A stretch of DNA of 64,000 nt, taken from the sequence record OM630585.1. One strand, given 5' to 3'. Within the stretch, counting starts at the first letter, position 1. Every line of letters begins with the position of its first letter. The notes beneath the pieces were generated by a model. The model saw only the letters and a program-made list of their open reading frames with translations, was not told the DNA's origin and made no database searches. Below are positions 1 to 64,000 of this stretch, piece after piece. The stretch is from Escherichia phage vB_EcoM_LNA6. The position numbers and the translations under genes are program-made.

Positions 1-1602
1 ATGGACTTAAATGCTGTTAAGCAGAAGCGAGTGGAAGATGTTAGGAAAGTCCTAGCTGGAGAGTTGGGGCTTTCTGATGAAGTAAAAGAAATTATCAAAT
101 CATTCGGTAAAGACCCCTCTAAATTCCTTCCAACTCAAATTCTGACTTTATTAAGATACACACCAGACCAAGTTCGCCTTATCTTTAAATTGATGACTGA
201 TAAGAACTATGTAGCCCCTCAGCCGGGTTCTCAAGAGGTCTTTTTAAATACTAATGCTGACTTGGTACTCTATGGTGGTGCTGCTGGTGCTGGTAAGACT
301 GCCGCATTGTTAATGGACTCTTTAAGATTTATTGAAGACCCTAACTATAATGCTGTATATTTCCGTCGAAATACAACACAGTTACAAGGTGGTTTATGGC
401 CTGCTGCAAAGAAACTATTTGGTAAGTTTGGTGGGATTCCTCACGAGCAGAAAATGACTATCACATTCCCTTCTGGGGCAACTATCAAGTTTACCTACCT
501 AGAACTTGAAAAGCACGCTGAAGGTCATCAGGGTATTGAATACTCAGCTATTTACTTTGACGAAGGTACACACTTCTCTGCTTCACAGATTTCATACCTA
601 CAAACCCGTCTACGTTCTGGTGCTGAAGGCGATTCATACATGAAGATTTCCATGAACCCAGATAGAGACCACTTTATTTACGATTGGGTAGAACCATTCT
701 TAGACGAAGAAGGTTATCCAGACCCTGAAAAGTGTGGTCGTATTCGTTGGTATGTAATGAATGATGGTGTGATGGTTTCTGATTGGGAGAGAGACAAGAT
801 TCTTGAAATGTTCCCTCTTGAGATTCCTCAAACATACACCTTCATCTCTGGTACGATTGATGATAACCCAATCCTTGACTTCTTAGAGCCTAAGTACCGT
901 GGTAAGTTGGAAAACAACACTCCTGTAAACGTTGCAAGACTTCGTTTCGGTAACTGGAAGGCTCGTGCAGAAGGTTCAAACTATTGGCAAAGACAATGGT
1001 GTGAAATTGTTGATTCACTCCCAGAAGATGTATTTGATGTTAGAGCATGGGACTTAGCAGCAACTTTACCATCTGAGATTAACCCTAATCCAGACTGGAC
1101 AGCAGGTGTTAAGATGGGTAAATCTAAAAAAGACGGTTGCTATTATGTCATTGATGTAGTAAGATTTAGAGATAGACCCTCTGGAGTCGAAACACAAATT
1201 AATTTGACTGCTGAAAGTGACGGTAAGCGAACTGGTATTTTTATCCCTCAAGACCCAGGCGCTGCTGGTAAATCCTACGCAACATCCCTCATCAGGAAAC
1301 TTGCCGAGAAAGGTTATCGAGCAAGAGCCAAACCAACAAATAAAGATAAAGTTACCCGCTTTGCGGGATTTTCTGCTGCTTCTGAAGCTGGACTTGTAAA
1401 AGTCTTGAGAGGTAGTTGGAATGAAGCTTACTTTCAAGAACTTGAAGGCTTTTGTGGTGACGGTAAAACTAAAGATGACCAAGTGGATGCTACCAGTGAT
1501 GCTTTCAACAGTCTTAACGAAGTTAAATTATTCAAGCCACCATCAATGGGTGCTCACACAGATTTAGTGAGAGGAAACCCATATGAGGGGCTTAGACGTT
1601 GA
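1..1602 (+). CDS. terL: terminase large subunit
   Basis: 533 aa ORF; Walker A-like LYGGAAGAGKT near N-terminus; immediately upstream of putative portal. ORF begins at window edge so true start could lie upstream. Confidence 0.8.
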   Translation: MDLNAVKQKRVEDVRKVLAGELGLSDEVKEIIKSFGKDPSKFLPTQILTLLRYTPDQVRLIFKLMTDKNYVAPQPGSQEVFLNTNADLVLYGGAAGAGKTAALLMDSLRFIEDPNYNAVYFRRNTTQLQGGLWPAAKKLFGKFGGIPHEQKMTITFPSGATIKFTYLELEKHAEGHQGIEYSAIYFDEGTHFSASQISYLQTRLRSGAEGDSYMKISMNPDRDHFIYDWVEPFLDEEGYPDPEKCGRIRWYVMNDGVMVSDWERDKILEMFPLEIPQTYTFISGTIDDNPILDFLEPKYRGKLENNTPVNVARLRFGNWKARAEGSNYWQRQWCEIVDSLPEDVFDVRAWDLAATLPSEINPNPDWTAGVKMGKSKKDGCYYVIDVVRFRDRPSGVETQINLTAESDGKRTGIFIPQDPGAAGKSYATSLIRKLAEKGYRARAKPTNKDKVTRFAGFSAASEAGLVKVLRGSWNEAYFQELEGFCGDGKTKDDQVDATSDAFNSLNEVKLFKPPSMGAHTDLVRGNPYEGLRR

Positions 1603-1609
1603 TAGCTAG

Positions 1610-3085
1610 GTGAGAAGAATGGCAGATATTACAGAAACACAAGAAAGCTTACCACCATTTAGAATGGGTGAAGTAGGTTCTTTGGGTCTGAAGGTTAAGA
1701 ATGGAAGAATCTATGAAGAACCTCGTCAGGCACTAAGGTTCCCTGAAAGTATTAAAACTTTCCAATTAATGATGCGTGACCCTGCTGTAGCAGCATCTGT
1801 AAATATTATTAAGATGTTTGTCAGAAAAGTCAACTGGAGATTCGTACCTCCAAAGGGAAAAGAGCAAGACCCTAAAATGCTTGAAAGAGCAGACTTCTTT
1901 AATTCTTTAATGGATGACATGGAGCATGATTGGGCAGATTTTATTAATTCTGTAATGTCATTCTGCACTTATGGGTTCTGTGTTAACGAGAAAGTTTATA
2001 AGAAGCGACAGGGTAAAAAAGGAAAGTACCAGTCAAAATTTGATGATGGTCTGATTGGATGGGCTAAATTACCAATCAGAAACCAATCAACACTTGATAA
2101 GTGGTATTTTGACGAAGACTTTAGAAAAGTTACTGGTGTTAGACAGAATCTGAGAAATGTTTCACATATTGCTGGAGCAATTAATCTTGGAGAAAGACCA
2201 CTAACAAGAAAACTTCCACGAGCTAAATTCATGCTGTTTAAGTATGATGACGAATATGGGAACCCAGAAGGTCGTTCACCATTACTTAATGCCTATGTAC
2301 CGTGGAAGTATAAAGTTCAGATTGAAGAGTACGAAGCTGTTGGTGTTTCAAGAGACTTGGTAGGTATGCCAAAGATTGGTTTACCACCAGATTATCTGGA
2401 TGAAAATGCAGAACCTGAAAAGAAAGCTTTCGTACAATACTGCAAAACTGTTGTTAATGATATGATTGCTAATGATAGAGCAGGTTTAATCTGGCCTAGA
2501 TATATCGACCCAGATACTAAAGAGGATATTTTCGAGTTCTCATTAGTTTCTAGACAGGGTGCTAAAGCATACGATACAGGTTCTATTATTGACAGATATT
2601 CCAAGCAGATTATGATGGCATTTATGTCAGATGTTCTTGCTATGGGTCAGTCAAAATACGGTTCATTCTCTCTTGCAGATTCTAAGACAAGCTTACTAGC
2701 AATGTCGGTAGATATTCTGCTGAAGCAAATTAAGAACGTAATTAACCGTGATTTAGTTGCACAGACTTATGCTCTTAATATGTGGGACGATGAAGAACAT
2801 GTACAAATCACATATGATGATATCGAAACTCCAGACCTTGAAGCAATTGGTTCTTATATCCAGAAGACTGTTGCAGTAGGTGCTTTGGAAGTTGACAAAG
2901 AGCTATCTAACAAGCTTAGAGAGCATATTGGTCTTCCTCCTGCTGATGAGTCTCAACCAGTATCTGAAAAGCTTTCTCCAAATAGTCAAAGCCGCTCAGG
3001 AGATGGTTATAAGACCGCTGGAGAAGGTACTGCAAAGACACCTTCAGCGAAAGACCCAAGCACAGCAAATAAGGCAAATAAATAA
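1610..3085 (+). CDS. portal protein (putative)
   Basis: 491 aa ORF directly after terminase and upstream of prohead protease; call is positional and by size. Confidence 0.55.
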   Translation: MRRMADITETQESLPPFRMGEVGSLGLKVKNGRIYEEPRQALRFPESIKTFQLMMRDPAVAASVNIIKMFVRKVNWRFVPPKGKEQDPKMLERADFFNSLMDDMEHDWADFINSVMSFCTYGFCVNEKVYKKRQGKKGKYQSKFDDGLIGWAKLPIRNQSTLDKWYFDEDFRKVTGVRQNLRNVSHIAGAINLGERPLTRKLPRAKFMLFKYDDEYGNPEGRSPLLNAYVPWKYKVQIEEYEAVGVSRDLVGMPKIGLPPDYLDENAEPEKKAFVQYCKTVVNDMIANDRAGLIWPRYIDPDTKEDIFEFSLVSRQGAKAYDTGSIIDRYSKQIMMAFMSDVLAMGQSKYGSFSLADSKTSLLAMSVDILLKQIKNVINRDLVAQTYALNMWDDEEHVQITYDDIETPDLEAIGSYIQKTVAVGALEVDKELSNKLREHIGLPPADESQPVSEKLSPNSQSRSGDGYKTAGEGTAKTPSAKDPSTANKANK

Positions 3086-3585
3086 TGGCTGAAGTTATCT
3101 CTATTTCAAATGCTACACGAGTGCATTCGTATAGAGGTGTTCTTATCGTTACTGACAAGTTATCTGTAGAGGCTGGCTCAAGGGTCAGCCTTTCAGGTTA
3201 TGTAAGTGATGGTGGAACCTCTGACGTTTTCACTATTTGTAGGTTACTTGATGCACCAATGAGTGGAAAACCGTTTATTTCAGGAAATTGTAGAGAAATT
3301 GTTAAAATTCCATTTGACAGTTCATGCCTTTTGGGTGTAAAGTTATATAACTGCGAGAATAAACGTATCAATGTTAATAGCATTGAAGCCGCTTTCATTA
3401 CCCTCGACACTGCATTTCAATCTCCAATGACAATTAATAAAGAAACAAACAGACTTGAATACATTTTTTCACAAAATGATTACAAAGTACTTGTCAAAGG
3501 CAAAGTATATGATATGATTGTAAATGTGGTAGATGAATCTGGTAACCATTCAACAGTCCTTAAACAAAAAGTAAGGTTTAATTAA
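3085..3585 (+). CDS. hypothetical protein (head module)
   Basis: 166 aa ORF; start overlaps upstream stop (TAATG). Confidence 0.4.
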   Translation: MAEVISISNATRVHSYRGVLIVTDKLSVEAGSRVSLSGYVSDGGTSDVFTICRLLDAPMSGKPFISGNCREIVKIPFDSSCLLGVKLYNCENKRINVNSIEAAFITLDTAFQSPMTINKETNRLEYIFSQNDYKVLVKGKVYDMIVNVVDESGNHSTVLKQKVRFN

Positions 3586-3917
3586 TGGGAACATTAACTA
3601 TTGATGGTAAGAATAAAATCCTCGCCACGCTAACCCCAACGACTATTATTTTACACAATGTAGACCCAACGGCAGACCCTACAGCAAATAAGGTTACTCA
3701 GCCAGTGGCTATTTATTTTTCTGAACCGGATAATGGCTTAATTGCCTCAGAAGATACAGTTAATATTACTGTTCCAGCTTCTGCAACGGTCTCACACTAT
3801 AGCTTGTGGGATGCTAACGATAAATGCGTGGCAACTGGTGCTCTTAGCAAACCTCAATTCTTTGCTGAAGAAGGTATCTATGTTATCTCTTCAGTCTCTG
3901 TAGATTTAAACAAATAG
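3585..3917 (+). CDS. hypothetical protein (head module)
   Basis: 110 aa ORF; TAATG stop-start overlap with upstream gene. Confidence 0.4.
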   Translation: MGTLTIDGKNKILATLTPTTIILHNVDPTADPTANKVTQPVAIYFSEPDNGLIASEDTVNITVPASATVSHYSLWDANDKCVATGALSKPQFFAEEGIYVISSVSVDLNK

Positions 3918-3928
3918 GGTGAGTAAAA

Positions 3929-5275
3929 ATGAGTTCGAATATCTTCAGACTTGCTGATAGATTATTCAACCAACCTTTACTAGCCACTGAATCATTAGCT
4001 CACTCAGCAGCAACTTATGTGAATAACAGATTGCTGGGTGATGTCCAAGCAGCAGTAAACTTTGATAAACCCAAAGGTGAAGCAAGAAGTCTTTTAAAAG
4101 TAAAAGATGACATTGCTATTATCCCTATTATGGGTGGTTTAACCCATCGTATGACATTCATTGATGCAATGTGTACAGGTGGATTAAGCTCTTATGAAGG
4201 TTTGCGTAGAGGCTTTGACGAAGCTTTAGCAGATGAGTCAATCAAGACTATTGTTCTGCACATTGATTCTGGTGGTGGTGAAGCTTCAGGTTGCTTTGAA
4301 TTAGCACGTCACATTATGGCTTCAAGAGGCCAAAAGAAAATTATTGCTTATGTAGATGAGTTCGCTTGTTCCGCTGCATACGCTCTTGCATCTTCTGCTG
4401 AAGAAATTATTGCATCACCAGATGCAGATGTTGGTTCTATTGGTGTAATTATGGTTCATCAGGAATTAACTAAGGCATTTGAAAAGAATGGCGTAACAAT
4501 TAACGTCATCAAAGCTGGTGAGTTTAAAGGTATGGGTTCACCATTCCAAGCACTCTCAGAAGAAAGCAAAGAAAGACTTCAAAAGAGAATTAATGATACC
4601 TACGCAACCTTTACAGGTTTTGTAGCTGAATCTCGTAATCTCTCTGAAGAAGCTGTAAAGAATACTGAGGCGAATGTTTATTCTGCTCAGGAAGCTCTTG
4701 AACTTGGTTTAATTAACTCAATCATGTCTCAAGATGATTTCTTAAATTACTTACAAGGTTCTGAAGAGGCTCCTGTAAGTTTAAACGTTAACAATTCAGG
4801 TGAAGAAATGACTGAACAAGAAAAGCAAGAACTAGAAGCTTTGCGTCTTCAGGTTGCTCAAATGAAAGCTAAAGAACAGGAAGCTGCTTTGTCAGATTTG
4901 ACTAATAAGATTTCTGCTTCTGCTGAAGCTTTTGGATTTGATGCAAAAGAAGCTGCAACGACTATTTTAGGTGCTGGTCTTGATAACCCTCTGAGTGTTC
5001 TGTTTATGAATGCTATGGAAGGTGCTAACCAGAAACTTAATGAAACTATCGCGTCCCATGCTTCTGCAATGGAAGAAAAAGAATCAGAAATTACCAAGCT
5101 GAAAGAAACTGCTGGTGCTGTTCTTGAACATTCTAATGCTATGGAAGAAATGGGTAATGACGGCGAAGCTGATTTGGTTGAAGAAGAAAAAGAACCAGCT
5201 AAGAATGCTTCCGAAGACACCGCTGAACAACGCAAACTGGCTCTCCAGAATGCTCTAAAATCTCTTATCAAATAA
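3929..5275 (+). CDS. prohead protease (S49/SppA-like) fused to scaffold-like C-terminal region
   Basis: 448 aa; IDSGGGEASG and surrounding region resemble S49/ClpP-type peptidases; C-terminal third is acidic and coiled-coil-like (EEKE repeats), as in lambda C/Nu3-type proteins. Confidence 0.7.
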   Translation: MSSNIFRLADRLFNQPLLATESLAHSAATYVNNRLLGDVQAAVNFDKPKGEARSLLKVKDDIAIIPIMGGLTHRMTFIDAMCTGGLSSYEGLRRGFDEALADESIKTIVLHIDSGGGEASGCFELARHIMASRGQKKIIAYVDEFACSAAYALASSAEEIIASPDADVGSIGVIMVHQELTKAFEKNGVTINVIKAGEFKGMGSPFQALSEESKERLQKRINDTYATFTGFVAESRNLSEEAVKNTEANVYSAQEALELGLINSIMSQDDFLNYLQGSEEAPVSLNVNNSGEEMTEQEKQELEALRLQVAQMKAKEQEAALSDLTNKISASAEAFGFDAKEAATTILGAGLDNPLSVLFMNAMEGANQKLNETIASHASAMEEKESEITKLKETAGAVLEHSNAMEEMGNDGEADLVEEEKEPAKNASEDTAEQRKLALQNALKSLIK

Positions 5276-5286
5276 GGAACACAATA

Positions 5287-5664
5287 ATGGCATATCAAGG
5301 TTTTACTAAGTTAGGTAACAGAGAACCTCTGAATGATATCATTCTTTGGGAACAGATTACCCCAACAGGCCACTCTCGTAAAGAGTACACTCCAGTTGCT
5401 TCAACAGAATACCGCGTAGGTGAAGTTCTGAAAGCAGATGGTACTAAGGTACAAGCTGGAGAAGAAGCCCAAGCAGACTCTGTATGTATCGTTAATTTCT
5501 ACGCAGACCTGCAACTGTCTTATCATGGTCAGTTGAAAGTGGTAGGTATCCACCGTGATGCAGAACTGAAAGACCTGCTAACTCTTGAATCAAGCGTTGA
5601 TGCTACTGAAGTCAAGAAAGCTCTGGCTGCTAAAGGTATTGATTTCGTACCAACTGGCCTGTAA
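5287..5664 (+). CDS. head decoration protein (putative, gpD-like position)
   Basis: 125 aa ORF between protease and major capsid gene; positional inference only. Confidence 0.4.
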   Translation: MAYQGFTKLGNREPLNDIILWEQITPTGHSRKEYTPVASTEYRVGEVLKADGTKVQAGEEAQADSVCIVNFYADLQLSYHGQLKVVGIHRDAELKDLLTLESSVDATEVKKALAAKGIDFVPTGL

Positions 5665-5697
5665 TAACAATAATAAGACATTCTGGAGAATTTTACA

Positions 5698-6804
5698 ATG
5701 TTGACTAATTCTGAAAAAAGCAGATTTTTCCTTGCTGACCTGACTGGTGAAGTCCAGTCTATCCCAAATACTTATGGGTATATTTCCAACTTAGGTCTGT
5801 TCCGTTCAGCACCAATCACCCAAACTACTTTCCTTATGGACTTGACTGATTGGGATGTTAGCTTGCTTGATGCGGTAGACCGTGATAGCCGTAAAGCAGA
5901 GACTAGCGCACCTGAGCGTGTTCGTCAAATCAGCTTCCCAATGATGTACTTCAAAGAAGTTGAAAGCATTACTCCTGATGAGATTCAGGGTGTACGTCAG
6001 CCAGGCACTGCAAACGAACTTACTACTGAAGCTGTAGTACGTGCTAAGAAGCTGATGAAGATTCGTACCAAGTTCGATATTACTCGTGAGTTCCTGTTTA
6101 TGCAAGCTCTGAAGGGTAAAGTTGTTGATGCTCGTGGTACTCTGTATGCTGACCTGTACAAGCAGTTCGACGTTGAGAAGAAGACTATTTACTTCGACCT
6201 TGACAATCCTAATGCTGACATTGACGCTGCTATTGAAGAACTGCGTATGCACATGGAAGACGAAGCTAAGACTGGCACTGTAATCAACGGTGAAGAAATT
6301 CACGTAGTTGTTGACCGCTTATTCTTCAGCAAACTGGTTAAACACCCTAAGATTCGTGACGCTTATCTTGCACAGCAGACTCCGCTGGCTTGGCAACAGA
6401 TTACTGGTTCTCTGAGAACTGGTGGTACTGACGGCGTTCAGGCTCACATGAACACTTTCTACTACGGTGGTGTTAAGTTTGTCCAGTACAACGGTAAGTT
6501 CAAAGACAAGCGTGGTAAGGTTCACACTCTGGTGAGTATTGATAGTGTAGCAGCAACTGTTGGTGTAGGTCATGCTTTCCCTAACGTTTCTATGCTGGGT
6601 GAAGCAAACAACATCTTCGAAGTGGCATATGGTCCATGTCCTAAGATGGGTTATGCAAATACACTTGGTCAGGAACTGTACGTATTCGAATACGAAAAAG
6701 ACCGTGACGAAGGTATTGACTTTGAAGCTCACTCTTACATGCTGCCATACTGCACACGTCCTCAGTTGCTGGTAGACGTTCGTTCTGACGCTAAACCAGA
6801 CTAA
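5698..6804 (+). CDS. major capsid protein (putative, lambda E-like arrangement)
   Basis: 368 aa ORF following protease and decoration genes; size and position typical of a major capsid protein. Confidence 0.6.
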   Translation: MLTNSEKSRFFLADLTGEVQSIPNTYGYISNLGLFRSAPITQTTFLMDLTDWDVSLLDAVDRDSRKAETSAPERVRQISFPMMYFKEVESITPDEIQGVRQPGTANELTTEAVVRAKKLMKIRTKFDITREFLFMQALKGKVVDARGTLYADLYKQFDVEKKTIYFDLDNPNADIDAAIEELRMHMEDEAKTGTVINGEEIHVVVDRLFFSKLVKHPKIRDAYLAQQTPLAWQQITGSLRTGGTDGVQAHMNTFYYGGVKFVQYNGKFKDKRGKVHTLVSIDSVAATVGVGHAFPNVSMLGEANNIFEVAYGPCPKMGYANTLGQELYVFEYEKDRDEGIDFEAHSYMLPYCTRPQLLVDVRSDAKPD

Positions 6805-6825
6805 TATTCTTAAGGAGGGTTATGA

Positions 6826-7275
6826 ATGTGCTATACAGGCGACCCAGCCAATAACCCTCTTGATAGAGTAAGAATCCTCTGCACAGACACCAATAATGAT
6901 GAAATTCTTATTGAACAGTCTGTGCTAGAGTGGTTCTATCTAGAATCTGGAAAGGATGAAAAGAAAGCAGCCATCAAAGCTCTTAAATATTTACTCTTTC
7001 AAGTAGCCAAGATGGGAGATGAGAAGGTTGGTGGTGTTTATTTACGTAACTCTTCCAGATTCAAATCTCTGAAAGCTGTTTATGACGACCTTGTTAAAAG
7101 CTCTGTTTCAGGACTACCCTATGCAGGTGGTATTAATCAGTGTGATATTGACATGCGTCGTCAGAATCCTTGCTCTGTCAAGAAATACACAGAATATGGT
7201 GATGCTGCCAGATACGAAGGCAGAGATTACTGCAACCGTGTTAATGGCGTATTTATTATCGAGCGAGATGAATAA
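6826..7275 (+). CDS. hypothetical protein (head-tail joining region)
   Basis: 149 aa ORF with GGAGG RBS upstream. Confidence 0.4.
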   Translation: MCYTGDPANNPLDRVRILCTDTNNDEILIEQSVLEWFYLESGKDEKKAAIKALKYLLFQVAKMGDEKVGGVYLRNSSRFKSLKAVYDDLVKSSVSGLPYAGGINQCDIDMRRQNPCSVKKYTEYGDAARYEGRDYCNRVNGVFIIERDE

Positions 7276-7757
7276 TGGTTAAAAGGGTTATTCACCCCGC
7301 GAGAGCAAAATTAGTCGGGGCTATGAAGAACTTGCAAACGGCTAATGCTCAAGTTGGGTATTTTCAAGAACAAGGTCAACATAGCTCTGGTTTTTCTTAT
7401 CCTGCTTTAATGTATTTACAAGAAGTTATTGGGGTTCCTTCAGCTTCTGGTAAAGTATATCGTAGGTTGTTTGAAATCACTATGATGCTAAACAAACAGA
7501 CCTTGTTAGAGCAGACTAAGAAGAATCTATATAAGCAACTTAGCAGTCTCAACACAGACCCTTCAAATACCTTAGAAGCATTTGCAAAGAATGCTCAAAA
7601 GGCAATTAAAGGGGGTTTTGGTAATTCTGCTATCCTCCCTCCTAACGCACCTTCCACAGTCAAGAAAAAAGGCTTTAACGCACCTCTTGTTGAGACAGGT
7701 GACTTAAGAGATAACCTTGCTTATAAAATTTCTACTAAGAAGGGTATTAAGAAATGA
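7275..7757 (+). CDS. hypothetical protein (head-tail joining region)
   Basis: 160 aa ORF; TAATG overlap with upstream gene. Confidence 0.4.
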   Translation: MVKRVIHPARAKLVGAMKNLQTANAQVGYFQEQGQHSSGFSYPALMYLQEVIGVPSASGKVYRRLFEITMMLNKQTLLEQTKKNLYKQLSSLNTDPSNTLEAFAKNAQKAIKGGFGNSAILPPNAPSTVKKKGFNAPLVETGDLRDNLAYKISTKKGIKK

Positions 7758-8155
7758 GACTCTTAAACAGACACAGCTTTGTAGTAAAGCGTAAAGTCTC
7801 TGAAGACGGTTATTATAACGATGATGGTGATTGGGTAGCTTCACAAGATATTGTAGAGGTTAACTGTAAAGGTAATATCCAGCCATACATCAAAGGTTCT
7901 GTAAAGAACGGTACACAGATTGCTTTACCGGAAGGTATTAGACTTACCGATACAAGAATCCTGTATACCACATATAAGCTTAGAACTTCAGATGATGTAG
8001 AGTGGAATGAGTCTGATATTGTTATGATTGATGGTCATGAGTATGAAGTATTTATGACTATGGATTGGTCACAGCAATTAGCCCATACGTCCCATTATGA
8101 ATATATCATTATTAGAAGGGATAAAATGAATGCAGTTAGAAACAGCAGAACTTGA
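7754..8155 (+). CDS. hypothetical protein (neck/tail completion candidate)
   Basis: 133 aa ORF overlapping upstream stop. Confidence 0.4.
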   Translation: MRLLNRHSFVVKRKVSEDGYYNDDGDWVASQDIVEVNCKGNIQPYIKGSVKNGTQIALPEGIRLTDTRILYTTYKLRTSDDVEWNESDIVMIDGHEYEVFMTMDWSQQLAHTSHYEYIIIRRDKMNAVRNSRT

Positions 8156-8729
8156 AAAAGGTCTAGTTAGAACCTTAGTGGATGTTATTGGCCACAGATT
8201 AGCTCGTGATAAAAATAATAGACCAAATGTAATTAGAGCTTACCCTTCTGATAACTCAAATGACAAAGGTTTAAAACCTGACCAGCCATTTATTACCGTA
8301 TATTGTCAAGATGCTGCAACACCTTATGGTTGGGTTCTTGATAAGTTTGTTGAGGATGATGTAGTTTGCTACAGAATTGCTTTTCAGATTCCAGTATTAA
8401 TTACGGTGAATGGTAAAGGTGCTCACAGTATTATGCTTGAGCTTAAACAACGATTAGAGATGAGTTCAGTCAGAGATTTAATCCTTGAAGAAACAGGAGC
8501 TACAGTACTAGACACTGGAGCTATCCCGAATGACTATACTTATCTCAATACAGATTTCGAAAATTCTGCACCTCTTGTTGTAACTCTTGTAAAAAACTCA
8601 GTCCTGAAGGATGAACGTGGAAGTATTATTGAGCGTGTCATTGTTGATGGTGAGTTGGTTTATGAAGAAGGACAAGAGCCACCAGAATATACTATCCATC
8701 TAGATGTAGACTCCAAAGGGGTAAAATAA
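8130..8729 (+). CDS. hypothetical protein (neck/tail completion candidate)
   Basis: 199 aa ORF overlapping previous ORF by about 26 nt. Confidence 0.4.
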   Translation: MQLETAELEKGLVRTLVDVIGHRLARDKNNRPNVIRAYPSDNSNDKGLKPDQPFITVYCQDAATPYGWVLDKFVEDDVVCYRIAFQIPVLITVNGKGAHSIMLELKQRLEMSSVRDLILEETGATVLDTGAIPNDYTYLNTDFENSAPLVVTLVKNSVLKDERGSIIERVIVDGELVYEEGQEPPEYTIHLDVDSKGVK

Positions 8730-10082
8730 ATGTGGAATCCAATTGTTAATGTAGATATTACATTGAACACCGCAGGAACTACAAGAGAAGGTTTTGGTTT
8801 GCCACTATTCTTAGCTTCAACAGATAACTTTGAAGAAAGAGTACGTGGTTACACTTCCTTAACTGAAGTTGCTGAAGATTTCGATGAGAATACTGCTGCA
8901 TATAAGGCTGCTAAACAACTTTGGAGTCAGACTCCTAAAGTAACTCAGCTTTATATCGGTAGACGCGCTATGCAGTACACTGTATCAATTCCTGATGCCG
9001 TTACCGAAAGTACAGACTACTCAATTACTGTAGCTGTTGGCGGTGGAATTTCTCAACCATACCAGTACACAGCACAAGACTCAGACACTGCTGAGGTAGT
9101 GTTGCAACAGTTTAAAACACAGATTGAAGCTGACCCAACAATCAAAGATAAGGTTTCTGTGAATGTAACTGGTAGCAATGGCTCTGCCACAATGATTATT
9201 ACCAAAGCTGGTGATAATGACTTTGTGAAAGTAACAACCACAGCACAGACTGTATATATTGCAAGTACAACTGCTGATACAGCAGCAACTGCTCTGGCAG
9301 CTATCGAAGCTTACTCTACTGACTGGTATTTCATTGCAGCAGAAGACAGAACTCAACAGTTTGTCTTAGCAATGGCTTCTGAGATTCAGGCTCGTAAGAA
9401 AATCTTCTTTACGGCTAACTCCGATGTAACAGCCCTACAAGGTACAGAATTAGCCAGTGCAAATGATGTTCCAGCACAGCTTGCTAAGAATATGTACACT
9501 CGTACAGTTTGCTTGTGGCATCACGCAGCAGCAGAAGATTATCCAGAGATGGCATACATTGCTTATGGTGCTCCATATGATGCAGGCTCAATTGCTTGGG
9601 GTAATGCTCAGCTAACTGGCGTAGCAGCTTCTCTACAACCATCTAATCAGAGACCTCTGACAAGTATTCAGAAGTCTGCTTTAGATGTACGTCACTGTAA
9701 CTTTATTGACCTTGATGGTGGTGTTCCAGTGGTTCGTAGAGGGATTACTTCTGGTGGGGAATGGATTGATATCGTCCGTGGTGTTGACTGGTTAGAATCA
9801 GACCTGAAAACTTCTCTGAGAGACTTGCTAATTAACCAGAAGGGTGGTAAGATTACTTATGATGATACTGGTATTACCCGTATTCGTCAAGTCATTGAAA
9901 CCTCTCTGCAAAGAGCAGTCAACAGAAACTTCCTGTCATCTTACACAGTTAATGTTCCTAAAGCCTCTCAAGTTGCTTTAGCAGACAAGAAAGCTCGTAT
10001 CCTGAAAGATGTTACCTTCGCAGGTATCTTAGCAGGGGCTATCTTGGATGTTGACTTGAAAGGTACAGTGGCTTACGAATAA
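8730..10082 (+). CDS. tail sheath protein (putative)
   Basis: 450 aa ORF immediately upstream of a 148 aa tube-sized ORF, chaperone pair and tape measure; positional. Confidence 0.5.
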   Translation: MWNPIVNVDITLNTAGTTREGFGLPLFLASTDNFEERVRGYTSLTEVAEDFDENTAAYKAAKQLWSQTPKVTQLYIGRRAMQYTVSIPDAVTESTDYSITVAVGGGISQPYQYTAQDSDTAEVVLQQFKTQIEADPTIKDKVSVNVTGSNGSATMIITKAGDNDFVKVTTTAQTVYIASTTADTAATALAAIEAYSTDWYFIAAEDRTQQFVLAMASEIQARKKIFFTANSDVTALQGTELASANDVPAQLAKNMYTRTVCLWHHAAAEDYPEMAYIAYGAPYDAGSIAWGNAQLTGVAASLQPSNQRPLTSIQKSALDVRHCNFIDLDGGVPVVRRGITSGGEWIDIVRGVDWLESDLKTSLRDLLINQKGGKITYDDTGITRIRQVIETSLQRAVNRNFLSSYTVNVPKASQVALADKKARILKDVTFAGILAGAILDVDLKGTVAYE

Positions 10083-10097
10083 TAGAGGTAAATTGGA

Positions 10098-10544
10098 ATG
10101 GCTATGTATCAGCAATATTCCCCTAAAGACGTTGTATGTAGCTGGAACGGCATTGCTATTGAAGGCTTTGCTCCAGACTCATTCTTGCGTCTACAGAGAA
10201 CATCACCACTTGTGACACCAGTTGTTGGTGCAGGTGGTCAGGTTGCTCTAACACGAAATGCAGACAAGACAGGTACTATTGAGATTGAGCTAATGCAGAC
10301 TTCTCTCTCTAACCAGATGCTTTCTGCAATTCAAGCTAAACAAGACAATATGGAACTTGAAGAAGATATCTCTTCTAACTTCGTAATCTACGACCCATCA
10401 GGCTCTGTTCTGGCAACTGGTATTAACGCTTGGTTGCAGGAGTTACCACAGATTGAACTTGGTCGTGACCAGAACTCTAAAACTTGGATTTTTGGTTGTG
10501 AGAAGCTAGACTACACTTCTACAATTCCAGCGTCAAGTGTTTAA
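10098..10544 (+). CDS. tail tube protein (putative)
   Basis: 148 aa ORF between sheath candidate and chaperone genes; followed by an intrinsic terminator. Confidence 0.5.
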   Translation: MAMYQQYSPKDVVCSWNGIAIEGFAPDSFLRLQRTSPLVTPVVGAGGQVALTRNADKTGTIEIELMQTSLSNQMLSAIQAKQDNMELEEDISSNFVIYDPSGSVLATGINAWLQELPQIELGRDQNSKTWIFGCEKLDYTSTIPASSV

Positions 10545-10556
10545 TAAATCCTATAA

Positions 10557-10590
10557 GGGGGAGACTTTAAAAGGTCTTCCCCTTTTTTGT
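10557..10590 (+). terminator. rho-independent terminator after tail tube gene
   Basis: GGGGGAGAC-TTTAAAAG-GTCTTCCCC hairpin followed by TTTTTTG. Confidence 0.6.
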
Positions 10591-10617
10591 TTCTTTTAAA
10601 AGTATTAAGGAATCACA

Positions 10618-11016
10618 ATGAAAACAGAATCTAGAGTAATTAATGGCAAGAAAGTAAATATCGTTCTGCTTGGGGCAAGAGATGGTATTAAGATGTCTAT
10701 GAAGTTGGGTAAAATTGTTGTTCCAACTTTTGCACAGATGCTGTCAAGTCTGACTGACAAGGGTAAGAAAGAAGCTCCAATGGTTCCATTTAAAGAACTT
10801 GTTGAAGCTTGTTTTGACAGAATTGAAGAAATTAACCTTGAAGAAATGGCTACCCTGTTATTTCAAGGGGCAACTGTTGATGACTTCCCACTTAATATTG
10901 ATACATACTTCCAAGCAAACTATGGTGAATTTATTGATTACTTAGCATTTGCGCTGGAGGCAAACTTCGGAAGTTTTTTCGAAGCAAGCATTTTCAAAAG
11001 CCTAACTTCTCAGTAA
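10618..11016 (+). CDS. tail assembly chaperone (short form)
   Basis: 132 aa ORF between tube and tape measure genes; contains slippery heptamer near its 3' end. Confidence 0.55.
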   Translation: MKTESRVINGKKVNIVLLGARDGIKMSMKLGKIVVPTFAQMLSSLTDKGKKEAPMVPFKELVEACFDRIEEINLEEMATLLFQGATVDDFPLNIDTYFQANYGEFIDYLAFALEANFGSFFEASIFKSLTSQ

Positions 11017-11257
11017 ACATGGGTAATTCTCTACAGACACCACTGACTGATGCTGCTGTAGAGGCAACCTATGAAGAAGCAGACGAGATGAAATTTGTGC
11101 TTGCTATTTATGGTATGGAAGGGTGTAAAGAAACACTTGACCAACTCTTTGCTATGACATTCTCTGATTTATTATCATTGAGACAATTTCTTGAGATTCA
11201 GAGGTCGTATAAAGAGGAAATTGCTTACAACGAACTTAGAAGAGCAGGAAAAATGTA

Positions 11258-11258
<1 letters not shown>
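10618..11258 (+). CDS. tail assembly chaperone long form (via -1 frameshift, G/GT-like)
   Basis: -1 shift at 10974-10980 joins the 132 aa ORF to the 79 aa ORF 11019..11258 without an intervening stop; conserved position upstream of tape measure. Confidence 0.5.
10974..10980 (+). other. programmed -1 ribosomal frameshift slippery heptamer T_TTT_TTC
   Basis: T TTT TTC in the zero frame of the chaperone ORF (codons TTT 10975-77, TTC 10978-80); the -1 frame from 10980 is open with no stop through ATG 11019 into ORF 11019..11258. Confidence 0.6.
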
Positions 11259-19256
<7,998 letters not shown>

Positions 19257-19258
19257 TA

Positions 19259-20407
19259 ATGGCAGTAGGTGAAATTCAAATCAGTGCCTTGCCTCAAGCA
19301 GCCTTACCAATTGACCTTAGTGATATCTTCCATCTTAAACAGGGTATCGAGGATAAGAGATGTACTCTTGAGCAATTACTTGCTCCACACTCAAGCCTAA
19401 GAAATAACCCACATGGTGTTACTAAGACACAAGTTGGTCTAGATAACGTTATTAATGCTCTCCAGTTAGTTGCTGAAAATAACTTATCAGACATTGTTAA
19501 TGTAGCTGAGGCAAGAGCAAATCTACAGATTATGTCTTCAGAAGAGGTTAATAATCTTATTCAACAACATATTGATGATAAGAGCAACCCACACAATACC
19601 ACTAAGGCACAGGTTGGGTTAAGTAATGTTCAGAACTGGGTGACATCTAACCTTTATAACGAGGATGCAGATAAGTATGCTACAGCAAGAGCAGTAAATA
19701 ACTTGTACAAGGCTGTTCAGGCTTCTTATCCAGTAGGTACTATCCATCTCTCTATGAATCCTGCAAACCCTTCTACATATTTAATTTGTGGAGGTACTTG
19801 GGAGTTAGTTTCAAAAGGAAGAGCACTTGTAGGTTATGATAGTGCTTCTAGGCCAGTTGGCTCAACGTTTGGTTCGCAGACTACTGCACTGACAGTTAAC
19901 AACATTCCTGCACATACTCACTCAGTATACGTCACTGGTGGTGGTCACACACACGGTGCAACGGCCTCTATCAGTGCTTTTGACTACGGTACTAAAGGGA
20001 CTACAACGTTTGACTATGGAACAAAGACTGTATCTACTTATGACTATGGTAACAGAACAACCAGTGCTGCTGGTTTAACACAAACAACATTCATTAATCG
20101 TGGTTATGCTGATGGTGGTTGGAGAGGTTTATCAGTTGAGGGGGCAAGCTATGACCCAAGAGCTACGCTGACAACAGCTAACAACCACACTCACTCTGTA
20201 GCAATTGGTGCGCATAATCACACAGTTGGTATTGGTGCTCACAGTCATTCTGTTGCAATTGGCTCCCACAACCACTCAGCAACAGTAACAGTAACCGGAG
20301 CAGGTGAGCATTCGCACTCTGGCACAACTGGCACAACTGGTTCTGGTCAAGCATTTAGCGTTGAACAGCCATCCTTCGTATTGTATGTATGGCAGAGAAC
20401 AGCTTAA
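19259..20407 (+). CDS. tail fibre protein with C-terminal HxH repeat domain
   Basis: 382 aa; multiple HTHS/HNHT/HSHS motifs and FDYGTK repeats; C-terminus GSGQAFSV..WQRTA paralogous to the next fibre gene. Confidence 0.7.
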   Translation: MAVGEIQISALPQAALPIDLSDIFHLKQGIEDKRCTLEQLLAPHSSLRNNPHGVTKTQVGLDNVINALQLVAENNLSDIVNVAEARANLQIMSSEEVNNLIQQHIDDKSNPHNTTKAQVGLSNVQNWVTSNLYNEDADKYATARAVNNLYKAVQASYPVGTIHLSMNPANPSTYLICGGTWELVSKGRALVGYDSASRPVGSTFGSQTTALTVNNIPAHTHSVYVTGGGHTHGATASISAFDYGTKGTTTFDYGTKTVSTYDYGNRTTSAAGLTQTTFINRGYADGGWRGLSVEGASYDPRATLTTANNHTHSVAIGAHNHTVGIGAHSHSVAIGSHNHSATVTVTGAGEHSHSGTTGTTGSGQAFSVEQPSFVLYVWQRTA

Positions 20408-20416
20408 TTTCTTTAC

Positions 20417-20437
20417 AGGGGCTTTATAGCCCCTTTT
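20417..20437 (+). terminator. rho-independent terminator between the two fibre genes
   Basis: GGGGCT-TTAT-AGCCCC hairpin followed by TTTT. Confidence 0.55.
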
Positions 20438-20453
20438 AAGAGGAAAATTTATA

Positions 20454-22793
20454 ATGGCAGATTACAAGTTGAGTGAATTAAACTCAATTGATACAATTCG
20501 TTCAGACGACCTTCTTCATGTCAGGGTTAAAAAGAGACCTGAAATGCTGGGTGATGAAGACCGTCGAATGACCTATCAAGACTTCTTAGCATCTTTTAAA
20601 CTAGAAAGATTTGTCCAGATTGCTGGTAGCACTATGACGGGTGACTTAGGAATTGTCAAGTTACTTTATGGTGGTAAGGCAGTATTTGACCCTACAGGCT
20701 CTTCTGAGATTACTATGGGGGATGTTTTAAAGTCTTTTAAAATCAACGCAAATGGCCTTAAACTAACTATTGCAGATGCTTCAAGGTCAGCAACTGTTTA
20801 CCATACTTTGAATAAGCCAAGCCCTAATGAACTTGGGATGAGAACTAATGAAGAGAATGATGCAAGGTATGCAAGGTTGGCTAACTCAAACACGTTTAAC
20901 GTCAAGCAGACTATTACAGCAAATGGAGAGATTCTAACACTAAGAAACCCTGCAAGTGCTAGTGAGGCATACACTGCTGTTGTAGCTAGGGATGCTAGTA
21001 ATGAAAAAGTTTGGGCTATCGGGAACCTAATTAAAGGCAGCCGTGATGTTCAAATTGAGAGTGAACAAGGTTCAACCATTACTCTAGGCACAAGTGTTGC
21101 TATTAATAAAACCCTTGCTATTACTGGTCAAGTTCAACCCTCTGACTTCTCTAACTTAGATGCTAGATATTTTACTCAGACAGCAGCTAATCAGAGATTT
21201 GCACAGTTAACTGGTAATAATACCTTTAGTGGTGCAAATGTGTTTAATGGCTTTAACACAATTAAACGTGATGGTGAAGTGTTAAGGTTGCAAAATTCAT
21301 CAGTTAGCCAGCCATTGTACATCAAGGCTATTGACTCTTCTGGTGCTAACAGGTGGTATGTTGGATGCGCCAACGGCGGTGATGATGTATCACTAGAGAA
21401 TTACAAAACTGGTGGTAAACTCACTATTGGTTCAAATGCCGCTATCAATACAACACTAAAAATCACTGGTCAAGTTCAACCTTCAGATTGGACTAACATT
21501 GACTCTAGATACATTCCAGCAGCAACATTAAGTACAATTGCAAGAACTAATGCAAGTAACACGTTCACTGCAAAGCAGGTTATTAACACTGATGGTGAAG
21601 CTCTTACGTTACAAGGAAAGACAACCGCAGCACTTTACATTAGAGGTAAGGACTATGATGGAACGAATAGGTGGTATGTTGGTAATAACAGTGAGAGTGA
21701 CACTCTTAATGTATATAACTATAAAACTGGTAAAACCCTAAGCATTGGTTCCGAAGTAGCAATTAATGCAACCTTAGTAATTGGTGGTCAAGTACAACCT
21801 AGCAACTTCACAAACTTTGATGCAAGGTATTACGGTAAAGCCGAAGCCGATTCAAAGTATTTCTGGTCAGCATTCAGAGCTTCGAAGACCGAGGCTGCTG
21901 GTGGTGTGGCTTGGGACCAACCCTCAGGAATCTATCTTGAGACAAAATCTAGCGGGCAAAACCGTTTAGTCTTGCACATGGCCTCTAATGCGAAAGCCCT
22001 AACACCATCTGCACAATTAAGATTTGAATCGAAAAATGGTGGGATGTGGTACAGGTCAGCCAGAGACACACTTGGCTTTGAGGTTGAATGGTCTAAGGTT
22101 TACACTGAAGCTCAGAAACCTACCCCTTCAGAGATTGGTGCATACACTAAAGCTGAAACTGACCAGAAGATTGCGCAGGCAGTAAGTGACTCTACAGACC
22201 TGAATAAAATCTATCCAGTAGGTATTGTGACGTGGTTTAACAGTAATGTTAACCCTAATACAGCACTGCCTGGCCTAACTTGGACGTATCTGAAGAATGG
22301 TGTTGGTAGGACTATTAGAATTGCAGCAGCAAATGGTTCAGATGTTGCTACAACTGGTGGTTCAGATTCTGTAACGTTAGCTGTTGGTAACTTACCTTCG
22401 CACACGCACAGTTTTTCTGCTACCACTTCATCTTTTGACTACGGAACAAAAAGCACTAACACGACTGGTGCTCACGCTCACTCTGTAAGTGGCTCTACTT
22501 CATCTGCTGGTAACCACAACCATTCCATTTCGTGGATTGGTCAGAACTCTACACACTACTCTGGTGGTGGTGGTGGTAGTATTGGTGTAGGACCGGGTTA
22601 CACCGATGCTAACGGTGCTCACACCCACTCTGTAAGTGGTACTGCCGCTTCTGCTGGTAACCATGCTCACAGTGTAGGTATCGGTGCTCACACTCATACA
22701 GTTAGTGGTAACACTGGTGGTACAGGTTCTGGTTCAGCATTTAGTGTTACTAACCAGTTCTACAAGTTAATGGCTTGGGTAAGAACTGCTTAA
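20454..22793 (+). CDS. tail fibre protein (long) with internal tandem repeats and C-terminal HxH domain
   Basis: 779 aa; three to four tandem ~105-115 aa repeats containing ITGQVQPSD; C-terminal HTHS/HAHS/HNHS motifs and conserved ending GSGSAFSV..WVRTA. Confidence 0.7.
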   Translation: MADYKLSELNSIDTIRSDDLLHVRVKKRPEMLGDEDRRMTYQDFLASFKLERFVQIAGSTMTGDLGIVKLLYGGKAVFDPTGSSEITMGDVLKSFKINANGLKLTIADASRSATVYHTLNKPSPNELGMRTNEENDARYARLANSNTFNVKQTITANGEILTLRNPASASEAYTAVVARDASNEKVWAIGNLIKGSRDVQIESEQGSTITLGTSVAINKTLAITGQVQPSDFSNLDARYFTQTAANQRFAQLTGNNTFSGANVFNGFNTIKRDGEVLRLQNSSVSQPLYIKAIDSSGANRWYVGCANGGDDVSLENYKTGGKLTIGSNAAINTTLKITGQVQPSDWTNIDSRYIPAATLSTIARTNASNTFTAKQVINTDGEALTLQGKTTAALYIRGKDYDGTNRWYVGNNSESDTLNVYNYKTGKTLSIGSEVAINATLVIGGQVQPSNFTNFDARYYGKAEADSKYFWSAFRASKTEAAGGVAWDQPSGIYLETKSSGQNRLVLHMASNAKALTPSAQLRFESKNGGMWYRSARDTLGFEVEWSKVYTEAQKPTPSEIGAYTKAETDQKIAQAVSDSTDLNKIYPVGIVTWFNSNVNPNTALPGLTWTYLKNGVGRTIRIAAANGSDVATTGGSDSVTLAVGNLPSHTHSFSATTSSFDYGTKSTNTTGAHAHSVSGSTSSAGNHNHSISWIGQNSTHYSGGGGGSIGVGPGYTDANGAHTHSVSGTAASAGNHAHSVGIGAHTHTVSGNTGGTGSGSAFSVTNQFYKLMAWVRTA
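20860..21860 (+). repeat. in-frame tandem coding repeats (~320-345 nt units) within long tail fibre gene
   Basis: Repeated DNA/protein blocks: ACTGGTCAAGTTCAACC at about 21123 and 21466, variant at 21784; protein motif (I/L)(T/G)GQVQPS(D/N). Confidence 0.6.
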
Positions 22794-22800
22794 TCCCTTG

Positions 22801-22829
22801 TTGACTGATTGTTAAGATGGTGTTAATAT
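22801..22829 (+). promoter_or_regulatory. sigma70-like promoter (TTGACT-N17-TAATAT)
   Basis: -35 TTGACT 22801-22806, 17 nt spacer, -10 TAATAT 22824-22829; 9 bp inverted repeat AAGATGGTG/CACCATCTT (22814-22822 and 22846-22854) brackets the -10 and start region. Confidence 0.5.
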
Positions 22830-22872
22830 TCTTTATGGGTATTCTCACCATCTTGGCTGATGAGGTGATTAA

Positions 22873-23067
22873 ATGCCTACAATCCTAGCAATTCTTCTAA
22901 AAAATCTAGGTAGCTTCTTCTGGAAACTCATTTTATCCCTTCTAAGTGAATACATGATTGAGAAAGTGTTCTTTAAGCTTGCAAGATACCTTGCGAGTAA
23001 AACAGACACACCTATTGATGATGAGTTCGTAGATAACTTAGAAAAAGCTTTTAAGGGGGAGAAATAA
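22873..23067 (+). CDS. small hydrophobic protein (hypothetical)
   Basis: 64 aa ORF with hydrophobic N-terminal segment; downstream of promoter-like element. Confidence 0.4.
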   Translation: MPTILAILLKNLGSFFWKLILSLLSEYMIEKVFFKLARYLASKTDTPIDDEFVDNLEKAFKGEK

Positions 23068-23433
23068 ATGAAGTGGCTAGAGGAAGCTTTTAAAAATAAT
23101 ATTGGTGCAATTGTAGTTGGTATTTTTAGTGCTATTGGGATGTATACCACGATGCAAGTCTCAAGTGGTAAGCAAGAAGTATCTGTCACAACAAAGTTAC
23201 AGCAGCTAGATAATTATTCCAAAAGTAACTATTCAGCTATTCGTGATTTACAGTCTGACATGAGACTGATTCAGCTAGGGATGGAGAACCAGAAAGTTCA
23301 GTTAGAGAATGTTAAGGGTGAAAACGCAAAACTTACTAAAACCCTTGATAAATTCTCTGACAGTGTGAATAATCTGGCTCAATCGGTATCAGCCCTCCAA
23401 GCTATTACTGAGAAGAATACAAAAGAACACTGA
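23068..23433 (+). CDS. membrane-anchored coiled-coil protein (hypothetical)
   Basis: 121 aa; N-terminal hydrophobic helix then coiled-coil-like sequence; start overlaps upstream stop. Confidence 0.4.
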   Translation: MKWLEEAFKNNIGAIVVGIFSAIGMYTTMQVSSGKQEVSVTTKLQQLDNYSKSNYSAIRDLQSDMRLIQLGMENQKVQLENVKGENAKLTKTLDKFSDSVNNLAQSVSALQAITEKNTKEH

Positions 23434-23445
23434 AAATAAAATTTT

Positions 23446-23478
23446 AAGGCTCCTTTTTACGGGAGCCTTTTTTGTTTT
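23446..23478. terminator. bidirectional intrinsic terminator between convergent genes
   Basis: AAGGCTCC-TTTTTAC-GGGAGCCTT hairpin flanked by T-runs on both strands; lies between + gene ending 23433 and - gene ending 23477. Confidence 0.6.
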
Positions 23479-24376
23479 ATTTACCTACTGATAAAGGTGC
23501 TTCAATCTTTCCTGCATGTTGGTAGTTACTAATTCCACCAATAAAGTCACTTGCAGTAAGATGTTTCAGGTCACTTAAAGTATTAAGTTGTAGACCAATC
23601 TCAAAAGTTGGTGCATGGAACTCTTCATTGTTCATCAGTTCATAAACCTGCTTCATATGATTCTGATAAATCTGAGTATCTCCAAAGACACCTATCAAGT
23701 ATCGTGGAGTATACCCAGTCATCTTGCAAAGAACTTCCAGAATAAAGCCATAGGATGCAATGTTAAACGGAAGTCCTAAAAAGGTGTCTACAGAACGTTG
23801 ATACCATTGTAAGTCAACTTCACCCTCGTTAGTGATATAAATCTGAAACAGAACATGACAAGGTGCTAAAGCCATCGAGTTGGCTGCAATATCTGCTGCA
23901 TTCCAAGCATTAACAAGCATGTAACGGTCTGTGATATCACCTTTCATCTTCGTTACTAAGGTCTCTAACTGGTCTACAACACAACCGTTATGACCTTCAA
24001 AGTTTCTCCACTGAACCCCGTAGATTCTACCACCTGCATCTTCTAACCAGTCTTGTTCAGAAGAATAGTTAGAGCTTAACCAACGTTTAAAATCATCTGA
24101 CCAGATAGTCCAGCGTTCCCCATCATTTTCACCCCAAGTACGGTAGCGGAGTTCACCAAGTTTATTCTCACCATTCAGGAACCATAAAGCCTCCCCAATG
24201 ACTTGCCGCGTAAACACCTGTTTAGATGTTAAGAGTGGGAAACCAGTTCTCATATCAAAACGAAATTGTGGTGGAGCAAATGCAGAGATAACATCTCCAG
24301 TTCGTGTAGTACGCAGTTCACCAACTGATAAAACATGGTTCAGGATATTTTTGTAGCTTGTATCTGCTTGTGACAT
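23477..24376 (-). CDS. thyA: thymidylate synthase family protein (uracil-specific type)
   Basis: 299 aa; ALAPCHVLFQ and YQRSVDTFLGLPFNIASY match the ThyA catalytic Cys and core motifs; GDTQIYQNH retains the Asn of dUMP-specific enzymes. Confidence 0.8.
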   Translation of the reverse strand: MSQADTSYKNILNHVLSVGELRTTRTGDVISAFAPPQFRFDMRTGFPLLTSKQVFTRQVIGEALWFLNGENKLGELRYRTWGENDGERWTIWSDDFKRWLSSNYSSEQDWLEDAGGRIYGVQWRNFEGHNGCVVDQLETLVTKMKGDITDRYMLVNAWNAADIAANSMALAPCHVLFQIYITNEGEVDLQWYQRSVDTFLGLPFNIASYGFILEVLCKMTGYTPRYLIGVFGDTQIYQNHMKQVYELMNNEEFHAPTFEIGLQLNTLSDLKHLTASDFIGGISNYQHAGKIEAPLSVGK

Positions 24377-24377
24377 A

Positions 24378-24923
24378 TTAAAAGTGCCCTTTTACTTGTG
24401 GAACATAGATTTCAAAAGTTGCTTTACCATCCTCTGATGGTTTTGACTGTACCTTTGTAAACACACGGTTATCATACAGCTTCTCAAAGAAGTTTTCAAA
24501 AGGTAAATGCACAGTGGCCTCTTCAGTAACTTTATGGAAAACAGTATGGAACACCACACTAGCATACGGTAAAGCATTGACAAGGATACCTGCACCACCA
24601 ATTACAAAGACATCTTCATCAATAGAGCTATCAAGATACTTCAAAAATGCTCCAAATGACTCTTTACTGGCTTTAGCATACATTACATCATCTTTGCCAA
24701 AGTCTATGCCTAAGTATGGTACAGAATTTGTTAAGATGAGGTTTGCACGTTCTGGTAAAGGTTTACTACCCAGAGTCTTAAAAGTCTTATTACCCATGAC
24801 TACTAAGTTATTTTTAGTGAGTCTCTTAAACTCTTGCATGTCCTGTTTATGTCGAGGCCACGGCATACCAGTCGGTGTACCAAATTCACCGTTTTCACCA
24901 CTTGCAAATATTAGTTTAATCAT
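24378..24923 (-). CDS. frd: dihydrofolate reductase
   Basis: 181 aa; N-terminal MIKLIFA..G..G..PW and VIGGAGILVNALPYA resemble DHFR; adjacent to thymidylate synthase. Confidence 0.7.
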   Translation of the reverse strand: MIKLIFASGENGEFGTPTGMPWPRHKQDMQEFKRLTKNNLVVMGNKTFKTLGSKPLPERANLILTNSVPYLGIDFGKDDVMYAKASKESFGAFLKYLDSSIDEDVFVIGGAGILVNALPYASVVFHTVFHKVTEEATVHLPFENFFEKLYDNRVFTKVQSKPSEDGKATFEIYVPQVKGHF

Positions 24924-25180
24924 TTTGTAAACCCTTTCTTAATGAACCAGTTGATGACACTCTTCACAAATTTACTACGATGGTAGATAAAATGTGGAGA
25001 GGGTTGGTATGAACCATAAGCCCAGAAAGCGATAATTTCATTACACCCTGTGCATCGGGTACTTTCTTCAGCAATATGACCGTTGACTATTTCGCTTACC
25101 TCACCTTGTAAGTCTGTACACCCACAATGTGGACATCGGATAGGTGTTCCATCAGACTCATAGCAGTGTTCAATTTTCAT
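24920..25180 (-). CDS. small zinc-ribbon protein (hypothetical)
   Basis: 86 aa with CPHC ... CTGC cysteine pairs. Confidence 0.4.
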   Translation of the reverse strand: MKIEHCYESDGTPIRCPHCGCTDLQGEVSEIVNGHIAEESTRCTGCNEIIAFWAYGSYQPSPHFIYHRSKFVKSVINWFIKKGFTK

Positions 25181-25696
25181 TTATTTAACCTCAAAAACTG
25201 GCTCAAGAACCAATATAAAGTCTACACAGTCATCTTCTTCATCCAGAATACCATCAAAGTTCTTAGGAACGAAGTCGAAGAGGTTCATAACAAAGCAGTC
25301 AGAAGTGACCTTGATAGTTCCTCCCATGTTCTCTACAGTTAGCACTGTACGACTTTCTTTTACCTCCCTCAGAAGATTACCCACAAAGTCGTCTAAGAAG
25401 TACTTCATCAGTGACTTGAAACCTTTAGGGTAATCTGTACCAGAGTATGTTTCAATCTGAGGAACAAGCTTAACATTTATACTAGTCTTTGTTAAGAACG
25501 TTTTAGAGAACATACTATCAGGTAACTTACAAACAGTCTTTCCAGTACCTTCATGCTCAATCTCAACAAAACCAGCTTCGTCGCCACATGTAACTATTTT
25601 AAAAGATGCTTCATTCTCATACTGTGAAGCCATAAACTTTTTAAGCATCTCTTTAAGGAAGTCTGCATGAGCATCTTGTAAGAAGATATCAATCAT
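25181..25696 (-). CDS. hypothetical protein
   Basis: 171 aa ORF, no recognisable motif. Confidence 0.4.
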   Translation of the reverse strand: MIDIFLQDAHADFLKEMLKKFMASQYENEASFKIVTCGDEAGFVEIEHEGTGKTVCKLPDSMFSKTFLTKTSINVKLVPQIETYSGTDYPKGFKSLMKYFLDDFVGNLLREVKESRTVLTVENMGGTIKVTSDCFVMNLFDFVPKNFDGILDEEDDCVDFILVLEPVFEVK

Positions 25697-25709
25697 AGTT
25701 AATCACCTA

Positions 25710-26069
25710 TTATGGGAACAAACACTTAATGTCATCGTTTTTGAAAACAAAACTTGTGTAATTATGACCATCAACATCCAGCCAAACAGCCTGAACATCT
25801 ACACCATCAAGATTTTGGTAAAGCTCTTTGATGAAGTGGTCTTTTACAATCTGACTGCTAGTTGTTTCCAACTTAATGTTCGAGATTGCTGAACCTACAG
25901 CCATATAGCCCATGACACGTTTCTTCTCAGTATGCTTAATCTTACCATCTTTGTAAGCCATAATGAGATTGGAAAGAATCTTTACACCGTAATACTTTTC
26001 AAGGTGAGTAGGTACACCATAAAAGCCTAATGCGAAGTTTTCAGAGTGGATAATGTTTTCACGTTTCAT
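25710..26069 (-). CDS. hypothetical protein
   Basis: 119 aa ORF. Confidence 0.4.
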   Translation of the reverse strand: MKRENIIHSENFALGFYGVPTHLEKYYGVKILSNLIMAYKDGKIKHTEKKRVMGYMAVGSAISNIKLETTSSQIVKDHFIKELYQNLDGVDVQAVWLDVDGHNYTSFVFKNDDIKCLFP

Positions 26070-26070
26070 A

Positions 26071-26370
26071 CTAGTCTGCCAACCTTAAATTGAAATTAAC
26101 ACCAAATTTTTCACATACTTCCAACATATACTCAAGGGAAACATTACCAGTGAGGTGGATTATGTTGGATACACGAGCCTGAGAGATACCACAAATTTTA
26201 GCAACTTGCTCTTGAGAAAGACCTCTTGATTTAATCTCTCTCTTAAAACGATGTGCAACGAAGTCTCTCATTTCATCTACATCCATTGGACAAATATAAC
26301 TCTCCATTTCAGCCTCTCTATCAGCCTCCCAATCATCTTGTGGGGCATAAGGGTCAAAAACCTCATTCAT
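26071..26370 (-). CDS. XRE-type helix-turn-helix DNA-binding protein
   Basis: C-terminal GLSQEQVAKICGISQARVSNIIH matches HTH_XRE pattern; start trimmed to ATG 26370 (track start at 26400 is TTG). Confidence 0.5.
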   Translation of the reverse strand: MNEVFDPYAPQDDWEADREAEMESYICPMDVDEMRDFVAHRFKREIKSRGLSQEQVAKICGISQARVSNIIHLTGNVSLEYMLEVCEKFGVNFNLRLAD

Positions 26371-26575
26371 CTTTCTTCTTCCGTTTGAGTGAAGTGTCAA
26401 TCAATGAATCTATGTTTGTAGCCCTAACCTTTTCACGTTCATCATTAAGATAATCGTCAAGAGCCTTTTCAATCTGTGAATCATCTTGACAGATGACTGT
26501 AAAGACTGTAAAGCCGTCTGTATCGTCAATTATCTTACCATAACCGCTTCTGGGATGTAACTTTTTAAGAGCCAT
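26363..26575 (-). CDS. hypothetical protein
   Basis: 70 aa ORF. Confidence 0.35.
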   Translation of the reverse strand: MALKKLHPRSGYGKIIDDTDGFTVFTVICQDDSQIEKALDDYLNDEREKVRATNIDSLIDTSLKRKKKDE

Positions 26576-26576
26576 A

Positions 26577-26960
26577 TTAGATACCTGTGCAGCTTCTGTT
26601 TTCTAAGAAATACTCAACACCATACATAGCTTTTTGCATCAAATCTTCTTTAAACTGGATACGATGGTTGAGCATAGCCTGTACATCAATATCATCATGG
26701 TGCTTCTCTTTAATATTTGCAGATTGCAGGAAATACTCTGCAAGAACGCGATACTGGTAGTCAGTTACCTTATCAGTCATCTCTGTCAAAGACTCTTCAG
26801 AGATTGGTTTAAGTAGCTCACCATTAGCTAGAGCAACACCTTTTACAATCTGGCAAGTATCCTCTGGAACACCTGATAAGTCCACATTTGGAAGTTCTGT
26901 TGCATTGACTGGTAAATTCATTGCCATAACCATTGCAGCAGCTAATAAAATCTTTTTCAT
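26577..26960 (-). CDS. secreted protein with N-terminal signal peptide (hypothetical)
   Basis: 127 aa; MKKILLAAAMVMAMNLPVNA signal-peptide-like N-terminus. Confidence 0.5.
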   Translation of the reverse strand: MKKILLAAAMVMAMNLPVNATELPNVDLSGVPEDTCQIVKGVALANGELLKPISEESLTEMTDKVTDYQYRVLAEYFLQSANIKEKHHDDIDVQAMLNHRIQFKEDLMQKAMYGVEYFLENRSCTGI

Positions 26961-27004
26961 AATGACCTCAAAGTTATATTAAATTTTGTATTACATTGAG
27001 TATA

Positions 27005-27033
27005 AAAATAAGCTATAACACCTGACTTGTCAA
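27005..27033 (-). promoter_or_regulatory. sigma70-like promoter candidate (minus strand, TTGACA-N17-TATTTT)
   Basis: Minus-strand TTGACA corresponds to + 27028-27033; weak -10; about 40 nt upstream of secreted-protein gene start 26960. Confidence 0.3.
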
Positions 27034-27050
27034 CAGATTTTATAGCTTAT

Positions 27051-27177
27051 TTGGCAGATTTTTTATAAGGCTACTGCCATCCTTCCATACCTTACCTTAC
27101 CACACCTAACCATACCTAACCAAACTACACCATACAATACCTTGTTAAAAGACCCTCTTAAAGACCTTTTAAAAAGG
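27051..27177 (-). repeat. GG-periodic intergenic repeat, copy A (G/T-rich on the transcribed minus strand)
   Basis: About 127 bp, about 75-80% identical by eye to 28310-28457; shared blocks TTGG(C/T)AGATTTTT, GGCTACT(G/A)CCATCC, CCATACCT, CTAACCAAACT, TTAAAGACCTTTTAAAAAGG. Confidence 0.6.
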
Positions 27178-27193
27178 AGCCTCCGAAGAGGCT
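27178..27193 (-). terminator. intrinsic terminator hairpin (minus strand) after gene 27205..27645
   Basis: AGCCTC-CGAA-GAGGCT hairpin; on the minus strand followed by CCTTTTTAAAAGG. Confidence 0.45.
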
Positions 27194-27204
27194 GCCTAGT
27201 CAAC

Positions 27205-27645
27205 TTAGAAAGGTTTTCTACGTTGCTTGTTAATGTTAGCTTTCATAGCAGCTAAATGGTTTTGCTGTTCAATTAGTCGTGAACGTTCTTGATGGCTAAG
27301 TGCCATAGTGTTCACATTCTCAATTGCTTGAGTGGCTTGCTTTAAAGCTCGACCAATCTTACCAGACATTTTACGTTTTGCAATAGTTGCTTGATGCTTA
27401 GGTTCAACCACACGATAACCAACACCCATTGAAGCAACCAGATAAATCTTCTCTTCTTTAAGAAGCTTCTCAATAAACTTCTCAAGTCGGTTTAGACGTG
27501 TAAGCGCATAAGCCTTCATTTCATCTTCGTACTTAACAATGTCACCTTGATAAGTTGGCTTCACAATACCTAAGAAGGTGTCCATCTCAGAATGTGATAC
27601 AGTGTCACCGTAACTAAACTTTGCTGCTAATGCTTTCGTATTCAT
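27205..27645 (-). CDS. hypothetical protein (repeat-flanked cassette gene 2)
   Basis: 146 aa ORF, basic C-terminus; no recognisable motif. Confidence 0.45.
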   Translation of the reverse strand: MNTKALAAKFSYGDTVSHSEMDTFLGIVKPTYQGDIVKYEDEMKAYALTRLNRLEKFIEKLLKEEKIYLVASMGVGYRVVEPKHQATIAKRKMSGKIGRALKQATQAIENVNTMALSHQERSRLIEQQNHLAAMKANINKQRRKPF

Positions 27646-27647
27646 AA

Positions 27648-28253
<606 letters not shown>

Positions 28254-28309
28254 TTAGTTGATTGTTAAGTTGTTTGTAAAGAACCCTCAACAGAAGACTC
28301 TTTAGAAAC

Positions 28310-28457
28310 TTGGTAGATTTTTAACGTGGCTACTACCATCCACCCATACCTCACATCACCATACCATACCTGACCGGACCTAACCAAACTCCACAGCACC
28401 ATACATCACATCACACAACCTTATTAAAAGCCCCTGTTTAAAGACCTTTTAAAAAGG
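28310..28457 (-). repeat. GG-periodic intergenic repeat, copy B1
   Basis: Homologous to 27051-27177; minus strand reads GG runs spaced about 5 nt apart. Confidence 0.6.
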
Positions 28458-28487
28458 TAAGTCTCATTTTAATGTAGCTGAGACTAA
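28458..28487 (-). terminator. terminator/attenuator-like hairpin within leader (minus strand)
   Basis: AGTCTCA ... TGAGACT 7 bp stem; on the minus strand followed by CCTTTTTAAAAGG. Confidence 0.4.
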
Positions 28488-28587
28488 CTACCCATACCAA
28501 ACAGCACCGCACTATGCCTTACCCCACCTCACCGAGCCTCGCCCCACATCACTTAAAAACCCTTTTCAAAGACTCTTAAGTGATGTT
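28488..28587 (-). repeat. partial/degenerate repeat copy B2 with 11 bp-stem hairpin
   Basis: CCATACC/CACC blocks and TTAAAAACCCTTTTCAAAGAC resembling the conserved 3' block; inverted repeat ACATCACTTAA/TTAAGTGATGT at about 28546-28587. Confidence 0.45.
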
Positions 28588-28615
28588 GGTGAGTACCCGT
28601 TGGTTTATGCTGCTC

Positions 28616-28643
28616 AGTATACTCACCAAATTTTCTATGTCAA
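28616..28643 (-). promoter_or_regulatory. sigma70-like promoter (minus strand, TTGACA-N16-TATACT)
   Basis: Minus-strand TTGACA = + 28638-28643; -10 TATACT = + 28616-28621; 16 nt spacer; directed into repeats B2/B1 and gene 27648..28250. Confidence 0.5.
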
Positions 28644-28650
28644 CAACTTT

Positions 28651-28797
28651 TTATAAAAAAGTTCTGATAGCTATATGTGTCACGAAACAAAAGATTGTAA
28701 ACAAGACACCCATTGCAAAAGATGTGTCCAAAAGCTTACTTGCAACGTATGACAATACAAAGACAACCAGTATAAACAGAATGACTGTACTGAACAT
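28651..28797 (-). CDS. small hydrophobic membrane protein (48 aa; below ORF-track cutoff)
   Basis: ATG at 28797 to TAA at 28651-28653, translating MFSTVILFILVVFVLSYVASKLLDTSFAMGVLFTIFCFVTHIAIRTFL; weak RBS; co-oriented with neighbours unlike overlapping + ORF 28580..28810. Confidence 0.35.
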   Translation of the reverse strand: MFSTVILFILVVFVLSYVASKLLDTSFAMGVLFTIFCFVTHIAIRTFL

Positions 28798-28800
28798 AGT

Positions 28801-29901
28801 TTATTCATAATCCCTAATAACTAGCCCTACAGGGAACTGTAAAGACCCCTTACGAGTCATCTTCTGGAACTGAACCGTTAAAGGTTTCCCGATAAACTCT
28901 TCAGGGTGTTCAGCAAGATACTGTTTCTTCTCGTGAGTAGTCTTCCATGAAACATCTACAAAGACGTTAGGAAGAGTCTCTACAACGAACTTACCATGAC
29001 CACGCTTATCGGTCTTGACACCAGTCACTTTAAACTCTTCAGTGTGCATCTTCTTGTGCTTAATCAAGAAGTATGAACGGTGACAACACTCATAGAAGGA
29101 GTCTTCAGAGATTGAACGGTACATTGCACCTTCAAACTTAGCTTCAACCCACTTATCATGAGCTTCATCAAACTCTTCCCAAGAATTTACACGGATAGTC
29201 TGTACAGGAACAACTCTACAGGTATCCCCAAGCTCAACAATAGGTGAGTTATCAATAACTTCACGACGTTCAGGCCAAGATTTTGAATTGTCGCAGATAT
29301 CATACCAGTAGAATTTAAGAAGGTGACGGTCTGGATTGTCAGCATTCTTAATCATAGACACAATGTCTTCTAAGTCCCAACCATGAGCATAAATCTCGCC
29401 ATCAAAGTCTTCAACTTGTGGATGTAATTTAAGCAACAAAAGCAAATCTGGGATTAGTTCTTCTGGAACGTTGTAAACAGTATTCTCACGAGAATAAGCC
29501 GTGAAACTAACTGAATCATCATCTCTTGAAATTCTACAACGAACACCATCAAATTTTGGTTGAGCATCAGCAGGGAACTTCAGGTACTTCGCATGACTAA
29601 CCTTTGCAGCATCATGAGCAAGCTGTACACCTACCTTCTCAGTATTCTGTGCAGACTCTTTTGTGTAAGCATAACCTTTACGGTCAACTTGCTTTTTATA
29701 CTTAGCAGCAACTTCAAAGAGAGCTTGCTGTTCAGTGTTACGCTCATTCTTTTTACCGATGTTTTTAGGTTCTGCTGTATACTCTTCAAACATCATCTTG
29801 CCATTTTCTTTACCGTAGGTTGTAATAACTTTGTCACCTACAGCAACGCATGACCAGACGTTGAAGGAACCGTCTTTATTTTGTTTGTACAGAATTGTCA
29901 T
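28801..29901 (-). CDS. ATP-dependent DNA ligase
   Basis: 366 aa; KFDGVR matches the ligase KxDG adenylation motif; size similar to T7-type ligases. Confidence 0.7.
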   Translation of the reverse strand: MTILYKQNKDGSFNVWSCVAVGDKVITTYGKENGKMMFEEYTAEPKNIGKKNERNTEQQALFEVAAKYKKQVDRKGYAYTKESAQNTEKVGVQLAHDAAKVSHAKYLKFPADAQPKFDGVRCRISRDDDSVSFTAYSRENTVYNVPEELIPDLLLLLKLHPQVEDFDGEIYAHGWDLEDIVSMIKNADNPDRHLLKFYWYDICDNSKSWPERREVIDNSPIVELGDTCRVVPVQTIRVNSWEEFDEAHDKWVEAKFEGAMYRSISEDSFYECCHRSYFLIKHKKMHTEEFKVTGVKTDKRGHGKFVVETLPNVFVDVSWKTTHEKKQYLAEHPEEFIGKPLTVQFQKMTRKGSLQFPVGLVIRDYE

Positions 29902-30104
29902 TTTCTCTTACCACCAATCTCTACGTCAATAACTTGAACATCGCCAGCAACATCAAACTTATGAATGATGCTTTCCACAGTGTAAGTCCAACCATCAATG
30001 CGAACCAACTCGCCTTCTCGTGGGACGATTGGATTACGTTGAGCTACGGTTGTAGTGGAGTGAACAACATCATAACGATAGGTATAGTTTACTAATACTT
30101 CCAT
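29898..30104 (-). CDS. hypothetical protein
   Basis: Start trimmed to ATG 30104 (MEVLVNY...) with GAGG RBS; 68 aa; avoids overlap with upstream lipoprotein gene. Confidence 0.4.
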   Translation of the reverse strand: MEVLVNYTYRYDVVHSTTTVAQRNPIVPREGELVRIDGWTYTVESIIHKFDVAGDVQVIDVEIGGKRK

Positions 30105-30114
30105 CGTGAAAACC

Positions 30115-30351
30115 TCACTCAATAACCGTGGTATGTGATTGACCATTTTTGCCATAGCTATAAGATGTTGTTGTTTGAGAGTTTGGACATCTGACAACAA
30201 CAATATCTCTGCTTATAGCATCACCATGTAACTTGTATACTCTGCAATCTTGCATCTCTGGTGGGAGGCTGTAAGAAGCATTTTTATCTTCATAAGAAGG
30301 GTTGCAGCCAGATAGAAAAATAACACCAAGCGCAATTACTGATTTCCACAT
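30115..30351 (-). CDS. small lipoprotein (lipobox LSGC)
   Basis: Start at ATG 30351 (MWKSVIALGVIFLSGC) gives a signal peptide ending in lipobox L-S-G-C; AGGGG RBS upstream; track start at 30375 is GTG. Confidence 0.55.
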   Translation of the reverse strand: MWKSVIALGVIFLSGCNPSYEDKNASYSLPPEMQDCRVYKLHGDAISRDIVVVRCPNSQTTTSYSYGKNGQSHTTVIE

Positions 30352-30364
30352 AATACACCCCTGT

Positions 30365-30520
30365 TTACTGTTCACGATGCTCTACTTCTCTGTATGTACG
30401 TCGATAATGAATGATAAGTGGTGCTAATTCATTGCTTTTAACATTTGAGCGTAACAGTTGCCAGTCAAAACCTTTACCAACTCTTCCATATAAATTAAAA
30501 AACTTAACTTTGCGTTTCAT
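30365..30520 (-). CDS. small basic protein (51 aa; below ORF-track cutoff)
   Basis: ATG 30520 preceded by GGAG; translates MKRKVKFFNLYGRVGKGFDWQLLRSNVKSNELAPLIIHYRRTYREVEHREQ. Confidence 0.3.
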   Translation of the reverse strand: MKRKVKFFNLYGRVGKGFDWQLLRSNVKSNELAPLIIHYRRTYREVEHREQ

Positions 30521-30538
30521 TTTCGGTATCTCCAATAT

Positions 30539-30766
30539 TCAGAGGTTAATATTAATACGTTCGCCCTTAAGGACTCCAGTACGGTCCCTTGCAATCTTAC
30601 CATCAACAATAAGGATATGCGCAGACCTTAAAGAGTCACCATTAAAACCTTTTACGAACTTACTAGGCATCACTACAATGGACATCTCCTGAATCATCTC
30701 TGGAGTATAGTAATTGTCGTGAAGTTGCTGAATAACGTCTGCAAGTGTCATTTTTGATGTCTCCAA
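30539..30766 (-). CDS. hypothetical protein
   Basis: 75 aa ORF. Confidence 0.35.
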   Translation of the reverse strand: METSKMTLADVIQQLHDNYYTPEMIQEMSIVVMPSKFVKGFNGDSLRSAHILIVDGKIARDRTGVLKGERININL

Positions 30767-30957
30767 TACTCAATGTCAATAAGTTCTTGTGCAATGCTTT
30801 TCAGATTACCTTTCAAGAAAACCTTCTCAGAACATGAAAGAGATGAATTGTCAATTAACCTGTTCATTCTCTCAAACAGCTTCTGCTTACGATTTTTGAT
30901 AGTCTCCTTTGAAGCACCTTTCATCATCGCTGCATGGGTTCTTCCACGATGGCTCAT
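30748..30957 (-). CDS. hypothetical protein
   Basis: 69 aa basic ORF. Confidence 0.35.
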   Translation of the reverse strand: MSHRGRTHAAMMKGASKETIKNRKQKLFERMNRLIDNSSLSCSEKVFLKGNLKSIAQELIDIEYWRHQK

Positions 30958-31018
30958 AAGCCCTCCTATATAAGATATAGTATAAGGTACTCTTCCCTGA
31001 GCACCTTGTCAATACTAA

Positions 31019-31575
31019 TCAGTGTACCTCAAGCCAATTCTTACCAACTTTACCAGTACCAGTTACAAGCGTTTCCTCCTTAAGTCCTAAGTTTCTTGAT
31101 GCCTGACCATACATCCAGTCAATCACTGCTTTAACATCTTGTGTCATCTCTTCTGGGCACTCCCAACTATTTTCATCGTGGTATGCTAGAAGCAATCTAG
31201 CACCAATAGCTGGTTTTCGACCATTCAGCTTTGTAAGACCCTCTTCACAAGTTCTTCTACAAGCGAGGTTGATGGCTTCATTCTGAACCTGACTTTCCGA
31301 ACCCATGAGCAGATAATTCAATAGTTTGTGTGGAGATTTACACCACAACCATGCACCAGCAACCTTTACAAAACCACCTTTAGAAATTGCAGCAGTCTTA
31401 CCAAATACCTCTTCAAGAGCCTTCTTAGTGGCTTTGAAGTCAGCTTCCAAATTATCTATCAACTTTTTAATCTTAGGGAGGCGTACAAAGTAAGTTTGCT
31501 TAGTTAAAGCACCTTCTTCGGTTGTTGATGCTTTAATCGTCTTGGCAAACTTCTCATCACCTGCCCCAAACAATA
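31019..31575 (-). CDS. DNA polymerase (family A, T7 gp5-like), exon 2
   Basis: Begins in motif B (..LFGAGDEKF, cf. T7 YGFLYGAGDEK) and ends with motif C region HDENSWECPEE and C-terminal GKNWLEVH; exon boundary inferred. Confidence 0.75.
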
Positions 31576-32376
31576 CATCTGGTCAATACACTCGCAAGGT
31601 GTACCAGTTCTCTTATGAACTTCTCCGCATTTCTACGGAGTGTCGGACTATATCACGTAGTAGTAATACTACCGTTGCACTTGGGAATGGTCATTAGCTT
31701 ACCACCCTACTCTACTCAGTTCATACATTAAGTATGCTTTTCGATAGTCTCTGAACGTTTCTCTGTTAGGAACTCTAAAATACTATTGTTTACTAAGGTA
31801 TGCAATTGCTCTCTGCATATTATCAACGCTATCTGCAAGCAACCCCAAAGCCCTATTGCAATTGTGGCACAACATACCTCTTACTTTTCCGGTTTTGTGG
31901 TCATGGTCAACGACAAGTTTAGCCTTATGCCGTGAACTATTCATGATAAAACCTTCACCGCCACAAATTTGACATTTGTAATCACAGTTACGGAGTAAGG
32001 TTTCAACCTCTTCTCTTTCTAAACCATATGTTCTCAGGTAGTAATTCTTAACTCTACCTTTCTCTCCGCAATGCGAAGAACAATAAACTTGCCTTGCTGT
32101 TCTAGGCATGAACACCTTCTCACAGCTAGGACATTTCTTAGTAAGAACCCTATGTTCTGCTCTTCTGTCAAATTTTAATACGCAACTTCTGCACCGTTTT
32201 TGATTGTATTGGTATGGTTTAAACTCTGCACCACACTCAGTACACAATCTCTCTTTGTAACCTGCCATTGTCTCTCCCCTTTGCTTTAGGAGTCCTAACA
32301 GAGACTTCGCTGCTGATTACCATATCTTTACAGACTTAGGCTTCCAGCAATTCACAACGTTTTACATGCGCCACTG
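31576..32376 (-). mobile_element. group I intron interrupting the DNA polymerase gene in motif B (boundaries approximate)
   Basis: Minus strand shows GTTCAGAGACTATCG (R/P7 5' strand) and GATATAGTCCGAC (S/P7 3' strand) downstream of the HNH ORF, plus a CTCCG-TAGAAAT-CGGAG hairpin; polymerase reading frame interrupted by stops on both sides. Confidence 0.7.
31783..32268 (-). CDS. HNH homing endonuclease (endonuclease VII-like), intron-encoded
   Basis: 161 aa; multiple CxxC pairs and LVVDHDHKTGKVRGMLCHNCNRALG, a His-Me finger/EndoVII-type HNH motif; lies wholly inside the polymerase intron. Confidence 0.75.
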   Translation of the reverse strand: MAGYKERLCTECGAEFKPYQYNQKRCRSCVLKFDRRAEHRVLTKKCPSCEKVFMPRTARQVYCSSHCGEKGRVKNYYLRTYGLEREEVETLLRNCDYKCQICGGEGFIMNSSRHKAKLVVDHDHKTGKVRGMLCHNCNRALGLLADSVDNMQRAIAYLSKQ

Positions 32377-34519
32377 ACGCATAAATGCCATTCTTGGCTT
32401 TCTTACGACCCTTACTAATTTCTTGAAGAAGGTTTGTATCCTGAGTAGCTCGACAAGTCAAGATATCTTCCTCTTTATTAAGGCTGAAGTAGATGCTATT
32501 TAAAGTATGCGCATCAGTTCCTGAGTACACCACGTACAAGTCATTTTCAGAATCATAATGCAAATACTTGTCAATCTCTGGGTTTAGATACTGGTCAAAA
32601 TGTTTGCAATAGTATCTGCCATCCTCTTGTTTGACAAACTCAACTTCTTCTTTACCCTCTGTCACTGCTTTGGTGAACTCTTTATCACCCATAAAGTTAC
32701 ACAGCAGTACAAGTTGCGCGCTATTCATATCTGCTGAAACAATATTAGTTCCTTCTTCACAAGTCCACACCTCCCTCATAGGTGCTCCATAGACAGCAGC
32801 ACCAGACGGTACGTTTACAATACCATATTGTGTCATACGTCCAGTTGAAGTGCCAAACACCATTGCACCAGCACTAAGGCGACCATCAGGACGAATCTGG
32901 TTCAACCAACCTTTTTCATCATCCTTTGAGTTCTCAATAGTTCTGCGTCGGTGCATCAAAGTATAGTACTTAGCAATCTTCTGTCCAAGCTCACCTTCAA
33001 TCGTATCATAAGATGATTCAGTAAGTTTTGGTGAAGTACGGATTAAGCAAGGTTCAAGCAAATCTGTGTATTTCTTCACAGACCAGTTATGCTCAATATA
33101 CTGTACACCTTCGTGCTCAACATAGCTCAAACCACACCGCTCAACCATTTCCTGCCACTTAGGATGTTTTGTAATCATCTTTTTATTGTCTTTGAAACGA
33201 CAAACTTTGACAGGGCGACCATCTGAGTCTTTCTTGTAGTTCCAGTCATCTGGAATCCAACCAACTGATTTCAAGTAGTCTTTAACAACTGCTACCTGAG
33301 TCATACGAGAAACTTCAAACTCAATTGGTGTATACGGTGCATCAATCAAACCTGTGTAGCGACTTGACTCAAGTTCAAAGTGGTTAACAACGTGACTGTT
33401 ATAGTACTTCACAGTTTTGACTGTTTTTACTGGCTTCCAGTCTTTGCATTTCTTACCAATCTTTGCATTCAACTCATTGCAAATTTCACGAGCATCCTTC
33501 ATTGCTACAAAACCCTCCTTGTACTCTTCACCAGTTACAGAGTTGGTTGGTGTATAGCAATTTCTCTTTTCAATGTTAAAAATCTTTGTAGTTGGCTTAC
33601 CAAATGGCTTGATTTCATATGTCTGCATCTCACCATTACGTACCTGCTGACGATACTTTGTCTTAGGGTACTTGGTAATCCTCTTCAGTCCATCTGCATG
33701 ACCAAATGTTTCAACATACTCATTCCAAGCCCTTGCAAACTCTTCTCCAGTGACTTTACCTTTGGTCTTAATAGTTGGAGGAAGATGTGGTTCAACCTCT
33801 GAAGCAAGCTCATTAGTCAACTTGTCAAGTTCCTTTACATGGAACTCCATAAGCTCTTTATCAGCTTTCCAACCATTGATAGCTTGCTGGCTCATCCAGA
33901 AAGATGTCTCTTTAGCTCGCATGTAGGTTTCATAAGTGTCTATGCCACACTTCTTAAGCTTGAGATACTCGTTATCAAGTGCCCGTTTAGTTTTGGTGTT
34001 AATACGGATATCTTCTACAACACGAGTGAAGATTTCTGCATTCCACACACCCCAATGTTCAATCTCTGGTTTACGAACACCGACACGAGCACCCCATGCA
34101 GCCAAACCATGAGCACCTTTATAACCCCTTGGAGTTGGTCTATCCATCCACTGAACACGAGACTGAATAAGAGAATCCTGAAAGAAATTACTCCACGGCT
34201 TACACTTTGGATTATCAAAGTTCCATAAATCAGGTGCAATGTGATTGAAAACCCACCAGTCATAACCGAGACCGTTATGGATGCAAAGACGTTTTGCCTT
34301 TAACGCAAACTCAACACCTTCACGTAAACCACCCTTAATGTACTTGGTATACTTGTGACCGAGGATAGGCTCATCTGTGAAGACCCATACAGGTGGCTCT
34401 TCATCGTCAGATTTATAGTCTGCAAAAGCCATTACGTGAACTTTAGTGAACTCAAGGAGTAAACCATCAGTCTCTGTATCACCAACCAAATGTAAGTTTT
34501 TAAAATCTATGTTTTCCAT
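32377..34519 (-). CDS. DNA polymerase (family A, T7 gp5-like), exon 1 with 3'-5' exonuclease domain
   Basis: N-terminal VGDTETDGL (Exo I DxE); regions YTPIEFEV, GRLSAGAMVFGTSTGR and ADMNSAQLVLLCNFMG align from memory with T7 DNA polymerase; ends in motif B RKKAKNGIY. Confidence 0.8.
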
Positions 34520-34692
34520 TTTTTACTCCCTCTAAAACCATTAACCCCATACATTACTGCAAAAAATTATAAAAAGCAAGTTGACAATGCACTTGACAAG
34601 GTGTTAATCTTTGCGAAGTGGGTTTTTACTTAAAAGGTTACTTAACAGTTTAACTATACAGATACTTTAAAACTCTTAAAAGATTATTTAAT

Positions 34693-34734
34693 AGCTTTTA
34701 AAAAGCTTTAAAGTATAACGTATAGAATACGTTA
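34693..34734. promoter_or_regulatory. paired palindromes in AT-rich divergent intergenic region (candidate operator/origin elements)
   Basis: AGCTTTTAAAAAGCT (34693-34707) and AACGTAT-AGA-ATACGTT (34718-34734) between polymerase (minus) and + strand gene 34778. Confidence 0.3.
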
Positions 34735-34777
34735 AGATAAAAGATTAAAACTTAATAGTTACTTAAAAGAGGCTTAC

Positions 34778-35200
34778 ATGCAGAAAATGTTTGTTCACCC
34801 AGACATAGCTGACTTTGTTAGAGCTTTGCAGAAGTTGGAAGAACTTGACATTGCTGCTCAACGGGAATATGCTCACCATCACAGGAGAATGGTTGATATA
34901 CAACATGAAATAGAGTTGTCTGAAAACTATGAAGATGACTTAAAATGCTCTGTATTTGAGCATATGAAAGATGTTGCTACAGCGAGACGTAAAGCTAAAG
35001 ACACAGTTGCTTTACTAGATTCTCTTAAAAAGAGGTTGCAAAGTGGTACAGACTTGTGTAATCTAGCATCACTTATTAACGATGTTGAAACTTCTTGGGA
35101 TAGGCACTATTATCCACGTTCTGAAAAGACACTTGACTTTTCTTCATCAGAAAACTTAAAATGTTCTAGAAAGAAACTTAACCAACTGAGAGAGAAATAA
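34778..35200 (+). CDS. hypothetical protein
   Basis: 140 aa ORF. Confidence 0.4.
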   Translation: MQKMFVHPDIADFVRALQKLEELDIAAQREYAHHHRRMVDIQHEIELSENYEDDLKCSVFEHMKDVATARRKAKDTVALLDSLKKRLQSGTDLCNLASLINDVETSWDRHYYPRSEKTLDFSSSENLKCSRKKLNQLREK

Positions 35201-35201
35201 T

Positions 35202-36002
35202 ATGAATATTGATGTAGAAAAGATGCTTGAAGAAAAGGGTATTGACGAAGCATTTTTAATCAATGCCGTAGAAAGCATGGCTATGATTCTTCGTGGGAAC
35301 AACTACACAGAACAGTTTATGCCTGCAAGCTATAACTTGCCTGAAGACAAGTCTGATAACGGTGCTTTTGCAGAACAGGTCAACATGATGTTGACAGATA
35401 CTACACTTGCTCTAGCATCTATTGCGGTTGGTGTTGATGCACTTGCTGAGTTCATTTTTTATGAAATGCAAAAGAATGACTATATCAGGATGTCAGATGA
35501 AGATAAGGAACTGTTGCTGACTAAGGACACTGATTTCATTATTGACACGCTTATCTCATCAACGAGTGCTGTTATGGCTGTTCTTGAGAAGCGTATGGAA
35601 GAAAAGCTTTCACGATATGAAAAGCTTGATTGGGGTTTAGAAGAATTAAGCCCACGAATCAAAGAGATTATCCAGCAAACTAAAGAGTCTTTGGAAGAAG
35701 CTGTTGAAAATGACTCTGTAGCTGATATAGAACCGCTTCAGGTGAAAGTTGCACTGATGATTCCAGCTATCTCTACAATGATGAATATCGTTGCACTAAT
35801 CCAACTTTCACAGATGATGGGTGTGAGTATGGAGTTCATTGAGGAGATGACTGGTGGTGTTAGTATGCAAGCAATCAATGATGTTTTGGTGAACATTGGT
35901 GCTTCAATCATCGAAGAAAAACTGCGCATTAACTTCGGTGATGATTTTGTGAAGCAACTCTCAGCTATGGCTGAAAAAGAGTCTGCTGAGCAACTGCACT
36001 AA
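35202..36002 (+). CDS. highly acidic protein (hypothetical)
   Basis: 266 aa, strongly enriched in D/E with few K/R. Confidence 0.4.
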   Translation: MNIDVEKMLEEKGIDEAFLINAVESMAMILRGNNYTEQFMPASYNLPEDKSDNGAFAEQVNMMLTDTTLALASIAVGVDALAEFIFYEMQKNDYIRMSDEDKELLLTKDTDFIIDTLISSTSAVMAVLEKRMEEKLSRYEKLDWGLEELSPRIKEIIQQTKESLEEAVENDSVADIEPLQVKVALMIPAISTMMNIVALIQLSQMMGVSMEFIEEMTGGVSMQAINDVLVNIGASIIEEKLRINFGDDFVKQLSAMAEKESAEQLH

Positions 36003-36020
36003 GTCTTTATAAATTTTACA

Positions 36021-36045
36021 AGCCTCCTTAGTTGGGGGCTTTTTA
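36021..36045 (+). terminator. intrinsic terminator candidate
   Basis: AGCCTCC-TTAGTT-GGGGGCT imperfect hairpin followed by TTTTT. Confidence 0.4.
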
Positions 36046-36063
36046 GTAATTAAGGGAGATAAA

Positions 36064-36807
36064 ATGAGTAATATTATTGCATTTACTGGAAAGGCACGTT
36101 CTGGAAAAGACACCTCATGTTCTATTGTGAAGAACATCTTAGAGGATGAGTACGGCTACAATGTTGCAGTAATGGCCTATGCAGACAACCTTAAACTATC
36201 TGCATCAAAGATATTTGACCTGACTTGGAATGACCTGTATGGTGAAACTAAAGAGACTCCACAGGTTTTTGACTTATCATATTCCGAACTTATGTTCAAA
36301 GTTACTGAAGCTATGGAGTTTACCTTCAGAGGTGAACGTTATCATACGGACTTTAAACTTATGTCGGAATTGACAGGACGCTTAATCATGGAGCTTAAGA
36401 AGGTTGCTAAACCGACTCTATTAACACGTCTGGGATTTAGCAACAAGTATAAATTCTCATCAAGACAAATTCAACAGATTTGGGGCACTGAAGTTATCCG
36501 TAAAGTTATGGGTGACAAGTTCTGGGCTAAAGACCTCGAAAAACGAATGGTAAATTTCTTTGATGTTTGCTCACTTAGAAATCAAGAAGGTGTTGTTTTA
36601 ATCAGTGATTTAAGATTTGACTCTGAAGCTGAGTGGCTGAGTAGATTTGCACACCAAACTATTGAAGTAAAAAGAAACAATGTGGACAAAGTTTCATCAC
36701 ATGTTTCAGAAAATGGGATTTCTACCAAATATGCGCGTGACATTATTCATAATAATGGTACTCTTGAAGACCTTGAGAGCAAACTAAGAGCTATCCTGAA
36801 GATTTAA
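36064..36807 (+). CDS. deoxynucleoside monophosphate kinase (T4 gp1-like)
   Basis: 247 aa; N-terminal IIAFTGKARSGKDT P-loop resembles T4 dNMP kinase MKLIFLSGVKRSGKDT; similar length. Confidence 0.65.
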   Translation: MSNIIAFTGKARSGKDTSCSIVKNILEDEYGYNVAVMAYADNLKLSASKIFDLTWNDLYGETKETPQVFDLSYSELMFKVTEAMEFTFRGERYHTDFKLMSELTGRLIMELKKVAKPTLLTRLGFSNKYKFSSRQIQQIWGTEVIRKVMGDKFWAKDLEKRMVNFFDVCSLRNQEGVVLISDLRFDSEAEWLSRFAHQTIEVKRNNVDKVSSHVSENGISTKYARDIIHNNGTLEDLESKLRAILKI

Positions 36808-36815
36808 AAGAGATA

Positions 36816-37016
36816 ATGAAGATGAGAGTAAAAGACAATTTTAAAGTTATTGACCACCGTTTAGTGGAACTCTCATCTCTTTCCAATGAGGTAATGATTG
36901 AACGTCTTAAGAGAGTTGAATCACGAAGGAAAGAGATTGCAGATGAAATTCATGAACTGGACAAGATTGAAAATGGATTGAAGGCAGAACTACAACGAAG
37001 AGGTGCTAATGTCTAA
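36816..37016 (+). CDS. hypothetical small coiled-coil protein
   Basis: 66 aa ORF. Confidence 0.35.
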   Translation: MKMRVKDNFKVIDHRLVELSSLSNEVMIERLKRVESRRKEIADEIHELDKIENGLKAELQRRGANV

Positions 37017-38994
37017 AGGTCGTAAATTGAAAGAGGCTGGTCAGTTTGTTGGTCATTGTGCATGTCCACGTTGTGGTTCATCAGATGCTGGTTCAATCTA
37101 TCATCATGACGATGATTCTTATTCGATGACTTGCTTTAGTTGTAAGAAAGGTTTCCCAGAGTGGGATTTTGATAAAGGACAAATCGTGAGCACTTATTCT
37201 ACTGGTTCAGACAATAAAAACCGTACTTTCCGTGGAATGGATTTAGACGATGTAAAAGAAAACCTAGAAGCAATGGACTTGAAAGACAGGAAGATTCCTG
37301 CAAAAGTTCTTGAGCGTTTGGGTATTAAGGTTGACATTGACAGTGATGGTGAAATTGACGCACATTTCTACCCAACTTACAAACGTAATGAAGGTGGTAA
37401 GCTAGAACATGTTGGCTACCGTGTTCGTCACCGTTACCCAGAAGACCATCCAAAAGAGCACCTACGTGGTAAGTTAAAAGACTTCTCAGGTGGTGTTGGA
37501 GACATTAAAGGTGAACTGGCAATGTTCGGTTCATGGATTGCTCCAGAAGGTGGTAACCGCCTATTCATCTGGGAAGGTGAGATGGAATGTGCGACAGCAA
37601 TCTATATGACTTCTCTTGCGATTAAGGACAAGTCTCGTCGTAAGAATTACTGTCACGTATCTGTTCCATCGGGTGCAAATATTAAATCTATCAAAGACAA
37701 CTATCAGTACATCACATCATTTGATGAGATTTACTTGTGCTTTGATAATGATGAAGCAGGTGCTAAAGCTACCAAAGAGGCTGCTGGTATCCTTCCGATT
37801 GAGAAGGTTCGTTTATTCCAGTATCCAGAAGGTGTAAAAGACCTTAACGAATGGTGGACAAAGTTCTATAAAGAGAAAGATACGGTTCTGGAAGGATTTA
37901 AGCAGCGTATCTACAATGCGCCTCGTTACTGTCCTGCTGGTATCAAGAACTTCGCAGATGGTTTTGAGGCAATGAAGAATCGTGGTCAGATTCCATTGAT
38001 TCCTTTCCCAGAATCTTTCGGAGATTTGAACAGGCTGACTTATGGTGGTTACGGTTTAGGTGAGATTACAACTCTGGCAGCACCATCTTCAGTGGGTAAA
38101 TCTGCATACACTCGTGAAATGATTTATACTGCTTGGAAAGATACCGATTACAATATTGGTGTAATTCCTGTAGAAGATACCTATGAAGAGTTGATGGAGA
38201 TGCTCTGTGCAATCCACCTGAGCAAGCAGATTTCTGAGATTCCTTATGACGAACGTGATTGGGATGAATTGAAGGAAGCACACGCAGAACTATCTAAAGG
38301 TCGTCGTATCCACATCGTTGACCATCAAGGGGCAATTGACCAAGATAACTTGCTGGAATTTGTTGACTATCTTGTTAACAGTTTAGACTGTAAGATTATT
38401 ATTCTTGACCCTATTACGTTGGCTCTGTCACGTTCAGATACGGATGAAGAGGAAGTTTTGTCTGAGCTATTGCGTCGTTGCAAACGCTACCAGTATGCAC
38501 AGGTGAACGTCTGTCACGTTCGTAAGAGTGCAGGTGGTCAGAAGGCTAACTCTGAAGGTGGGGATATCTCTGAAGAGGATATTAAAGGTTCTGGTGCGTA
38601 TTTCCAGATTTCTATGAACAACATTCTGTTAATGCGTAACAAGGTTGACCCAGACCCTGTTAAGAAAAACTTGACAAAAATCAAGCTAACTAAATGTCGT
38701 CGTCACGGTAAGTCAACGGGTATTGCTGGTCATACTTGGTACAATCCAGATACAGGACGTCTTATTAAAGCATCTGGTTGTGGAGTTGACATTGATGGTG
38801 CAGCAGAAAACATTCGCCAGCAGTTTGGTATTGGTGAAGCTGAAGACCATTATGATGATTCTTTACCGCATTATGAGGATGAAGTGTTTGACCGTGAGAC
38901 TGGTGAAGTCTATACTGAAGAGCAGCGCCAAAGCTCAACGATTCCACCTGTATTAAGTGAGGATGCAGATGACTGCCCATTCGAAACTGAGTGA
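37003..38994 (+). CDS. primase-helicase (T7 gp4-like)
   Basis: 663 aa; N-terminal Cys4 zinc-binding motif CACPRCGSSD...CFSCKKGF; helicase Walker A APSSVGKS; similar architecture to T7 gp4. Confidence 0.75.
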   Translation: MLMSKGRKLKEAGQFVGHCACPRCGSSDAGSIYHHDDDSYSMTCFSCKKGFPEWDFDKGQIVSTYSTGSDNKNRTFRGMDLDDVKENLEAMDLKDRKIPAKVLERLGIKVDIDSDGEIDAHFYPTYKRNEGGKLEHVGYRVRHRYPEDHPKEHLRGKLKDFSGGVGDIKGELAMFGSWIAPEGGNRLFIWEGEMECATAIYMTSLAIKDKSRRKNYCHVSVPSGANIKSIKDNYQYITSFDEIYLCFDNDEAGAKATKEAAGILPIEKVRLFQYPEGVKDLNEWWTKFYKEKDTVLEGFKQRIYNAPRYCPAGIKNFADGFEAMKNRGQIPLIPFPESFGDLNRLTYGGYGLGEITTLAAPSSVGKSAYTREMIYTAWKDTDYNIGVIPVEDTYEELMEMLCAIHLSKQISEIPYDERDWDELKEAHAELSKGRRIHIVDHQGAIDQDNLLEFVDYLVNSLDCKIIILDPITLALSRSDTDEEEVLSELLRRCKRYQYAQVNVCHVRKSAGGQKANSEGGDISEEDIKGSGAYFQISMNNILLMRNKVDPDPVKKNLTKIKLTKCRRHGKSTGIAGHTWYNPDTGRLIKASGCGVDIDGAAENIRQQFGIGEAEDHYDDSLPHYEDEVFDRETGEVYTEEQRQSSTIPPVLSEDADDCPFETE

Positions 38995-39250
38995 TAGTTA
39001 TAAAAGAGAGGGGTTCACACCCTTCTTTGAAGAAAAAAGTTTAAATAAATTTCAGGAAGAGTGTTTGACAAAGATTGATAGATTCTATAGAATGCTCCTC
39101 ATGAAATGCGATGGAGAGGTTGAGATAAAAGAAGATTTTCACCAGAGCATGATTACAGTCATCATTGCGCTGCCTCAGCATAATATTAGTTGGCTGTTTA
39201 TAATTAAAGAAAATGTGTTTGAATATCAAGTATATCGGAGAATATCATGA
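38957..39250 (+). CDS. hypothetical protein (start uncertain)
   Basis: ORF overlapping primase-helicase 3' end; its stop overlaps the next small ORF start (ATGA). Confidence 0.3.
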   Translation: MRMQMTAHSKLSDSYKREGFTPFFEEKSLNKFQEECLTKIDRFYRMLLMKCDGEVEIKEDFHQSMITVIIALPQHNISWLFIIKENVFEYQVYRRIS

Positions 39251-39396
39251 AACACTCTAAAGCATTTGAAAAAGTTTTTGGGGATTCCTTAAAAGCCACT
39301 GCTGGAAAACCAGCAAAATACTATGAAGAAAAACGTGTAAGAACTGGAAAAACTGCACGTAAAGCAGCTTCTAAAGATAAGCACAACTTCCAGTAA
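39247..39396 (+). CDS. small lysine-rich protein (49 aa; below ORF-track cutoff)
   Basis: ATG 39247 preceded by GGAG; translates MKHSKAFEKVFGDSLKATAGKPAKYYEEKRVRTGKTARKAASKDKHNFQ. Confidence 0.35.
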   Translation: MKHSKAFEKVFGDSLKATAGKPAKYYEEKRVRTGKTARKAASKDKHNFQ

Positions 39397-39403
39397 TTAG
39401 TAT

Positions 39404-39432
39404 TTGACAATAGAGTATCAACAAACTAGAAT
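39404..39432 (+). promoter_or_regulatory. sigma70-like promoter (TTGACA-N17-TAGAAT)
   Basis: -35 TTGACA 39404-39409; 17 nt spacer; -10 TAGAAT 39427-39432; about 35 nt upstream of SSB gene. Confidence 0.5.
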
Positions 39433-39468
39433 TGGTACTCTTCATAAATTGAGATAGAGGTTTAAATA

Positions 39469-40326
39469 ATGTCTAAAGTTGTTAAAATGAAAGCTCCGGT
39501 AGAGAAATACAATGGTACTGAACGCCAAACTCTGCGATACCTGCTGAAAGATGTCTGGTTTTATTACCTGAACACTTCACCACGTCCGGGAAAAGGTAAG
39601 TCTATTGATAAGAAATTCCCAGGCAAAGACTGTAACTACAGCGTATCAATTCTGGCAGAAGACGGTAACAAACTGTTTAAAGAGTTTACTAAGTCTAAGA
39701 AAAATCCAGAAGGCTGGGATAAAGTCACTACTGAAGCAGTTGATGCAGATGACTTCGAAGAGAAGTTTGGTTGTAAACCACCTTTTGAAGCAGACACTTA
39801 CTACATCTTGAAAGTAAGTCGTGCAGCAGCTTATAAAGATGGTGCTGTATGGACAGCTAAACAGTCATTCCCTGTGATGCTGATTGAAGAAGTAAATGGT
39901 AAGCGTGTAGCTGTTAAACAGCCGATGAAGAAAATCAAAGCTCAAGCATCTGATAAACATGAAGATGACAAGAACTATGATGTAATTCATCCAGATATTG
40001 CAGTCGGTAACGGTTCTTTTGGTAGTGTGATTCTTTCTACTCACTTCTACACTTTTGAGAACAATGTTCTGACAAAACCTATTCAGGAACAGTTTATCAT
40101 TGATACTCTTGTACCTTACACTGGTGGTAACGGTGCTAACGGTGAACCTGAACTGGATGAAGACGAACTGGCTATGCTTGGTCTTGATGGTGTCGAAGAT
40201 AACGGTGAAATCACTGAAGAAGATGCAACAGACCATAAATCTTCGAATGAGTCTGATGATGGTGATGATGAAGATTTGCCAGACCCAGATGACGAAGAAG
40301 ATGAAGACTTCGATACAGAAGACTAA
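39469..40326 (+). CDS. single-stranded DNA-binding protein (putative, acidic C-terminal tail)
   Basis: 285 aa; C-terminus is an acidic tail (DDGDDEDLPDPDDEEDEDFDTED) as in phage SSBs such as T7 gp2.5; located in replication block. Confidence 0.5.
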   Translation: MSKVVKMKAPVEKYNGTERQTLRYLLKDVWFYYLNTSPRPGKGKSIDKKFPGKDCNYSVSILAEDGNKLFKEFTKSKKNPEGWDKVTTEAVDADDFEEKFGCKPPFEADTYYILKVSRAAAYKDGAVWTAKQSFPVMLIEEVNGKRVAVKQPMKKIKAQASDKHEDDKNYDVIHPDIAVGNGSFGSVILSTHFYTFENNVLTKPIQEQFIIDTLVPYTGGNGANGEPELDEDELAMLGLDGVEDNGEITEEDATDHKSSNESDDGDDEDLPDPDDEEDEDFDTED

Positions 40327-40344
40327 TCTCTAAAAGTTACTTTA

Positions 40345-40373
40345 AAGCCCTGTACTTAGTATGGGGCTTTTTC
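40345..40373 (+). terminator. intrinsic terminator candidate
   Basis: AAGCCC ... GGGCTT stem with 13 nt loop followed by TTTTTC. Confidence 0.35.
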
Positions 40374-40388
40374 ATATGGAGAGCCATA

Positions 40389-41435
40389 ATGGAGAAGTAC
40401 ACATTAACAAAGCTTCCCGATTCAGTTACACATGTCTTTATTGACTCTGACAGTATTGCCTATAAAGGTGCTTGTGTAGTTGAGAAAGCAAAATATAAAT
40501 ATGTCAATAAACTCACAGCAGAAGAATCTGAGCCATTTGATAATGCTAAAGATGCTGCAAGATGGTTAGCAGACCAGAGAATCCTTGTGGAAGAACTTGG
40601 CCTAGCATTTGATGAAGATGAATGGGAAAGACAGACTTGGAAAGAAGCTAAGAGTGAAAAAGAGGCTATCATGGCTACTCAACAGGTTCTTCAGGAATGG
40701 CTTAAGGTTGTTGGTAAAGAGAGAACTTGGGTAGGTTACTTAACAGAGAAAGGTGTGCATAAACATAAAGACATTAAAGGTCTTGAGCACCAATATCAAG
40801 GTAACCGTAAAGATGCTGTCACACCAACACACTTAGTTGCTTGTCGTGAATATCTTCTGTCAAGACCAGAGTTCAAATTGATTCTTGATGGATTTGAAGC
40901 TGACTCTATCGTTATTGCTAAAGCTGAAAAGATGGGAAAAAAGGCTGCCTTAATGAGTATTGATAAAGACCTTCGCCAAGCTGAAGGGACTTACTGCATT
41001 GATATGACCTATGAAAAGTCGCCTTTGATTTTTATTGCTGATAACAACGTTGGTGAAATTTGGGATTGTCCAATAAAATCGACACCAAAAGCTAAGAAGA
41101 CAGTTGGGGTAGGTTTTAAATTTCTTTGTTACCAAGCTGTGGCTGGTGATAATGCTGATAATTATTTTGGTTTAAAGGGCGTTGGTAAGGCTACTGTAAT
41201 GAAAGCCCTTGAAGGTAAAACTACTTATAAAGAGTGTCTTGATGCTATCTATGAACTTTATGCTAAGAAAGAGTCCTATACTTATGTCTCGTGGGATGGT
41301 CAAACAATTACCAGAACACCTTTAGAGTTAATGCAGCAACACTTTTTCTTAGCTTATCAGGAAAGAAACAAGAAAGACGATTTCACTTTTGATAAGTATG
41401 GGTGGACACCAAATGTTAACTCAACAAACTCTTAA
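40389..41435 (+). CDS. 5'-3' exonuclease / flap endonuclease (RNase H-like)
   Basis: 348 aa; VFIDSDSIAY, ADSIVIAKAEK and MSIDKDLRQ resemble acidic clusters of T4 RNase H / FEN family; GLKGVGKATV helix-hairpin-helix-like. Confidence 0.55.
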   Translation: MEKYTLTKLPDSVTHVFIDSDSIAYKGACVVEKAKYKYVNKLTAEESEPFDNAKDAARWLADQRILVEELGLAFDEDEWERQTWKEAKSEKEAIMATQQVLQEWLKVVGKERTWVGYLTEKGVHKHKDIKGLEHQYQGNRKDAVTPTHLVACREYLLSRPEFKLILDGFEADSIVIAKAEKMGKKAALMSIDKDLRQAEGTYCIDMTYEKSPLIFIADNNVGEIWDCPIKSTPKAKKTVGVGFKFLCYQAVAGDNADNYFGLKGVGKATVMKALEGKTTYKECLDAIYELYAKKESYTYVSWDGQTITRTPLELMQQHFFLAYQERNKKDDFTFDKYGWTPNVNSTNS

Positions 41436-41913
41436 AGAATACCTGCACTATGACCCCGAAACAGGGGTCTTTACTTGGTTAGTTGGTAGAAAAGGTAAGG
41501 CCAAAGCTGGCTCAGTAGCAGGTCTTAAACATCATAGTGGTTATATCTATATAAAACTCTTCGGAAAAAGATATGCAGCACACAGACTGGCATTCTTGTA
41601 TATGAAAGGATACCTCCCAAAATTTGTTGACCACAAAAATGGTATCAGGCACGACAACTGGTTCGACAATTTGAGAGAGTGTAGCAGGTCAGACAACAAC
41701 TGCAATGCAGTCAAAAGAAAAGATAATAAGTCTGGTGTGAAGGGTGTATATTACCACAAGCAAAGAGGTAGATGGGCTGCACAAGTCAAGCATAATAAAG
41801 TATGCTACCATCTAGGTTTATTTGACTCTATCACTGAGGCTGAATCAGTTGTCAAAAAGAAAAGAGAAGAACTCCATAGAGAGTTTACAAATCACGGAGA
41901 AGCTCATGAATGA
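41413..41913 (+). CDS. HNH homing endonuclease with AP2-like domain (free-standing)
   Basis: FVDHKNGIRHDNWFDNLRECSRSDNNCN HNH motif followed by SGVKGVYYHKQRGRWAAQV AP2-like segment; start trimmed to ATG 41413; paralogue of 55455..55946. Confidence 0.7.
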   Translation: MLTQQTLKEYLHYDPETGVFTWLVGRKGKAKAGSVAGLKHHSGYIYIKLFGKRYAAHRLAFLYMKGYLPKFVDHKNGIRHDNWFDNLRECSRSDNNCNAVKRKDNKSGVKGVYYHKQRGRWAAQVKHNKVCYHLGLFDSITEAESVVKKKREELHREFTNHGEAHE

Positions 41914-42410
41914 TTAAAGTTAAAGGTTTTGGGAGTTGCCCCACTTATGGTCACTGGATTTCACTATGTGGTGAAGTTGACCCAGCAAAGCACTTTGGTT
42001 TTGTCTACCTAGTGTACTGCAAAAAGACTGGACAGTACTATTTGGGTAAGAAACAGCTTAACAGTGTGACCAAAAGAAAAGTTGCTGGGAAGACTCGGAA
42101 GAAGGTAGTCACTAAGGAGAGTGATTGGATGACTTACGAGACTTCTTCTGAGTATATTAAAAAAGATATTGAGAGCTTTGGAAAAGAATTTTTTGACTTT
42201 TACATTATTCAGACCTACTACACTAAAGGCGGTCTAGTTTATGGCGAAGCAAACCTTCAACATAAATTCGATGTAATGACAAAAAGGATTGACTCTAAGC
42301 TCAGACTCTTCTACAATGCCAATATTGCAGCAATTAAGTTTATTACTAAAGAAACTTATGAAGATGCTGAAAAAAGAATCCATAAGGTAATGAAAGCAAA
42401 TTGTGCTTGA
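41910..42410 (+). CDS. GIY-YIG-like endonuclease (putative)
   Basis: 166 aa; FVYLVYCKKTGQYYLGKK resembles the GIY...YIG motif; ATGA overlap with upstream HNH gene. Confidence 0.4.
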   Translation: MIKVKGFGSCPTYGHWISLCGEVDPAKHFGFVYLVYCKKTGQYYLGKKQLNSVTKRKVAGKTRKKVVTKESDWMTYETSSEYIKKDIESFGKEFFDFYIIQTYYTKGGLVYGEANLQHKFDVMTKRIDSKLRLFYNANIAAIKFITKETYEDAEKRIHKVMKANCA

Positions 42411-42431
42411 TAACTATTGAGAGAGAATAAA

Positions 42432-42680
42432 ATGTTTAACAAAAGCAAAGCTGTGAGTCATGTAGCAAAAGTTGACAGCAAGATTGAAGAACTTGAGCGC
42501 ATCCTTGCAAATGCTAGAGAGTCAATAATCAAAGAAGTTGAAGCTGTTGAATCTCAAATGCAGCACCTAATGCTTAAACGTCAAGAGCTACGTGAGCATC
42601 TAGAATATATTGAAACACGAGAGCTAAAAGTTAACAGATATTTTAAGGAGTCCGAATGTTTAACTCAAGAGAATCAGTAA
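42432..42680 (+). CDS. hypothetical coiled-coil protein
   Basis: ATG 42432 with GAGAGAG RBS; 82 aa. Confidence 0.4.
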   Translation: MFNKSKAVSHVAKVDSKIEELERILANARESIIKEVEAVESQMQHLMLKRQELREHLEYIETRELKVNRYFKESECLTQENQ

Positions 42681-43411
42681 AAAACTGGAACCTTCGTTGT
42701 GGAAACACTCAAAAGCAACCTTACAGTAATGAGTATTGGGAATCTTTAAAATCTCAATCTCTGTGTATGCTTGAAGAAGCAAAAGAGCTTGTAAAAGCAA
42801 TTGAAGAGAAAGACCCCATTGAGACACTGGATGCTCAGGCAGATTTACAATATGTTCTTGACGGTTTGATTTACCTGTCACAACATGACCATAACGGTGC
42901 TATGGAAGCTGTTTGCCATAATAATGACCTGAAGTACACAGATGACTATGAAGAAGCTTTAAAACGTCTTGCAGATATTGAGAAGCGTACTGGTCAAGAG
43001 TGTATTATTCGAATGTCAGTGGTTGATGGTAAAGAGTGGTATGCGATTGTCCGTGCAGCCGATGGGAAGATTATGAAGCAATCAAATCTCCCTAAAGTAC
43101 AGCTTGGTGAATACATTGTAGAGCTTGAAAGCCAAGAACTTTTTGTGGTAGTATCTGAGACATGCGTTATCTGCAAAGGTATTGTAGGTAGCTTAAAGGA
43201 TTTGGGTGTAGATGGTTTTGTAGAAGTTAATCCAATTACCTCTAAAGCAGATAAAGATTTCTGTAAAGAGAATGGACTATGGATTGCAGATATTGTCTAC
43301 TATGATGGTGAGCAGTTCCATGTAACCTCATACCCGAAACTGAATTATGATGCTAATAACCTGAAGTGCTGGTTAAAAGGGGTTGGTTATAATGGATTCA
43401 CAGAACATTAA
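42656..43411 (+). CDS. MazG-like nucleotide pyrophosphohydrolase domain protein (putative)
   Basis: 251 aa; N-terminal EEAKELVKAIEEKDPIETLDAQADLQYVLDGL resembles the MazG EExxE...D helix motif; AAGGAG RBS. Confidence 0.35.
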   Translation: MFNSRESVKNWNLRCGNTQKQPYSNEYWESLKSQSLCMLEEAKELVKAIEEKDPIETLDAQADLQYVLDGLIYLSQHDHNGAMEAVCHNNDLKYTDDYEEALKRLADIEKRTGQECIIRMSVVDGKEWYAIVRAADGKIMKQSNLPKVQLGEYIVELESQELFVVVSETCVICKGIVGSLKDLGVDGFVEVNPITSKADKDFCKENGLWIADIVYYDGEQFHVTSYPKLNYDANNLKCWLKGVGYNGFTEH

Positions 43412-43715
43412 TAAAGAGGTTGTGGCTCAGAAGAGCCACTTCTCAAACTACAATATTTCTATGACGGTGTTTATGAATGACCCGTTACTTGAGAAGTATG
43501 GTGAGACTCCAGATACACTTCTGGATAATGAACAAGTTTTAAAAGCAGTCCTGTACAAATATGGGATTGATATTGAGAAAGAGTATTCCTTTGAAATCTG
43601 CCTACACAGAAATACTTTTGGTAAAGTTGTAATGGCTCCACTCTTCATGGGTGTAGAAAGAACTGACTATGGTTGGTTATATCTAAAAAGAAACTTGGAG
43701 AAATACCGTGTCTAA
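43392..43715 (+). CDS. hypothetical protein
   Basis: ORF with ATG at 43392 (track start 43383 is TTG). Confidence 0.35.
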   Translation: MDSQNINKEVVAQKSHFSNYNISMTVFMNDPLLEKYGETPDTLLDNEQVLKAVLYKYGIDIEKEYSFEICLHRNTFGKVVMAPLFMGVERTDYGWLYLKRNLEKYRV

Positions 43716-44046
43716 AGCAAAAAAGCTATCTTATGATGATATTGTCTCAGGTGCTAAGTTAGGCGTTGACAGCCTCGGACAAGATGTTAAGCACGGGGAC
43801 ACAGTTATGTACTGTGATGACCGAAGAGGTAGAAGTGCAATCTTGTTTGGAAGAATTGTTTGCAAGATGCGAGGCAATTACGTTGTTGCAGACATGGATG
43901 TGAACGTTACACAAAAACTTGAAACACTTATGGATGATAATACATCATCATGGTTCTCCCTGAATTGTATGCACACTTCTTCAGTCACAAAAGTAAGTGA
44001 TAAGTTTTACGATATGTGGCAGAATGAGCAAATTTTCAAGATTTAA
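43708..44046 (+). CDS. hypothetical protein
   Basis: 112 aa ORF, GTG start with GGAG RBS. Confidence 0.35.
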   Translation: MSKAKKLSYDDIVSGAKLGVDSLGQDVKHGDTVMYCDDRRGRSAILFGRIVCKMRGNYVVADMDVNVTQKLETLMDDNTSSWFSLNCMHTSSVTKVSDKFYDMWQNEQIFKI

Positions 44047-44051
44047 ACTAT

Positions 44052-44075
44052 GGAGCCTCTTCGGAGGCTCTTTTC
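44052..44075 (+). terminator. rho-independent terminator
   Basis: GAGCCTC-TTCG-GAGGCTC hairpin followed by TTTT. Confidence 0.6.
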
Positions 44076-44092
44076 ATCTGTAGGATTCGAAA

Positions 44093-46327
44093 ATGATTAA
44101 GACAATTAAAAAATCAAACGGTACAGTAGTAAGCTTTGACCCAGAAAGACTGAATAAGTGGGCATCATGGGCAGATAAGCGTGGAATTATCTGGTCAGAA
44201 GTCACTATGGAAGCCATGAAGCGTGTCTATGAGGGTTGCACTACAAAAGAGATGCACCAAGCCATGATTGATGTTTGTGTTGATAAACAAACTCAAGAGT
44301 ACTCAGATATGGCTGGACGGCTACTTCTGGGGATTATCTACAAAGAAGCCTTTGGAGGCTTTACTAAGGTCCCTACGCTGGTTACCTTCGTTAAAAATAT
44401 GGAGAGAGCAGGACTTTGGGAGAAGATGGACTATTCTCAGGAAGAGCTTGAATATCTGCAAGGATACATTGTGCACTCAAAAGATATCTCTTACGGCTAT
44501 GCAGTGTTGAAACAGTTCAGAGATAAATATGGTATCCGTGATATTAAAACGGGAAGACTTTTTGAGTCACCACAATTTATGTTTATGGGTATGGCTATGA
44601 AAGCCTTTGAGAAGCAACCAAAGCACCGTAGACTGCAAGATGTTATTAAGCTGTACACTTACCTATCTGACCTGAAGATTAATGCTCCTACACCTTATCT
44701 GAATGGTTTACGTGCTACTAAGTCAGGTTATGCGTCATGCTGTTTGATTAAGGCAAATGATACTGCTGAGTCACTTGGTATTGCTGCAAAGGTTGCTTAT
44801 GATATGACTACGAAGCAAGCTGGTATTGGTATGCTGATGGAGACTCGTACTATTGGTGATGGTATCCGTCAAAACACTATCGAACACATGGGTAAACTAC
44901 CTTATTATAAGCTTGTACGTTCATCTGTAGAGGCAAACAAACAGAAGAGTCGTGGTGGTTCAGCTAATAACTTCTACACTGCTCTAGACCCGCAGATTGA
45001 AGATTTACTGCGTTTGAAGCACCCTACAACGGTTCCTTCTAAACGTATTAATGAGATGGACTACTCATTCGGCACAAATGATTATTTCTGGCAGTGTGTT
45101 CAGTATGATACAGATTGGTTGCTATTCTCTTACAAAGATGCACCAAAACTCTATGACATGTTCTACACAGCATCTGCTGATGAGTTTGCTATGGCAGTTG
45201 GTCATGCAGTACATTCAGGTGTTAAACACAGACGAGTCAAGGCTCGTGAAATTGCTAAGCTGTTTATTCAACAGCGTTATGCTACAGGTCGTGTGTATCC
45301 ATTCTTCACTAACAATGCAAACACACATACACCATTTAAAGAACCATTGAAGATGTCAAATCTTTGTATGGAAATTGTATTGCCAGTGTATGGTTTTGAG
45401 AAAGAGACAGACCTTTACAGAGACGATGCTGTGAAAGAGGATGGTGAGGTGGCTCTTTGCTTCCTAGCTAGTTTGGTTGCAGGGAGAATTTCAGAAGATG
45501 AATACGCTGACGTTGCTTATTATGCTCTTGCAATGGTTGACTCCGTTATTGACCTTATGGATTATCCGTATCCGTCGATGCGTAACCATGTTCAGAAGCG
45601 TCGTTCTGTTGGGATTGGCCTTACAAATGTGGCTCATTACCTTGCGAAGAACTACGTGAACTATTCTTCAAGAGCAGGTAAAACGAAGCTTCATGAGCTT
45701 GCTGAAATGCACTCTTACTACTTACACGAAGCTTCTTTGAGACTTGCTAAAGAGCGTGGTGTTCCAGAGTACATGAAGTTCACTAAGTATCCTGAAGGAT
45801 GGGTTCCTCCAAAAACAGCTAACAAGAAGATTGATGAAAAGCATGACGCAAAACTACGATATGATTGGGATGACTTAGCACAGCGTATCAAAGAAAATGG
45901 TGGAATCCGAAACTCTGTATTAGAAGCTTACATGCCTAATGAGAGTTCTTCACTAGCAACTAATACGACAAATGGCTTGTACCCAATTCGTGACTTTATT
46001 TTAACTAAAAAGTCTGCAACTGGTAACGTGCTGTTTATTGTTCCAGATTATGAAGAGTTGAAGTATGTCTATGAAATTGCTTGGGGTATTGACACCTTTG
46101 ACCTGATTGATTGTTATGCAATTGTTCAAAAGTTCACTGGTCAAGCTATCTCTTCAGATTTCTATGTTGACTACGCAAAAGCTAAGAAGGTATCATTGGC
46201 TCAAGCTTTGAAGTACATGATTTATGCCAACTCTGTAGGTATGAAAACCATGTACTACCTTAACAGTCGCATTGGTGTAGGTAAATCTGCACTGCAAGAT
46301 GCTTATTGCGAGGGATGTGGTGTTTAG
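44093..46327 (+). CDS. nrdA: ribonucleoside-diphosphate reductase large subunit (class Ia)
   Basis: 744 aa, typical NrdA length; N-terminal ATP-cone-like segment; followed by nrdB and glutaredoxin; call by size and context, not by catalytic motifs. Confidence 0.7.
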   Translation: MIKTIKKSNGTVVSFDPERLNKWASWADKRGIIWSEVTMEAMKRVYEGCTTKEMHQAMIDVCVDKQTQEYSDMAGRLLLGIIYKEAFGGFTKVPTLVTFVKNMERAGLWEKMDYSQEELEYLQGYIVHSKDISYGYAVLKQFRDKYGIRDIKTGRLFESPQFMFMGMAMKAFEKQPKHRRLQDVIKLYTYLSDLKINAPTPYLNGLRATKSGYASCCLIKANDTAESLGIAAKVAYDMTTKQAGIGMLMETRTIGDGIRQNTIEHMGKLPYYKLVRSSVEANKQKSRGGSANNFYTALDPQIEDLLRLKHPTTVPSKRINEMDYSFGTNDYFWQCVQYDTDWLLFSYKDAPKLYDMFYTASADEFAMAVGHAVHSGVKHRRVKAREIAKLFIQQRYATGRVYPFFTNNANTHTPFKEPLKMSNLCMEIVLPVYGFEKETDLYRDDAVKEDGEVALCFLASLVAGRISEDEYADVAYYALAMVDSVIDLMDYPYPSMRNHVQKRRSVGIGLTNVAHYLAKNYVNYSSRAGKTKLHELAEMHSYYLHEASLRLAKERGVPEYMKFTKYPEGWVPPKTANKKIDEKHDAKLRYDWDDLAQRIKENGGIRNSVLEAYMPNESSSLATNTTNGLYPIRDFILTKKSATGNVLFIVPDYEELKYVYEIAWGIDTFDLIDCYAIVQKFTGQAISSDFYVDYAKAKKVSLAQALKYMIYANSVGMKTMYYLNSRIGVGKSALQDAYCEGCGV

Positions 46328-46382
46328 TTTTAACAACTATGAGGGTCGTAAAAGACCCTCTAAAAATAACTTTGGAGAGACC

Positions 46383-46640
46383 ATGAAAGATTTAATAGAA
46401 AAACATGAGCGACCAATATACTTGCTCTACAAACCCCGCAAAGCATTGTACTATGTGAGCAGCACAGGTATCATGATAAAGCAGAATAATGACTTATGGG
46501 TCACTGGAGCTTCTTACATCTCTACAGCAGATGGTAAAATCTATGCAAGACCTTATGAGATGTTTAACAAAGAAAATTGGGAAGTTTTAGACAGAAAACA
46601 AGCCTTAGAAATGATAAAGAAAGGAGAAATCACGCTATGA
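46383..46640 (+). CDS. hypothetical protein between nrdA and nrdB
   Basis: 85 aa from ATG 46383 with GGAGAGA RBS. Confidence 0.4.
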   Translation: MKDLIEKHERPIYLLYKPRKALYYVSSTGIMIKQNNDLWVTGASYISTADGKIYARPYEMFNKENWEVLDRKQALEMIKKGEITL

Positions 46641-47710
46641 TTAACCAGCACCCAATCTTTTTAGGTGGTGAGAGAAAAACTTTTGACTCACTTAATAAGC
46701 ACTACCCAAAAATCTTTGAGCTTTATAAACAACAAAAAGCACAAGATTGGTCAGAAGATGAGTTCCCTTTTGAACAATCACGTCTTGATTTTGAGAGTGT
46801 CCCAGCATCAATGTCAGGTGTAATGCTTGAGATTCTTAAGTGGCAATGGGAAGCAGACACTCAAGTTGCTAAGAGCTTGGCATTTGCCTTTGCACCCTTT
46901 ATCTCTGATGACATCTATGCAACTGCAATTATGAAGCAGTCTGAGATTGAAAACCTACATGCTCTTACTTACTCAGAGATTGTAAGACAATGTATTAAAA
47001 ACCCTGAAACAATCTTAGATGAGATTAACCAGAATGTTGCTGTGCAAGACCGATTAAAAACTGTGAATCGTGTTCTTGAAGAATTACTGGATGAAGGTAT
47101 AAACTATCGTCTGAGTTATGTTCGTGATTCACTTCTGGACAAAGACCCTTTACACTTCCATAAAGTGATTCTGAAAGGGCTGTTTGCAGTGACTGCACTT
47201 GAAGGTATATCTTTTATGGCATCATTTGCATGTACTTTTGCACTTGATGCTCAAGATAAATTTCAGGGTATTGCTCAAGCGGTACAGAAAATTATGCTTG
47301 ACGAAATCCTTCACACTAAAATTGATATTGAAGTTTTAAAAGAAACTTTAAGAGATGATGAGTGGCAGAAAGCTTTTCAACAAATTCTTCCAGAGATTAA
47401 AGTAATCTTAGATGAAGTAGTTGAAAGTGAAGAGAAATGGTCGTATTATATCTTCTCCGAAGGACGTGCTGTAGTTGGCCTAAATACAAAGCTTCTTCAT
47501 GAGTGGGTTTACTATAATGCTGCCCCATTGTATGATATGTTTGGCATTCCCAGAGATTTTGTAGCTCCTAAAGAACCACCTTTGAAGTACATGATTAAGA
47601 AGATGGAAATTGATAAAGAGCAGAATGCTAATCAGGAGCAACAGAACGGTGCGTACCTATTGAATACTGTTGTAGATGATTTGAATAGTGGATTTTTAGA
47701 GGTTCCTTAA
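46637..47710 (+). CDS. nrdB: ribonucleoside-diphosphate reductase small subunit (class Ia)
   Basis: 357 aa from ATG 46637 (AAGGAG RBS at 46621); typical NrdB size and position after nrdA. Confidence 0.65.
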   Translation: MINQHPIFLGGERKTFDSLNKHYPKIFELYKQQKAQDWSEDEFPFEQSRLDFESVPASMSGVMLEILKWQWEADTQVAKSLAFAFAPFISDDIYATAIMKQSEIENLHALTYSEIVRQCIKNPETILDEINQNVAVQDRLKTVNRVLEELLDEGINYRLSYVRDSLLDKDPLHFHKVILKGLFAVTALEGISFMASFACTFALDAQDKFQGIAQAVQKIMLDEILHTKIDIEVLKETLRDDEWQKAFQQILPEIKVILDEVVESEEKWSYYIFSEGRAVVGLNTKLLHEWVYYNAAPLYDMFGIPRDFVAPKEPPLKYMIKKMEIDKEQNANQEQQNGAYLLNTVVDDLNSGFLEVP

Positions 47711-47952
47711 TGACTTATGTAATTTACTCCAAAACTGGATGCCCTCAGTGTGAGACTGCAAAGAATTTTGCAAAAGCTCGTGGTATTGACCATGTTGTGA
47801 GAATGTTAGGGCAGGACTATGAGCTATCAGACCTGATGGATATTGCACAGATGCCAGTTCGTCAGATGCCATTCATCATGAAAACTGATGGACAAAACCT
47901 AAAACCTGTTGGTACGCTACAGAATTTTATGGCAGAGGTGAATAATGCTTAA
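47710..47952 (+). CDS. glutaredoxin/NrdH-like redoxin
   Basis: 80 aa; YSKTGCPQCETAK with CPxC active site; adjacent to nrdAB. Confidence 0.65.
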   Translation: MTYVIYSKTGCPQCETAKNFAKARGIDHVVRMLGQDYELSDLMDIAQMPVRQMPFIMKTDGQNLKPVGTLQNFMAEVNNA

Positions 47953-48151
47953 ACGCCTTTGGGAAGGTTTGGTTGTTGATGCACCAGCTATTGTGATTGG
48001 TATGCTTATTGTTAACCTATTTACTGACTTTGAACAAGGTTCATTGTTTGGAGCTATGTTACTATGGGTTATCTTTGAAATATTAGAGATACAGTTAGGT
48101 ATAACTGAAAAACTAAGAGAACTCTTTTCGAAGTTTTCTAAAAAGATTTAA
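47945..48151 (+). CDS. small membrane protein (hypothetical)
   Basis: 68 aa with hydrophobic helices. Confidence 0.35.
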   Translation: MLKRLWEGLVVDAPAIVIGMLIVNLFTDFEQGSLFGAMLLWVIFEILEIQLGITEKLRELFSKFSKKI

Positions 48152-48158
48152 AATGAAA

Positions 48159-48181
48159 GGGTCTCTTCGGAGACCTTTTTA
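48159..48181 (+). terminator. rho-independent terminator
   Basis: GGTCTC-TTCG-GAGACC hairpin followed by TTTTT. Confidence 0.6.
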
Positions 48182-48199
48182 GCATGTAAAGGGGCAATA

Positions 48200-49396
48200 A
48201 TGAACAAAGTACAGATTATTAAAAAGAACGGCTCACTTGAAGAACCTGATATCAAAAAAGTTTTAGCAGCAGTCACAAAGTCAGCTAACAGAGTTGGTTA
48301 TAAAGAGCTTCCACCAGATGTTACTCAAGCTCTTGAGTCAGCATTTATGAGGATTCTGGTAAAATCTACTAAGCAGAATAATTTACTCGTTTCAGTAAAT
48401 GATATTCACAGTATTGTTGAGGGTGCTTTGGCAGAAGTCAATCACGAGATTTATGAGTCTTACTCAACATATAGAAATTACCGTAAAGAGGTTGCTCAAA
48501 ATTGGGATGAACTTTACCAGAAGACCAAAGATACACTCTTCTTAGGTGACCGAGAAAACGCTAATTTTGACAGCAGTTTAATTTCTACAAAAGGTTCAAT
48601 TATTCGTGGTTACCTGACTAAAGAAATCTTTAAACAGTACCACTTAACACCAGAGGAACTTGAAGCCATTGAAAAAGGGTTTATTTATATCCATGACTTA
48701 AGAGACCTAATTTTTGGTGGTATCAACTGTTGTCTGTTTGACATTGGTAAAGTGCTGAAAGGTGGCTTTGAAATGTCTGGCATTGAATATTGTGAACCGA
48801 AGTCTGTACTGTCAGCATTACAGGTTATTGGCGATGTAGTTCTTTCAGCAACTGCACAGCAATTTGGTGGCTTTACTTTAGCAGAGATTGATAAGGTACT
48901 TGTACCGTATGCTAAAAAATCTTTAGTGTACCACTCAGAGAAAGCTGAAGAGTACGGAATCCCTAAAGAGCAACACTATAATTACGTAATGGAGCAATTA
49001 CAGAATGAGTTAACACAAGGTTTCCAATCTCTTGAAATGAAACTTAACACTGTTCCTTGCAGTCGCGGTGATTTTGCATTTACTACTCTGACATTTGGTC
49101 TGTTGGAACCAGATATGCACAATGAAGATAACCGTCTTCAGTTTATGATTGCCAATACAATCCTTAACGTAAGGATGAACGGGCAAGGAAAAAGCAAAAA
49201 ACCTGTTGTGTTCCCTAAACTTGTGTATATCTATGAAGAAACGAGACATAAGCTTGATGTATGCCAAGTAAGGTTGTTTGAAAAAGCTATTGAGTGTTGC
49301 TCTAAAGCTATGTATCCAGATTTCTTAAGTGTATCTGGTCATGGTGCTGTAGCAGAGGCTTTTGAGCGTTCTGGTAAGGTAATTTCCCCGATGGGT
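48200..49396 (+). CDS. nrdD: anaerobic ribonucleoside-triphosphate reductase, exon 1
   Basis: YIHDLRD..GGINCCLFD...EPKSVLSALQVIGDVVLSATAQQFGGFTLAEIDKVL aligns from memory with T4 NrdD; exon ends ..ISPMG with final U at 49396 followed in-frame by TAA. Confidence 0.8.
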
Positions 49397-50138
49397 TAAC
49401 AAGCTCTATAGCTCATCTAAAACGTGCCTAAACAGGGAAACTCTACAGATGTAGACAATCCTGTGCTAAATGATGTACGATGTAAGAAACTATACAACAT
49501 AGGAGTCTTACATGCCAAACTATCACGTCACTGAAGATGGAAAAGTCTTTAGGGAAAATGGTGTAGAGCTTACGCAGTGGAAATCCAACACTGGGTATAT
49601 GAAAGTGAGGTTTTACGGTAAGAAGAATCGTGACATGTATGTCCACAGGTTAGTTGCTGAGAAATATGTACCTAACCCGAACAATCTTCCAATTGTAAAA
49701 CATAAGGACGATAACAAACTAAATAACCACGTATCTAACTTAGAATGGGGTACTCATTCTGAGAATGCTAAAGAAGGTTATGAGAATGGATGCTACAAGT
49801 TCCACAAGCGTTCATATGCCGTGAAAGCCACACACAAAGTGACAAAGGAAGTTATTGTTACTAAGTCAATACGAGAGTTATCCAATATACTTGGATACAA
49901 TCGCAAGACCATCTCTTCAATATTGAAGGGTGTAAAAGAGCATAATAACTTCGAATATGAGTTTGAATACATCTAAATGCCGAACGACTAACCGTGATGA
50001 ATGTAGCGGTGTAGGGTCAAGCGACTCGAAATGGTACGCTACTTAGAAATAAGTAGAAGATATAGTCTGGACTTACTGGCGACAGTAAGCAGCTTGAATA
50101 AAGCGGGGTAAGCTTAGCGAACTTACCTGAACAATAAG
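49397..50138 (+). mobile_element. group I intron in nrdD
   Basis: Interrupts NrdD between ..VISPMG and CRAFLS.. (cf. T4 ..VSPMGCRSFLS); intron ends with G 50138; core GACTCGAAA (P7 5'), CTACTTA-GAAA-TAAGTAG (P8, 7 bp stem, GAAA loop), AGATATAGTC (P7 3') at about 50018-50065. Confidence 0.75.
49512..49976 (+). CDS. HNH homing endonuclease with NUMOD-like HTH, intron-encoded
   Basis: 154 aa; VHRLVAEKY...HKDDNKLNNHVSNLEWGTHSEN HNH motif; C-terminal SIRELSNILGYNRKTISSILKG HTH-like; inside nrdD intron. Confidence 0.7.
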   Translation: MPNYHVTEDGKVFRENGVELTQWKSNTGYMKVRFYGKKNRDMYVHRLVAEKYVPNPNNLPIVKHKDDNKLNNHVSNLEWGTHSENAKEGYENGCYKFHKRSYAVKATHKVTKEVIVTKSIRELSNILGYNRKTISSILKGVKEHNNFEYEFEYI

Positions 50139-51086
50139 TGTAGAGCATTTTTATCACCATACCATAACGAATATGGTGAAGAGTTTTATGTAGGTCGTGC
50201 TAACATTGGTGCTGTATCTTTGAACTTACCAATGATTTACCAGTATTCTAAAGAGAAGGGCTTAGATTTCTGGAAAGAGCTTGATAAGTACCTAGAGATG
50301 ATTCGCAGCTTCCACAAGAAACGCTACGAAATGATTGCTAATATGCCAGCAAGTTCTAACCCTCTTGCATTCACACAAGGTGGTCTGTACAAAGGGACTA
50401 AGAAACCTACTGACAAGGTTGGTTGGGATATCGTGAAGTCCTTCACAGCTTCTTTTGGGGTTACTGCTCTTGATGAACTGTCTGTTCTTGCTGAAGGTAA
50501 ACGACTTCATGAAGTTGGAAGATATAGTTTTGCATACGATGTTCTGGAATACATCAACATGAAAACTGAAGAGTTTAAGAACGAAGATGGCTTCTTGTAT
50601 GCGGTATATGGCACTCCAGCAGAATCACTTTGTGGAACTCAGTTAAAACAGTTCAGAGATATGTTTGGCGTTATTAAAGGTGTCTCTGACAAGGAATACT
50701 TTACAAACAGTTTCCATATGAATGTTGCAGCAGACATCTCACCATTTGAGAAGCAGGACTTAGAAGAGCCATTCTTCCATATCTGTAGAGGTGGCAGAAT
50801 CCAGTATGTAAGGGTAGCTAACCCAGAAAACTTAACAGCACTTAAAAGTTGTATTACCAGAGGGATGTTGAAGGGTTTTTATCAGGGACTTAACTTTAAC
50901 TTAGCAATCTGTGAACATTGTGGTAACAGACCAAAGGCTGATGTTGAAGAATGTGAGGTTTGTCATTCACACGATATCTCTGTGATTAACAGGGTGTGCG
51001 GATATTTGGGATGGACTAAGATTAAAGGTGAATCCCGAATGAATGATGCAAAAATCGCTGAGATTCGTGACAGAATTTCTATGTAA
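50139..51086 (+). CDS. nrdD: anaerobic ribonucleoside-triphosphate reductase, exon 2
   Basis: Open frame from 50139 (CRAFLSPYHNEYGEEF..); YFTNSFHMNV and C-terminal glycyl-radical region RVCGYLGW align from memory with T4 NrdD. Confidence 0.8.
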   Translation, partial: CRAFLSPYHNEYGEEFYVGRANIGAVSLNLPMIYQYSKEKGLDFWKELDKYLEMIRSFHKKRYEMIANMPASSNPLAFTQGGLYKGTKKPTDKVGWDIVKSFTASFGVTALDELSVLAEGKRLHEVGRYSFAYDVLEYINMKTEEFKNEDGFLYAVYGTPAESLCGTQLKQFRDMFGVIKGVSDKEYFTNSFHMNVAADISPFEKQDLEEPFFHICRGGRIQYVRVANPENLTALKSCITRGMLKGFYQGLNFNLAICEHCGNRPKADVEECEVCHSHDISVINRVCGYLGWTKIKGESRMNDAKIAEIRDRISM

Positions 51087-51097
51087 AACTTGACAAG

Positions 51098-51484
51098 GTG
51101 ATGTGGGTCTTGATAGGCTTACATCACCTTTTTATTTGGAGTTACATTATGGACTTGTGGCTTTATGTAGCAGCTTGTGGGATTGTATGTCTGATAATCT
51201 TATTTATTCTTGGAATAATGCGATTTAGAGACATAATACAGTCAGATTTTTTGCCTGAGTTTGCCATGATAGTTGGGGTTATTGCCCTTTGTGTCTTGGC
51301 AGTGTTCTATTCATACAAAACTGTGATATGGATGGAGGCAAACAATTGTGTAAAAACTCATCAGCATCGTGAGGTTACTCATTTTGTGAGTGTACTTAGT
51401 GGTAGCACCACTATACTTGTCCCACAAACTTCTGTAGAGTATCTTTACACATGTGATAATGGTAAAACTATATGGTGGAATTAA
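51098..51484 (+). CDS. membrane protein (hypothetical)
   Basis: 128 aa with several hydrophobic helices. Confidence 0.4.
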   Translation: MMWVLIGLHHLFIWSYIMDLWLYVAACGIVCLIILFILGIMRFRDIIQSDFLPEFAMIVGVIALCVLAVFYSYKTVIWMEANNCVKTHQHREVTHFVSVLSGSTTILVPQTSVEYLYTCDNGKTIWWN

Positions 51485-51687
51485 CAATGACAACAATCTT
51501 AAAGGTATTGACACCCATACTACACATAGTAATCTTCTTCTTTGGTGTTAGTGTTATGGTATGGGGTTTTTCAGACCCACAATGGAATTTCTCATATCAT
51601 GGTAAGATGGATTTATGGTCATGCTTCAAACCATTTTTAGGGTTAGCTATAGCATTCAGTGCATTACCAACTAAGGTGAAATTATGA
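51472..51687 (+). CDS. small membrane protein (hypothetical)
   Basis: 71 aa with two hydrophobic segments. Confidence 0.4.
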   Translation: MVELTMTTILKVLTPILHIVIFFFGVSVMVWGFSDPQWNFSYHGKMDLWSCFKPFLGLAIAFSALPTKVKL

Positions 51688-52079
51688 TTAAGTTAAACCA
51701 AAAACAGTTAGAGTGGATTAAAGATTACGCCTCAGAGTGTGGCTCTTGCGAAAAGAATCACGTAAGATACTCAACATTCCACACGGTCTTCACATTGTAC
51801 ATCAGCGACAACGTTCTAAGTGATTCTGTAGAAGATGGTGTAGCATTACCTAATGAATTACTTGATAAACTGGCTGTAGTCTCTGGAACTTGGTCTGAAG
51901 AGGATGGTCATGAGCTATCTGACGATGTTATCTTCTACACCCTTGAAAACATCATGAATCCAGAGTACATTATGCTAATGACTTGCGCACAAGATTGTGT
52001 ACCATTACAAAACTTCATTAAAGAGCACTGTGAAGAATTTATTACTAAACAGGTTCCTTGTCAGGTGGTGTTTGAATGA
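51684..52079 (+). CDS. hypothetical Cys-containing acidic protein
   Basis: 131 aa ORF. Confidence 0.4.
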   Translation: MIKLNQKQLEWIKDYASECGSCEKNHVRYSTFHTVFTLYISDNVLSDSVEDGVALPNELLDKLAVVSGTWSEEDGHELSDDVIFYTLENIMNPEYIMLMTCAQDCVPLQNFIKEHCEEFITKQVPCQVVFE

Positions 52080-52375
52080 GTAAAACAATTCGAAGAAAAG
52101 GTTTAAAGAACGTTCATGGGCTTTATGAGTGGAGAAATGAGGTACGTAACAGAGAAAACGCTTCAGATGTCTACTTCCATTCTGATATGATGTCCAGAAA
52201 AGGTGGCTCTTATGACTTTACAAGCCAACCTTGTAGAGAGATTAAGAAGGCTACTAAACGTCTTACAAGAACACAAATAAGGCAGCTTACTAAGACATCT
52301 TTCTTAGATGAATACTTTGACATTGACAGCAAGTCTCCAAAGAAAGCTGCTCAGAGCACTTATATGTATTGGTGA
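52076..52375 (+). CDS. hypothetical basic protein
   Basis: 99 aa ORF. Confidence 0.4.
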   Translation: MSKTIRRKGLKNVHGLYEWRNEVRNRENASDVYFHSDMMSRKGGSYDFTSQPCREIKKATKRLTRTQIRQLTKTSFLDEYFDIDSKSPKKAAQSTYMYW

Positions 52376-52384
52376 GGTAACTAG

Positions 52385-52870
52385 ATGAATTACATGGAGA
52401 TTAGACCATTTGACACAGCTAATGGTGAAGGGGTTCGTGTAAGCCTCTTCGTAGCTGGCTGTAAACATCACTGTGAAGGCTGCTTTAACAGGGAGTCTTG
52501 GAAGTTTAATGCTGGTAAAGTATTTACTTATGCAAACCTCTACGGCATCATTAAGTTAATGGATGATGAGGCCATCAGTGGGTTGTCAATACTTGGTGGG
52601 GAGCCTCTGGATGATAGAAACATTCAAGAGGTCACCAACATATGCAAACGTATTAAAACTGTTTATCCAGAAAAGTCTATATGGCTTTGGACAGGTTTTC
52701 AACTGCACGAAAAAATCCACTTAGATGTGATGAAATATGTTGACGTGGTGATTGATGGTAAGTATGATTCATCTAAACCAACAGTTAAACCATATCGTGG
52801 TTCTGATAACCAAAACCTCTGGAGAAAAGAGTATGGATGGCAAGGTGATTGTCAATGGCGAGCAGAGTGA
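52385..52870 (+). CDS. nrdG: anaerobic ribonucleotide reductase activating protein (radical SAM)
   Basis: 161 aa; VAGCKHHCEGCFN is a CxxxCxxC radical-SAM cluster motif; size typical of NrdG; near nrdD. Confidence 0.7.
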   Translation: MNYMEIRPFDTANGEGVRVSLFVAGCKHHCEGCFNRESWKFNAGKVFTYANLYGIIKLMDDEAISGLSILGGEPLDDRNIQEVTNICKRIKTVYPEKSIWLWTGFQLHEKIHLDVMKYVDVVIDGKYDSSKPTVKPYRGSDNQNLWRKEYGWQGDCQWRAE

Positions 52871-53108
52871 TTATTCTGGCAAATGGACTTACGACATCAA
52901 CAAGTTAGATGCTTGGATGATTTATACGAGAGAAAAATTTGGTGCAAGTTCATTATGTGCTCTTGCAACGATGGTGAAGAACGTTACCTTTGACATTCAT
53001 GACTCAGATAAGTTTGGAGACTTCTACAGGATTCAAAACATCAGAGAAGGTATGACTCCAATTGGTATCACTGAAGAAGAACTTCATAAGTTCTGTATTA
53101 AACTTTAA
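52833..53108 (+). CDS. hypothetical protein
   Basis: ATG 52833 with GGAG RBS; overlaps nrdG 3' end in another frame. Confidence 0.3.
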   Translation: MDGKVIVNGEQSDYSGKWTYDINKLDAWMIYTREKFGASSLCALATMVKNVTFDIHDSDKFGDFYRIQNIREGMTPIGITEEELHKFCIKL

Positions 53109-53123
53109 TGAGAGAGACTAAAA

Positions 53124-53390
53124 ATGGGAATTTTAGGTAATATGAAAGCTGGATTCTTGAAAGCACTGGAAAAAGCAGCAGCAATCATTTCTATGACTGG
53201 AAAGCAGGTTGGTGTCGATGCTTCAGCAGTTGCACAAGTTCTTGCAAGCCAAATTGAACAGCAGCCTTACATCTACGTAGGACGTGGAAAAGGTGGTAAA
53301 AAACAAGCACATCGACCAACTGGTGCAGCAGCAATTAAACGTGCAGCTAAGAAAGCTCGTAACCGTAAACGTAATAAGAAGGCTAAATAA
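53124..53390 (+). CDS. hypothetical basic protein
   Basis: 88 aa; Lys/Arg-rich C-terminus. Confidence 0.4.
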   Translation: MGILGNMKAGFLKALEKAAAIISMTGKQVGVDASAVAQVLASQIEQQPYIYVGRGKGGKKQAHRPTGAAAIKRAAKKARNRKRNKKAK

Positions 53391-53392
53391 TC

Positions 53393-53713
53393 ATGAGCAA
53401 AGTTTATAACACTCGCAAATTACAGATTTTCGTACTGTGCCAGTTTATGGCTAAAGAATACAACTTCTACTATTGTGGTACAGGTTTTATTAGTGATGAT
53501 GATGGCTCATACCTCCCATTCAAAGAGGCTGTAAAACTCTTCAATGAAGAGAAAAGCTCTGAGAAAGATATTGAAAAGGTTAAATTAACCTATAGTAAGA
53601 AAGATAAGAAGATTATCTGCCTAGATAACTTTGTAAAAGTTACTGGAGAAGCAAAAGAGTTTATGGATGAGAGTGAGATTTCATTCACAAGCATCTTGAA
53701 AGTAGCTCAGTAA
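53393..53713 (+). CDS. hypothetical protein
   Basis: 106 aa ORF. Confidence 0.4.
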   Translation: MSKVYNTRKLQIFVLCQFMAKEYNFYYCGTGFISDDDGSYLPFKEAVKLFNEEKSSEKDIEKVKLTYSKKDKKIICLDNFVKVTGEAKEFMDESEISFTSILKVAQ

Positions 53714-53767
53714 AAAGATACTATAAGGGGGCTGTAAAGGTTCCCTTTTTATTTTTGTGGAGATACT

Positions 53768-54283
53768 ATGTACCTGTCAAACCTGAAACGTTCGGCTGCA
53801 ATGTCAGTGTTAAGACTCAGCTTTGAGGAACGTCAAGAGTTCATTGACTCCCACCAATACGACCCCTCAAACTCCAATCACATGATTCTCTGGAATCGTG
53901 AGAGTACTCGTGAAAGAGCATTATTCCGATATTACCCATACTACACCATAGATAACCTGTATGAATGTTTTGTTGTGAAGAACACCATTACAGTGCTCAA
54001 TAAACTTTGCAGATACACAGGTAGTCAATCCTTCACATTAGGCCACCACAAACCTGTTACAAAAGGTGGTGAACATCACTGTGCAAACTGGTTTATCCAA
54101 ACTAAAGCTGATAACCAGAAGCAAGGAGATAGCCTCCTAAGTACACCTAAGATGACCTATGAAGAGCAAGAGAAATATATCAAAAACAATATGCCAGATG
54201 TGCTTGACAACAACTATACAGATTTGGCAATATCTCTCCTGTTGAAGTTCGAGACAGTTTATAGGGCAACTTATAATGGCTAA
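53768..54283 (+). CDS. HNH-motif nuclease domain protein (putative, cysteine-less HNH)
   Basis: LGHHKPVTKGGEHHCANWFIQTKADNQKQGD matches the spacing of the HNH core (H-H..P...GG.....N........N..K..D). Confidence 0.4.
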   Translation: MYLSNLKRSAAMSVLRLSFEERQEFIDSHQYDPSNSNHMILWNRESTRERALFRYYPYYTIDNLYECFVVKNTITVLNKLCRYTGSQSFTLGHHKPVTKGGEHHCANWFIQTKADNQKQGDSLLSTPKMTYEEQEKYIKNNMPDVLDNNYTDLAISLLLKFETVYRATYNG

Positions 54284-54605
54284 AGAGAAGTGGGAGATTT
54301 TACCATTAGTCAGTGAAGGTGGTAATGGTTGTGAGATGTACATGATACGTGGTCATGTTCCAGAACCAATTGCACTTGAGATGGTAAACAACTTTACAGA
54401 TGGTTCTTACAAAGACTTAGGCGAACCAACTGTCAAGCAACAATGGGTTAAACCTGTACCAGACAGCACAGGTAACTGTAGTGTACTTTATCACGTTGTA
54501 GACCCTGCAAAATGCAAATCTGCAATGGCAGTAACAAACGTAACTTTGATTGAGAGAGAAAACTATGAAGACATCTATCCGTGTTACAGTTCATTCACCA
54601 ACTAA
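54276..54605 (+). CDS. hypothetical protein
   Basis: 109 aa ORF. Confidence 0.35.
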   Translation: MAKEKWEILPLVSEGGNGCEMYMIRGHVPEPIALEMVNNFTDGSYKDLGEPTVKQQWVKPVPDSTGNCSVLYHVVDPAKCKSAMAVTNVTLIERENYEDIYPCYSSFTN

Positions 54606-55446
54606 AGGAACTCATGAAGAGGAGTTTAACATCATCCAATTTCCTTCTGGTGAGATTGGTGGACACTTTTCGCCAGAGTTTGTTGATTTCACTGCTTATG
54701 CAGCATCATCCATCAACAATGTGATTATGATTGTAAAAGGTTATGATAAGGATACATTGTTTGCTGTTGCACTTGCTAAAGAAGCAATTGATGATTTAGT
54801 CCCTCATGACTATGCCTTAAAGACTGTCATCTTTTACTACTTACCAAATGCACGTTATGACCGTCACATGTTTAAAGGTGACGCAGCAGCTTTAAAGGTT
54901 TTTGCTAAACAGGTAAATGCAATGGGATTTGGTGCAGTCTGTGCAGTTGACCCTCACAGTTACGTTCCAGATAACCTGTTTAACTGCTTCCAGAGTATTC
55001 CTCAAAAGGAGATTGCAGTTCACTACGCAAATGACCCACTGATTGATTACTTAGTAGCCCCAGATGCAGGTGCTTCTAAGAAGATTGCAGAGACTGCTAA
55101 AGAGGTGGATAAACCATACATCACAATGTCTAAAGTACGCAACCTCAAGACTGGTGAAATTACTGGTATGCGAATCCTTGACGATGTTGATTTGACAGAT
55201 AAAACCGTCATGATTCTTGATGATATCTGTGATGGTGGTCGAACCTTCGTAGAGGCAGCTAAACACCTACGTGAAGCAGGTGCAAAACGTGTTGAGCTTT
55301 ATGTAACACATGGTATCTTCTCTAAAGGTGTTGAAAACCTTCTTGACAACGGTATCGACCATATTTACACTACAAACTCTTTAGGCGAAGCTAAAGACCG
55401 TGGCTTAACACATTATAGTCAAGTTACTGTAGCAAATTTGGATTAG
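54565..55446 (+). CDS. ribose-phosphate pyrophosphokinase (PRPP synthetase)-like protein; candidate ADPR-pyrophosphate synthetase
   Basis: VMILDDICDGGRTF (PRPP-binding loop, cf. VLVDDMIDTGGTL), GAKRV and THGIFS align from memory with E. coli Prs C-terminal half; start at ATG 54565. Confidence 0.7.
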   Translation: MKTSIRVTVHSPTKGTHEEEFNIIQFPSGEIGGHFSPEFVDFTAYAASSINNVIMIVKGYDKDTLFAVALAKEAIDDLVPHDYALKTVIFYYLPNARYDRHMFKGDAAALKVFAKQVNAMGFGAVCAVDPHSYVPDNLFNCFQSIPQKEIAVHYANDPLIDYLVAPDAGASKKIAETAKEVDKPYITMSKVRNLKTGEITGMRILDDVDLTDKTVMILDDICDGGRTFVEAAKHLREAGAKRVELYVTHGIFSKGVENLLDNGIDHIYTTNSLGEAKDRGLTHYSQVTVANLD

Positions 55447-55454
55447 GTATTAAA

Positions 55455-55946
55455 ATGGATAAGGGTTACTTCGAAAAATACCTAATATACGAACCGGAGA
55501 CAGGTTTACTAATTTGGAAAGTAACCCTTTGCAATACCGCTATTGCTGGTAATGTTGCTGGCACAAGGTCTAAGAAGGGTTATATCCAAGTCCAGATAAA
55601 TAAGAAGAGGTACTATGCACATAATATTGCATGGATTATGTCTGGAGGTGAGATACCAAGTGGATATGAGATAGACCACATAGACCTTGATAAATCTAAT
55701 AATAAGTTGGAGAATTTAAGACTTAGCACAAAGTCACAAAATCAGAGGAATAGGGGTATATACAAGAATAATAAAACTGGTGTGAAGGGTGTAAGTTTTT
55801 GTAAACAAACAGGTCTTTACAAAGCAAGAGTCATGCTTTACCATAAAGAATACTTTTGTGGAAGATTTAAAACGGTAGAAGAAGCAAAAGAAGCTGTAAT
55901 TAAAAAGCGAATAGAACTTCATGGTGAGTTTGCAAGACATAACTAA
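55455..55946 (+). CDS. HNH homing endonuclease with AP2-like domain (free-standing)
   Basis: YEIDHIDLDKSNNKLENLRLSTKSQNQRN HNH-type motif followed by TGVKGVSFCKQTGLYKARV AP2-like segment; paralogue of 41413..41913. Confidence 0.65.
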   Translation: MDKGYFEKYLIYEPETGLLIWKVTLCNTAIAGNVAGTRSKKGYIQVQINKKRYYAHNIAWIMSGGEIPSGYEIDHIDLDKSNNKLENLRLSTKSQNQRNRGIYKNNKTGVKGVSFCKQTGLYKARVMLYHKEYFCGRFKTVEEAKEAVIKKRIELHGEFARHN

Positions 55947-55960
55947 GAGAGAGATAAAAT

Positions 55961-57742
55961 ATGAGTAAGTCACTTTACGCAGTACCAGCAGGTCTTAATG
56001 CAGATGCTTACAAGGCATCACATATATATCAGTATCCAGATGCTACGCAATATCTTATGTTGAACCTGACACCACGTAGTGACAAATGGTTTAACAGCCC
56101 CTTAGCAATTGATGGTGTAGTAGCTTTTGGTATTCAACGTTTCGTTAAAGATTACTTGATAGACCACTGGAACGCCACTTTCTTTGAACGTGATAAAAAA
56201 GAAGCCATTGATGAAATCTTAGAAGTCATGAACGGTGTTCTGGGCAAAGATGCTATTGGTCGAGAGCATTGGGAAGCACTTCACGACTTAGGTTATCTGC
56301 CAGTCGAAGTATACGCTGTAGAAGAAGGCACAGTTGTTCCGATGCGTGTCCCAATGATTGCCTTCCAGAACACTGTTTCAGGATTCCATTGGGTAGCAGG
56401 TTATCTGGAAGATGCTTTCTCTGCTGAGATTTGGAAGGCTTGCACTATTGCGACTATTGCATTGCACTACAAACGTATCTGTAAGAAGTGGGCTGACCTT
56501 ACTTGCGACAATGAATTACATTTACCTTATCAGTGCCATGACTTTGCTATGCGTGGTATGTCCGGCTTTACCGATGACGCATTTAATGCTGTAGGTCACT
56601 TAACCAGCTTTAAAGGAACTGATAGCTTCCCTGCTGTATACACGGCTAAACGCATCTATGGACAGTCTTACCCAATTTCTGATATTGGTAGTTCTGTACC
56701 AGCCACTGAACACTCTGTAATGTGTGCAAATATTGCTTGGGAAGGTGGTAATGAATTGATTGAAGAAGAAAGACGCTTTAAAGGTGAGTTGCAAACCTTC
56801 CGTCGTTTCTTAACAGAAACTTACCCAACTGGTATTGCAAGCATTGTGTCAGATACTTATAACTTCTGGAGAACTGTGTCAGAAATCTTACCAGCACTCC
56901 GTAAAGAAATTATGGAACGTGACGGTAAGCTGGTAATTCGCCCTGACTCTGGAGACCCTGTACATATTGTCACAGGTTATAAAGCAATCCACTTAGAGTG
57001 TGCTAAAAAGGCTTATTACGAGCACCTAAGCAAGCTGGAAGCTAGTGATACAATGCTGAACTCTGTTCTGAACATGAAGCTTGAAAACATCAACTATGGT
57101 ATTGCTGGATGGCTACTGTCAGAAGGCTACGAAATGGTTGTTGACCGAGAAGACTTTGAAGTTGCTGATACAGTGATGTTGAAAAATGCTTATATGGTTG
57201 GTTCTGCAAACGTTGTAACACGTCCTGTAGCAGAGATTGATGGAGCTATTAAGACCCTGTATAACATCTTCGGAGGAACTATCAACTCTAAAGGTTTTAA
57301 GGTACTGGATGAGCACATTGGACTTATCTATGGTGACTCTATCACACTGGAACGTGCAAACGAAATCCTGAAGCGTCTGTATGAAATGGGTTTTGCAAGC
57401 TCTAACGTAGTGTTTGGCGTAGGCTCTTACACTTACCAGTACATGACTCGTGACACCTTTGCATTTGCTGTTAAAGCAACTCTTGCAAGCATTGGTGGTA
57501 AAGAGATTATGCTTGCAAAAGACCCTAAAACAGATAGTGGTGTGAAGAAGTCTGCCTTTGGTGGTGTAGCACCTATGTGGGATGGTGATAAGCTGAAAGC
57601 TGTAGATGGCTATGGGTTCCAGAGCTTTGCAGATGCACTTGAACATCCAGCTTGTGCTCTACGCTTAGTCTTTAGTGATTCTGAGCAGTATGGTTACACA
57701 TCTCTTGGTGATATTCGAAATAATATTGACAAACAGCTTTAA
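55961..57742 (+). CDS. nadV: nicotinamide phosphoribosyltransferase (NAMPT/NadV) family protein
   Basis: DAYKASHIYQYP, HDFAMRGMSGF..GHLTSFKGTDS, SVPATEHSVM, RPDSGDPV and YGDSIT align from memory with NAMPT conserved blocks; 593 aa with C-terminal extension. Confidence 0.8.
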   Translation: MSKSLYAVPAGLNADAYKASHIYQYPDATQYLMLNLTPRSDKWFNSPLAIDGVVAFGIQRFVKDYLIDHWNATFFERDKKEAIDEILEVMNGVLGKDAIGREHWEALHDLGYLPVEVYAVEEGTVVPMRVPMIAFQNTVSGFHWVAGYLEDAFSAEIWKACTIATIALHYKRICKKWADLTCDNELHLPYQCHDFAMRGMSGFTDDAFNAVGHLTSFKGTDSFPAVYTAKRIYGQSYPISDIGSSVPATEHSVMCANIAWEGGNELIEEERRFKGELQTFRRFLTETYPTGIASIVSDTYNFWRTVSEILPALRKEIMERDGKLVIRPDSGDPVHIVTGYKAIHLECAKKAYYEHLSKLEASDTMLNSVLNMKLENINYGIAGWLLSEGYEMVVDREDFEVADTVMLKNAYMVGSANVVTRPVAEIDGAIKTLYNIFGGTINSKGFKVLDEHIGLIYGDSITLERANEILKRLYEMGFASSNVVFGVGSYTYQYMTRDTFAFAVKATLASIGGKEIMLAKDPKTDSGVKKSAFGGVAPMWDGDKLKAVDGYGFQSFADALEHPACALRLVFSDSEQYGYTSLGDIRNNIDKQL

Positions 57743-57757
57743 AAGTATATGATAAGA

Positions 57758-57779
57758 GGCTCCTACGGGAGCCTTTTTA
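57758..57779 (+). terminator. rho-independent terminator
   Basis: GGCTCC-TACG-GGAGCC hairpin followed by TTTTT. Confidence 0.6.
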
Positions 57780-57795
57780 ATTTCTGGAGAAGACT

Positions 57796-58131
57796 ATGAA
57801 AATCAAAGAAATGAACATTAACGTTGTCCTAGAAGAACGTTGGGAGAACATTAAGAAACCTGAAGATGGTAAAAAGTTCCTTAACAAAATTTTAGTAGCA
57901 GCTAAAGAAGAACTGACTGGCAAGATTGCAGCAGCAATCACAATAAAAATCTGTGTAAAAGGTCTTCCACAACATCACCAATTTGCACTTGACGAGTTTA
58001 AAGAAAGCTTCTACAATCCAAACAAACAGATGCTTGAAAGTAACTTTGCAGTGTCTACAAGTATCGTCCATGACAGAAGCTTTATCCTTTACAAGAATAT
58101 GAGAGGTGAGTCATGCAAGCATATTGGATAG
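57796..58131 (+). CDS. hypothetical protein
   Basis: 111 aa ORF. Confidence 0.4.
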   Translation: MKIKEMNINVVLEERWENIKKPEDGKKFLNKILVAAKEELTGKIAAAITIKICVKGLPQHHQFALDEFKESFYNPNKQMLESNFAVSTSIVHDRSFILYKNMRGESCKHIG

Positions 58132-58289
58132 AAATTTTACTGTCACTTGGTAGTGTAGCAGTATTTGTTTACCTTCTTTGCAAGTACTATGCAGAGCACA
58201 AGAAGTGTGACTACTGTAACGGAGAAGGGTACACAAGAGCAGGCTGTTGCCCTATGTGTGGTGGTTCTGGTAAAATGTTTAATAAGTAA
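58113..58289 (+). CDS. small membrane-anchored zinc-finger protein (58 aa; below ORF-track cutoff)
   Basis: ATG 58113; MQAYWIEILLSLGSVAVFVYLLCKYYAEHKKCDYCNGEGYTRAGCCPMCGGSGKMFNK: one hydrophobic helix then two CxxCxGxG-type motifs. Confidence 0.35.
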   Translation: MQAYWIEILLSLGSVAVFVYLLCKYYAEHKKCDYCNGEGYTRAGCCPMCGGSGKMFNK

Positions 58290-58317
58290 TTTAACAGTAA
58301 ACTAAGAGGAAAGTATT

Positions 58318-60684
58318 ATGCGCATGGTAAATGACCACGCAGAAGTGATTAAGAGTTCAACTTCTTTGGAGACATCTCAAGCACAGATTACAATGACACC
58401 TGAAATGTTCAGCCTTCTGAGTTCTGGTGTATACACATTCAAAGAAAGGGCAGTGATTCGTGAACTGTCATGTAATGCAGTAGATGCTCAGAAAGAAGCT
58501 GGAAAAGAGAACATCCCATTCCATGTGCATTTACCTACTCGATTTGAGCCTTACTTTGAAGTCCGTGACTTTGGAACTGGTTTAACCCATGACAAAGTAA
58601 TGAGTTTGTACCTGAACTATGGGGCTTCTACGAAGAATGACTCTAATGATTACATTGGTGCAATGGGTATCGGCTCAAAATCACCATTTGCAATTGCTCA
58701 GTCATTCACAGTGTCTAGCTATGTTGATGGTGTTGTTAATAAGTACTCTGTTTACCTTGAGAATGGTATACCTCAAGTAACTAAGCTTACTACTAACCCA
58801 ACAAATGAACCCAATGGTTTAGCTGTACGTGTGGCAGTTGCTGACCACCGTATTTCAAAGTTCTTTGAAGAGGCTGGTCATGTATACTCATACTTTGCTG
58901 TAAAACCAGAAAGTAACATTGTATATGATGATGTGTTAGCAGATATGAACGTCATTGCTCGTGAAGAAGGTGTTTATGATGCCATGATTCATAAGCAAAG
59001 CTGGCGTTCTAGTGGTAACAGGACAGAGTTTAATGTGGTGATGGGTAATATTGCCTACCCTGTTAACATGGAAGCATTACTTGGTGATGATTTCTTCAAA
59101 ATCTTGCCAGAATTTTTCCGTAGGAGCGTAGACCTTGTAAACATCTACATGCCTATTGGTTCAGTTGCTATTGCAGCTTCTCGTGAAGCATTACAGATGA
59201 ATGACACGACAAAAAATGTTATCATTGAGGCTACTAAAAAGATAACTGAAGCCATTACAAAGGATGTTATCAAGAAAGTTAATAGCCAACCTACACTCAT
59301 GGATGCCGCACAGGCTTATGCTGAGTTACGTTTGAACTCACGAGAGATGTTTAATGCTGTGTGTCCAAAGCTAGAGTGGGGTGGCGTTAAGCTTGATTCT
59401 CTGGAAGAAGAATTGCTAAACATTCGTCGTGGAATTATCTACGCAGAAGACGGCTCAGTTATTTATGAACGTGACGGCAAAGGTAATATTAAGGTTGATA
59501 GGAACGGGAACAATATCCCTAAAGTAGATTATCTTTATGACCCAGTTGCTTATGTCAAGTTCAACTCTTTAGAGAGTAAGATTCGTGCAACATCGCTTTC
59601 CTACACTCAAGAGGCAAGTATGTTCAATATCTTTGGTGCAATGCGTAAAAGCCAAATTGAACAGTTTTTGTTTGTTATAAATGACCGTCGCAATAAAAAT
59701 GGTACTGAGAAGACTGTAGGACGCAATCAGATTCTGCGTGGTGCATGTCGAGACTATGCCAGCGAGTCAAGCCTGTTTCACAGATATAATGGTATTGTCT
59801 TTGTATTCTCTACAGAGAAAGAGCTAGATGACTTAATCAATCTGCGCAAACTTGATAAGAGCTTGTTAAAGATTGTGAAGATGTCTGATAAGGAACACCA
59901 TTATCAGCGTAAAGAAGCTGTGAGAGGTGTTGTAAAACTCTGGAAAGCTGTTCCAGCAGAAGGTGTAGCCTCATACACAGAGGTGTCAGAAGACTTAGAC
60001 ACGATTGAAGAGCCTCAGCTTTATATTAAGGCAGTAGGTGACACAGTTGATGGCGAATGTTTTTGCTCATCTCCAGATGATGTAGCTAAGTCAGTTGCCA
60101 ATGTCATTGGAAAGACAGTCTATGTTTTCCGAAAAGCAAATTGGAAAAAGATACCAGAAGACTGGATTGAAGTAGATGAGAAGCTCTTGAACGACAGCTT
60201 AACTGATGTTCATTGGATTAATCATAACAGGTATATGACACGCGTCTGTATGCGTGGTGTCCTAGACCTTACAAGCTGTTGGATTATTACCAGAAACTTT
60301 ACGTTCAATAACAGGAAGATTTCTGATGGTTATTGCTATTCACGGGATACAAACAAAACTATCTTCCTAGAAGGTAATGAAGATGCTGTTGAGGCAATGT
60401 TCGGTAAAATCCAATACATTGCTGCACAATTTGCATACACTTACACTATTAGTGTGTTGCAAGATTTGAAAAGGTGTCTTGATAATGATACAAAACTTTA
60501 CAAGAAAATTAAGAAAGCTGGTGACCGTATGTTTATTAAGGTAACAAACTACTTCTCAAAAAGAAAACAAGAAAACTTCTTGCTTTCTCATCTAGATTGG
60601 AATAAAGTGTCACCCGTCGAAGTAAGTAAGTTCTTAGGCTTTGATGTGAAGTGTGTTCCAGAAGGAACTACAATTTACGATTAA
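58318..60684 (+). CDS. rIIA: rIIA-like protein (GHKL ATPase domain)
   Basis: 788 aa; N-terminal GHKL motifs: IRELSCNAVDA, RDFGTGL, GAMGIGSKS; immediately upstream of a clear rIIB homologue. Confidence 0.7.
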   Translation: MRMVNDHAEVIKSSTSLETSQAQITMTPEMFSLLSSGVYTFKERAVIRELSCNAVDAQKEAGKENIPFHVHLPTRFEPYFEVRDFGTGLTHDKVMSLYLNYGASTKNDSNDYIGAMGIGSKSPFAIAQSFTVSSYVDGVVNKYSVYLENGIPQVTKLTTNPTNEPNGLAVRVAVADHRISKFFEEAGHVYSYFAVKPESNIVYDDVLADMNVIAREEGVYDAMIHKQSWRSSGNRTEFNVVMGNIAYPVNMEALLGDDFFKILPEFFRRSVDLVNIYMPIGSVAIAASREALQMNDTTKNVIIEATKKITEAITKDVIKKVNSQPTLMDAAQAYAELRLNSREMFNAVCPKLEWGGVKLDSLEEELLNIRRGIIYAEDGSVIYERDGKGNIKVDRNGNNIPKVDYLYDPVAYVKFNSLESKIRATSLSYTQEASMFNIFGAMRKSQIEQFLFVINDRRNKNGTEKTVGRNQILRGACRDYASESSLFHRYNGIVFVFSTEKELDDLINLRKLDKSLLKIVKMSDKEHHYQRKEAVRGVVKLWKAVPAEGVASYTEVSEDLDTIEEPQLYIKAVGDTVDGECFCSSPDDVAKSVANVIGKTVYVFRKANWKKIPEDWIEVDEKLLNDSLTDVHWINHNRYMTRVCMRGVLDLTSCWIITRNFTFNNRKISDGYCYSRDTNKTIFLEGNEDAVEAMFGKIQYIAAQFAYTYTISVLQDLKRCLDNDTKLYKKIKKAGDRMFIKVTNYFSKRKQENFLLSHLDWNKVSPVEVSKFLGFDVKCVPEGTTIYD

Positions 60685-60689
60685 AGTGT

Positions 60690-60719
60690 TTGACAAGGGG
60701 CTTCGAAGCCCCTTAGAAT
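60690..60719 (+). promoter_or_regulatory. sigma70-like promoter with palindromic spacer (TTGACA-N18-TAGAAT)
   Basis: -35 TTGACA 60690-60695; spacer contains perfect palindrome GGGGCTTCGAAGCCCC; -10 TAGAAT 60714-60719; between rIIA and rIIB. Confidence 0.45.
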
Positions 60720-60763
60720 AGCCTTACAAAATGATTTATTAACTAACAAGAGAGAGTAATAAG

Positions 60764-61873
60764 ATGACTACTAAAACTAAAGCACAGATTGACGCAGAAA
60801 TTTACGAACTGGTTAAAGAAGGTAAGCTGACTAAAACAGCTATTGCACAGAAGTTCAATACTTCAACCCGTTCAGTTGGTCGTGCTGTAGAGCGTCATGA
60901 AGCAACCTTAAAAGGTAAGAAAAAGGTAGCTTCTAAACCAGCTACGAAGACTTTGAAGCAAGTTGCTAAATCAGTTAAAAAGAAAGCTGACAAACCAGTT
61001 GAAAAGGTTGTTAAAGAGCCTGTACAGAAAGCTCCGGTAAATAAACTGCATGAAGCTATGCAGAATGGCAACCAGATTGAGTACATGATTACTGGCGACT
61101 CTGTTATCATGACTTTCGGTGCAGATTCTGAAATCGTTGAATCTACCCATCCGAACTACAAAGAAATCGTGATGGCTGTTGTATCCGGTGAGTATAAGAA
61201 AGCTTTCGAACTGATGAACATTCGTAAGTCTATCGAAAACTTCACTCAGGGTGCTATCACCATCAAAGGTGACAAGTTATTCTACGGTGCTGTTGAGATG
61301 CGTTCTACTCTGGTTGACCGTATTCTTCACATGATGAAGACTGGAGATAAGGGTTTTGAACGCCTTGTGATGTTCTTCGAAAAACTGATGGAAAACCCAT
61401 CTAAAGATTCTGTAGAACAACTTTGGGGATTCGTATCTCACCTTGATGTTGAAATTGATGAAGAAGGCTACATCATTGGTTGGAAGAAAGTCTCTACTCG
61501 TGAAGGCAAGCTGGTTGACTCCCACACCTACAGAGTACCTAATGATTTGGGTAACATTGTAGAAATGCCACGTTGGATGGTTGATAATAACCGTAACGTG
61601 ACTTGCTCTCAAGGTCTTCACGTTGGTGCTTGGGATTACGTTCGTTGCTTCTCAGGTGATACAATCCTGAAGGTTCGTGTCCATCCACGAGATGTTGTAT
61701 CTGTTCCAACTGATTACAACGATATGAAGATGCGTTCGTCTCGTTATGAAGTTGCAGCAATCGTTGATAATCAACGTAAAGTGCTGAAAGAATGGGATGG
61801 CAAGACTGAAGCTTTGCATGTCATCGTTGGTACTGCTGGAGAACTTATCTCTCAACGTAAACGTGAAATCTAA
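60764..61873 (+). CDS. rIIB: rIIB-like protein
   Basis: STLVDRILH, CSQGLHV and VRVHPRDVVSVPTDYNDMKMR align from memory with T4 rIIB (SGLVDRILD, CSRGLHV, VKVHPRDVVSIPIDYNDAKMR). Confidence 0.8.
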   Translation: MTTKTKAQIDAEIYELVKEGKLTKTAIAQKFNTSTRSVGRAVERHEATLKGKKKVASKPATKTLKQVAKSVKKKADKPVEKVVKEPVQKAPVNKLHEAMQNGNQIEYMITGDSVIMTFGADSEIVESTHPNYKEIVMAVVSGEYKKAFELMNIRKSIENFTQGAITIKGDKLFYGAVEMRSTLVDRILHMMKTGDKGFERLVMFFEKLMENPSKDSVEQLWGFVSHLDVEIDEEGYIIGWKKVSTREGKLVDSHTYRVPNDLGNIVEMPRWMVDNNRNVTCSQGLHVGAWDYVRCFSGDTILKVRVHPRDVVSVPTDYNDMKMRSSRYEVAAIVDNQRKVLKEWDGKTEALHVIVGTAGELISQRKREI

Positions 61874-61890
61874 TAAATAACTTCTTAAAA

Positions 61891-61913
61891 GGCTGCTTCG
61901 GCGGCCTTTTTTA
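61891..61913 (+). terminator. rho-independent terminator
   Basis: GGCTGC-TTCG-GCGGCC hairpin (one G-U pair) followed by TTTTTT. Confidence 0.55.
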
Positions 61914-61914
61914 T

Positions 61915-61942
61915 TTGTATTTTGTGCAGAGTGCTGTATAAT
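61915..61942 (+). promoter_or_regulatory. sigma70-like promoter candidate (TTGTAT-N16-TATAAT)
   Basis: Consensus -10 TATAAT at 61937-61942 with TG immediately upstream; -35-like TTGTAT at 61915-61920. Confidence 0.4.
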
Positions 61943-61973
61943 TGTTGTCACGATAAACTAAACAGGAGAACCA

Positions 61974-62522
61974 ATGAAGAAATTGATTCTAGGTTTGTGC
62001 TTAATGTTTACAGCACACTTATCTTATGCAGTTGACTGCCCAGAGCTATCAATTAGCCAAAAAGTAAACATGTTAAAAGCTTACCAGTATGGTGAGAATA
62101 ACATGGGCAAAGGTTGGGGTATCACTCTAGCTGCTATAGCCTTACAAGAGTCAGAGTTAGGTCTGAAGGTAGAGAATAAAAAGACACATGATTATGGTAT
62201 TTTCCAGAATCACTTGAAGACTGTTGTAAAGCGTAACAAAATTAGTCCTAATGTGGCTAAAAAGAAACTCTTAAAAGACTTTGACTATGCTGCGAAGGAA
62301 ACGCACAAAGAGCTTGAGTTTTGGACAAAGGTGCATGGTCAGCCAAAGTCAAAGAAGACTTTACAAAAAGTTTTAGCATCATATAATGCTGGGTATTCGT
62401 ACAGAATCCCTAAAGCTAAGAAATACTCTCAAGATGTCTATAACAATATGAAAGTTATCGCTCAATGTGAATTTGCAACAAACATTTCTAAGGTAAATCA
62501 TGAAAAAATTAAGAAAGTCTGA
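61974..62522 (+). CDS. secreted lytic transglycosylase-like protein (putative)
   Basis: 182 aa; signal-peptide-like MKKLILGLCLMFTAHLSYA; ALQESELG ... DYGIFQ ... YNAGYS resemble SLT/lysozyme-like catalytic blocks (ES, GLMQ, YNxG). Confidence 0.45.
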   Translation: MKKLILGLCLMFTAHLSYAVDCPELSISQKVNMLKAYQYGENNMGKGWGITLAAIALQESELGLKVENKKTHDYGIFQNHLKTVVKRNKISPNVAKKKLLKDFDYAAKETHKELEFWTKVHGQPKSKKTLQKVLASYNAGYSYRIPKAKKYSQDVYNNMKVIAQCEFATNISKVNHEKIKKV

Positions 62523-63195
62523 TGAAGTCCTGTGTCATGCTTATGACTTGCATCCTCATGAGTTTGGTCTTGATTCCTGTGTATGGACTCCAGAACAGTG
62601 CAGGGATTTTGAAGACACTGCAAGAGAAGTTGTATGTTCACTTGAAGATTTCCACACCTCAGAACCAATTGTGAATGTTGTAGATAAAGAGACTGGACAA
62701 ACTATAGGTGTAAGTCGTGATAGCTTAGTCATAGTCAATAAAGACCTTGTAGAAAAAGGTAACCTCATCTTAGCAGATATTGATGGTGTTCTTACAAATT
62801 TTAATCACGAAGATTGCTCAACGGAATTGACTGATGGGTCATTCTCACAGTACACTAATCTTCTTGACTCTGTAAGAGCAAAACCAACGTATGTCTTTAG
62901 TATTATTGATGCAATTGCTAATCATGCTGCCATTGGACTCTTGACAGCGAGAGGTGAATCTCAGAGAATACCTACTGAGATGTTTTTAAGGCACAACATA
63001 GAGCATGACTACATGCTTTTTATGCGTGGTTTTGGAACTAACTCTATAAGTGCAGAAAGTTTGAAAGTGAGGATGATTCAGTCTTGCATCCTGCCTTACT
63101 TTAATATAGTATGTTTTATAGAAGACACAGAGAAGAATGTGCAGAAGGTGAACAGAATCCTTCCACACATTAAAACCATGTTAGTTAAACATTGA
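62500..63195 (+). CDS. HAD-superfamily phosphatase-like protein (putative)
   Basis: 231 aa; LILADIDGVLTNF matches HAD motif I (DxDG[TV]). Confidence 0.4.
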   Translation: MKKLRKSDEVLCHAYDLHPHEFGLDSCVWTPEQCRDFEDTAREVVCSLEDFHTSEPIVNVVDKETGQTIGVSRDSLVIVNKDLVEKGNLILADIDGVLTNFNHEDCSTELTDGSFSQYTNLLDSVRAKPTYVFSIIDAIANHAAIGLLTARGESQRIPTEMFLRHNIEHDYMLFMRGFGTNSISAESLKVRMIQSCILPYFNIVCFIEDTEKNVQKVNRILPHIKTMLVKH

Positions 63196-63205
63196 GAGAA
63201 AACTT

Positions 63206-63670
63206 ATGAACAATATCATTACGGTAGCACTGGACGATACGGTAAACAAATCTGCAATAGTTCGTAAAATGATTCAAGGTAACTTTGAAGGTAAAATTTT
63301 TCGTGCTGTTAATGTAAAAGCTGATGGCAGCATTCGTGAATATCGTGCATTATTGAATGTTAAAAAACACGTAAAAGGTGCTGGTTCAACTACTGCACAC
63401 AAAGAAAACCTGATGACTATCTATGATATGGGCAAGGCTTCAGAGTTAGGTGCTGAAGGTATCGTTAAAGAAGGTGCTCCGTATCGCTCTTTCAATCTGG
63501 AAACTACTCTTATGCTTTCCTTTACAAGTGGTTCTAAAACAATCACTTATCTCTTTACTGATGCTGCAACGGTATCTGCTATTAAGGATAGCACTGTCAA
63601 AGCTGGCGTAGTTGCTGCTGCAAAAGCTTCTTCGATGGCTGCGAATATCCTTGCTAAAGTCCTCGGTTAA
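63206..63670 (+). CDS. hypothetical protein
   Basis: 154 aa ORF with RBS GAGAGAA. Confidence 0.4.
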   Translation: MNNIITVALDDTVNKSAIVRKMIQGNFEGKIFRAVNVKADGSIREYRALLNVKKHVKGAGSTTAHKENLMTIYDMGKASELGAEGIVKEGAPYRSFNLETTLMLSFTSGSKTITYLFTDAATVSAIKDSTVKAGVVAAAKASSMAANILAKVLG

Positions 63671-63682
63671 GGTTAAGATACA

Positions 63683-63704
63683 GGCTCCTTCGGGAGCCTT
63701 TTTC
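63683..63704 (+). terminator. rho-independent terminator
   Basis: GGCTCC-TTCG-GGAGCC hairpin followed by TTTTT. Confidence 0.6.
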
Positions 63705-63722
63705 ATTTTAGGAGATTGTTAA

Positions 63723-64000
63723 ATGACATTTAAAGAGTTCTGTCAAGCCACTTTCATAATTGTTTTCTTAGTTGGGGCAGGTGTCTGGGGGGGATACTCT
63801 TACAGAGACTATCAAGTTGCTGAAACTGAGCTAAATAATCAAAAGCTCATAAGTGTTGCTAAAGATGCTTATCAGGAAGGATTAGCCACACTCAGCACCA
63901 ATTACAAAAATGATTTGAAAGATGTGCTTGCTAAGAATAAGCACACAAAAGAGGTACTAACATATGAAAAAACTAAGCCAGAGTTTTATAATGTTTGTGT
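63723..64000 (+). CDS. membrane-anchored protein, 5' partial (runs off window end)
   Basis: ATG 63723 preceded by AGGAG; N-terminal hydrophobic helix (FIIVFLVGAGVWGG) then coiled-coil-like sequence; no stop before window end. Confidence 0.4.
   Translation, partial: MTFKEFCQATFIIVFLVGAGVWGGYSYRDYQVAETELNNQKLISVAKDAYQEGLATLSTNYKNDLKDVLAKNKHTKEVLTYEKTKPEFYNVC

Follow-up and report, generated by a model that had tools for sequence, protein, structure and literature searches.

Known homing endonucleases and Felix O1-like phages

The Seg and Mob genes of phage T4 are small nuclease genes wedged among conserved genes and present in some relatives only; for example, mobE sits between nrdA and nrdB. 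HNH homing endonucleases are also known from the Bacillus phages SPO1 and SP82 (I-HmuI and I-HmuII; PDB 1U3E), I-HmuI being intron-encoded and ending with a helix-turn-helix domain. HNH-AP2 homing endonucleases are found in phages, cyanobacteria and ciliates. In 2004, Magnani and colleagues reportedly proposed that the AP2/ERF domain of plants descends from this class.

The 2010 genome paper of phage Felix O1 described six HNH endonuclease homologs (PMC3185647). Later papers repeat this endonuclease load and report that an endonuclease ORF interrupts nrdD (PMC4837284). The literature thus already documents HNH-AP2 homing genes, as well as the interrupted nrdD and the large number of endonuclease genes in phages of the Felix O1 type.

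The stretch of DNA analysed here, called the window below, consists of 64,000 nucleotides of Escherichia phage vB_EcoM_LNA6 (OM630585.1). Two of its genes, HNH1 and HNH2, are, like the T4 Seg and Mob genes, small nuclease genes inserted among conserved genes and present in some relatives only, but they combine a different nuclease with a different DNA-binding domain. Their nuclease part is of the I-HmuI type; unlike I-HmuI, they are free-standing and carry an AP2 domain at their end, and they are ordinary members of the HNH-AP2 class. The product of a third gene, adjacent to HNH1 and called the GIY gene below, has its catalytic domain (SegE_GIY-YIG) in common with T4 Seg proteins, whereas the gene shows neither their DNA-binding tail nor their polymorphism. 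The reading proposed here, to which we give a probability of about 0.75, is that HNH1 and HNH2 are free-standing homing genes and that the GIY gene encodes a fixed, domesticated, domain-only nuclease with a housekeeping role.

Genomic context

The window belongs to a Felixounavirus, with 96-97% nucleotide identity to its relatives of the Felix O1 group. The surroundings of both loci share 93-97% identity with about 258 GenBank phage records of this genus, and its close relatives include Felix O1, ASO1A, Andreotti and Mushroom. The three ORFs pointed out by the initial annotation, i.e., HNH1 (41413..41913), the GIY gene (41910..42410) and HNH2 (55455..55946), all on the + strand, are indeed present in the window. 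They are already annotated in the GenBank records of its relatives, the HNH ORFs as “HNH (homing) endonuclease” and the GIY ORF as “GIY-YIG homing endonuclease” or “NAD synthetase”.

Pfam and PHROG matches agree with the flanking genes that had been named for the two loci: a FEN-like 5'-3' exonuclease and a MazG-like protein at the first one, Prs-like and NAMPT-like proteins at the second one. The exonuclease gene (40389..41435, + strand) matches phrog_107 (3e-66), with weak matches to Pfam 5_3_exonuc, and its 3' end overlaps HNH1. The first locus is part of an operon whose start is a strong promoter-like site (39404) and whose end, shortly upstream of nrdA, is a terminator-like site (44052).

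The figure of at least five endonuclease genes in 64 kb also holds, and the window has three further ORFs of this kind. One of them (49512-49976), an HNH_3+NUMOD1 ORF, splits nrdD; another, an Endonuclease_7 ORF on the minus strand (31783-32268), splits the gene of a family-A DNA polymerase; the last one (53768-54283) is an HNH-like ORF orthologous to gp77 of phage Bas63 (97% identity). The whole window has no Rfam match at the gathering threshold, and group I intron matches, located in both split genes, are sub-threshold only. None of the six nuclease-like ORFs of the window has a match in NCBIfam.

Domains of HNH1 and HNH2

HNH1 (166 aa) and HNH2 (163 aa) are paralogous, as had been proposed: in a phmmer search against all ORFs of the window, they find each other with E-values of 5e-31 and 1.6e-30, and they share about 40% identity. 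The conserved blocks initially listed for the pair stand for the most part, since Y(D/E)PETGxxxW, GYI, GVKGV and ELHxEF are present in both proteins, but the exact block KKGYI occurs in HNH2 only. HNH1 has an alternative ATG start at 41398, which is the one used in GenBank records of its relatives. Its I-HmuI-like N-terminal region and HNH_3 core cover approximately residues 1-100 and its AP2 domain residues 107-160.

Profile searches uphold the HNH assignment and, less firmly, the AP2 one. Both proteins exceed the curated cut-off of Pfam HNH_3, which is 24.8 bits (9e-13 and 48.1 bits for HNH1; 1.6e-19 and 69.7 bits for HNH2). Their AP2 matches lie below the cut-off of 33.3 bits (31.6 bits and 2e-7 for HNH1; 20.8 bits and 5e-4 for HNH2), and all five HNH alleles examined match this profile at E<=0.01. 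Both proteins also match phrog_99, “HNH endonuclease”, with E-values from 1e-69 to 1e-74 (3.5e-69 for HNH2), and PADLOC gives homing-endonuclease matches for both genes. At least 1505 homologs were found, many of which have precomputed HNH_3 and AP2 (PF00847) assignments. Across 71 homologs, among them HNH1 and HNH2, the catalytic residues D73, H74, N86 and N98 do not vary.

Structural comparison leads to the same assignment: the nuclease part has the fold of HNH_3 nucleases, and the AP2 part displays a three-stranded sheet packed on a helix that can be superposed on solved AP2 domains. Searched against PDB sequences, HNH2 gave no significant match. The 5' end of HNH1, which is conserved and contains a GC-rich hairpin at 41452-41469, has a predicted RNA fold that does not differ from those of shuffled sequences (z=-1.7).

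Occupied and empty sites

Alignment of the window with LinBro, whose site is empty, and with ECML-1 and ekra delimits the HNH1 cassette to 41391..41912 (+ strand). This cassette supplies the final 14 or so exonuclease codons in a version of its own, and its end is the motif ATGAATG, which the empty site has as well. The sequence of the exonuclease tail goes together with the presence or absence of HNH1, with …KYGWTPNVNSTNS in carriers and …KKYNWEPCMNED in non-carriers. When HNH1 and the GIY gene are used together as a query, most relatives align with the GIY half only, the exonuclease gene directly abutting the GIY gene. This empty junction is intact (75-nt probe) in 166 of about 257 records that have a close exonuclease ortholog; therefore, about a third of the genomes (about 91) are occupied. 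The occupied site harbours one of three divergent alleles, i.e., the window/Felix O1, ECML-1/HY02 and ekra/bumzen types, which share about 60% amino-acid identity (about 60% between the ECML-1 allele and that of the window). Their first 85 nt or so are identical in the window and ECML-1 alleles and closely similar in the ekra allele.

In the same way, alignment with REP12 and Sf17 (both empty) and with Mijalis (occupied) places the HNH2 cassette at 55447..55950 (+ strand). It replaces an intergenic stretch of about 30 nt that, at empty sites, includes a terminator-like hairpin (GGGGCTTAAAAGCCCC followed by a T run). HNH2 is carried by 61 records, and the empty spacer between prs and NAMPT is intact in 190 of about 257 relatives (81-nt probe). 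In Mijalis, a Mooglevirus, HNH2 occupies the same site. Between this phage and the window, the dS of HNH2 is only 0.33 whereas those of the flanking prs and NAMPT reach 1.02 and 1.14, so that HNH2 is about three times younger than its flanks; this indicates a transfer between the two genera after their split. A co-conversion gradient around HNH2 was also considered. Identity to Mijalis rises toward the insertion, but the same profile is obtained with Sf17, another Mooglevirus that lacks HNH2, and this rise is therefore attributable to conservation intrinsic to the genes.

The comparison of relatives, which the initial annotation had suggested as a check, thus reveals presence/absence polymorphism at both HNH sites. 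HNH1 and HNH2 assort independently, all four combinations being found among relatives: both genes in Felix O1, HNH1 only in LF82P5 and adrianh, HNH2 only in phiWec177 and Meda, and neither of them in UAB_Phi87, REP12 and Sl26. However, the presence of these genes could partly follow clades instead of recent mobility.

Polymorphism alone fits active homing and passive turnover equally. HNH-AP2 genes might not be self-mobilising but be accessory genes passively gained and lost by recombination or deletion, with a function in competition (marker exclusion, or cleavage of the DNA of co-infecting phages) or in AP2-based regulation; that no co-conversion tract was detected around HNH2 would agree with such a passive turnover. 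Nevertheless, the cassettes have precise boundaries, which agree to the nucleotide between genera, alleles have been replaced at the HNH1 site, HNH2 is younger than its flanks according to dS, and the proteins have kept intact catalytic residues within a known homing-enzyme architecture shared by more than 1500 homologs. Passive turnover thus appears improbable. The empty sites, the four combinations and the low dS of HNH2, together with the domains and the three alleles, support the intronless homing that had been put forward for the two HNH-AP2 genes. Judging from these sequence comparisons, HNH1 and HNH2 would be selfish free-standing homing genes, gained and lost among related phages.

Homing of these genes would begin when a carrier phage co-infects a cell with a relative devoid of the HNH gene. 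The HNH enzyme would nick or cut the empty junction, i.e., the exonuclease/GIY junction for HNH1 or the prs/NAMPT one for HNH2, and repair would then copy the cassette out of the carrier genome. The carrier itself would be immune, because the insertion would destroy the cleavage site, to which the altered exonuclease tail adds in the case of HNH1.

The GIY-YIG gene, a conserved gene of Ounavirinae

The GIY gene (166 aa) had been assigned only weakly to the GIY-YIG nucleases. The family was right, but the assignment is far from weak, as the protein matches Pfam SegE_GIY-YIG (PF19835) at 9e-27, with 94.2 bits for a cut-off of 25. This is its sole Pfam match. Y33, Y44, E113 and N136, invariant in 74 relatives, are all present in the protein of the window, as are all the residues that are invariant in the family. 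They include the basic residue K48, the classical GIY-YIG arginine having no obvious position. The model of the protein has the fold of the GIY-YIG superfamily: structure comparison gives the catalytic domain of I-TevI as the closest fold, followed by other GIY-YIG nucleases, with the defence nuclease PD-T4-3 as second-best match, and the closest viral structure models are SegE-like proteins. No significant match to the protein was obtained among the sequences of the PDB. Profile comparison does not show any specific kinship to T4 EndoII or I-TevI, the single-sequence templates being uninformative.

A word-indexed search for homologs retrieved 9 proteins only, and an exhaustive profile search was needed to recover the family, which comprises 2183 clusters with a bimodal distribution of lengths. 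The short forms (135-180 aa), to which the protein of the window belongs, consist of the domain alone, whereas the long forms (230-360 aa, e.g., P0009) add NUMOD3-like C-terminal repeats (NPMxG/SEETRxK). No C-terminal DNA-binding region (NUMOD3 or helix-turn-helix) was found in the GIY protein, which ends about 27 residues past the domain.

Many GenBank records, as well as the label of phrog_447, describe this protein as an NAD synthetase. This identity was rejected, since the protein matches only SegE_GIY-YIG in Pfam and has no match in NCBIfam. A RefSeq note also reads [quoted passage not shown].

The GIY gene was found by tblastn (at least 60% identity) in 296 phage records, to be compared with 303 records that have the exonuclease gene. 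The exonuclease records without such a match include those of distant Pectobacterium and Nitrincola phages. The Pectobacterium phage Arno18 encodes a structural twin of the GIY protein with 49% identity. The neighbour of the exonuclease gene in the Nitrincola phage was considered as a candidate homolog and proved to be an unrelated gene. Felixounavirus, Mooglevirus, Kolesnikvirus and a Hafnia phage share the same gene order: primase/helicase, hypothetical gene, exonuclease, GIY gene, small ORF, MazG, then, further on, nrdA. Identity to the distant genera is 0.60-0.61 for the GIY protein, 0.55-0.60 for the exonuclease, 0.38-0.42 for MazG and about 23% for the small ORF. The dN/dS of the GIY gene relative to these distant genera, for which synonymous sites are saturated, is 0.03-0.09, which indicates strong purifying selection. 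The ATGA overlap initially noted between the stop of HNH1 and the start of the GIY gene is present in the window; in empty-site phages, it is the exonuclease stop that overlaps this start, so that the GIY gene is translationally coupled to whichever gene lies upstream. In the record of phage EC6, the GIY gene is apparently in two pieces, which may mean either that it is dispensable or that the record contains a frameshift error.

The initial annotation had considered the GIY gene as a homing element like the two HNH-AP2 genes, and had itself held that conservation in all relatives without insertion polymorphism would speak against homing. This is the pattern found for the GIY gene, which is syntenic in essentially every relative, under purifying selection and devoid of a C-terminal DNA-binding region; therefore, the homing claim falls for this gene by the annotation's own standard. 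It is a conserved core nuclease gene of Ounavirinae that, to judge from its distribution and selection, is probably not mobile now.

All three genes could still be homing genes if the GIY gene were a Seg-like element that became fixed in the ancestor of Ounavirinae and has remained selfish, its DNA-binding specificity coming perhaps from a partner. The longer members of the SegE family do resemble typical free-standing homing genes, short copies found elsewhere, such as in the Stenotrophomonas phage Mendera, are placed like insertions, and many GenBank records use the homing endonuclease label. However, a selfish endonuclease that has become fixed should decay, whereas the GIY gene is as conserved as the exonuclease gene. 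It also keeps its position in four genera and has no DNA-binding extension, and about 300 genomes show no polymorphism in its presence or absence. A persistent selfish element thus seems quite unlikely.

Possible roles of the GIY-YIG protein

The conserved core gene would be co-transcribed with the 5'-3' exonuclease gene and translationally coupled to it, at the head of an operon devoted to nucleotide metabolism. Its product might make the entry cuts needed for the breakdown of host DNA and nucleotide salvage, or process replication or recombination intermediates.

Comparison with other phages points in this direction. In the unrelated roseophage DSS3_VP1, a GIY homolog with 43% identity directly follows a 5'-3' exonuclease gene. 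Furthermore, T4-like cyanophages (more than 400 records) keep a short GIY homolog near nrdA/nrdB, and in the T4 record denA, which encodes the GIY-YIG nuclease EndoII, comes after nrdB. The pairing of the exonuclease and GIY genes may thus have been kept across unrelated lineages, i.e., Ounavirinae, DSS3_VP1 and possibly the cyanophages with short copies. T4 DenA resembles the GIY protein in that it is a small GIY-YIG nuclease, has no separate domain for DNA binding and is encoded next to genes of nucleotide metabolism; according to the annotation of the T4 record, host-DNA breakdown starts with the cuts made by DenA. Because of the DSS3_VP1 pairing, the nrdA/nrdB neighbourhood in cyanophages (denA in T4) and the operon between 39404 and 44052, the favoured role, although a tentative one, is that of an endonuclease partner of the 5'-3' exonuclease, acting either in host-DNA breakdown and salvage or in the cutting of branched intermediates. 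The DNA of Felix O1-type phages is not known to be modified, and that a general nuclease would have to spare phage DNA counts against such a role of the GIY protein.

A role in counter-defence, for example the destruction of a nucleic acid belonging to a host defence system, of the kind proposed for gp77 of phage Bas63, was also weighed. Bas63, another Felixounavirus, encodes at least one validated small nuclease-like protein, gp77, that counters the retron Ec67 (PMC11482910), and among the fold matches of the GIY protein the second-best one is itself a defence nuclease. However, gp77 is the product of another gene. Labelled as a GIY-YIG protein, gp77 was considered as a possible ortholog of the GIY protein, but it corresponds to the HNH-like ORF at 53768-54283, and the ortholog of the GIY ORF is bas63_0057 (96% identity), for which the text of PMC11482910 reports nothing. 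Moreover, PADLOC gives no match for the GIY protein or for the ORF at 53768-54283, and universal conservation beside the exonuclease gene, in genera that infect different hosts, better fits a core role. Counter-defence is therefore a rather unlikely function for this protein.

Implications for annotation and phage biology

The value of these results lies mainly in annotation and phage engineering. The HNH-AP2 cassettes would be dispensable and mobile, and would mark recombination-prone junctions. The genes prs and NAMPT, which flank one of these junctions, are the two by which Bas63 was shown to counter defence systems that deplete NAD+.

Hundreds of records describe the GIY gene as “GIY-YIG homing endonuclease” or “NAD synthetase”, but it is probably neither mobile nor the gene of an NAD enzyme, and it would be better annotated as a conserved, exonuclease-coupled, domain-only nuclease. 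If the protein is indeed a partner of the exonuclease, the cyanophage copies labelled “NAD synthetase” or “homing endonuclease” would be mislabelled too. Furthermore, should the protein prove to be the endonuclease that makes the entry cuts in the degradation of host DNA, it would provide a clean case of a homing catalytic domain recruited to a housekeeping function.

Start of the HNH1 cassette

The HNH1 cassette starts with ~85 nt (41391-41478), comprising the tail of the exonuclease gene and codons 1 to 22-29 of the homing endonuclease gene, that are identical in the window and in the relative ECML-1, and the allele of another relative, ekra, is closely similar to both over this stretch. Since the ECML-1 HNH1 protein is only ~60% identical to that of the window outside these ~85 nt, this common start suggests a shared recombination arm. 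It includes a GC-rich, terminator-like hairpin (41452-41469), whose folding energy does not reach significance (z=-1.7).

Surroundings of HNH2

The other paralogue, HNH2, lies between two co-essential counter-defence genes, prs (54550-55446, + strand) and the NAMPT gene (55961-57742, + strand), the ortholog pair of g79/g80 from the Felixounavirus relative Bas63. Experiments showed that Bas63 g79/g80 restore NAD+ and counter Sir2-HerA, retron Ec86 and hhe (PMC11482910). The hairpin terminator found at the prs/NAMPT junction of empty-site phages, which lack the cassette there, is lost where HNH2 is inserted.

A 171-aa ORF (53768-54283, + strand; phrog_3500) shares 97% identity with Bas63 gp77, which was validated as countering retron Ec67 in a preprint that also ascribes a GIY-YIG domain to it (PMC11482910). 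No Pfam match to GIY-YIG was found in the window ORF; it has a weak HNH match and its motif, GHHKPVTKGGEHH...NW...DNQKQG, looks HNH-like.

Split genes

Two other genes of the window are interrupted by nuclease ORFs. The family-A DNA polymerase gene (31019-34519, - strand) is split into 32336-34519 and 31019-31573 by an Endonuclease_7-domain ORF (31783-32268, - strand), and the Felix O1 paper mentions no insertion there. The gene nrdD (48200-51086, + strand) is split into 48200-49399 and 50220-51086 by an HNH_3+NUMOD1 ORF (49512-49976), a split already on record for UAB_Phi87 and its relatives (PMC4837284). Each split gene has a group I intron match below threshold: the one at 32217-32353 scores 28 bits (E=5.8e-5) against a gathering score of 50, and the one at 49909-50089 scores 33 bits (E=1.9e-6). 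The Rfam scan of the entire window returned no family at gathering score.

Annotation and status of the GIY family

The phrog_447 label "NAD synthetase", given to the GIY-YIG domain family, has spread to hundreds of phage records. Among its carriers are more than 400 genomes of T4-like cyanophages, which have a short GIY homolog near nrdA/nrdB.

The ortholog of the GIY gene (41910-42410 in the window) in Escherichia phage EC6 (NC_027369 / JX560968) seems to be divided into two ORFs of 87 and 91 aa, recovered as two tblastn pieces. This corresponds either to a frameshift in the record or to a natural disruption; the latter, if real, would speak for a dispensable gene.

Follow-up and report, generated by a model that had tools for sequence, protein, structure and literature searches.

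A predicted td-like group I intron with an HNH endonuclease gene in nrdD of a Felixounavirus

The nrdD gene of Escherichia phage vB_EcoM_LNA6 (OM630585.1), a Felix O1-like phage (Felixounavirus), is interrupted by a 742-nt insert whose sequence identifies it as a group I intron. The insertion point directly precedes the codon for the catalytic cysteine of anaerobic ribonucleotide reductase. We analyzed one 64,000-nt stretch of this genome (the window) and consider it very probable, judging from the sequence, that the insert is mobile and self-splicing, a td-type intron that has the helices P7.1 and P7.2 and lacks P2. The original prediction had named it as a group I intron, and that claim is now supported by exact boundaries, a match to RF00028 in an ORF-less allele, covariation, and a presence/absence polymorphism accompanied by a co-conversion tract. 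An intron in the polymerase gene, which the prediction had also named, is visible as well. The features of the nrdD locus are collected in Table 1.

Exon 1 ends in GTA ATT TCC CCG ATG GGT, with its final U at 49396, and the first intron codon after it is an in-frame TAA (49397-49399). The intron closes with ...AACAATAAG, its last base being the G at 50138, and exon 2 opens with TGT AGA GCA TTT (CRAFLSPY) at 50139, where the first codon specifies Cys400 (T4 Cys290). The U, the in-frame UAA and the terminal G are all where the original prediction had put them, and so is the break in NrdD, between VISPMG and CRAFLSPY. Removal of the insert yields a 714-aa NrdD that aligns without gaps to T4 NrdD (1h78) across the MG|CR junction; these residues are contiguous in T4 NrdD, as the original prediction had stated. 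Pfam NRDD matched exon 1 over profile positions 1-250 of 562 (E = 5.5e-42) and exon 2 over positions 264-560 (E = 2.7e-64), and exon 2 also encodes the glycyl-radical domain (Pfam Gly_radical). We judge the match of the NRDD profile and of T4 NrdD across the junction to be far beyond chance.

Comparison with intron-less alleles, a check suggested with the prediction, confirmed the exact ends of the insert. It is missing base for base from the alleles of warpig, garuso, Felix O1 and D4, and its ends agree to the base with the uninterrupted warpig sequence ...CCGATGGGT|TGCAGAG.... The warpig DNA fits equally well with boundaries moved one base to the right, in which case the intron would end in U. 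We set the boundaries at 49397-50138, the only choice that leaves U as the last base of the 5' exon and G as the last base of the intron. The related introns likewise all come after an exon whose last base is U. An intein was ruled out by the in-frame TAA directly after exon 1 and by an in-frame TAG at 50115, before exon 2.

Table 1. Observed and predicted features of the nrdD locus (positions in the window)
Feature	Position	Strand	Details and basis
nrdD exon 1	48200-49396	+	399 codons: ATP-cone and N-terminal half of NrdD; ORF list, Pfam, T4 NrdD alignment
P1 5' strand, AUGGGU	49391-49396	+	The final six bases of exon 1; 98% of cells paired in helix 1
Predicted group I intron	49397-50138	+	742 nt, td-like (IA2-type); starts UAA; RF00028, covariation, warpig comparison
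Internal guide sequence	49404-49416	+	CUCUAUA 49404-49410 (P10); GCUCAU 49411-49416 (P1)
P3 5' strand, CGUGCC	49423-49428	+	With 50033-50038; 100% paired, both sides change in 5 of 6 pairs
P4	49432-49437 with 49459-49464	+	Encloses P5; Rfam alignment; 100% paired
P5 hairpin	49442-49446 with 49451-49455	+	Inside P4; Rfam alignment; 100% paired
P6 5' strand, GC	49465-49466	+	Partner 49979-49980
P6a 5' strand, GAUGUA	49472-49477	+	Partner 49968-49973; 100% paired, both sides change in 6 of 6 pairs
Hairpin AUGUAAGA/UCUUACAU	49480-49513	+	Folding: -11.1 kcal/mol, z = -2.26
Putative I-HmuI-like HNH homing endonuclease gene	49512-49976	+	154 aa, P6a loop; Pfam, 1u3e, phrog_59
P7 5' strand, GACUA	49986-49990	+	With UAGUC 50063-50067; P3/P7 pseudoknot; Rfam consensus
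P7.1	ACCG 49991-49994 with CGGU 50007-50010	+	Covariation helices 9-11, folding
P7.2	GGGUC 50014-50018 with GACUC 50023-50027	+	Covariation helices 9-11, folding
P3 3' strand, GGUACG	50033-50038	+	Covariation helix 3
P8 hairpin, CUACUUA-GAAA-UAAGUAG	50039-50056	+	Folding; both sides change in 6 of 7 pairs
J8/7 and P7 3' strand, AAGAUAUAGUC	50057-50067	+	Invariant; agrees with Rfam consensus GAAGAUAUAGUCU
P9, CUUACUG-GCGA-CAGUAAG	50072-50089	+	Covariation helices 13-15, folding
P9.1	50092-50104	+	Covariation helices 13-15, folding
P9.2	50107-50127	+	Covariation helices 13-15, folding
Intron terminal G, 3' splice site	50138	+	G at the end in 11 of 11 related introns examined
nrdD exon 2	50139-51086	+	315 codons and stop; Pfam NRDD 264-560 and Gly_radical
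Putative co-conversion tract	50139-50192	+	About 54 nt of exon 2; first 7 nt also in P10
Terminator-like hairpin	51095-51130	+	3' of nrdD; terminator scan

The predicted P1 has 6 bp, among them the U.G pair between U49396 and G49411 that marks the 5' splice site. This pair is U.G in eight of the nine aligned sequences and U-A in the ninth (alignment columns 8 and 33), and in phiA047 the guide is altered along with its different exon. P10 comprises 7 bp between CUCUAUA and UGUAGAG (50139-50145). Felixounavirus shows it clearly, as does Vibrio phage F100, where a different guide forms 8 bp with that phage's own 3' exon (read by eye), and it is weak or otherwise placed in the JSE and navn types; over the nine-sequence alignment this helix (helix 2) is 71% paired. 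Since the MAFFT alignment misplaces parts of the td P1/P2 region, as well as some loops, td was left out of our conclusions on P1 and P10.

P7 is invariant in all nine sequences, as is J8/7, which together with the 3' strand of P7 forms the most conserved segment of the group I core. The original prediction had recognized a P7-P8-P7 core downstream of the ORF. All three of its strings are present, and AGATATAGTC lies at 50058-50067, but GACTCGAAA (50023-50031) is not the 5' strand of P7. It was ruled out in that role as the 3' strand of P7.2 (pairing with GGGUC) plus the joiner to P3', and the true invariant partner of UAGUC is GACUA at 49986-49990. P7.1 and P7.2 are 97-100% paired with compensatory changes, were both recovered by folding, and are laid out as in td. 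These extra helices between P7 and P3' are the mark of IA2 introns in the Michel-Westhof classification. A P2 hairpin between P1 and P3 is absent, with just CUAAAA separating the 3' strand of P1 from P3. Because P7.1 and P7.2 are present but P2 is absent, we refer to the intron as td-like, IA2-type without P2, and not as strict IA2.

In gathering mode (cutoff 50 bits), RF00028 had no match anywhere in the window, and a permissive scan gave two split matches to the window copy, of 33.1 and 15.6 bits. The window copy falls below the cutoff because the 465-nt ORF in the P6a loop splits the model. The natural ORF-less allele of momo is 316 nt long, and its core is 99.3% identical to that of the window; it scored 54.4 bits. 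The Rfam covariance search proposed with the original prediction thus succeeds on the ORF-less allele and falls short on the window copy itself.

In the nine aligned sequences, which come from several phage lineages, pairing reached 95.9% of cells versus 32-41% in slid controls, and both sides changed in 41 of 76 pairs versus 7-13 in the controls; the structure was built by hand from one of the aligned sequences and the alignment was trimmed, with the P6a loop removed, so the observed values are favored over the slid controls to some degree. None of 500 shuffles reached any of the observed pairing or covariation measures. Compensatory changes were abundant in P3, P6a, P8, P9 and P9.2. Among alleles whose ORFs differ by about 10%, the 277-nt core differed at 2 to 7 positions, and the changes that were placed on the structure fell in predicted loops.

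The last codons and stop of the ORF form the 3' strand of P6a. Its product resembles I-HmuI: Pfam HNH_3 matched residues 43-86 with 41.2 bits (cutoff 24.8; E = 1.3e-10), and residues 3-153 aligned with residues 12-170 of I-HmuI (1u3e; E = 5.6e-9). His64 and Asn85 correspond in this alignment to His75 and Asn96 of I-HmuI, and a Lys occupies the position of I-HmuI Asp74. The product also matched phrog_59 (E = 1.8e-43). In the C-terminal part, where enzymes of the two-domain I-HmuI type have a helix-turn-helix for DNA binding, residues 99-150 matched phrog_3855 (HTH; E = 5.8e-4). The prediction had labeled it HNH-NUMOD; the HNH part held, but the NUMOD part is weak, with NUMOD1 scoring 17.6 bits against a cutoff of 22.8. 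Orthologs at the same nrdD site in other phages are 40-53% identical to the product, which is 14-19 residues shorter in total than they are, chiefly at the N-terminus.

Relative to phage Tf, the ORF has 35 synonymous and 8 non-synonymous differences; third positions account for 38 of the 47 changes. Over the ORF comparisons made, there were 34-35 synonymous versus 8-11 non-synonymous codon differences, with 38 third-position changes in each. These counts indicate that the ORF is under purifying selection. The hairpin predicted at the start of the ORF encloses the Shine-Dalgarno sequence AGGAG (49501-49505), and its paired positions include the first two bases of the AUG; in this folding model, it might regulate the ORF by covering the ribosome-binding site. 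A promoter scan found fewer sigma-70-like sites than in shuffles and is therefore uninformative on ORF expression.

Three states of nrdD occur in Felixounavirus: no intron, an intron with the ORF, and an ORF-deleted intron. The intron is present in about 92-95 of about 241 Felixounavirus-like records and the ORF in roughly 60, the ORF having been lost in about one third of the intron-bearing records. Intron-bearing isolates include pinkbiff and Alf5. Within the first 54 nt of exon 2, five intron-plus and four intron-minus alleles show 11-13 differences, which follow the presence of the intron without exception. There are two exon 1 haplotypes, each found both with and without the intron, and one contig (L034) has a shorter hybrid tract of about 24 nt. 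The intron-linked tract is confined to exon 2, and it is in exon 2 that enzymes of the I-HmuI type nick (PMC3428280). A mobile (homing) intron is recognized by presence or absence at one site among close relatives together with co-conversion of flanking exon sequence, and the alleles show both here.

A splicing intron with a dead endonuclease could produce part of this picture if it were inherited vertically, or moved by general recombination or by an endonuclease acting in trans. The exon 2 tract would then reflect selection for P10 pairing or old linkage, with no ongoing homing. The N-terminally shorter ORF, the Lys at the I-HmuI Asp74 position and the absence of the ORF from about one third of intron-bearing records are consistent with this, as is the T at exon 2 position +3, which improves P10. 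However, of the 54 nt in the tract, P10 uses just the first 7, and the ORF retains the signature of purifying selection described above. In addition, intron-bearing alleles with two deeply divergent versions of exon 1 carry the same tract; this and the shorter hybrid tract are typical of repeated conversion events. We regard a dead endonuclease as unlikely.

Far less probable is an unspliced homing-endonuclease cassette, in which two NrdD polypeptides would be translated separately and then assemble, as is reported for Aeh1 NrdA. GenBank records do annotate two nrdD CDSs and an HNH gene, and non-splicing split ribonucleotide reductase genes exist (PMC3653736, PMC7344957). However, the insert has a complete group I fold with strong covariation, RF00028 passes on the ORF-less allele, and the 316-nt core is almost unchanged in ORF-less alleles, which a bare cassette would not need. 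The first start codon available to an unspliced second fragment is codon 427 or 431, without a Shine-Dalgarno sequence, and a fragment starting there loses Cys400 and 26-30 further residues. With the in-frame TAG at 50115 and no start before codon 427, Cys400 is untranslatable from unspliced RNA. The break would also fall at the tip of a buried finger loop: in T4 NrdD (288-MGCR-291), MG|CR forms the finger-loop tip that carries the radical cysteine (PMC4493059). Least credible of all is a decaying nrdD pseudogene holding a dead intron remnant, which nothing specific favors apart from nrdD perhaps being dispensable in aerobic laboratory growth, and against which stand a nearly invariant ribozyme core and two exons that are open, full length and, in intron-bearing alleles, under purifying selection (synonymous to non-synonymous, 66:26 and 26:7).

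If the insert is a mobile, self-splicing intron, nrdD would be transcribed as a single unit; the terminator scan found no + strand terminator between the nrdD exons. The intron RNA would fold, and the guide GCUCAU would pair with the exon end AUGGGU to form P1, with U.G as the pair that marks the splice site. P7 would bind a free guanosine, which would attack after U49396. The CUCUAUA guide would hold the 3' exon UGUAGAG in P10, the terminal G50138 would be used for exon ligation, and the ligated exons, ...AUGGGU|UGUAGA... (DNA ...CCGAUGGGU|UGUAGAGCA...), would provide the mRNA for the 714-aa NrdD. The gene in the P6a loop would supply the 154-aa I-HmuI-like HNH endonuclease, whose intron-less, warpig-type target would be TGCAGAGCCTTCTTATCTCC.... 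The recipient would then acquire, by recombinational repair (homing), a copy of the intron along with about 24-54 nt from exon 2. In this scheme, we infer catalysis, endonuclease activity and the cleavage position from sequence. If it is true, all three stages of the homing cycle have been caught within Felixounavirus, and during mixed infections the element may also work as a weapon that nicks nrdD in competitors lacking the intron.

We found no description of an nrdD intron in Felixounavirus in the searchable literature. No introns are reported in the genome paper on Felix O1, an isolate that indeed has none, and the comparative Felixounavirus paper and the Danish wastewater phage paper make no mention of introns. 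Dozens of Felixounavirus records give nrdD as two fragments and a stand-alone HNH gene. Because the second fragment is annotated from an internal start codon, the catalytic cysteine is missing from the deposited proteins; annotation as a joined CDS gives back one 714-aa NrdD. Several of the Felixounavirus phages misannotated in this way have been proposed for therapy or food safety. The element is an ordinary kind of phage intron, and the known mechanisms of group I introns and HNH homing stay unchanged. The locus is a compact natural system, with one intron/endonuclease pair at the radical-cysteine codon in several unrelated phage groups. Its empty, full and ORF-deleted states and its variable tracts make homing, intron loss and possible co-infection competition testable with existing isolates.

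The closest characterized relative of the ribozyme is the T4 td intron (RB3 copy), which self-splices and belongs to group IA2, with a core 64% identical and a BLAST identity of 71% over the 3' half. The two share the helix order P1, P3-P6a, P7, P7.1, P7.2, P3', P8, P7', P9, P9.1, P9.2, the placement of the endonuclease ORF in the P6a loop, GGGU at the end of the 5' exon, and G as the last intron base. td differs in its host gene (thymidylate synthase), in the presence of a P2 hairpin, and in its endonuclease, which is GIY-YIG (I-TevI) and not HNH. The T4 nrdD (sunY) intron likewise belongs to group I, carries a homing endonuclease and sits in the same host gene, again in a phage of enterobacteria. 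Its site is about 119 codons upstream (between residues 280 and 281 of the window NrdD, versus 399 and 400 here), and its endonuclease, I-TevII, is GIY-YIG (PMC2988022). The different insertion site and endonuclease family (GIY-YIG versus HNH) rule out identity of the two introns. The putative endonuclease is homologous to I-HmuI over its full length, whereas host gene, target sequence and phage group differ. In Aeromonas phage Aeh1, a ribonucleotide reductase gene (nrdA, with mobE) is also split by an HNH gene and annotated as two fragments. Aeh1 nrdA has no ribozyme and yields two polypeptides (PMC3653736); here, in contrast, the group I fold is complete and the second fragment is untranslatable with the catalytic Cys.

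Introns occupy the same MG|C site of nrdD in JSE (Krischvirus), navn and HMD-6 (Vequintavirus), ECGD1 (Justusliebigvirus) and Vibrio phage F100. We found no paper on these introns, and among these phages a joined nrdD CDS is annotated solely in the ECGD1 record. Their cores are 67-74% identical to that of the window, and their HNH endonucleases are orthologous; the intron is ORF-less in ECGD1 and in some IMG/VR relatives. The host NrdD proteins are 28-35% identical over exon 2, and down to 25-26% over exon 1 in Vequintavirus. These same-site introns have a different P1 loop and P10 guide, and the ORF extends into P7 (...EMPND). On balance, we favor the view that a td-like intron and its I-HmuI-like endonuclease were transferred together among at least five phage lineages, always landing at MG|C. 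The lineages meant are Felixounavirus, Krischvirus (JSE), Vequintavirus, Justusliebigvirus and a Vibrio phage group, with NrdD about 25-35% identical. A 2010 review of T4-related genomes found convincing evidence lacking for cross-group spread of T-even introns (PMC2993671). If it took place, this multi-lineage transfer would be cross-group spread of the kind for which that review saw no convincing case.

The window derives from a Felix O1-like myovirus (Felixounavirus). Its nrdD region has matches in 311 phage records and is 97.6% identical to that of Escherichia phage pinkbiff. The nrdD frame starts at 48200 and runs through ...CCG ATG GGT to 49396, with TAA directly after; it picks up at 50139 with TGT AGA GCA TTT (CRAFLSPY) and ends at 51086. 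The first part covers positions 1–250 of the Pfam NRDD profile plus an ATP-cone, and the second covers positions 264–560 plus the glycyl-radical domain. Joined, they encode 714 aa and align to T4 NrdD (1h78) with no gap at the junction (ISPMG/CRAFLS versus VSPMGCRSFLS). This agrees with the original prediction, which had the gene cut between MG and CR, residues contiguous in T4; the sequence strings it quoted were all found where it had placed them. Alignment with the intron-less allele of phage warpig fixes the insert at exactly 49397–50138 (...CCGATGGGT/TGCAGAG...). The DNA comparison is equally compatible with boundaries moved one base rightward; only with 49397–50138 does the 5′ exon end in U and the intron in G.

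We consider the insert very probably a splicing-competent group I intron, a prediction supported by the exact boundaries, a covariance-model match and covariation. At the gathering threshold, the Rfam group I intron family (RF00028) had no match in the window. With permissive filters, it scored 33.1 bits at 49909–50089 and 15.6 bits at 49432–49515, flanking the ORF and below the cutoff of 50. On a natural ORF-less allele, where the model is unsplit, the score was 54.4 bits, and the core of that allele is 99.3% identical to the window core.

The secondary structure was assembled by hand (see table). From the core originally proposed, the P8 hairpin and AGAUAUAGUC (J8/7 plus the 3′ strand of P7) were retained and one helix was relabelled. 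We rejected GACTCGAAA as P7; the segment pairs with GGGUC at 50014–50018 as the 3′ strand of P7.2 and also includes the joiner to P3′. The true 5′ strand of P7 lies 33 nt upstream of GACTCGAAA. A P7.1/P7.2 pair is typical of subgroup IA2 in the Michel–Westhof scheme.

Predicted secondary structure elements of the nrdD intron (window coordinates)
Element	5′ strand	3′ strand	Remark
P1	49391-49396 (exon AUGGGU)	49411-49416 (guide GCUCAU)	U.G at splice site
P10	49404-49410 (CUCUAUA)	50139-50145 (exon 2 UGUAGAG)	
P3	49423-49428	50033-50038	
P4	49432-49437	49459-49464	
P5	49442-49446	49451-49455	
P6	49465-49466	49979-49980	
P6a	49472-49477	49968-49973	
P7	49986-49990 (GACUA)	50063-50067 (UAGUC)	
P7.1	49991-49994	50007-50010	
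P7.2	50014-50018	50023-50027	
P8	50039-50045	50050-50056	
P9	50072-50078	50083-50089	
P9.1	50092-50095	50101-50104	
P9.2	50107-50112	50122-50127	
Terminal G of intron	50138		

We projected this structure onto nine aligned sequences with P6a loops trimmed (the window, momo, S920, JSE, Vibrio phage F100, ECGD1, navn, Aeromonas phage phiA047 and T4 td). Standard pairs filled 95.9% of cells versus 32–41% with the 3′ partners slid by 1–3 columns, a comparison that somewhat favours the observed values because the structure was derived from one of the aligned sequences and the loops were trimmed by the analyst. More robust is the tally of pairs changed on both sides, 41 of 76 versus 7–13 for the slid controls. 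Across 500 shuffles, none of the observed measures was reached. Compensatory changes were mostly in P3, P6a, P8, P9 and P9.2, and P7 was invariant. Folding the 3′ part of the intron alone gave back P7.1, P7.2, P8, P9, P9.1 and P9.2. The guide also tracks the exon: in phiA047, where the intron sits in another gene with exon end AUGGCU, the guide is GGUCAU. The P10 guide of F100, GAUUGGCA, read by eye, is complementary to its own exon start, UGCCGAUC.

Translation out of exon 1 ends at the intron's first codon. In the frame of exon 2, the upstream sequence has a TAG at 50115 and offers no start codon; inside the exon, the earliest in-frame starts, TTG (codon 427) and ATG (codon 431), both lack a Shine-Dalgarno sequence. 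The unspliced message therefore cannot encode Cys400, which aligns to T4 Cys290 (288-MGCR-291). Purifying selection persists on the exons of intron-bearing alleles: against phage Tf, synonymous to non-synonymous differences stand at 66:26 for exon 1 and 26:7 for exon 2. The only + strand terminator-like hairpins that a scan reported, at 51095–51130 and 51275–51288, both follow exon 2; none lies between the exons. Immediately before the nrdD start, at 48156–48181, a hairpin rich in G+C leads into a stretch of T (GGGTCTCTTCGGAGACC TTTTT). The scan assigned it to the minus strand, but its nearly palindromic sequence can also be read as a + strand terminator. If it terminates on the + strand, expression of nrdD would depend on a promoter of its own or on read-through.

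GenBank presents the locus as two nrdD fragments and an HNH gene, with a joined CDS annotated only in the ECGD1 record. The first fragment has a 399-aa protein entry of its own, and the second starts at an internal codon (ATG 50232 in the window; window 50220–51086; 1536–2142 in locus L011, for example). Because of this choice of start, deposited 'NrdD' proteins are about 30 residues short and lack the catalytic cysteine.

The intron ORF (49512–49976) encodes 154 aa. The original prediction of an HNH-NUMOD endonuclease held for the HNH part (Pfam HNH_3, 41.2 bits, cutoff 24.8), and NUMOD1, at 17.6 bits, fell under its cutoff of 22.8. The product also matches phrog_59, an HNH endonuclease family (E = 1.8e-43), and residues 3–153 align to I-HmuI (PDB 1u3e; E = 5.6e-9). 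His64 and Asn85 lie opposite His75 and Asn96 of I-HmuI, and Lys63 takes the place of Asp74. The last codons and stop of the ORF (UAC AUC UAA) form the 3′ strand of P6a. By folding, an 8-bp hairpin (49480–49487 with 49506–49513; z = −2.26) encloses the Shine-Dalgarno sequence, its stem including the A and U of the AUG; we infer a possible regulatory role. In Felixounavirus alleles differing by about 7%, most differences from the window fall within the ORF (47 of 49 for Tf, 49 of 56 for S920). Third codon positions account for 38 changes in each comparison, and synonymous to non-synonymous codon differences are 35:8 (Tf) and 34:11 (S920). Just 2 to 7 positions of the 277-nt ribozyme core change among these alleles, and those placed on the structure fall in predicted loops (e.g., P9 tetraloop GCGA to GUGA). 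The endonuclease is likely still active.

A synthetic spliced junction, used to search a phage collection, matched without interruption in many Felixounavirus genomes, including Felix O1, warpig, garuso and D4. Alleles of a third type, seen in momo, ph2-2 and others, hold a 316-nt version of the window's element that has lost 426 nt of the ORF, keeps its last ten codons and reads ATA in place of the ATG. By rough estimates from coverage bands rather than direct counts, the query matched about 241 Felixounavirus-like records, of which about 92–95 carry the intron, about 60 of them with the ORF. Felixounavirus-type contigs in IMG/VR held the 742-nt form eight times and the 316-nt form twice. Exon 1 occurs as two deeply divergent haplotypes, each found with and without the intron. 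Since the identical ORF deletion is present on both backgrounds (momo and ph2-2), a single deletion event, later moved between them, is suggested.

Among five intron-plus and four intron-minus alleles, 11–13 differences in the first 54 nt of exon 2 match intron presence exactly; no such linkage holds over the final 120 nt of exon 1. Relative to warpig, 10 of the 12 changed codons in the exon 2 tract are synonymous. An IMG/VR contig (L034, IMGVR_UViG_3300045988_024527) has a hybrid exon 2, with about 24 nt of intron type followed by the intron-less type (TCTTAACGATAATGGGGAAGAGTTCTA), so the end point of the tract varies between isolates. Co-conversion from a break inside exon 2 would leave such a tract, confined to one side and variable in length.

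Related introns occupy the exact MG/C site in JSE (Krischvirus), navn and HMD-6 (Vequintavirus), ECGD1 (Justusliebigvirus, ORF-less) and Vibrio phage F100. Compared with the window, their cores are 67–74% identical and their endonucleases 40–53%, versus 28–35% for the host NrdD proteins over exon 2 and 25–26% over exon 1 (Vequintavirus). The element is thus far more conserved than its host genes, which suggests that it spread horizontally to a single conserved target. Scanning IMG/VR with a P6-P7-P7.1 motif yielded 19 contigs, 14 with the intron in nrdD at the MG/C site and five with Aeromonas-phage introns in another gene (L019, L025, L027, L029 and L030). The related intron of these Aeromonas phages is ORF-less, ~262 nt long (about 1725–1986 in phiA047) and lies in an unannotated gene; in phiA047 the flanking CDSs are both labelled 'hypothetical protein'. 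The nrdD genes of navn (MN850642) and F100 have a second interruption upstream of the MG/C intron. In navn it is ~260 nt (about 681–943), lacks an ORF and lies near window residue 291, close to the T4 nrdD intron site; in F100 (225–1383) it carries a 309-aa HNH ORF.

Elsewhere in the window, a family-A DNA polymerase gene is split on the minus strand (32336–34519 and 31019–31573). Its insert (31574–32338, minus strand), presumably the 'polymerase intron' of the original prediction, holds an ORF (31783–32268) with an Endonuclease VII domain (Pfam E = 2.7e-19) and gave sub-threshold RF00028 scores of 28.1 bits at 32217–32353 and 15.4 bits at 31623–31952. Judged from translations only, the ORFs neighbouring nrdD at 46577–47952 and 52385–52870 resemble the rest of a nucleotide-reduction cluster: one of 377 aa, a glutaredoxin-like one of 80 aa with a CPQC motif and, downstream, an NrdG-like activase ORF of 161 aa with a CxxxCxxC motif.

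The nrdD intron, its site and its distribution appear undescribed in the open-access literature searched, and may have been described earlier elsewhere. The Felix O1 genome paper reports no introns in these genes (PMC3185647), which fits that phage's uninterrupted allele. Neither a comparative Felixounavirus study nor the publication on pinkbiff, momo and warpig mentions introns. For JSE, a 2010 review of T4-related genomes names only a putative gene 43 intron, and it sees no convincing evidence of T-even introns moving across phage clusters (PMC2993671). The main value of our analysis lies in correcting annotation and in offering a natural system for studies of homing and intron loss.

As a group I intron that bears a homing endonuclease and sits in a phage gene of nucleotide metabolism, the element is of a textbook kind. 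Among characterised ribozymes, the T4 td intron comes closest (core identity 64%; BLAST 71% over the 3′ half). The two share the same layout, with P7.1 and P7.2 between P7 and P3′ and the ORF within the P6a loop, as I-TevI is in td, but the nrdD intron lacks P2. T4's own nrdD intron, in contrast, sits at another site (window residues 280/281) and encodes the GIY-YIG enzyme I-TevII.

Follow-up and report, generated by a model that had tools for sequence, protein, structure and literature searches.

The window analysed here, a 64,000-nucleotide stretch of Escherichia phage vB_EcoM_LNA6 (OM630585.1), very probably (approximately 94%) carries the NARP1 (Adps + Namat) anti-defence operon of Felixounavirus. 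NARP1 is an already characterised system and not a new one; the locus has no conceptual novelty, since the pathway was discovered in the orthologous operon. The preliminary description of this DNA had read a Prs-like and a NAMPT-like gene as a route from ADP-ribose (ADPR) through ADPR-PP to NAD+, in preference to salvage through NMN, and this route is NARP1. The orthology with Bas63 genes 79–80, the adenine clamp and catalytic residues of Namat, and the failure to find NMNAT or Nudix genes in the scanned ORFs are the grounds on which that interpretation is therefore considered correct.

NARP1 was discovered by deleting genes 79–80 of phage Bas63 (Osterman et al. 2024, bioRxiv 10.1101/2024.02.11.579819). 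The Δ79-80 mutant was sensitised approximately 20-fold to SIR2-HerA, and ADPR-PP was seen in vivo only for the wild-type phage in combination with the defence system (10.1101/2024.02.11.579819). Protection has been shown for Bas63 against SIR2-HerA, for Fado against DSR2, and for the SpβL1 NARP1 against Thoeris I (Osterman et al.). This is an important recent example of counter-defence, in which a virus rebuilds the metabolite destroyed by host immunity. According to the proposed mechanism, NAD-depleting defences (SIR2-HerA, type I Thoeris, DSR1/2, SEFIR) split NAD+ into ADP-ribose and nicotinamide; Adps (54565–55446) would transfer a pyrophosphate from ATP to the terminal ribose of ADP-ribose to form ADPR-PP, and Namat (55961–57742) would exchange the pyrophosphate for nicotinamide, giving NAD+ directly. 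Such a route would need neither an NMN intermediate nor an adenylyltransferase. By analogy with the characterised homologues, we infer that the enzymes of the LNA6 phage have the same activities; its NARP1 may accordingly protect the phage from NAD-depleting defences.

Organisation of the locus

The window is part of a Felixounavirus genome of a FelixO1-like phage; at the locus, its nucleotide sequence is 95.9% identical to that of phage dune. Positions 223–62054 of Bas63 (JohannRWettstein; MZ501086.1) are collinear with it, at approximately 79–97% nucleotide identity per aligned block. The features of the locus are as follows:

53725–53747, + strand: upstream terminator-like hairpin (9-bp stem, 4 GC pairs, then a T-run; consensus scan only)
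53768–54283, + strand: 171-aa ORF, equivalent of bas63_0077 (PHROG 3500, E 1.3e-91, unknown function)
54276–54605, + strand: 109-aa ORF, equivalent of bas63_0078 (PHROG 4726, E 1.8e-58)
54552–54559, + strand: Shine-Dalgarno-like GAGAGAGA for adps, read from the sequence, 5 nt before the ATG
54565–55446, + strand: adps, predicted ADP-ribose pyrophosphate synthetase, Prs homologue, 293 aa (Bas63_0079 orthology; profile matches)
55455–55946, + strand: predicted free-standing HNH (HNH_3) and AP2-like homing endonuclease, 163 aa (HNH_3 1.6e-19; PHROG 99 3.5e-69)
55947–55954, + strand: Shine-Dalgarno-like GAGAGAGA for namat (in Bas63, GAGAGAGA lies at the same distance from the ATG)
55961–57742, + strand: namat, predicted nicotinamide ADP-ribose transferase, NAMPT homologue, 593 aa, long form (Bas63_0080 orthology)
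56084–56089, + strand: selectivity-clamp loop K42-W43 (identical to Bas63; residue mapping)
56978–57235, + strand: internal insertion subdomain of the long-form Namat, approximately 70–85 aa, at about aa 340–425 (alignment gap)
57422–57454, + strand: selectivity-clamp helix motif G488-S-Y-T-Y-Q-Y-M-T-R-D498 (fits GSXΦXΦXΦTRD; Tyr at motif positions 3 and 7)
57754–57777, + strand: downstream terminator-like hairpin (10-bp stem, 5 GC pairs, then a T-run; consensus scan)

The Prs-like, HNH-AP2 and NAMPT-like ORFs of the preliminary description are real, with family matches far beyond chance, and the motifs quoted there (VMILDDICDGGRTF, GAKRV, THGIFS, DAYKASH, HDFAMRG, SVPATEHSVM and RPDSGDPV) are all present. 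These three ORFs are co-directional, and between the end of adps (55446) and the start of namat (55961) the sole gene is the 492-bp endonuclease gene. The same GAGAGAGA motif precedes both adps and namat. Judging by the sequence, the upstream hairpin probably bounds the transcription unit on its 5′ side, and the downstream hairpin, which starts 12 nt past the namat stop codon, probably marks its 3′ end.

The 171-aa ORF, which is possibly co-transcribed with the adps–namat unit, has a weak HNH-like match (1.3e-4), and a Pfam scan found no Macro or RyR domain in it; it is not assigned to NARP1. The 109-aa ORF is also co-directional, overlaps the start of adps and has zero Pfam matches.

Adps and Namat

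An Adps-clade Prs homologue stands here beside a Namat-clade NAMPT homologue; in the NARP1 discovery paper, 97% of the Adps-clade proteins had a Namat homologue in their immediate vicinity. In addition to the collinearity of the genomes, Adps is 79% identical to Bas63_0079 over the full length, and Namat is 97% identical (575/593) to Bas63_0080, which has an equal length. The clamp motif, the clamp loop and every mutationally validated residue are present. Since Bas63 Adps "did not purify well" (Osterman et al.), the enzymology rests on homologues from Bacillus phage SpβL1 (Adps WIT26982.1; Namat 9W5W/9W5X) with identities of 34% (Adps) and approximately 38% (Namat). The residues found essential by mutagenesis in SpβL1 are K162 of Adps and F189, D215 and R306 of Namat; the substitutions K162A and R306G abolish activity (Osterman et al.).

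A profile and structure comparison, which the preliminary description had suggested, placed Adps below the Prs equivalog cut-offs and Namat nearest to the SpβL1 Namat 9W5X. The profile matches of Adps include PHROG 619 (E 1.5e-97) and TIGR01251 (4.3e-35), and this broad subfamily is the only one whose cut-off it passes (121 vs 113 bits). Every NCBIfam Prs equivalog cut-off is missed, the best score being 103 vs 296 bits, and that for PRK01259 being 91 vs 297 bits. The sole Pfam domains detected in Adps were Pribosyltran and Pribosyl_synth, both C-terminal (residues 165–279); Pribosyltran_N was not among them. Assignment as a canonical ribose-phosphate diphosphokinase (Prs) was rejected on the failed equivalog cut-offs and the lack of a recognisable Pribosyltran_N. 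The score of Adps against the biochemically characterised SpβL1 Adps is 97 bits, with its catalytic lysine K190 aligned to K162, and that against E. coli Prs is merely 47 bits.

The two halves of Adps differ in their divergence. The C-terminal half is approximately 94% identical to Bas63 and has a dN/dS of 0.08 (purifying selection), while the N-terminal domain (aa 1–165) is a divergent allele with 68% amino-acid identity to Bas63 and saturated synonymous sites. In the phage collection, 155 records have at least 90% identity to the window allele, 97 have 60–80%, and none lies between; the domain is represented by two old, discrete alleles. At 68% identity of the N-terminal domains, the experimentally tested Adps allele (Bas63 type) therefore differs from that of the window.

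For Namat, the profile matches are NF006629 (2.9e-141) and PHROG 448 (1e-201); it passes NF006629 (471 vs 405), a model that does not separate Namat from Nampt. Its best solved relatives are the SpβL1 Namat structures 9W5W/9W5X (434 bits; Foldseek E 1e-53, TM 0.95), followed by H. ducreyi NadV (357 bits), Xanthomonas Nampt (180) and mammalian NAMPT (146). The AF2 model has a pLDDT of 92.8, and its top structural match is also Namat 9W5X. Residue mapping identified F195, D221 and R327 as the equivalents of SpβL1 F189, D215 and R306, together with the catalytic His251; every residue in contact with NAD is conserved, and namat has a dN/dS of 0.06 (purifying selection).

The Namat-specific signature is GSXΦXΦXΦTRD (NAR 2026, PMC12774641), which the helix motif of the window protein fits. 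The signature is absent from KVP40-like Nampt (GGGLLQQLDRD at the corresponding positions), HdNadV (GAQTYQRNTRD) and Xanthomonas Nampt (GGALLQKVDRD). In the clamp loop of Namat, stacking is by an Arg or by the residue that follows a Lys or Tyr; Bas63 is the example with Lys at the third loop position (PMC12774641), and the loop pair K42-W43 is thus predicted to stack on adenine. Assignment as a canonical, NMN-forming Nampt/NadV of the NARP2 type was rejected, the adenine clamp being present and the scans of the window's non-structural region and of the rest of Bas63 having revealed no partner Nmnat.

The 100-aa C-terminal extension of Namat that had been described earlier does not exist. Both termini align, because NF006629 covers residues 12–590 with profile positions 9–462 of 465, and the extra length is mainly internal. 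The alignment to 9W5X is broken between residues 343 and 428, and the region holds 97 residues in the window Namat vs 20–29 in short-form homologues. A further insertion of approximately 15 aa is located at about aa 262–279. The main insertion also occurs in Bas63 and is modelled as a confident small α/β subdomain, for which no structural relative was found.

It is quite unlikely that the Felixounavirus NARP1 operons are functionally distinct variants, in which the Adps alleles and the Namat insertion alter the substrate range, the regulation or the Adps–Namat interaction. An example of a changed substrate range would be other ADPR derivatives produced by non-canonical NADases. If this were true, different NARP1 alleles might counter different defence outputs.

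The homing endonuclease gene

The gene pair had been described as split by a homing endonuclease. An endonuclease gene does lie between the two genes; however, adps and namat are themselves uninterrupted and full-length relative to Bas63. The HNH domain, the intergenic location and the presence/absence polymorphism point to a free-standing HNH homing endonuclease, whose cleavage activity is predicted from sequence. The AP2 assignment is weak, because its score of 20.8 bits (4.7e-4) is below the Pfam cut-off of 33.3 bits. A paralogue with 40% identity is located at 41389–41913. The gene is found in 60 phage records (at least 90% nucleotide identity) vs approximately 259 carrying the locus. Bas63 lacks it and has at this site a 45-nt spacer with a GC-rich hairpin and clean flanks; the insertion has replaced the spacer and adds 509 bp between adps and namat. 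The gene is probably a selfish element standing outside the pathway, in place of a short intergenic spacer, and its insertion has spared adps, namat and the ribosome-binding site of namat.

A decaying, non-functional operon, in which the insertion has uncoupled or silenced namat, is a very improbable reading. The loss of the Bas63-type spacer, the 509 bp added and the lack of a clear Shine-Dalgarno sequence before the endonuclease gene would speak for it. Set against them are the intact ORFs, the retained namat GAGAGAGA, the namat dN/dS of 0.06, and the arrangement kept by the 60 phage genomes, FelixO1 included. A consensus scan found no terminator-like site in the short junctions flanking the endonuclease ORF, and the lone site inside it (55613–55634) is weak (7-bp stem, 8-nt loop, T-run not clean). 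As the locus shows, any search for NARP1 operons has to allow for a homing endonuclease gene between adps and namat.

NMN salvage and comparison with known systems

The preliminary description had noted that the window contains no NMNAT or Nudix gene, and this was borne out: Pfam scans of all ORFs of at least 60 aa across the window's non-structural region (22.9–63.7 kb) found neither NMNAT (CTP_transf_like) nor NUDIX, nor any Macro or RyR domain. The structural module (1–22.8 kb), outside these scans, is collinear with Bas63 genes annotated as structural. As for the rest of the genome, for which the relative Bas63 was used, its part beyond the window has no NMNAT, Nudix or RyR gene, and no Macro gene except that of one Tk.4-like protein; in relatives, this Macro protein is encoded approximately 8 kb downstream, beyond the window.

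These results bear on ordinary NMN salvage, in which the Prs-like protein would make PRPP, the NAMPT-like protein would make NMN, and the adenylyltransferase would come from the host (NadR, or PncC and then NadD) or from beyond the window. The database names "ribose-phosphate pyrophosphokinase" and "nicotinamide phosphoribosyltransferase" fit such a pathway. However, besides the NMNAT gene not found in the scanned part or in Bas63, wild-type Bas63 overcomes SIR2-HerA even in a ΔpncC ΔnadR host (10.1101/2024.02.11.579819). SpβL1 Adps acts on ADPR and ATP, whereas an assay for Prs (PRPP synthetase) activity yielded no product, and SpβL1 Namat prefers ADPR-PP over PRPP and formed only NAD+ when both were offered (Osterman et al.). 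The window proteins agree with this: Namat has the adenine clamp missing in true Nampts, and the Prs-like protein falls far short of its equivalog cut-off (91 vs 297 bits). NMN salvage is thus largely refuted for Bas63, and for the window it is hardly credible. A dual use is unlikely, with NARP1 as the main function and Namat also converting host PRPP to NMN, boosting NAD+ without an active defence. Namat retains the NAM–PRPP chemistry, making NMN from PRPP in vitro, and clamp mutants keep this activity (PMC12774641; Osterman et al.), so some classical salvage activity is possible; nevertheless, PRPP is out-competed by ADPR-PP, and NARP1 phages in defence-free cells gave no excess NAD+, unlike NARP2 (Osterman et al.).

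With NARP1 as the preferred reading, the closest characterised operon is that of Bas63, from the same genus, with the same genomic position and gene order and a 593-aa Namat having the same insertion and clamp residues. It differs in the lack of the endonuclease gene, in the Adps N-terminal allele, and in a small additional gene (0081) that follows namat there and is missing in the window. FelixO1 (AF320576/NC_005282), listed as NARP1 in Tables S1/S2 of Osterman et al., shares the adps–HNH–namat order, with adps from 82324 and the endonuclease gene right behind it at 83214–83705. However, its endonuclease gene is 91.7% identical to that of the window at the nucleotide level, and its Adps is of the Bas63 type over the first ~150 aa, the N-terminal 165 aa being 70.9% identical to those of the window. 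SpβL1 shares the Adps catalytic Lys, the Namat core and the motif GS[FY]TYQY.TRD, but its Namat is a short form (~490 aa) without the ~70–85-aa subdomain and has Arg40 in the clamp loop instead of K42-W43.

NARP2 (KVP40-type Nampt + bifunctional Nmnat) and cellular Nampt/NadV have the same NAMPT fold and nicotinamide/ribose-phosphate catalytic residues, but no aromatics at clamp positions 3 and 7, and the partner gene in NARP2 is Nmnat and not a Prs-like gene. NARP1-AP (Adps-Adpp-Namat, Vibrio phage Gary) and RyDEP NARP1 (mycobacteriophage DyoEdafos) share the Adps and Namat core and a third operon gene, which encodes a Macro-domain phosphatase or a RyR-domain glycosidase, respectively, whereas in the window it encodes a homing endonuclease.

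In Felixounavirus genomes, many of which belong to phage-therapy candidates, the two database names given above should become Adps and Namat. Two features of NARP1 in this genus can be noted: the insertion subdomain of Namat and the dimorphism of the N-terminal domain in Adps.

Gene layout and relatives of the locus

ORF calling in the window revealed three closely spaced ORFs, all on the plus strand; conserved ORFs precede them, and terminator-like hairpins flank the unit:

53725-53747, terminator-like hairpin on the 5' side
53768-54283, conserved ORF of PHROG 3500, function unknown, between the 5' hairpin and adps; weak HNH-like match (E 1.3e-4)
54276-54605, conserved ORF of PHROG 4726, function unknown, between the 5' hairpin and adps
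54565-55446, plus strand, adps, Prs-like ORF, 293 aa
55455-55946, plus strand, endonuclease ORF between adps and namat, 163 aa
55961-57742, plus strand, namat, NAMPT-like ORF, 593 aa
57754-57777, terminator-like hairpin on the 3' side

ORF calling also gave an alternative adps start, TTG at 54550. The ATG at 54565 was taken as the start because it is preceded by GAGAGAGA and relatives are annotated with the same start; this Shine-Dalgarno-like element is found upstream of adps and of namat alike. Since the two conserved ORFs are located between the upstream hairpin and adps, they may share the NARP1 transcript.

The family matches of all three ORFs are far above the chance level, and all peptide motifs given in the preliminary description were found in them. 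In the profile searches (E-values in brackets), the Prs-like ORF matched Pribosyltran (3.4e-11), TIGR01251 (4.3e-35), and PHROG 619 (1.5e-97); the NAMPT-like ORF matched NAPRTase (6.7e-35), NAMPT_N (9e-6), NF006629 (2.9e-141), and PHROG 448 (1e-201). The middle ORF matched HNH_3 (1.6e-19) and PHROG 99 (3.5e-69), and its AP2 match is weak (4.7e-4, under the Pfam cut-off).

The level of nucleotide identity of the locus to many Felixounavirus genomes, such as that of phage dune, is 95-96%. Felixounavirus comprises FelixO1-like myoviruses infecting E. coli, Salmonella, and Shigella. Bas63 (Escherichia phage JohannRWettstein, MZ501086.1) matches the entire window collinearly over its positions 223-62054, with approximately 79-97% identity per aligned block. 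The 345-nt gene bas63_0081, located directly 3' of namat in Bas63 (18408-18752 in L006, a stretch of that genome), is missing at 57798/57794 of the window. In turn, a 1.1-kb block at 27178-28309 is not present in Bas63; it contains minus-strand ORFs at 27205-27645 and 27648-28250, without a Pfam match.

NAD+ rebuilding by NARP1

The adps and namat genes encode NARP1, the two-enzyme phage pathway in which Adps converts ADP-ribose (ADPR) and ATP to ADPR-PP, and Namat condenses ADPR-PP with nicotinamide to NAD+. The two-enzyme rebuilding of NAD+ preferred in the preliminary description is therefore correct, as follows from the orthology with Bas63 and from the sequence tests of Namat and Adps. 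The system is already known, having been discovered in the congeneric phage Bas63 (Osterman et al., bioRxiv 10.1101/2024.02.11.579819). Both window proteins align with their Bas63 counterparts without gaps; the level of identity is 79% (232/293) between Adps and Bas63_0079 and 97% (575/593) between Namat and Bas63_0080.

Deletion of genes 79-80 from Bas63 increased its sensitivity to SIR2-HerA approximately 20-fold, and the new metabolite ADPR-PP was detected only when the wild-type phage and a defence system were both present (bioRxiv 10.1101/2024.02.11.579819). In the same work, the enzymes of Bacillus phage SpβL1 were characterised: Adps produced ADPR-PP from ADPR and ATP and gave no product when tested for Prs (PRPP-synthetase) activity, while Namat produced NAD+ from ADPR-PP and nicotinamide, NAD+ being the sole product with PRPP also present; the Adps K162A and Namat R306G mutants were inactive. 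Its tables already include Adps and Namat of FelixO1, in the same arrangement as in the window (bioRxiv 10.1101/2024.02.11.579819).

The alternative is ordinary NMN salvage, with the adenylyltransferase encoded elsewhere. It is contradicted by the Bas63 experiment, in which infection with the wild-type phage restored NAD+ in ΔpncC ΔnadR cells as well (bioRxiv 10.1101/2024.02.11.579819). A Pfam scan of ORFs of at least 60 aa at 22.9-63.7 kb of the window and of the Bas63 CDS at 61.7-87.1 kb revealed no CTP_transf_like (NMNAT) or NUDIX domain among the best 25 families, the remaining ones having E >0.003. Nor does the Bas63 annotation contain an NMNAT or Nudix gene; ahead of the scanned part, the window (up to 22.8 kb) corresponds to Bas63 genes annotated as structural. 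This agrees with the preliminary description, which had recognised neither gene in the window; the genome-wide scan it proposed, performed over these two regions, yielded none.

Accessory domains of NARP1, Macro (the Adpp phosphatase) and RyR (the RyDEP glycosidase), were not detected in the operon by the Pfam scan of window 22.9-63.7 kb. The only Macro protein found is encoded beyond the window:

Bas63 63278-64063 (L006 26178-26963), bas63_0095, annotated as 'putative phosphatase', approximately 1.5 kb past the 3' end of the window by collinearity

A Macro domain (E 1e-7) is present at its N-terminus, and the protein is 27% identical (E 1e-13) to full-length Adpp, the ADPR-1''-P phosphatase of NARP1-AP in Vibrio phage Gary. 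The gene is conserved in approximately 240 Felixounavirus-like records and belongs to the T4 Tk.4-like family, which is so widespread (2796 phage records) that bas63_0095 provides no specific evidence for NARP1-AP.

Sequence features of Namat and Adps

The separation of Namat from Nampt was defined in structural work on SpβL1 Namat (NAR 2026, PMC12774641; PDB 9W5W, 9W5X), where an adenine 'selectivity clamp' of two parts was described. One part is the variable β1-β2 loop, which provides either Arg or a Lys/Tyr with a stacking residue directly after it, with Bas63 as an example of the Lys type (PMC12774641); the window Namat has K42-W43 in this loop, the same as in Bas63. The other is the helix motif GSXΦXΦXΦTRD, which the alignment places at G488-S-Y-T-Y-Q-Y-M-T-R-D498. 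At this position, the KVP40-like phage Nampt has GGGLLQQLDRD, H. ducreyi NadV (HdNadV) GAQTYQRNTRD, and Xanthomonas Nampt GGALLQKVDRD, all of which differ from the window protein. The contact residues for nicotinamide, ribose-phosphate, and AMP are all at conserved positions in the alignment (D15, Y17, F195, R198, D221, A248, H251, R327, D329, G458, D459, and S460).

The window Namat scores 434 bits with SpβL1 Namat, 357 with HdNadV, 180 with Xanthomonas Nampt, and 146 with mammalian NAMPT. A Foldseek search with its model (pLDDT 92.8) ranks 9W5X first (E 1e-53, TM 0.95); thus, the sequence and fold rankings agree. The locus of the KVP40-like phage PVA23 served for the Nampt motif comparison only; the partner expected for NARP2 (Nampt + Nmnat) is neither adjacent to its Nampt gene nor annotated. 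Homologues of 496 aa (P0066, P0069, P0072, P0083, and others) are encoded on the chromosomes of Klebsiella, Cronobacter, Erwinia, Kosakonia, and related genera; labelled nicotinate phosphoribosyltransferase, they contain GS[FY]TYQYNTRD, a motif of the Namat type, but not the insertion of the phage protein. Judging by sequence, they fit the NARP1 homologues that PMC12774641 describes from bacteria.

The C-terminal extension of approximately 100 aa attributed earlier to the NAMPT-like protein does not exist: NF006629, HdNadV, and the KVP40-like Nampt align with it at both ends, the alignments reaching to within a few residues of the C-terminus. The extra residues are internal. The main insertion of approximately 70-85 aa is located at roughly aa 340-425 (97 residues in the window versus 20-29 in short forms), and a second one of approximately 15 aa at roughly aa 262-279. 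The insertion is identical in Bas63 Namat; many homologues of 580-610 aa, with identity down to approximately 45%, have such an insertion, variable in sequence.

In the window Adps, K190 is aligned to K162, which is essential in SpβL1 Adps (34% identity, 97 bits). The score with E. coli Prs is only 47 bits, the protein falls far below all NCBIfam Prs equivalog cut-offs, and Pfam did not detect a Pribosyltran_N domain in it. One segment of adps diverges from Bas63:

54537-55060, divergent Adps N-domain allele (5' part of adps)

In the first ~165 codons, nucleotide identity to Bas63 is 57-77% versus 92-100% in the flanks, and the mosaic boundary is close to the junction of the two Prs-fold domains. 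Across the phage collection, the N-domain is bimodal: 155 records show at least 90% identity to the window allele, 97 show 60-80%, and none 80-90%. The other allele is that of Bas63 and FelixO1; owing to this dimorphism, the genetically tested allele differs from that of the window. Positive selection on the N-domain was rejected, as pS relative to Bas63 is saturated (0.76) versus a pN of 0.20; dN/dS is 0.08 in the C-terminal half of adps and 0.06 in namat. This indicates an ancient allele swapped by recombination and kept under purifying selection, not rapid adaptive change.

Endonuclease genes and interrupted genes

The pair had been described as split by a homing endonuclease; an endonuclease ORF does separate the two genes, but neither gene itself is split. 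In Bas63, the adps-namat spacer (L006 16528-16572) is 45 nt long and contains no gene, only a GC-rich hairpin, GGGGCTTGAAAGCCCC, and then ATTTTG. The HNH-AP2 ORF replaces this spacer at 55447-55960 of the window, with the Shine-Dalgarno and ATG context of namat kept. In the genomes without the endonuclease, the spacer hairpin may be an internal attenuator or stabiliser, which the insertion removes. While approximately 259 records carry the locus, the endonuclease gene was found in 60 phage records, including FelixO1, in one copy per genome and with 90-100% nucleotide identity. It behaves as is usual for free-standing phage homing endonucleases. A paralogue lies in a window-specific block (41400-41909) and is absent from Bas63:

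41389-41913, plus strand, HNH_3 + AP2 endonuclease, 174 aa, 40% identical to that of the NARP1 locus

Two genes elsewhere in the window are interrupted. The family A DNA polymerase (31019-34519, minus strand), a single 909-aa gene in Bas63, is represented by two ORFs, and nrdD, encoding anaerobic ribonucleotide reductase (48200-51086, plus strand), by two pieces, 48200-49399 and 50220-51086:

32336-34519, minus strand, N-terminal part of the DNA polymerase, 727 aa
31783-32268, Endonuclease VII-like ORF (E 2.7e-19) between the polymerase ORFs, in a block absent from Bas63
31019-31573, minus strand, C-terminal DNA_pol_A part, 184 aa
49512-49976, HNH_3 ORF between the nrdD pieces

The polymerase interruption is either an intron with a homing endonuclease or a truly split gene. 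That of nrdD is probably a group I intron, since in the Bas63 annotation the equivalent gene is joined from two pieces, between which a homing endonuclease is encoded.
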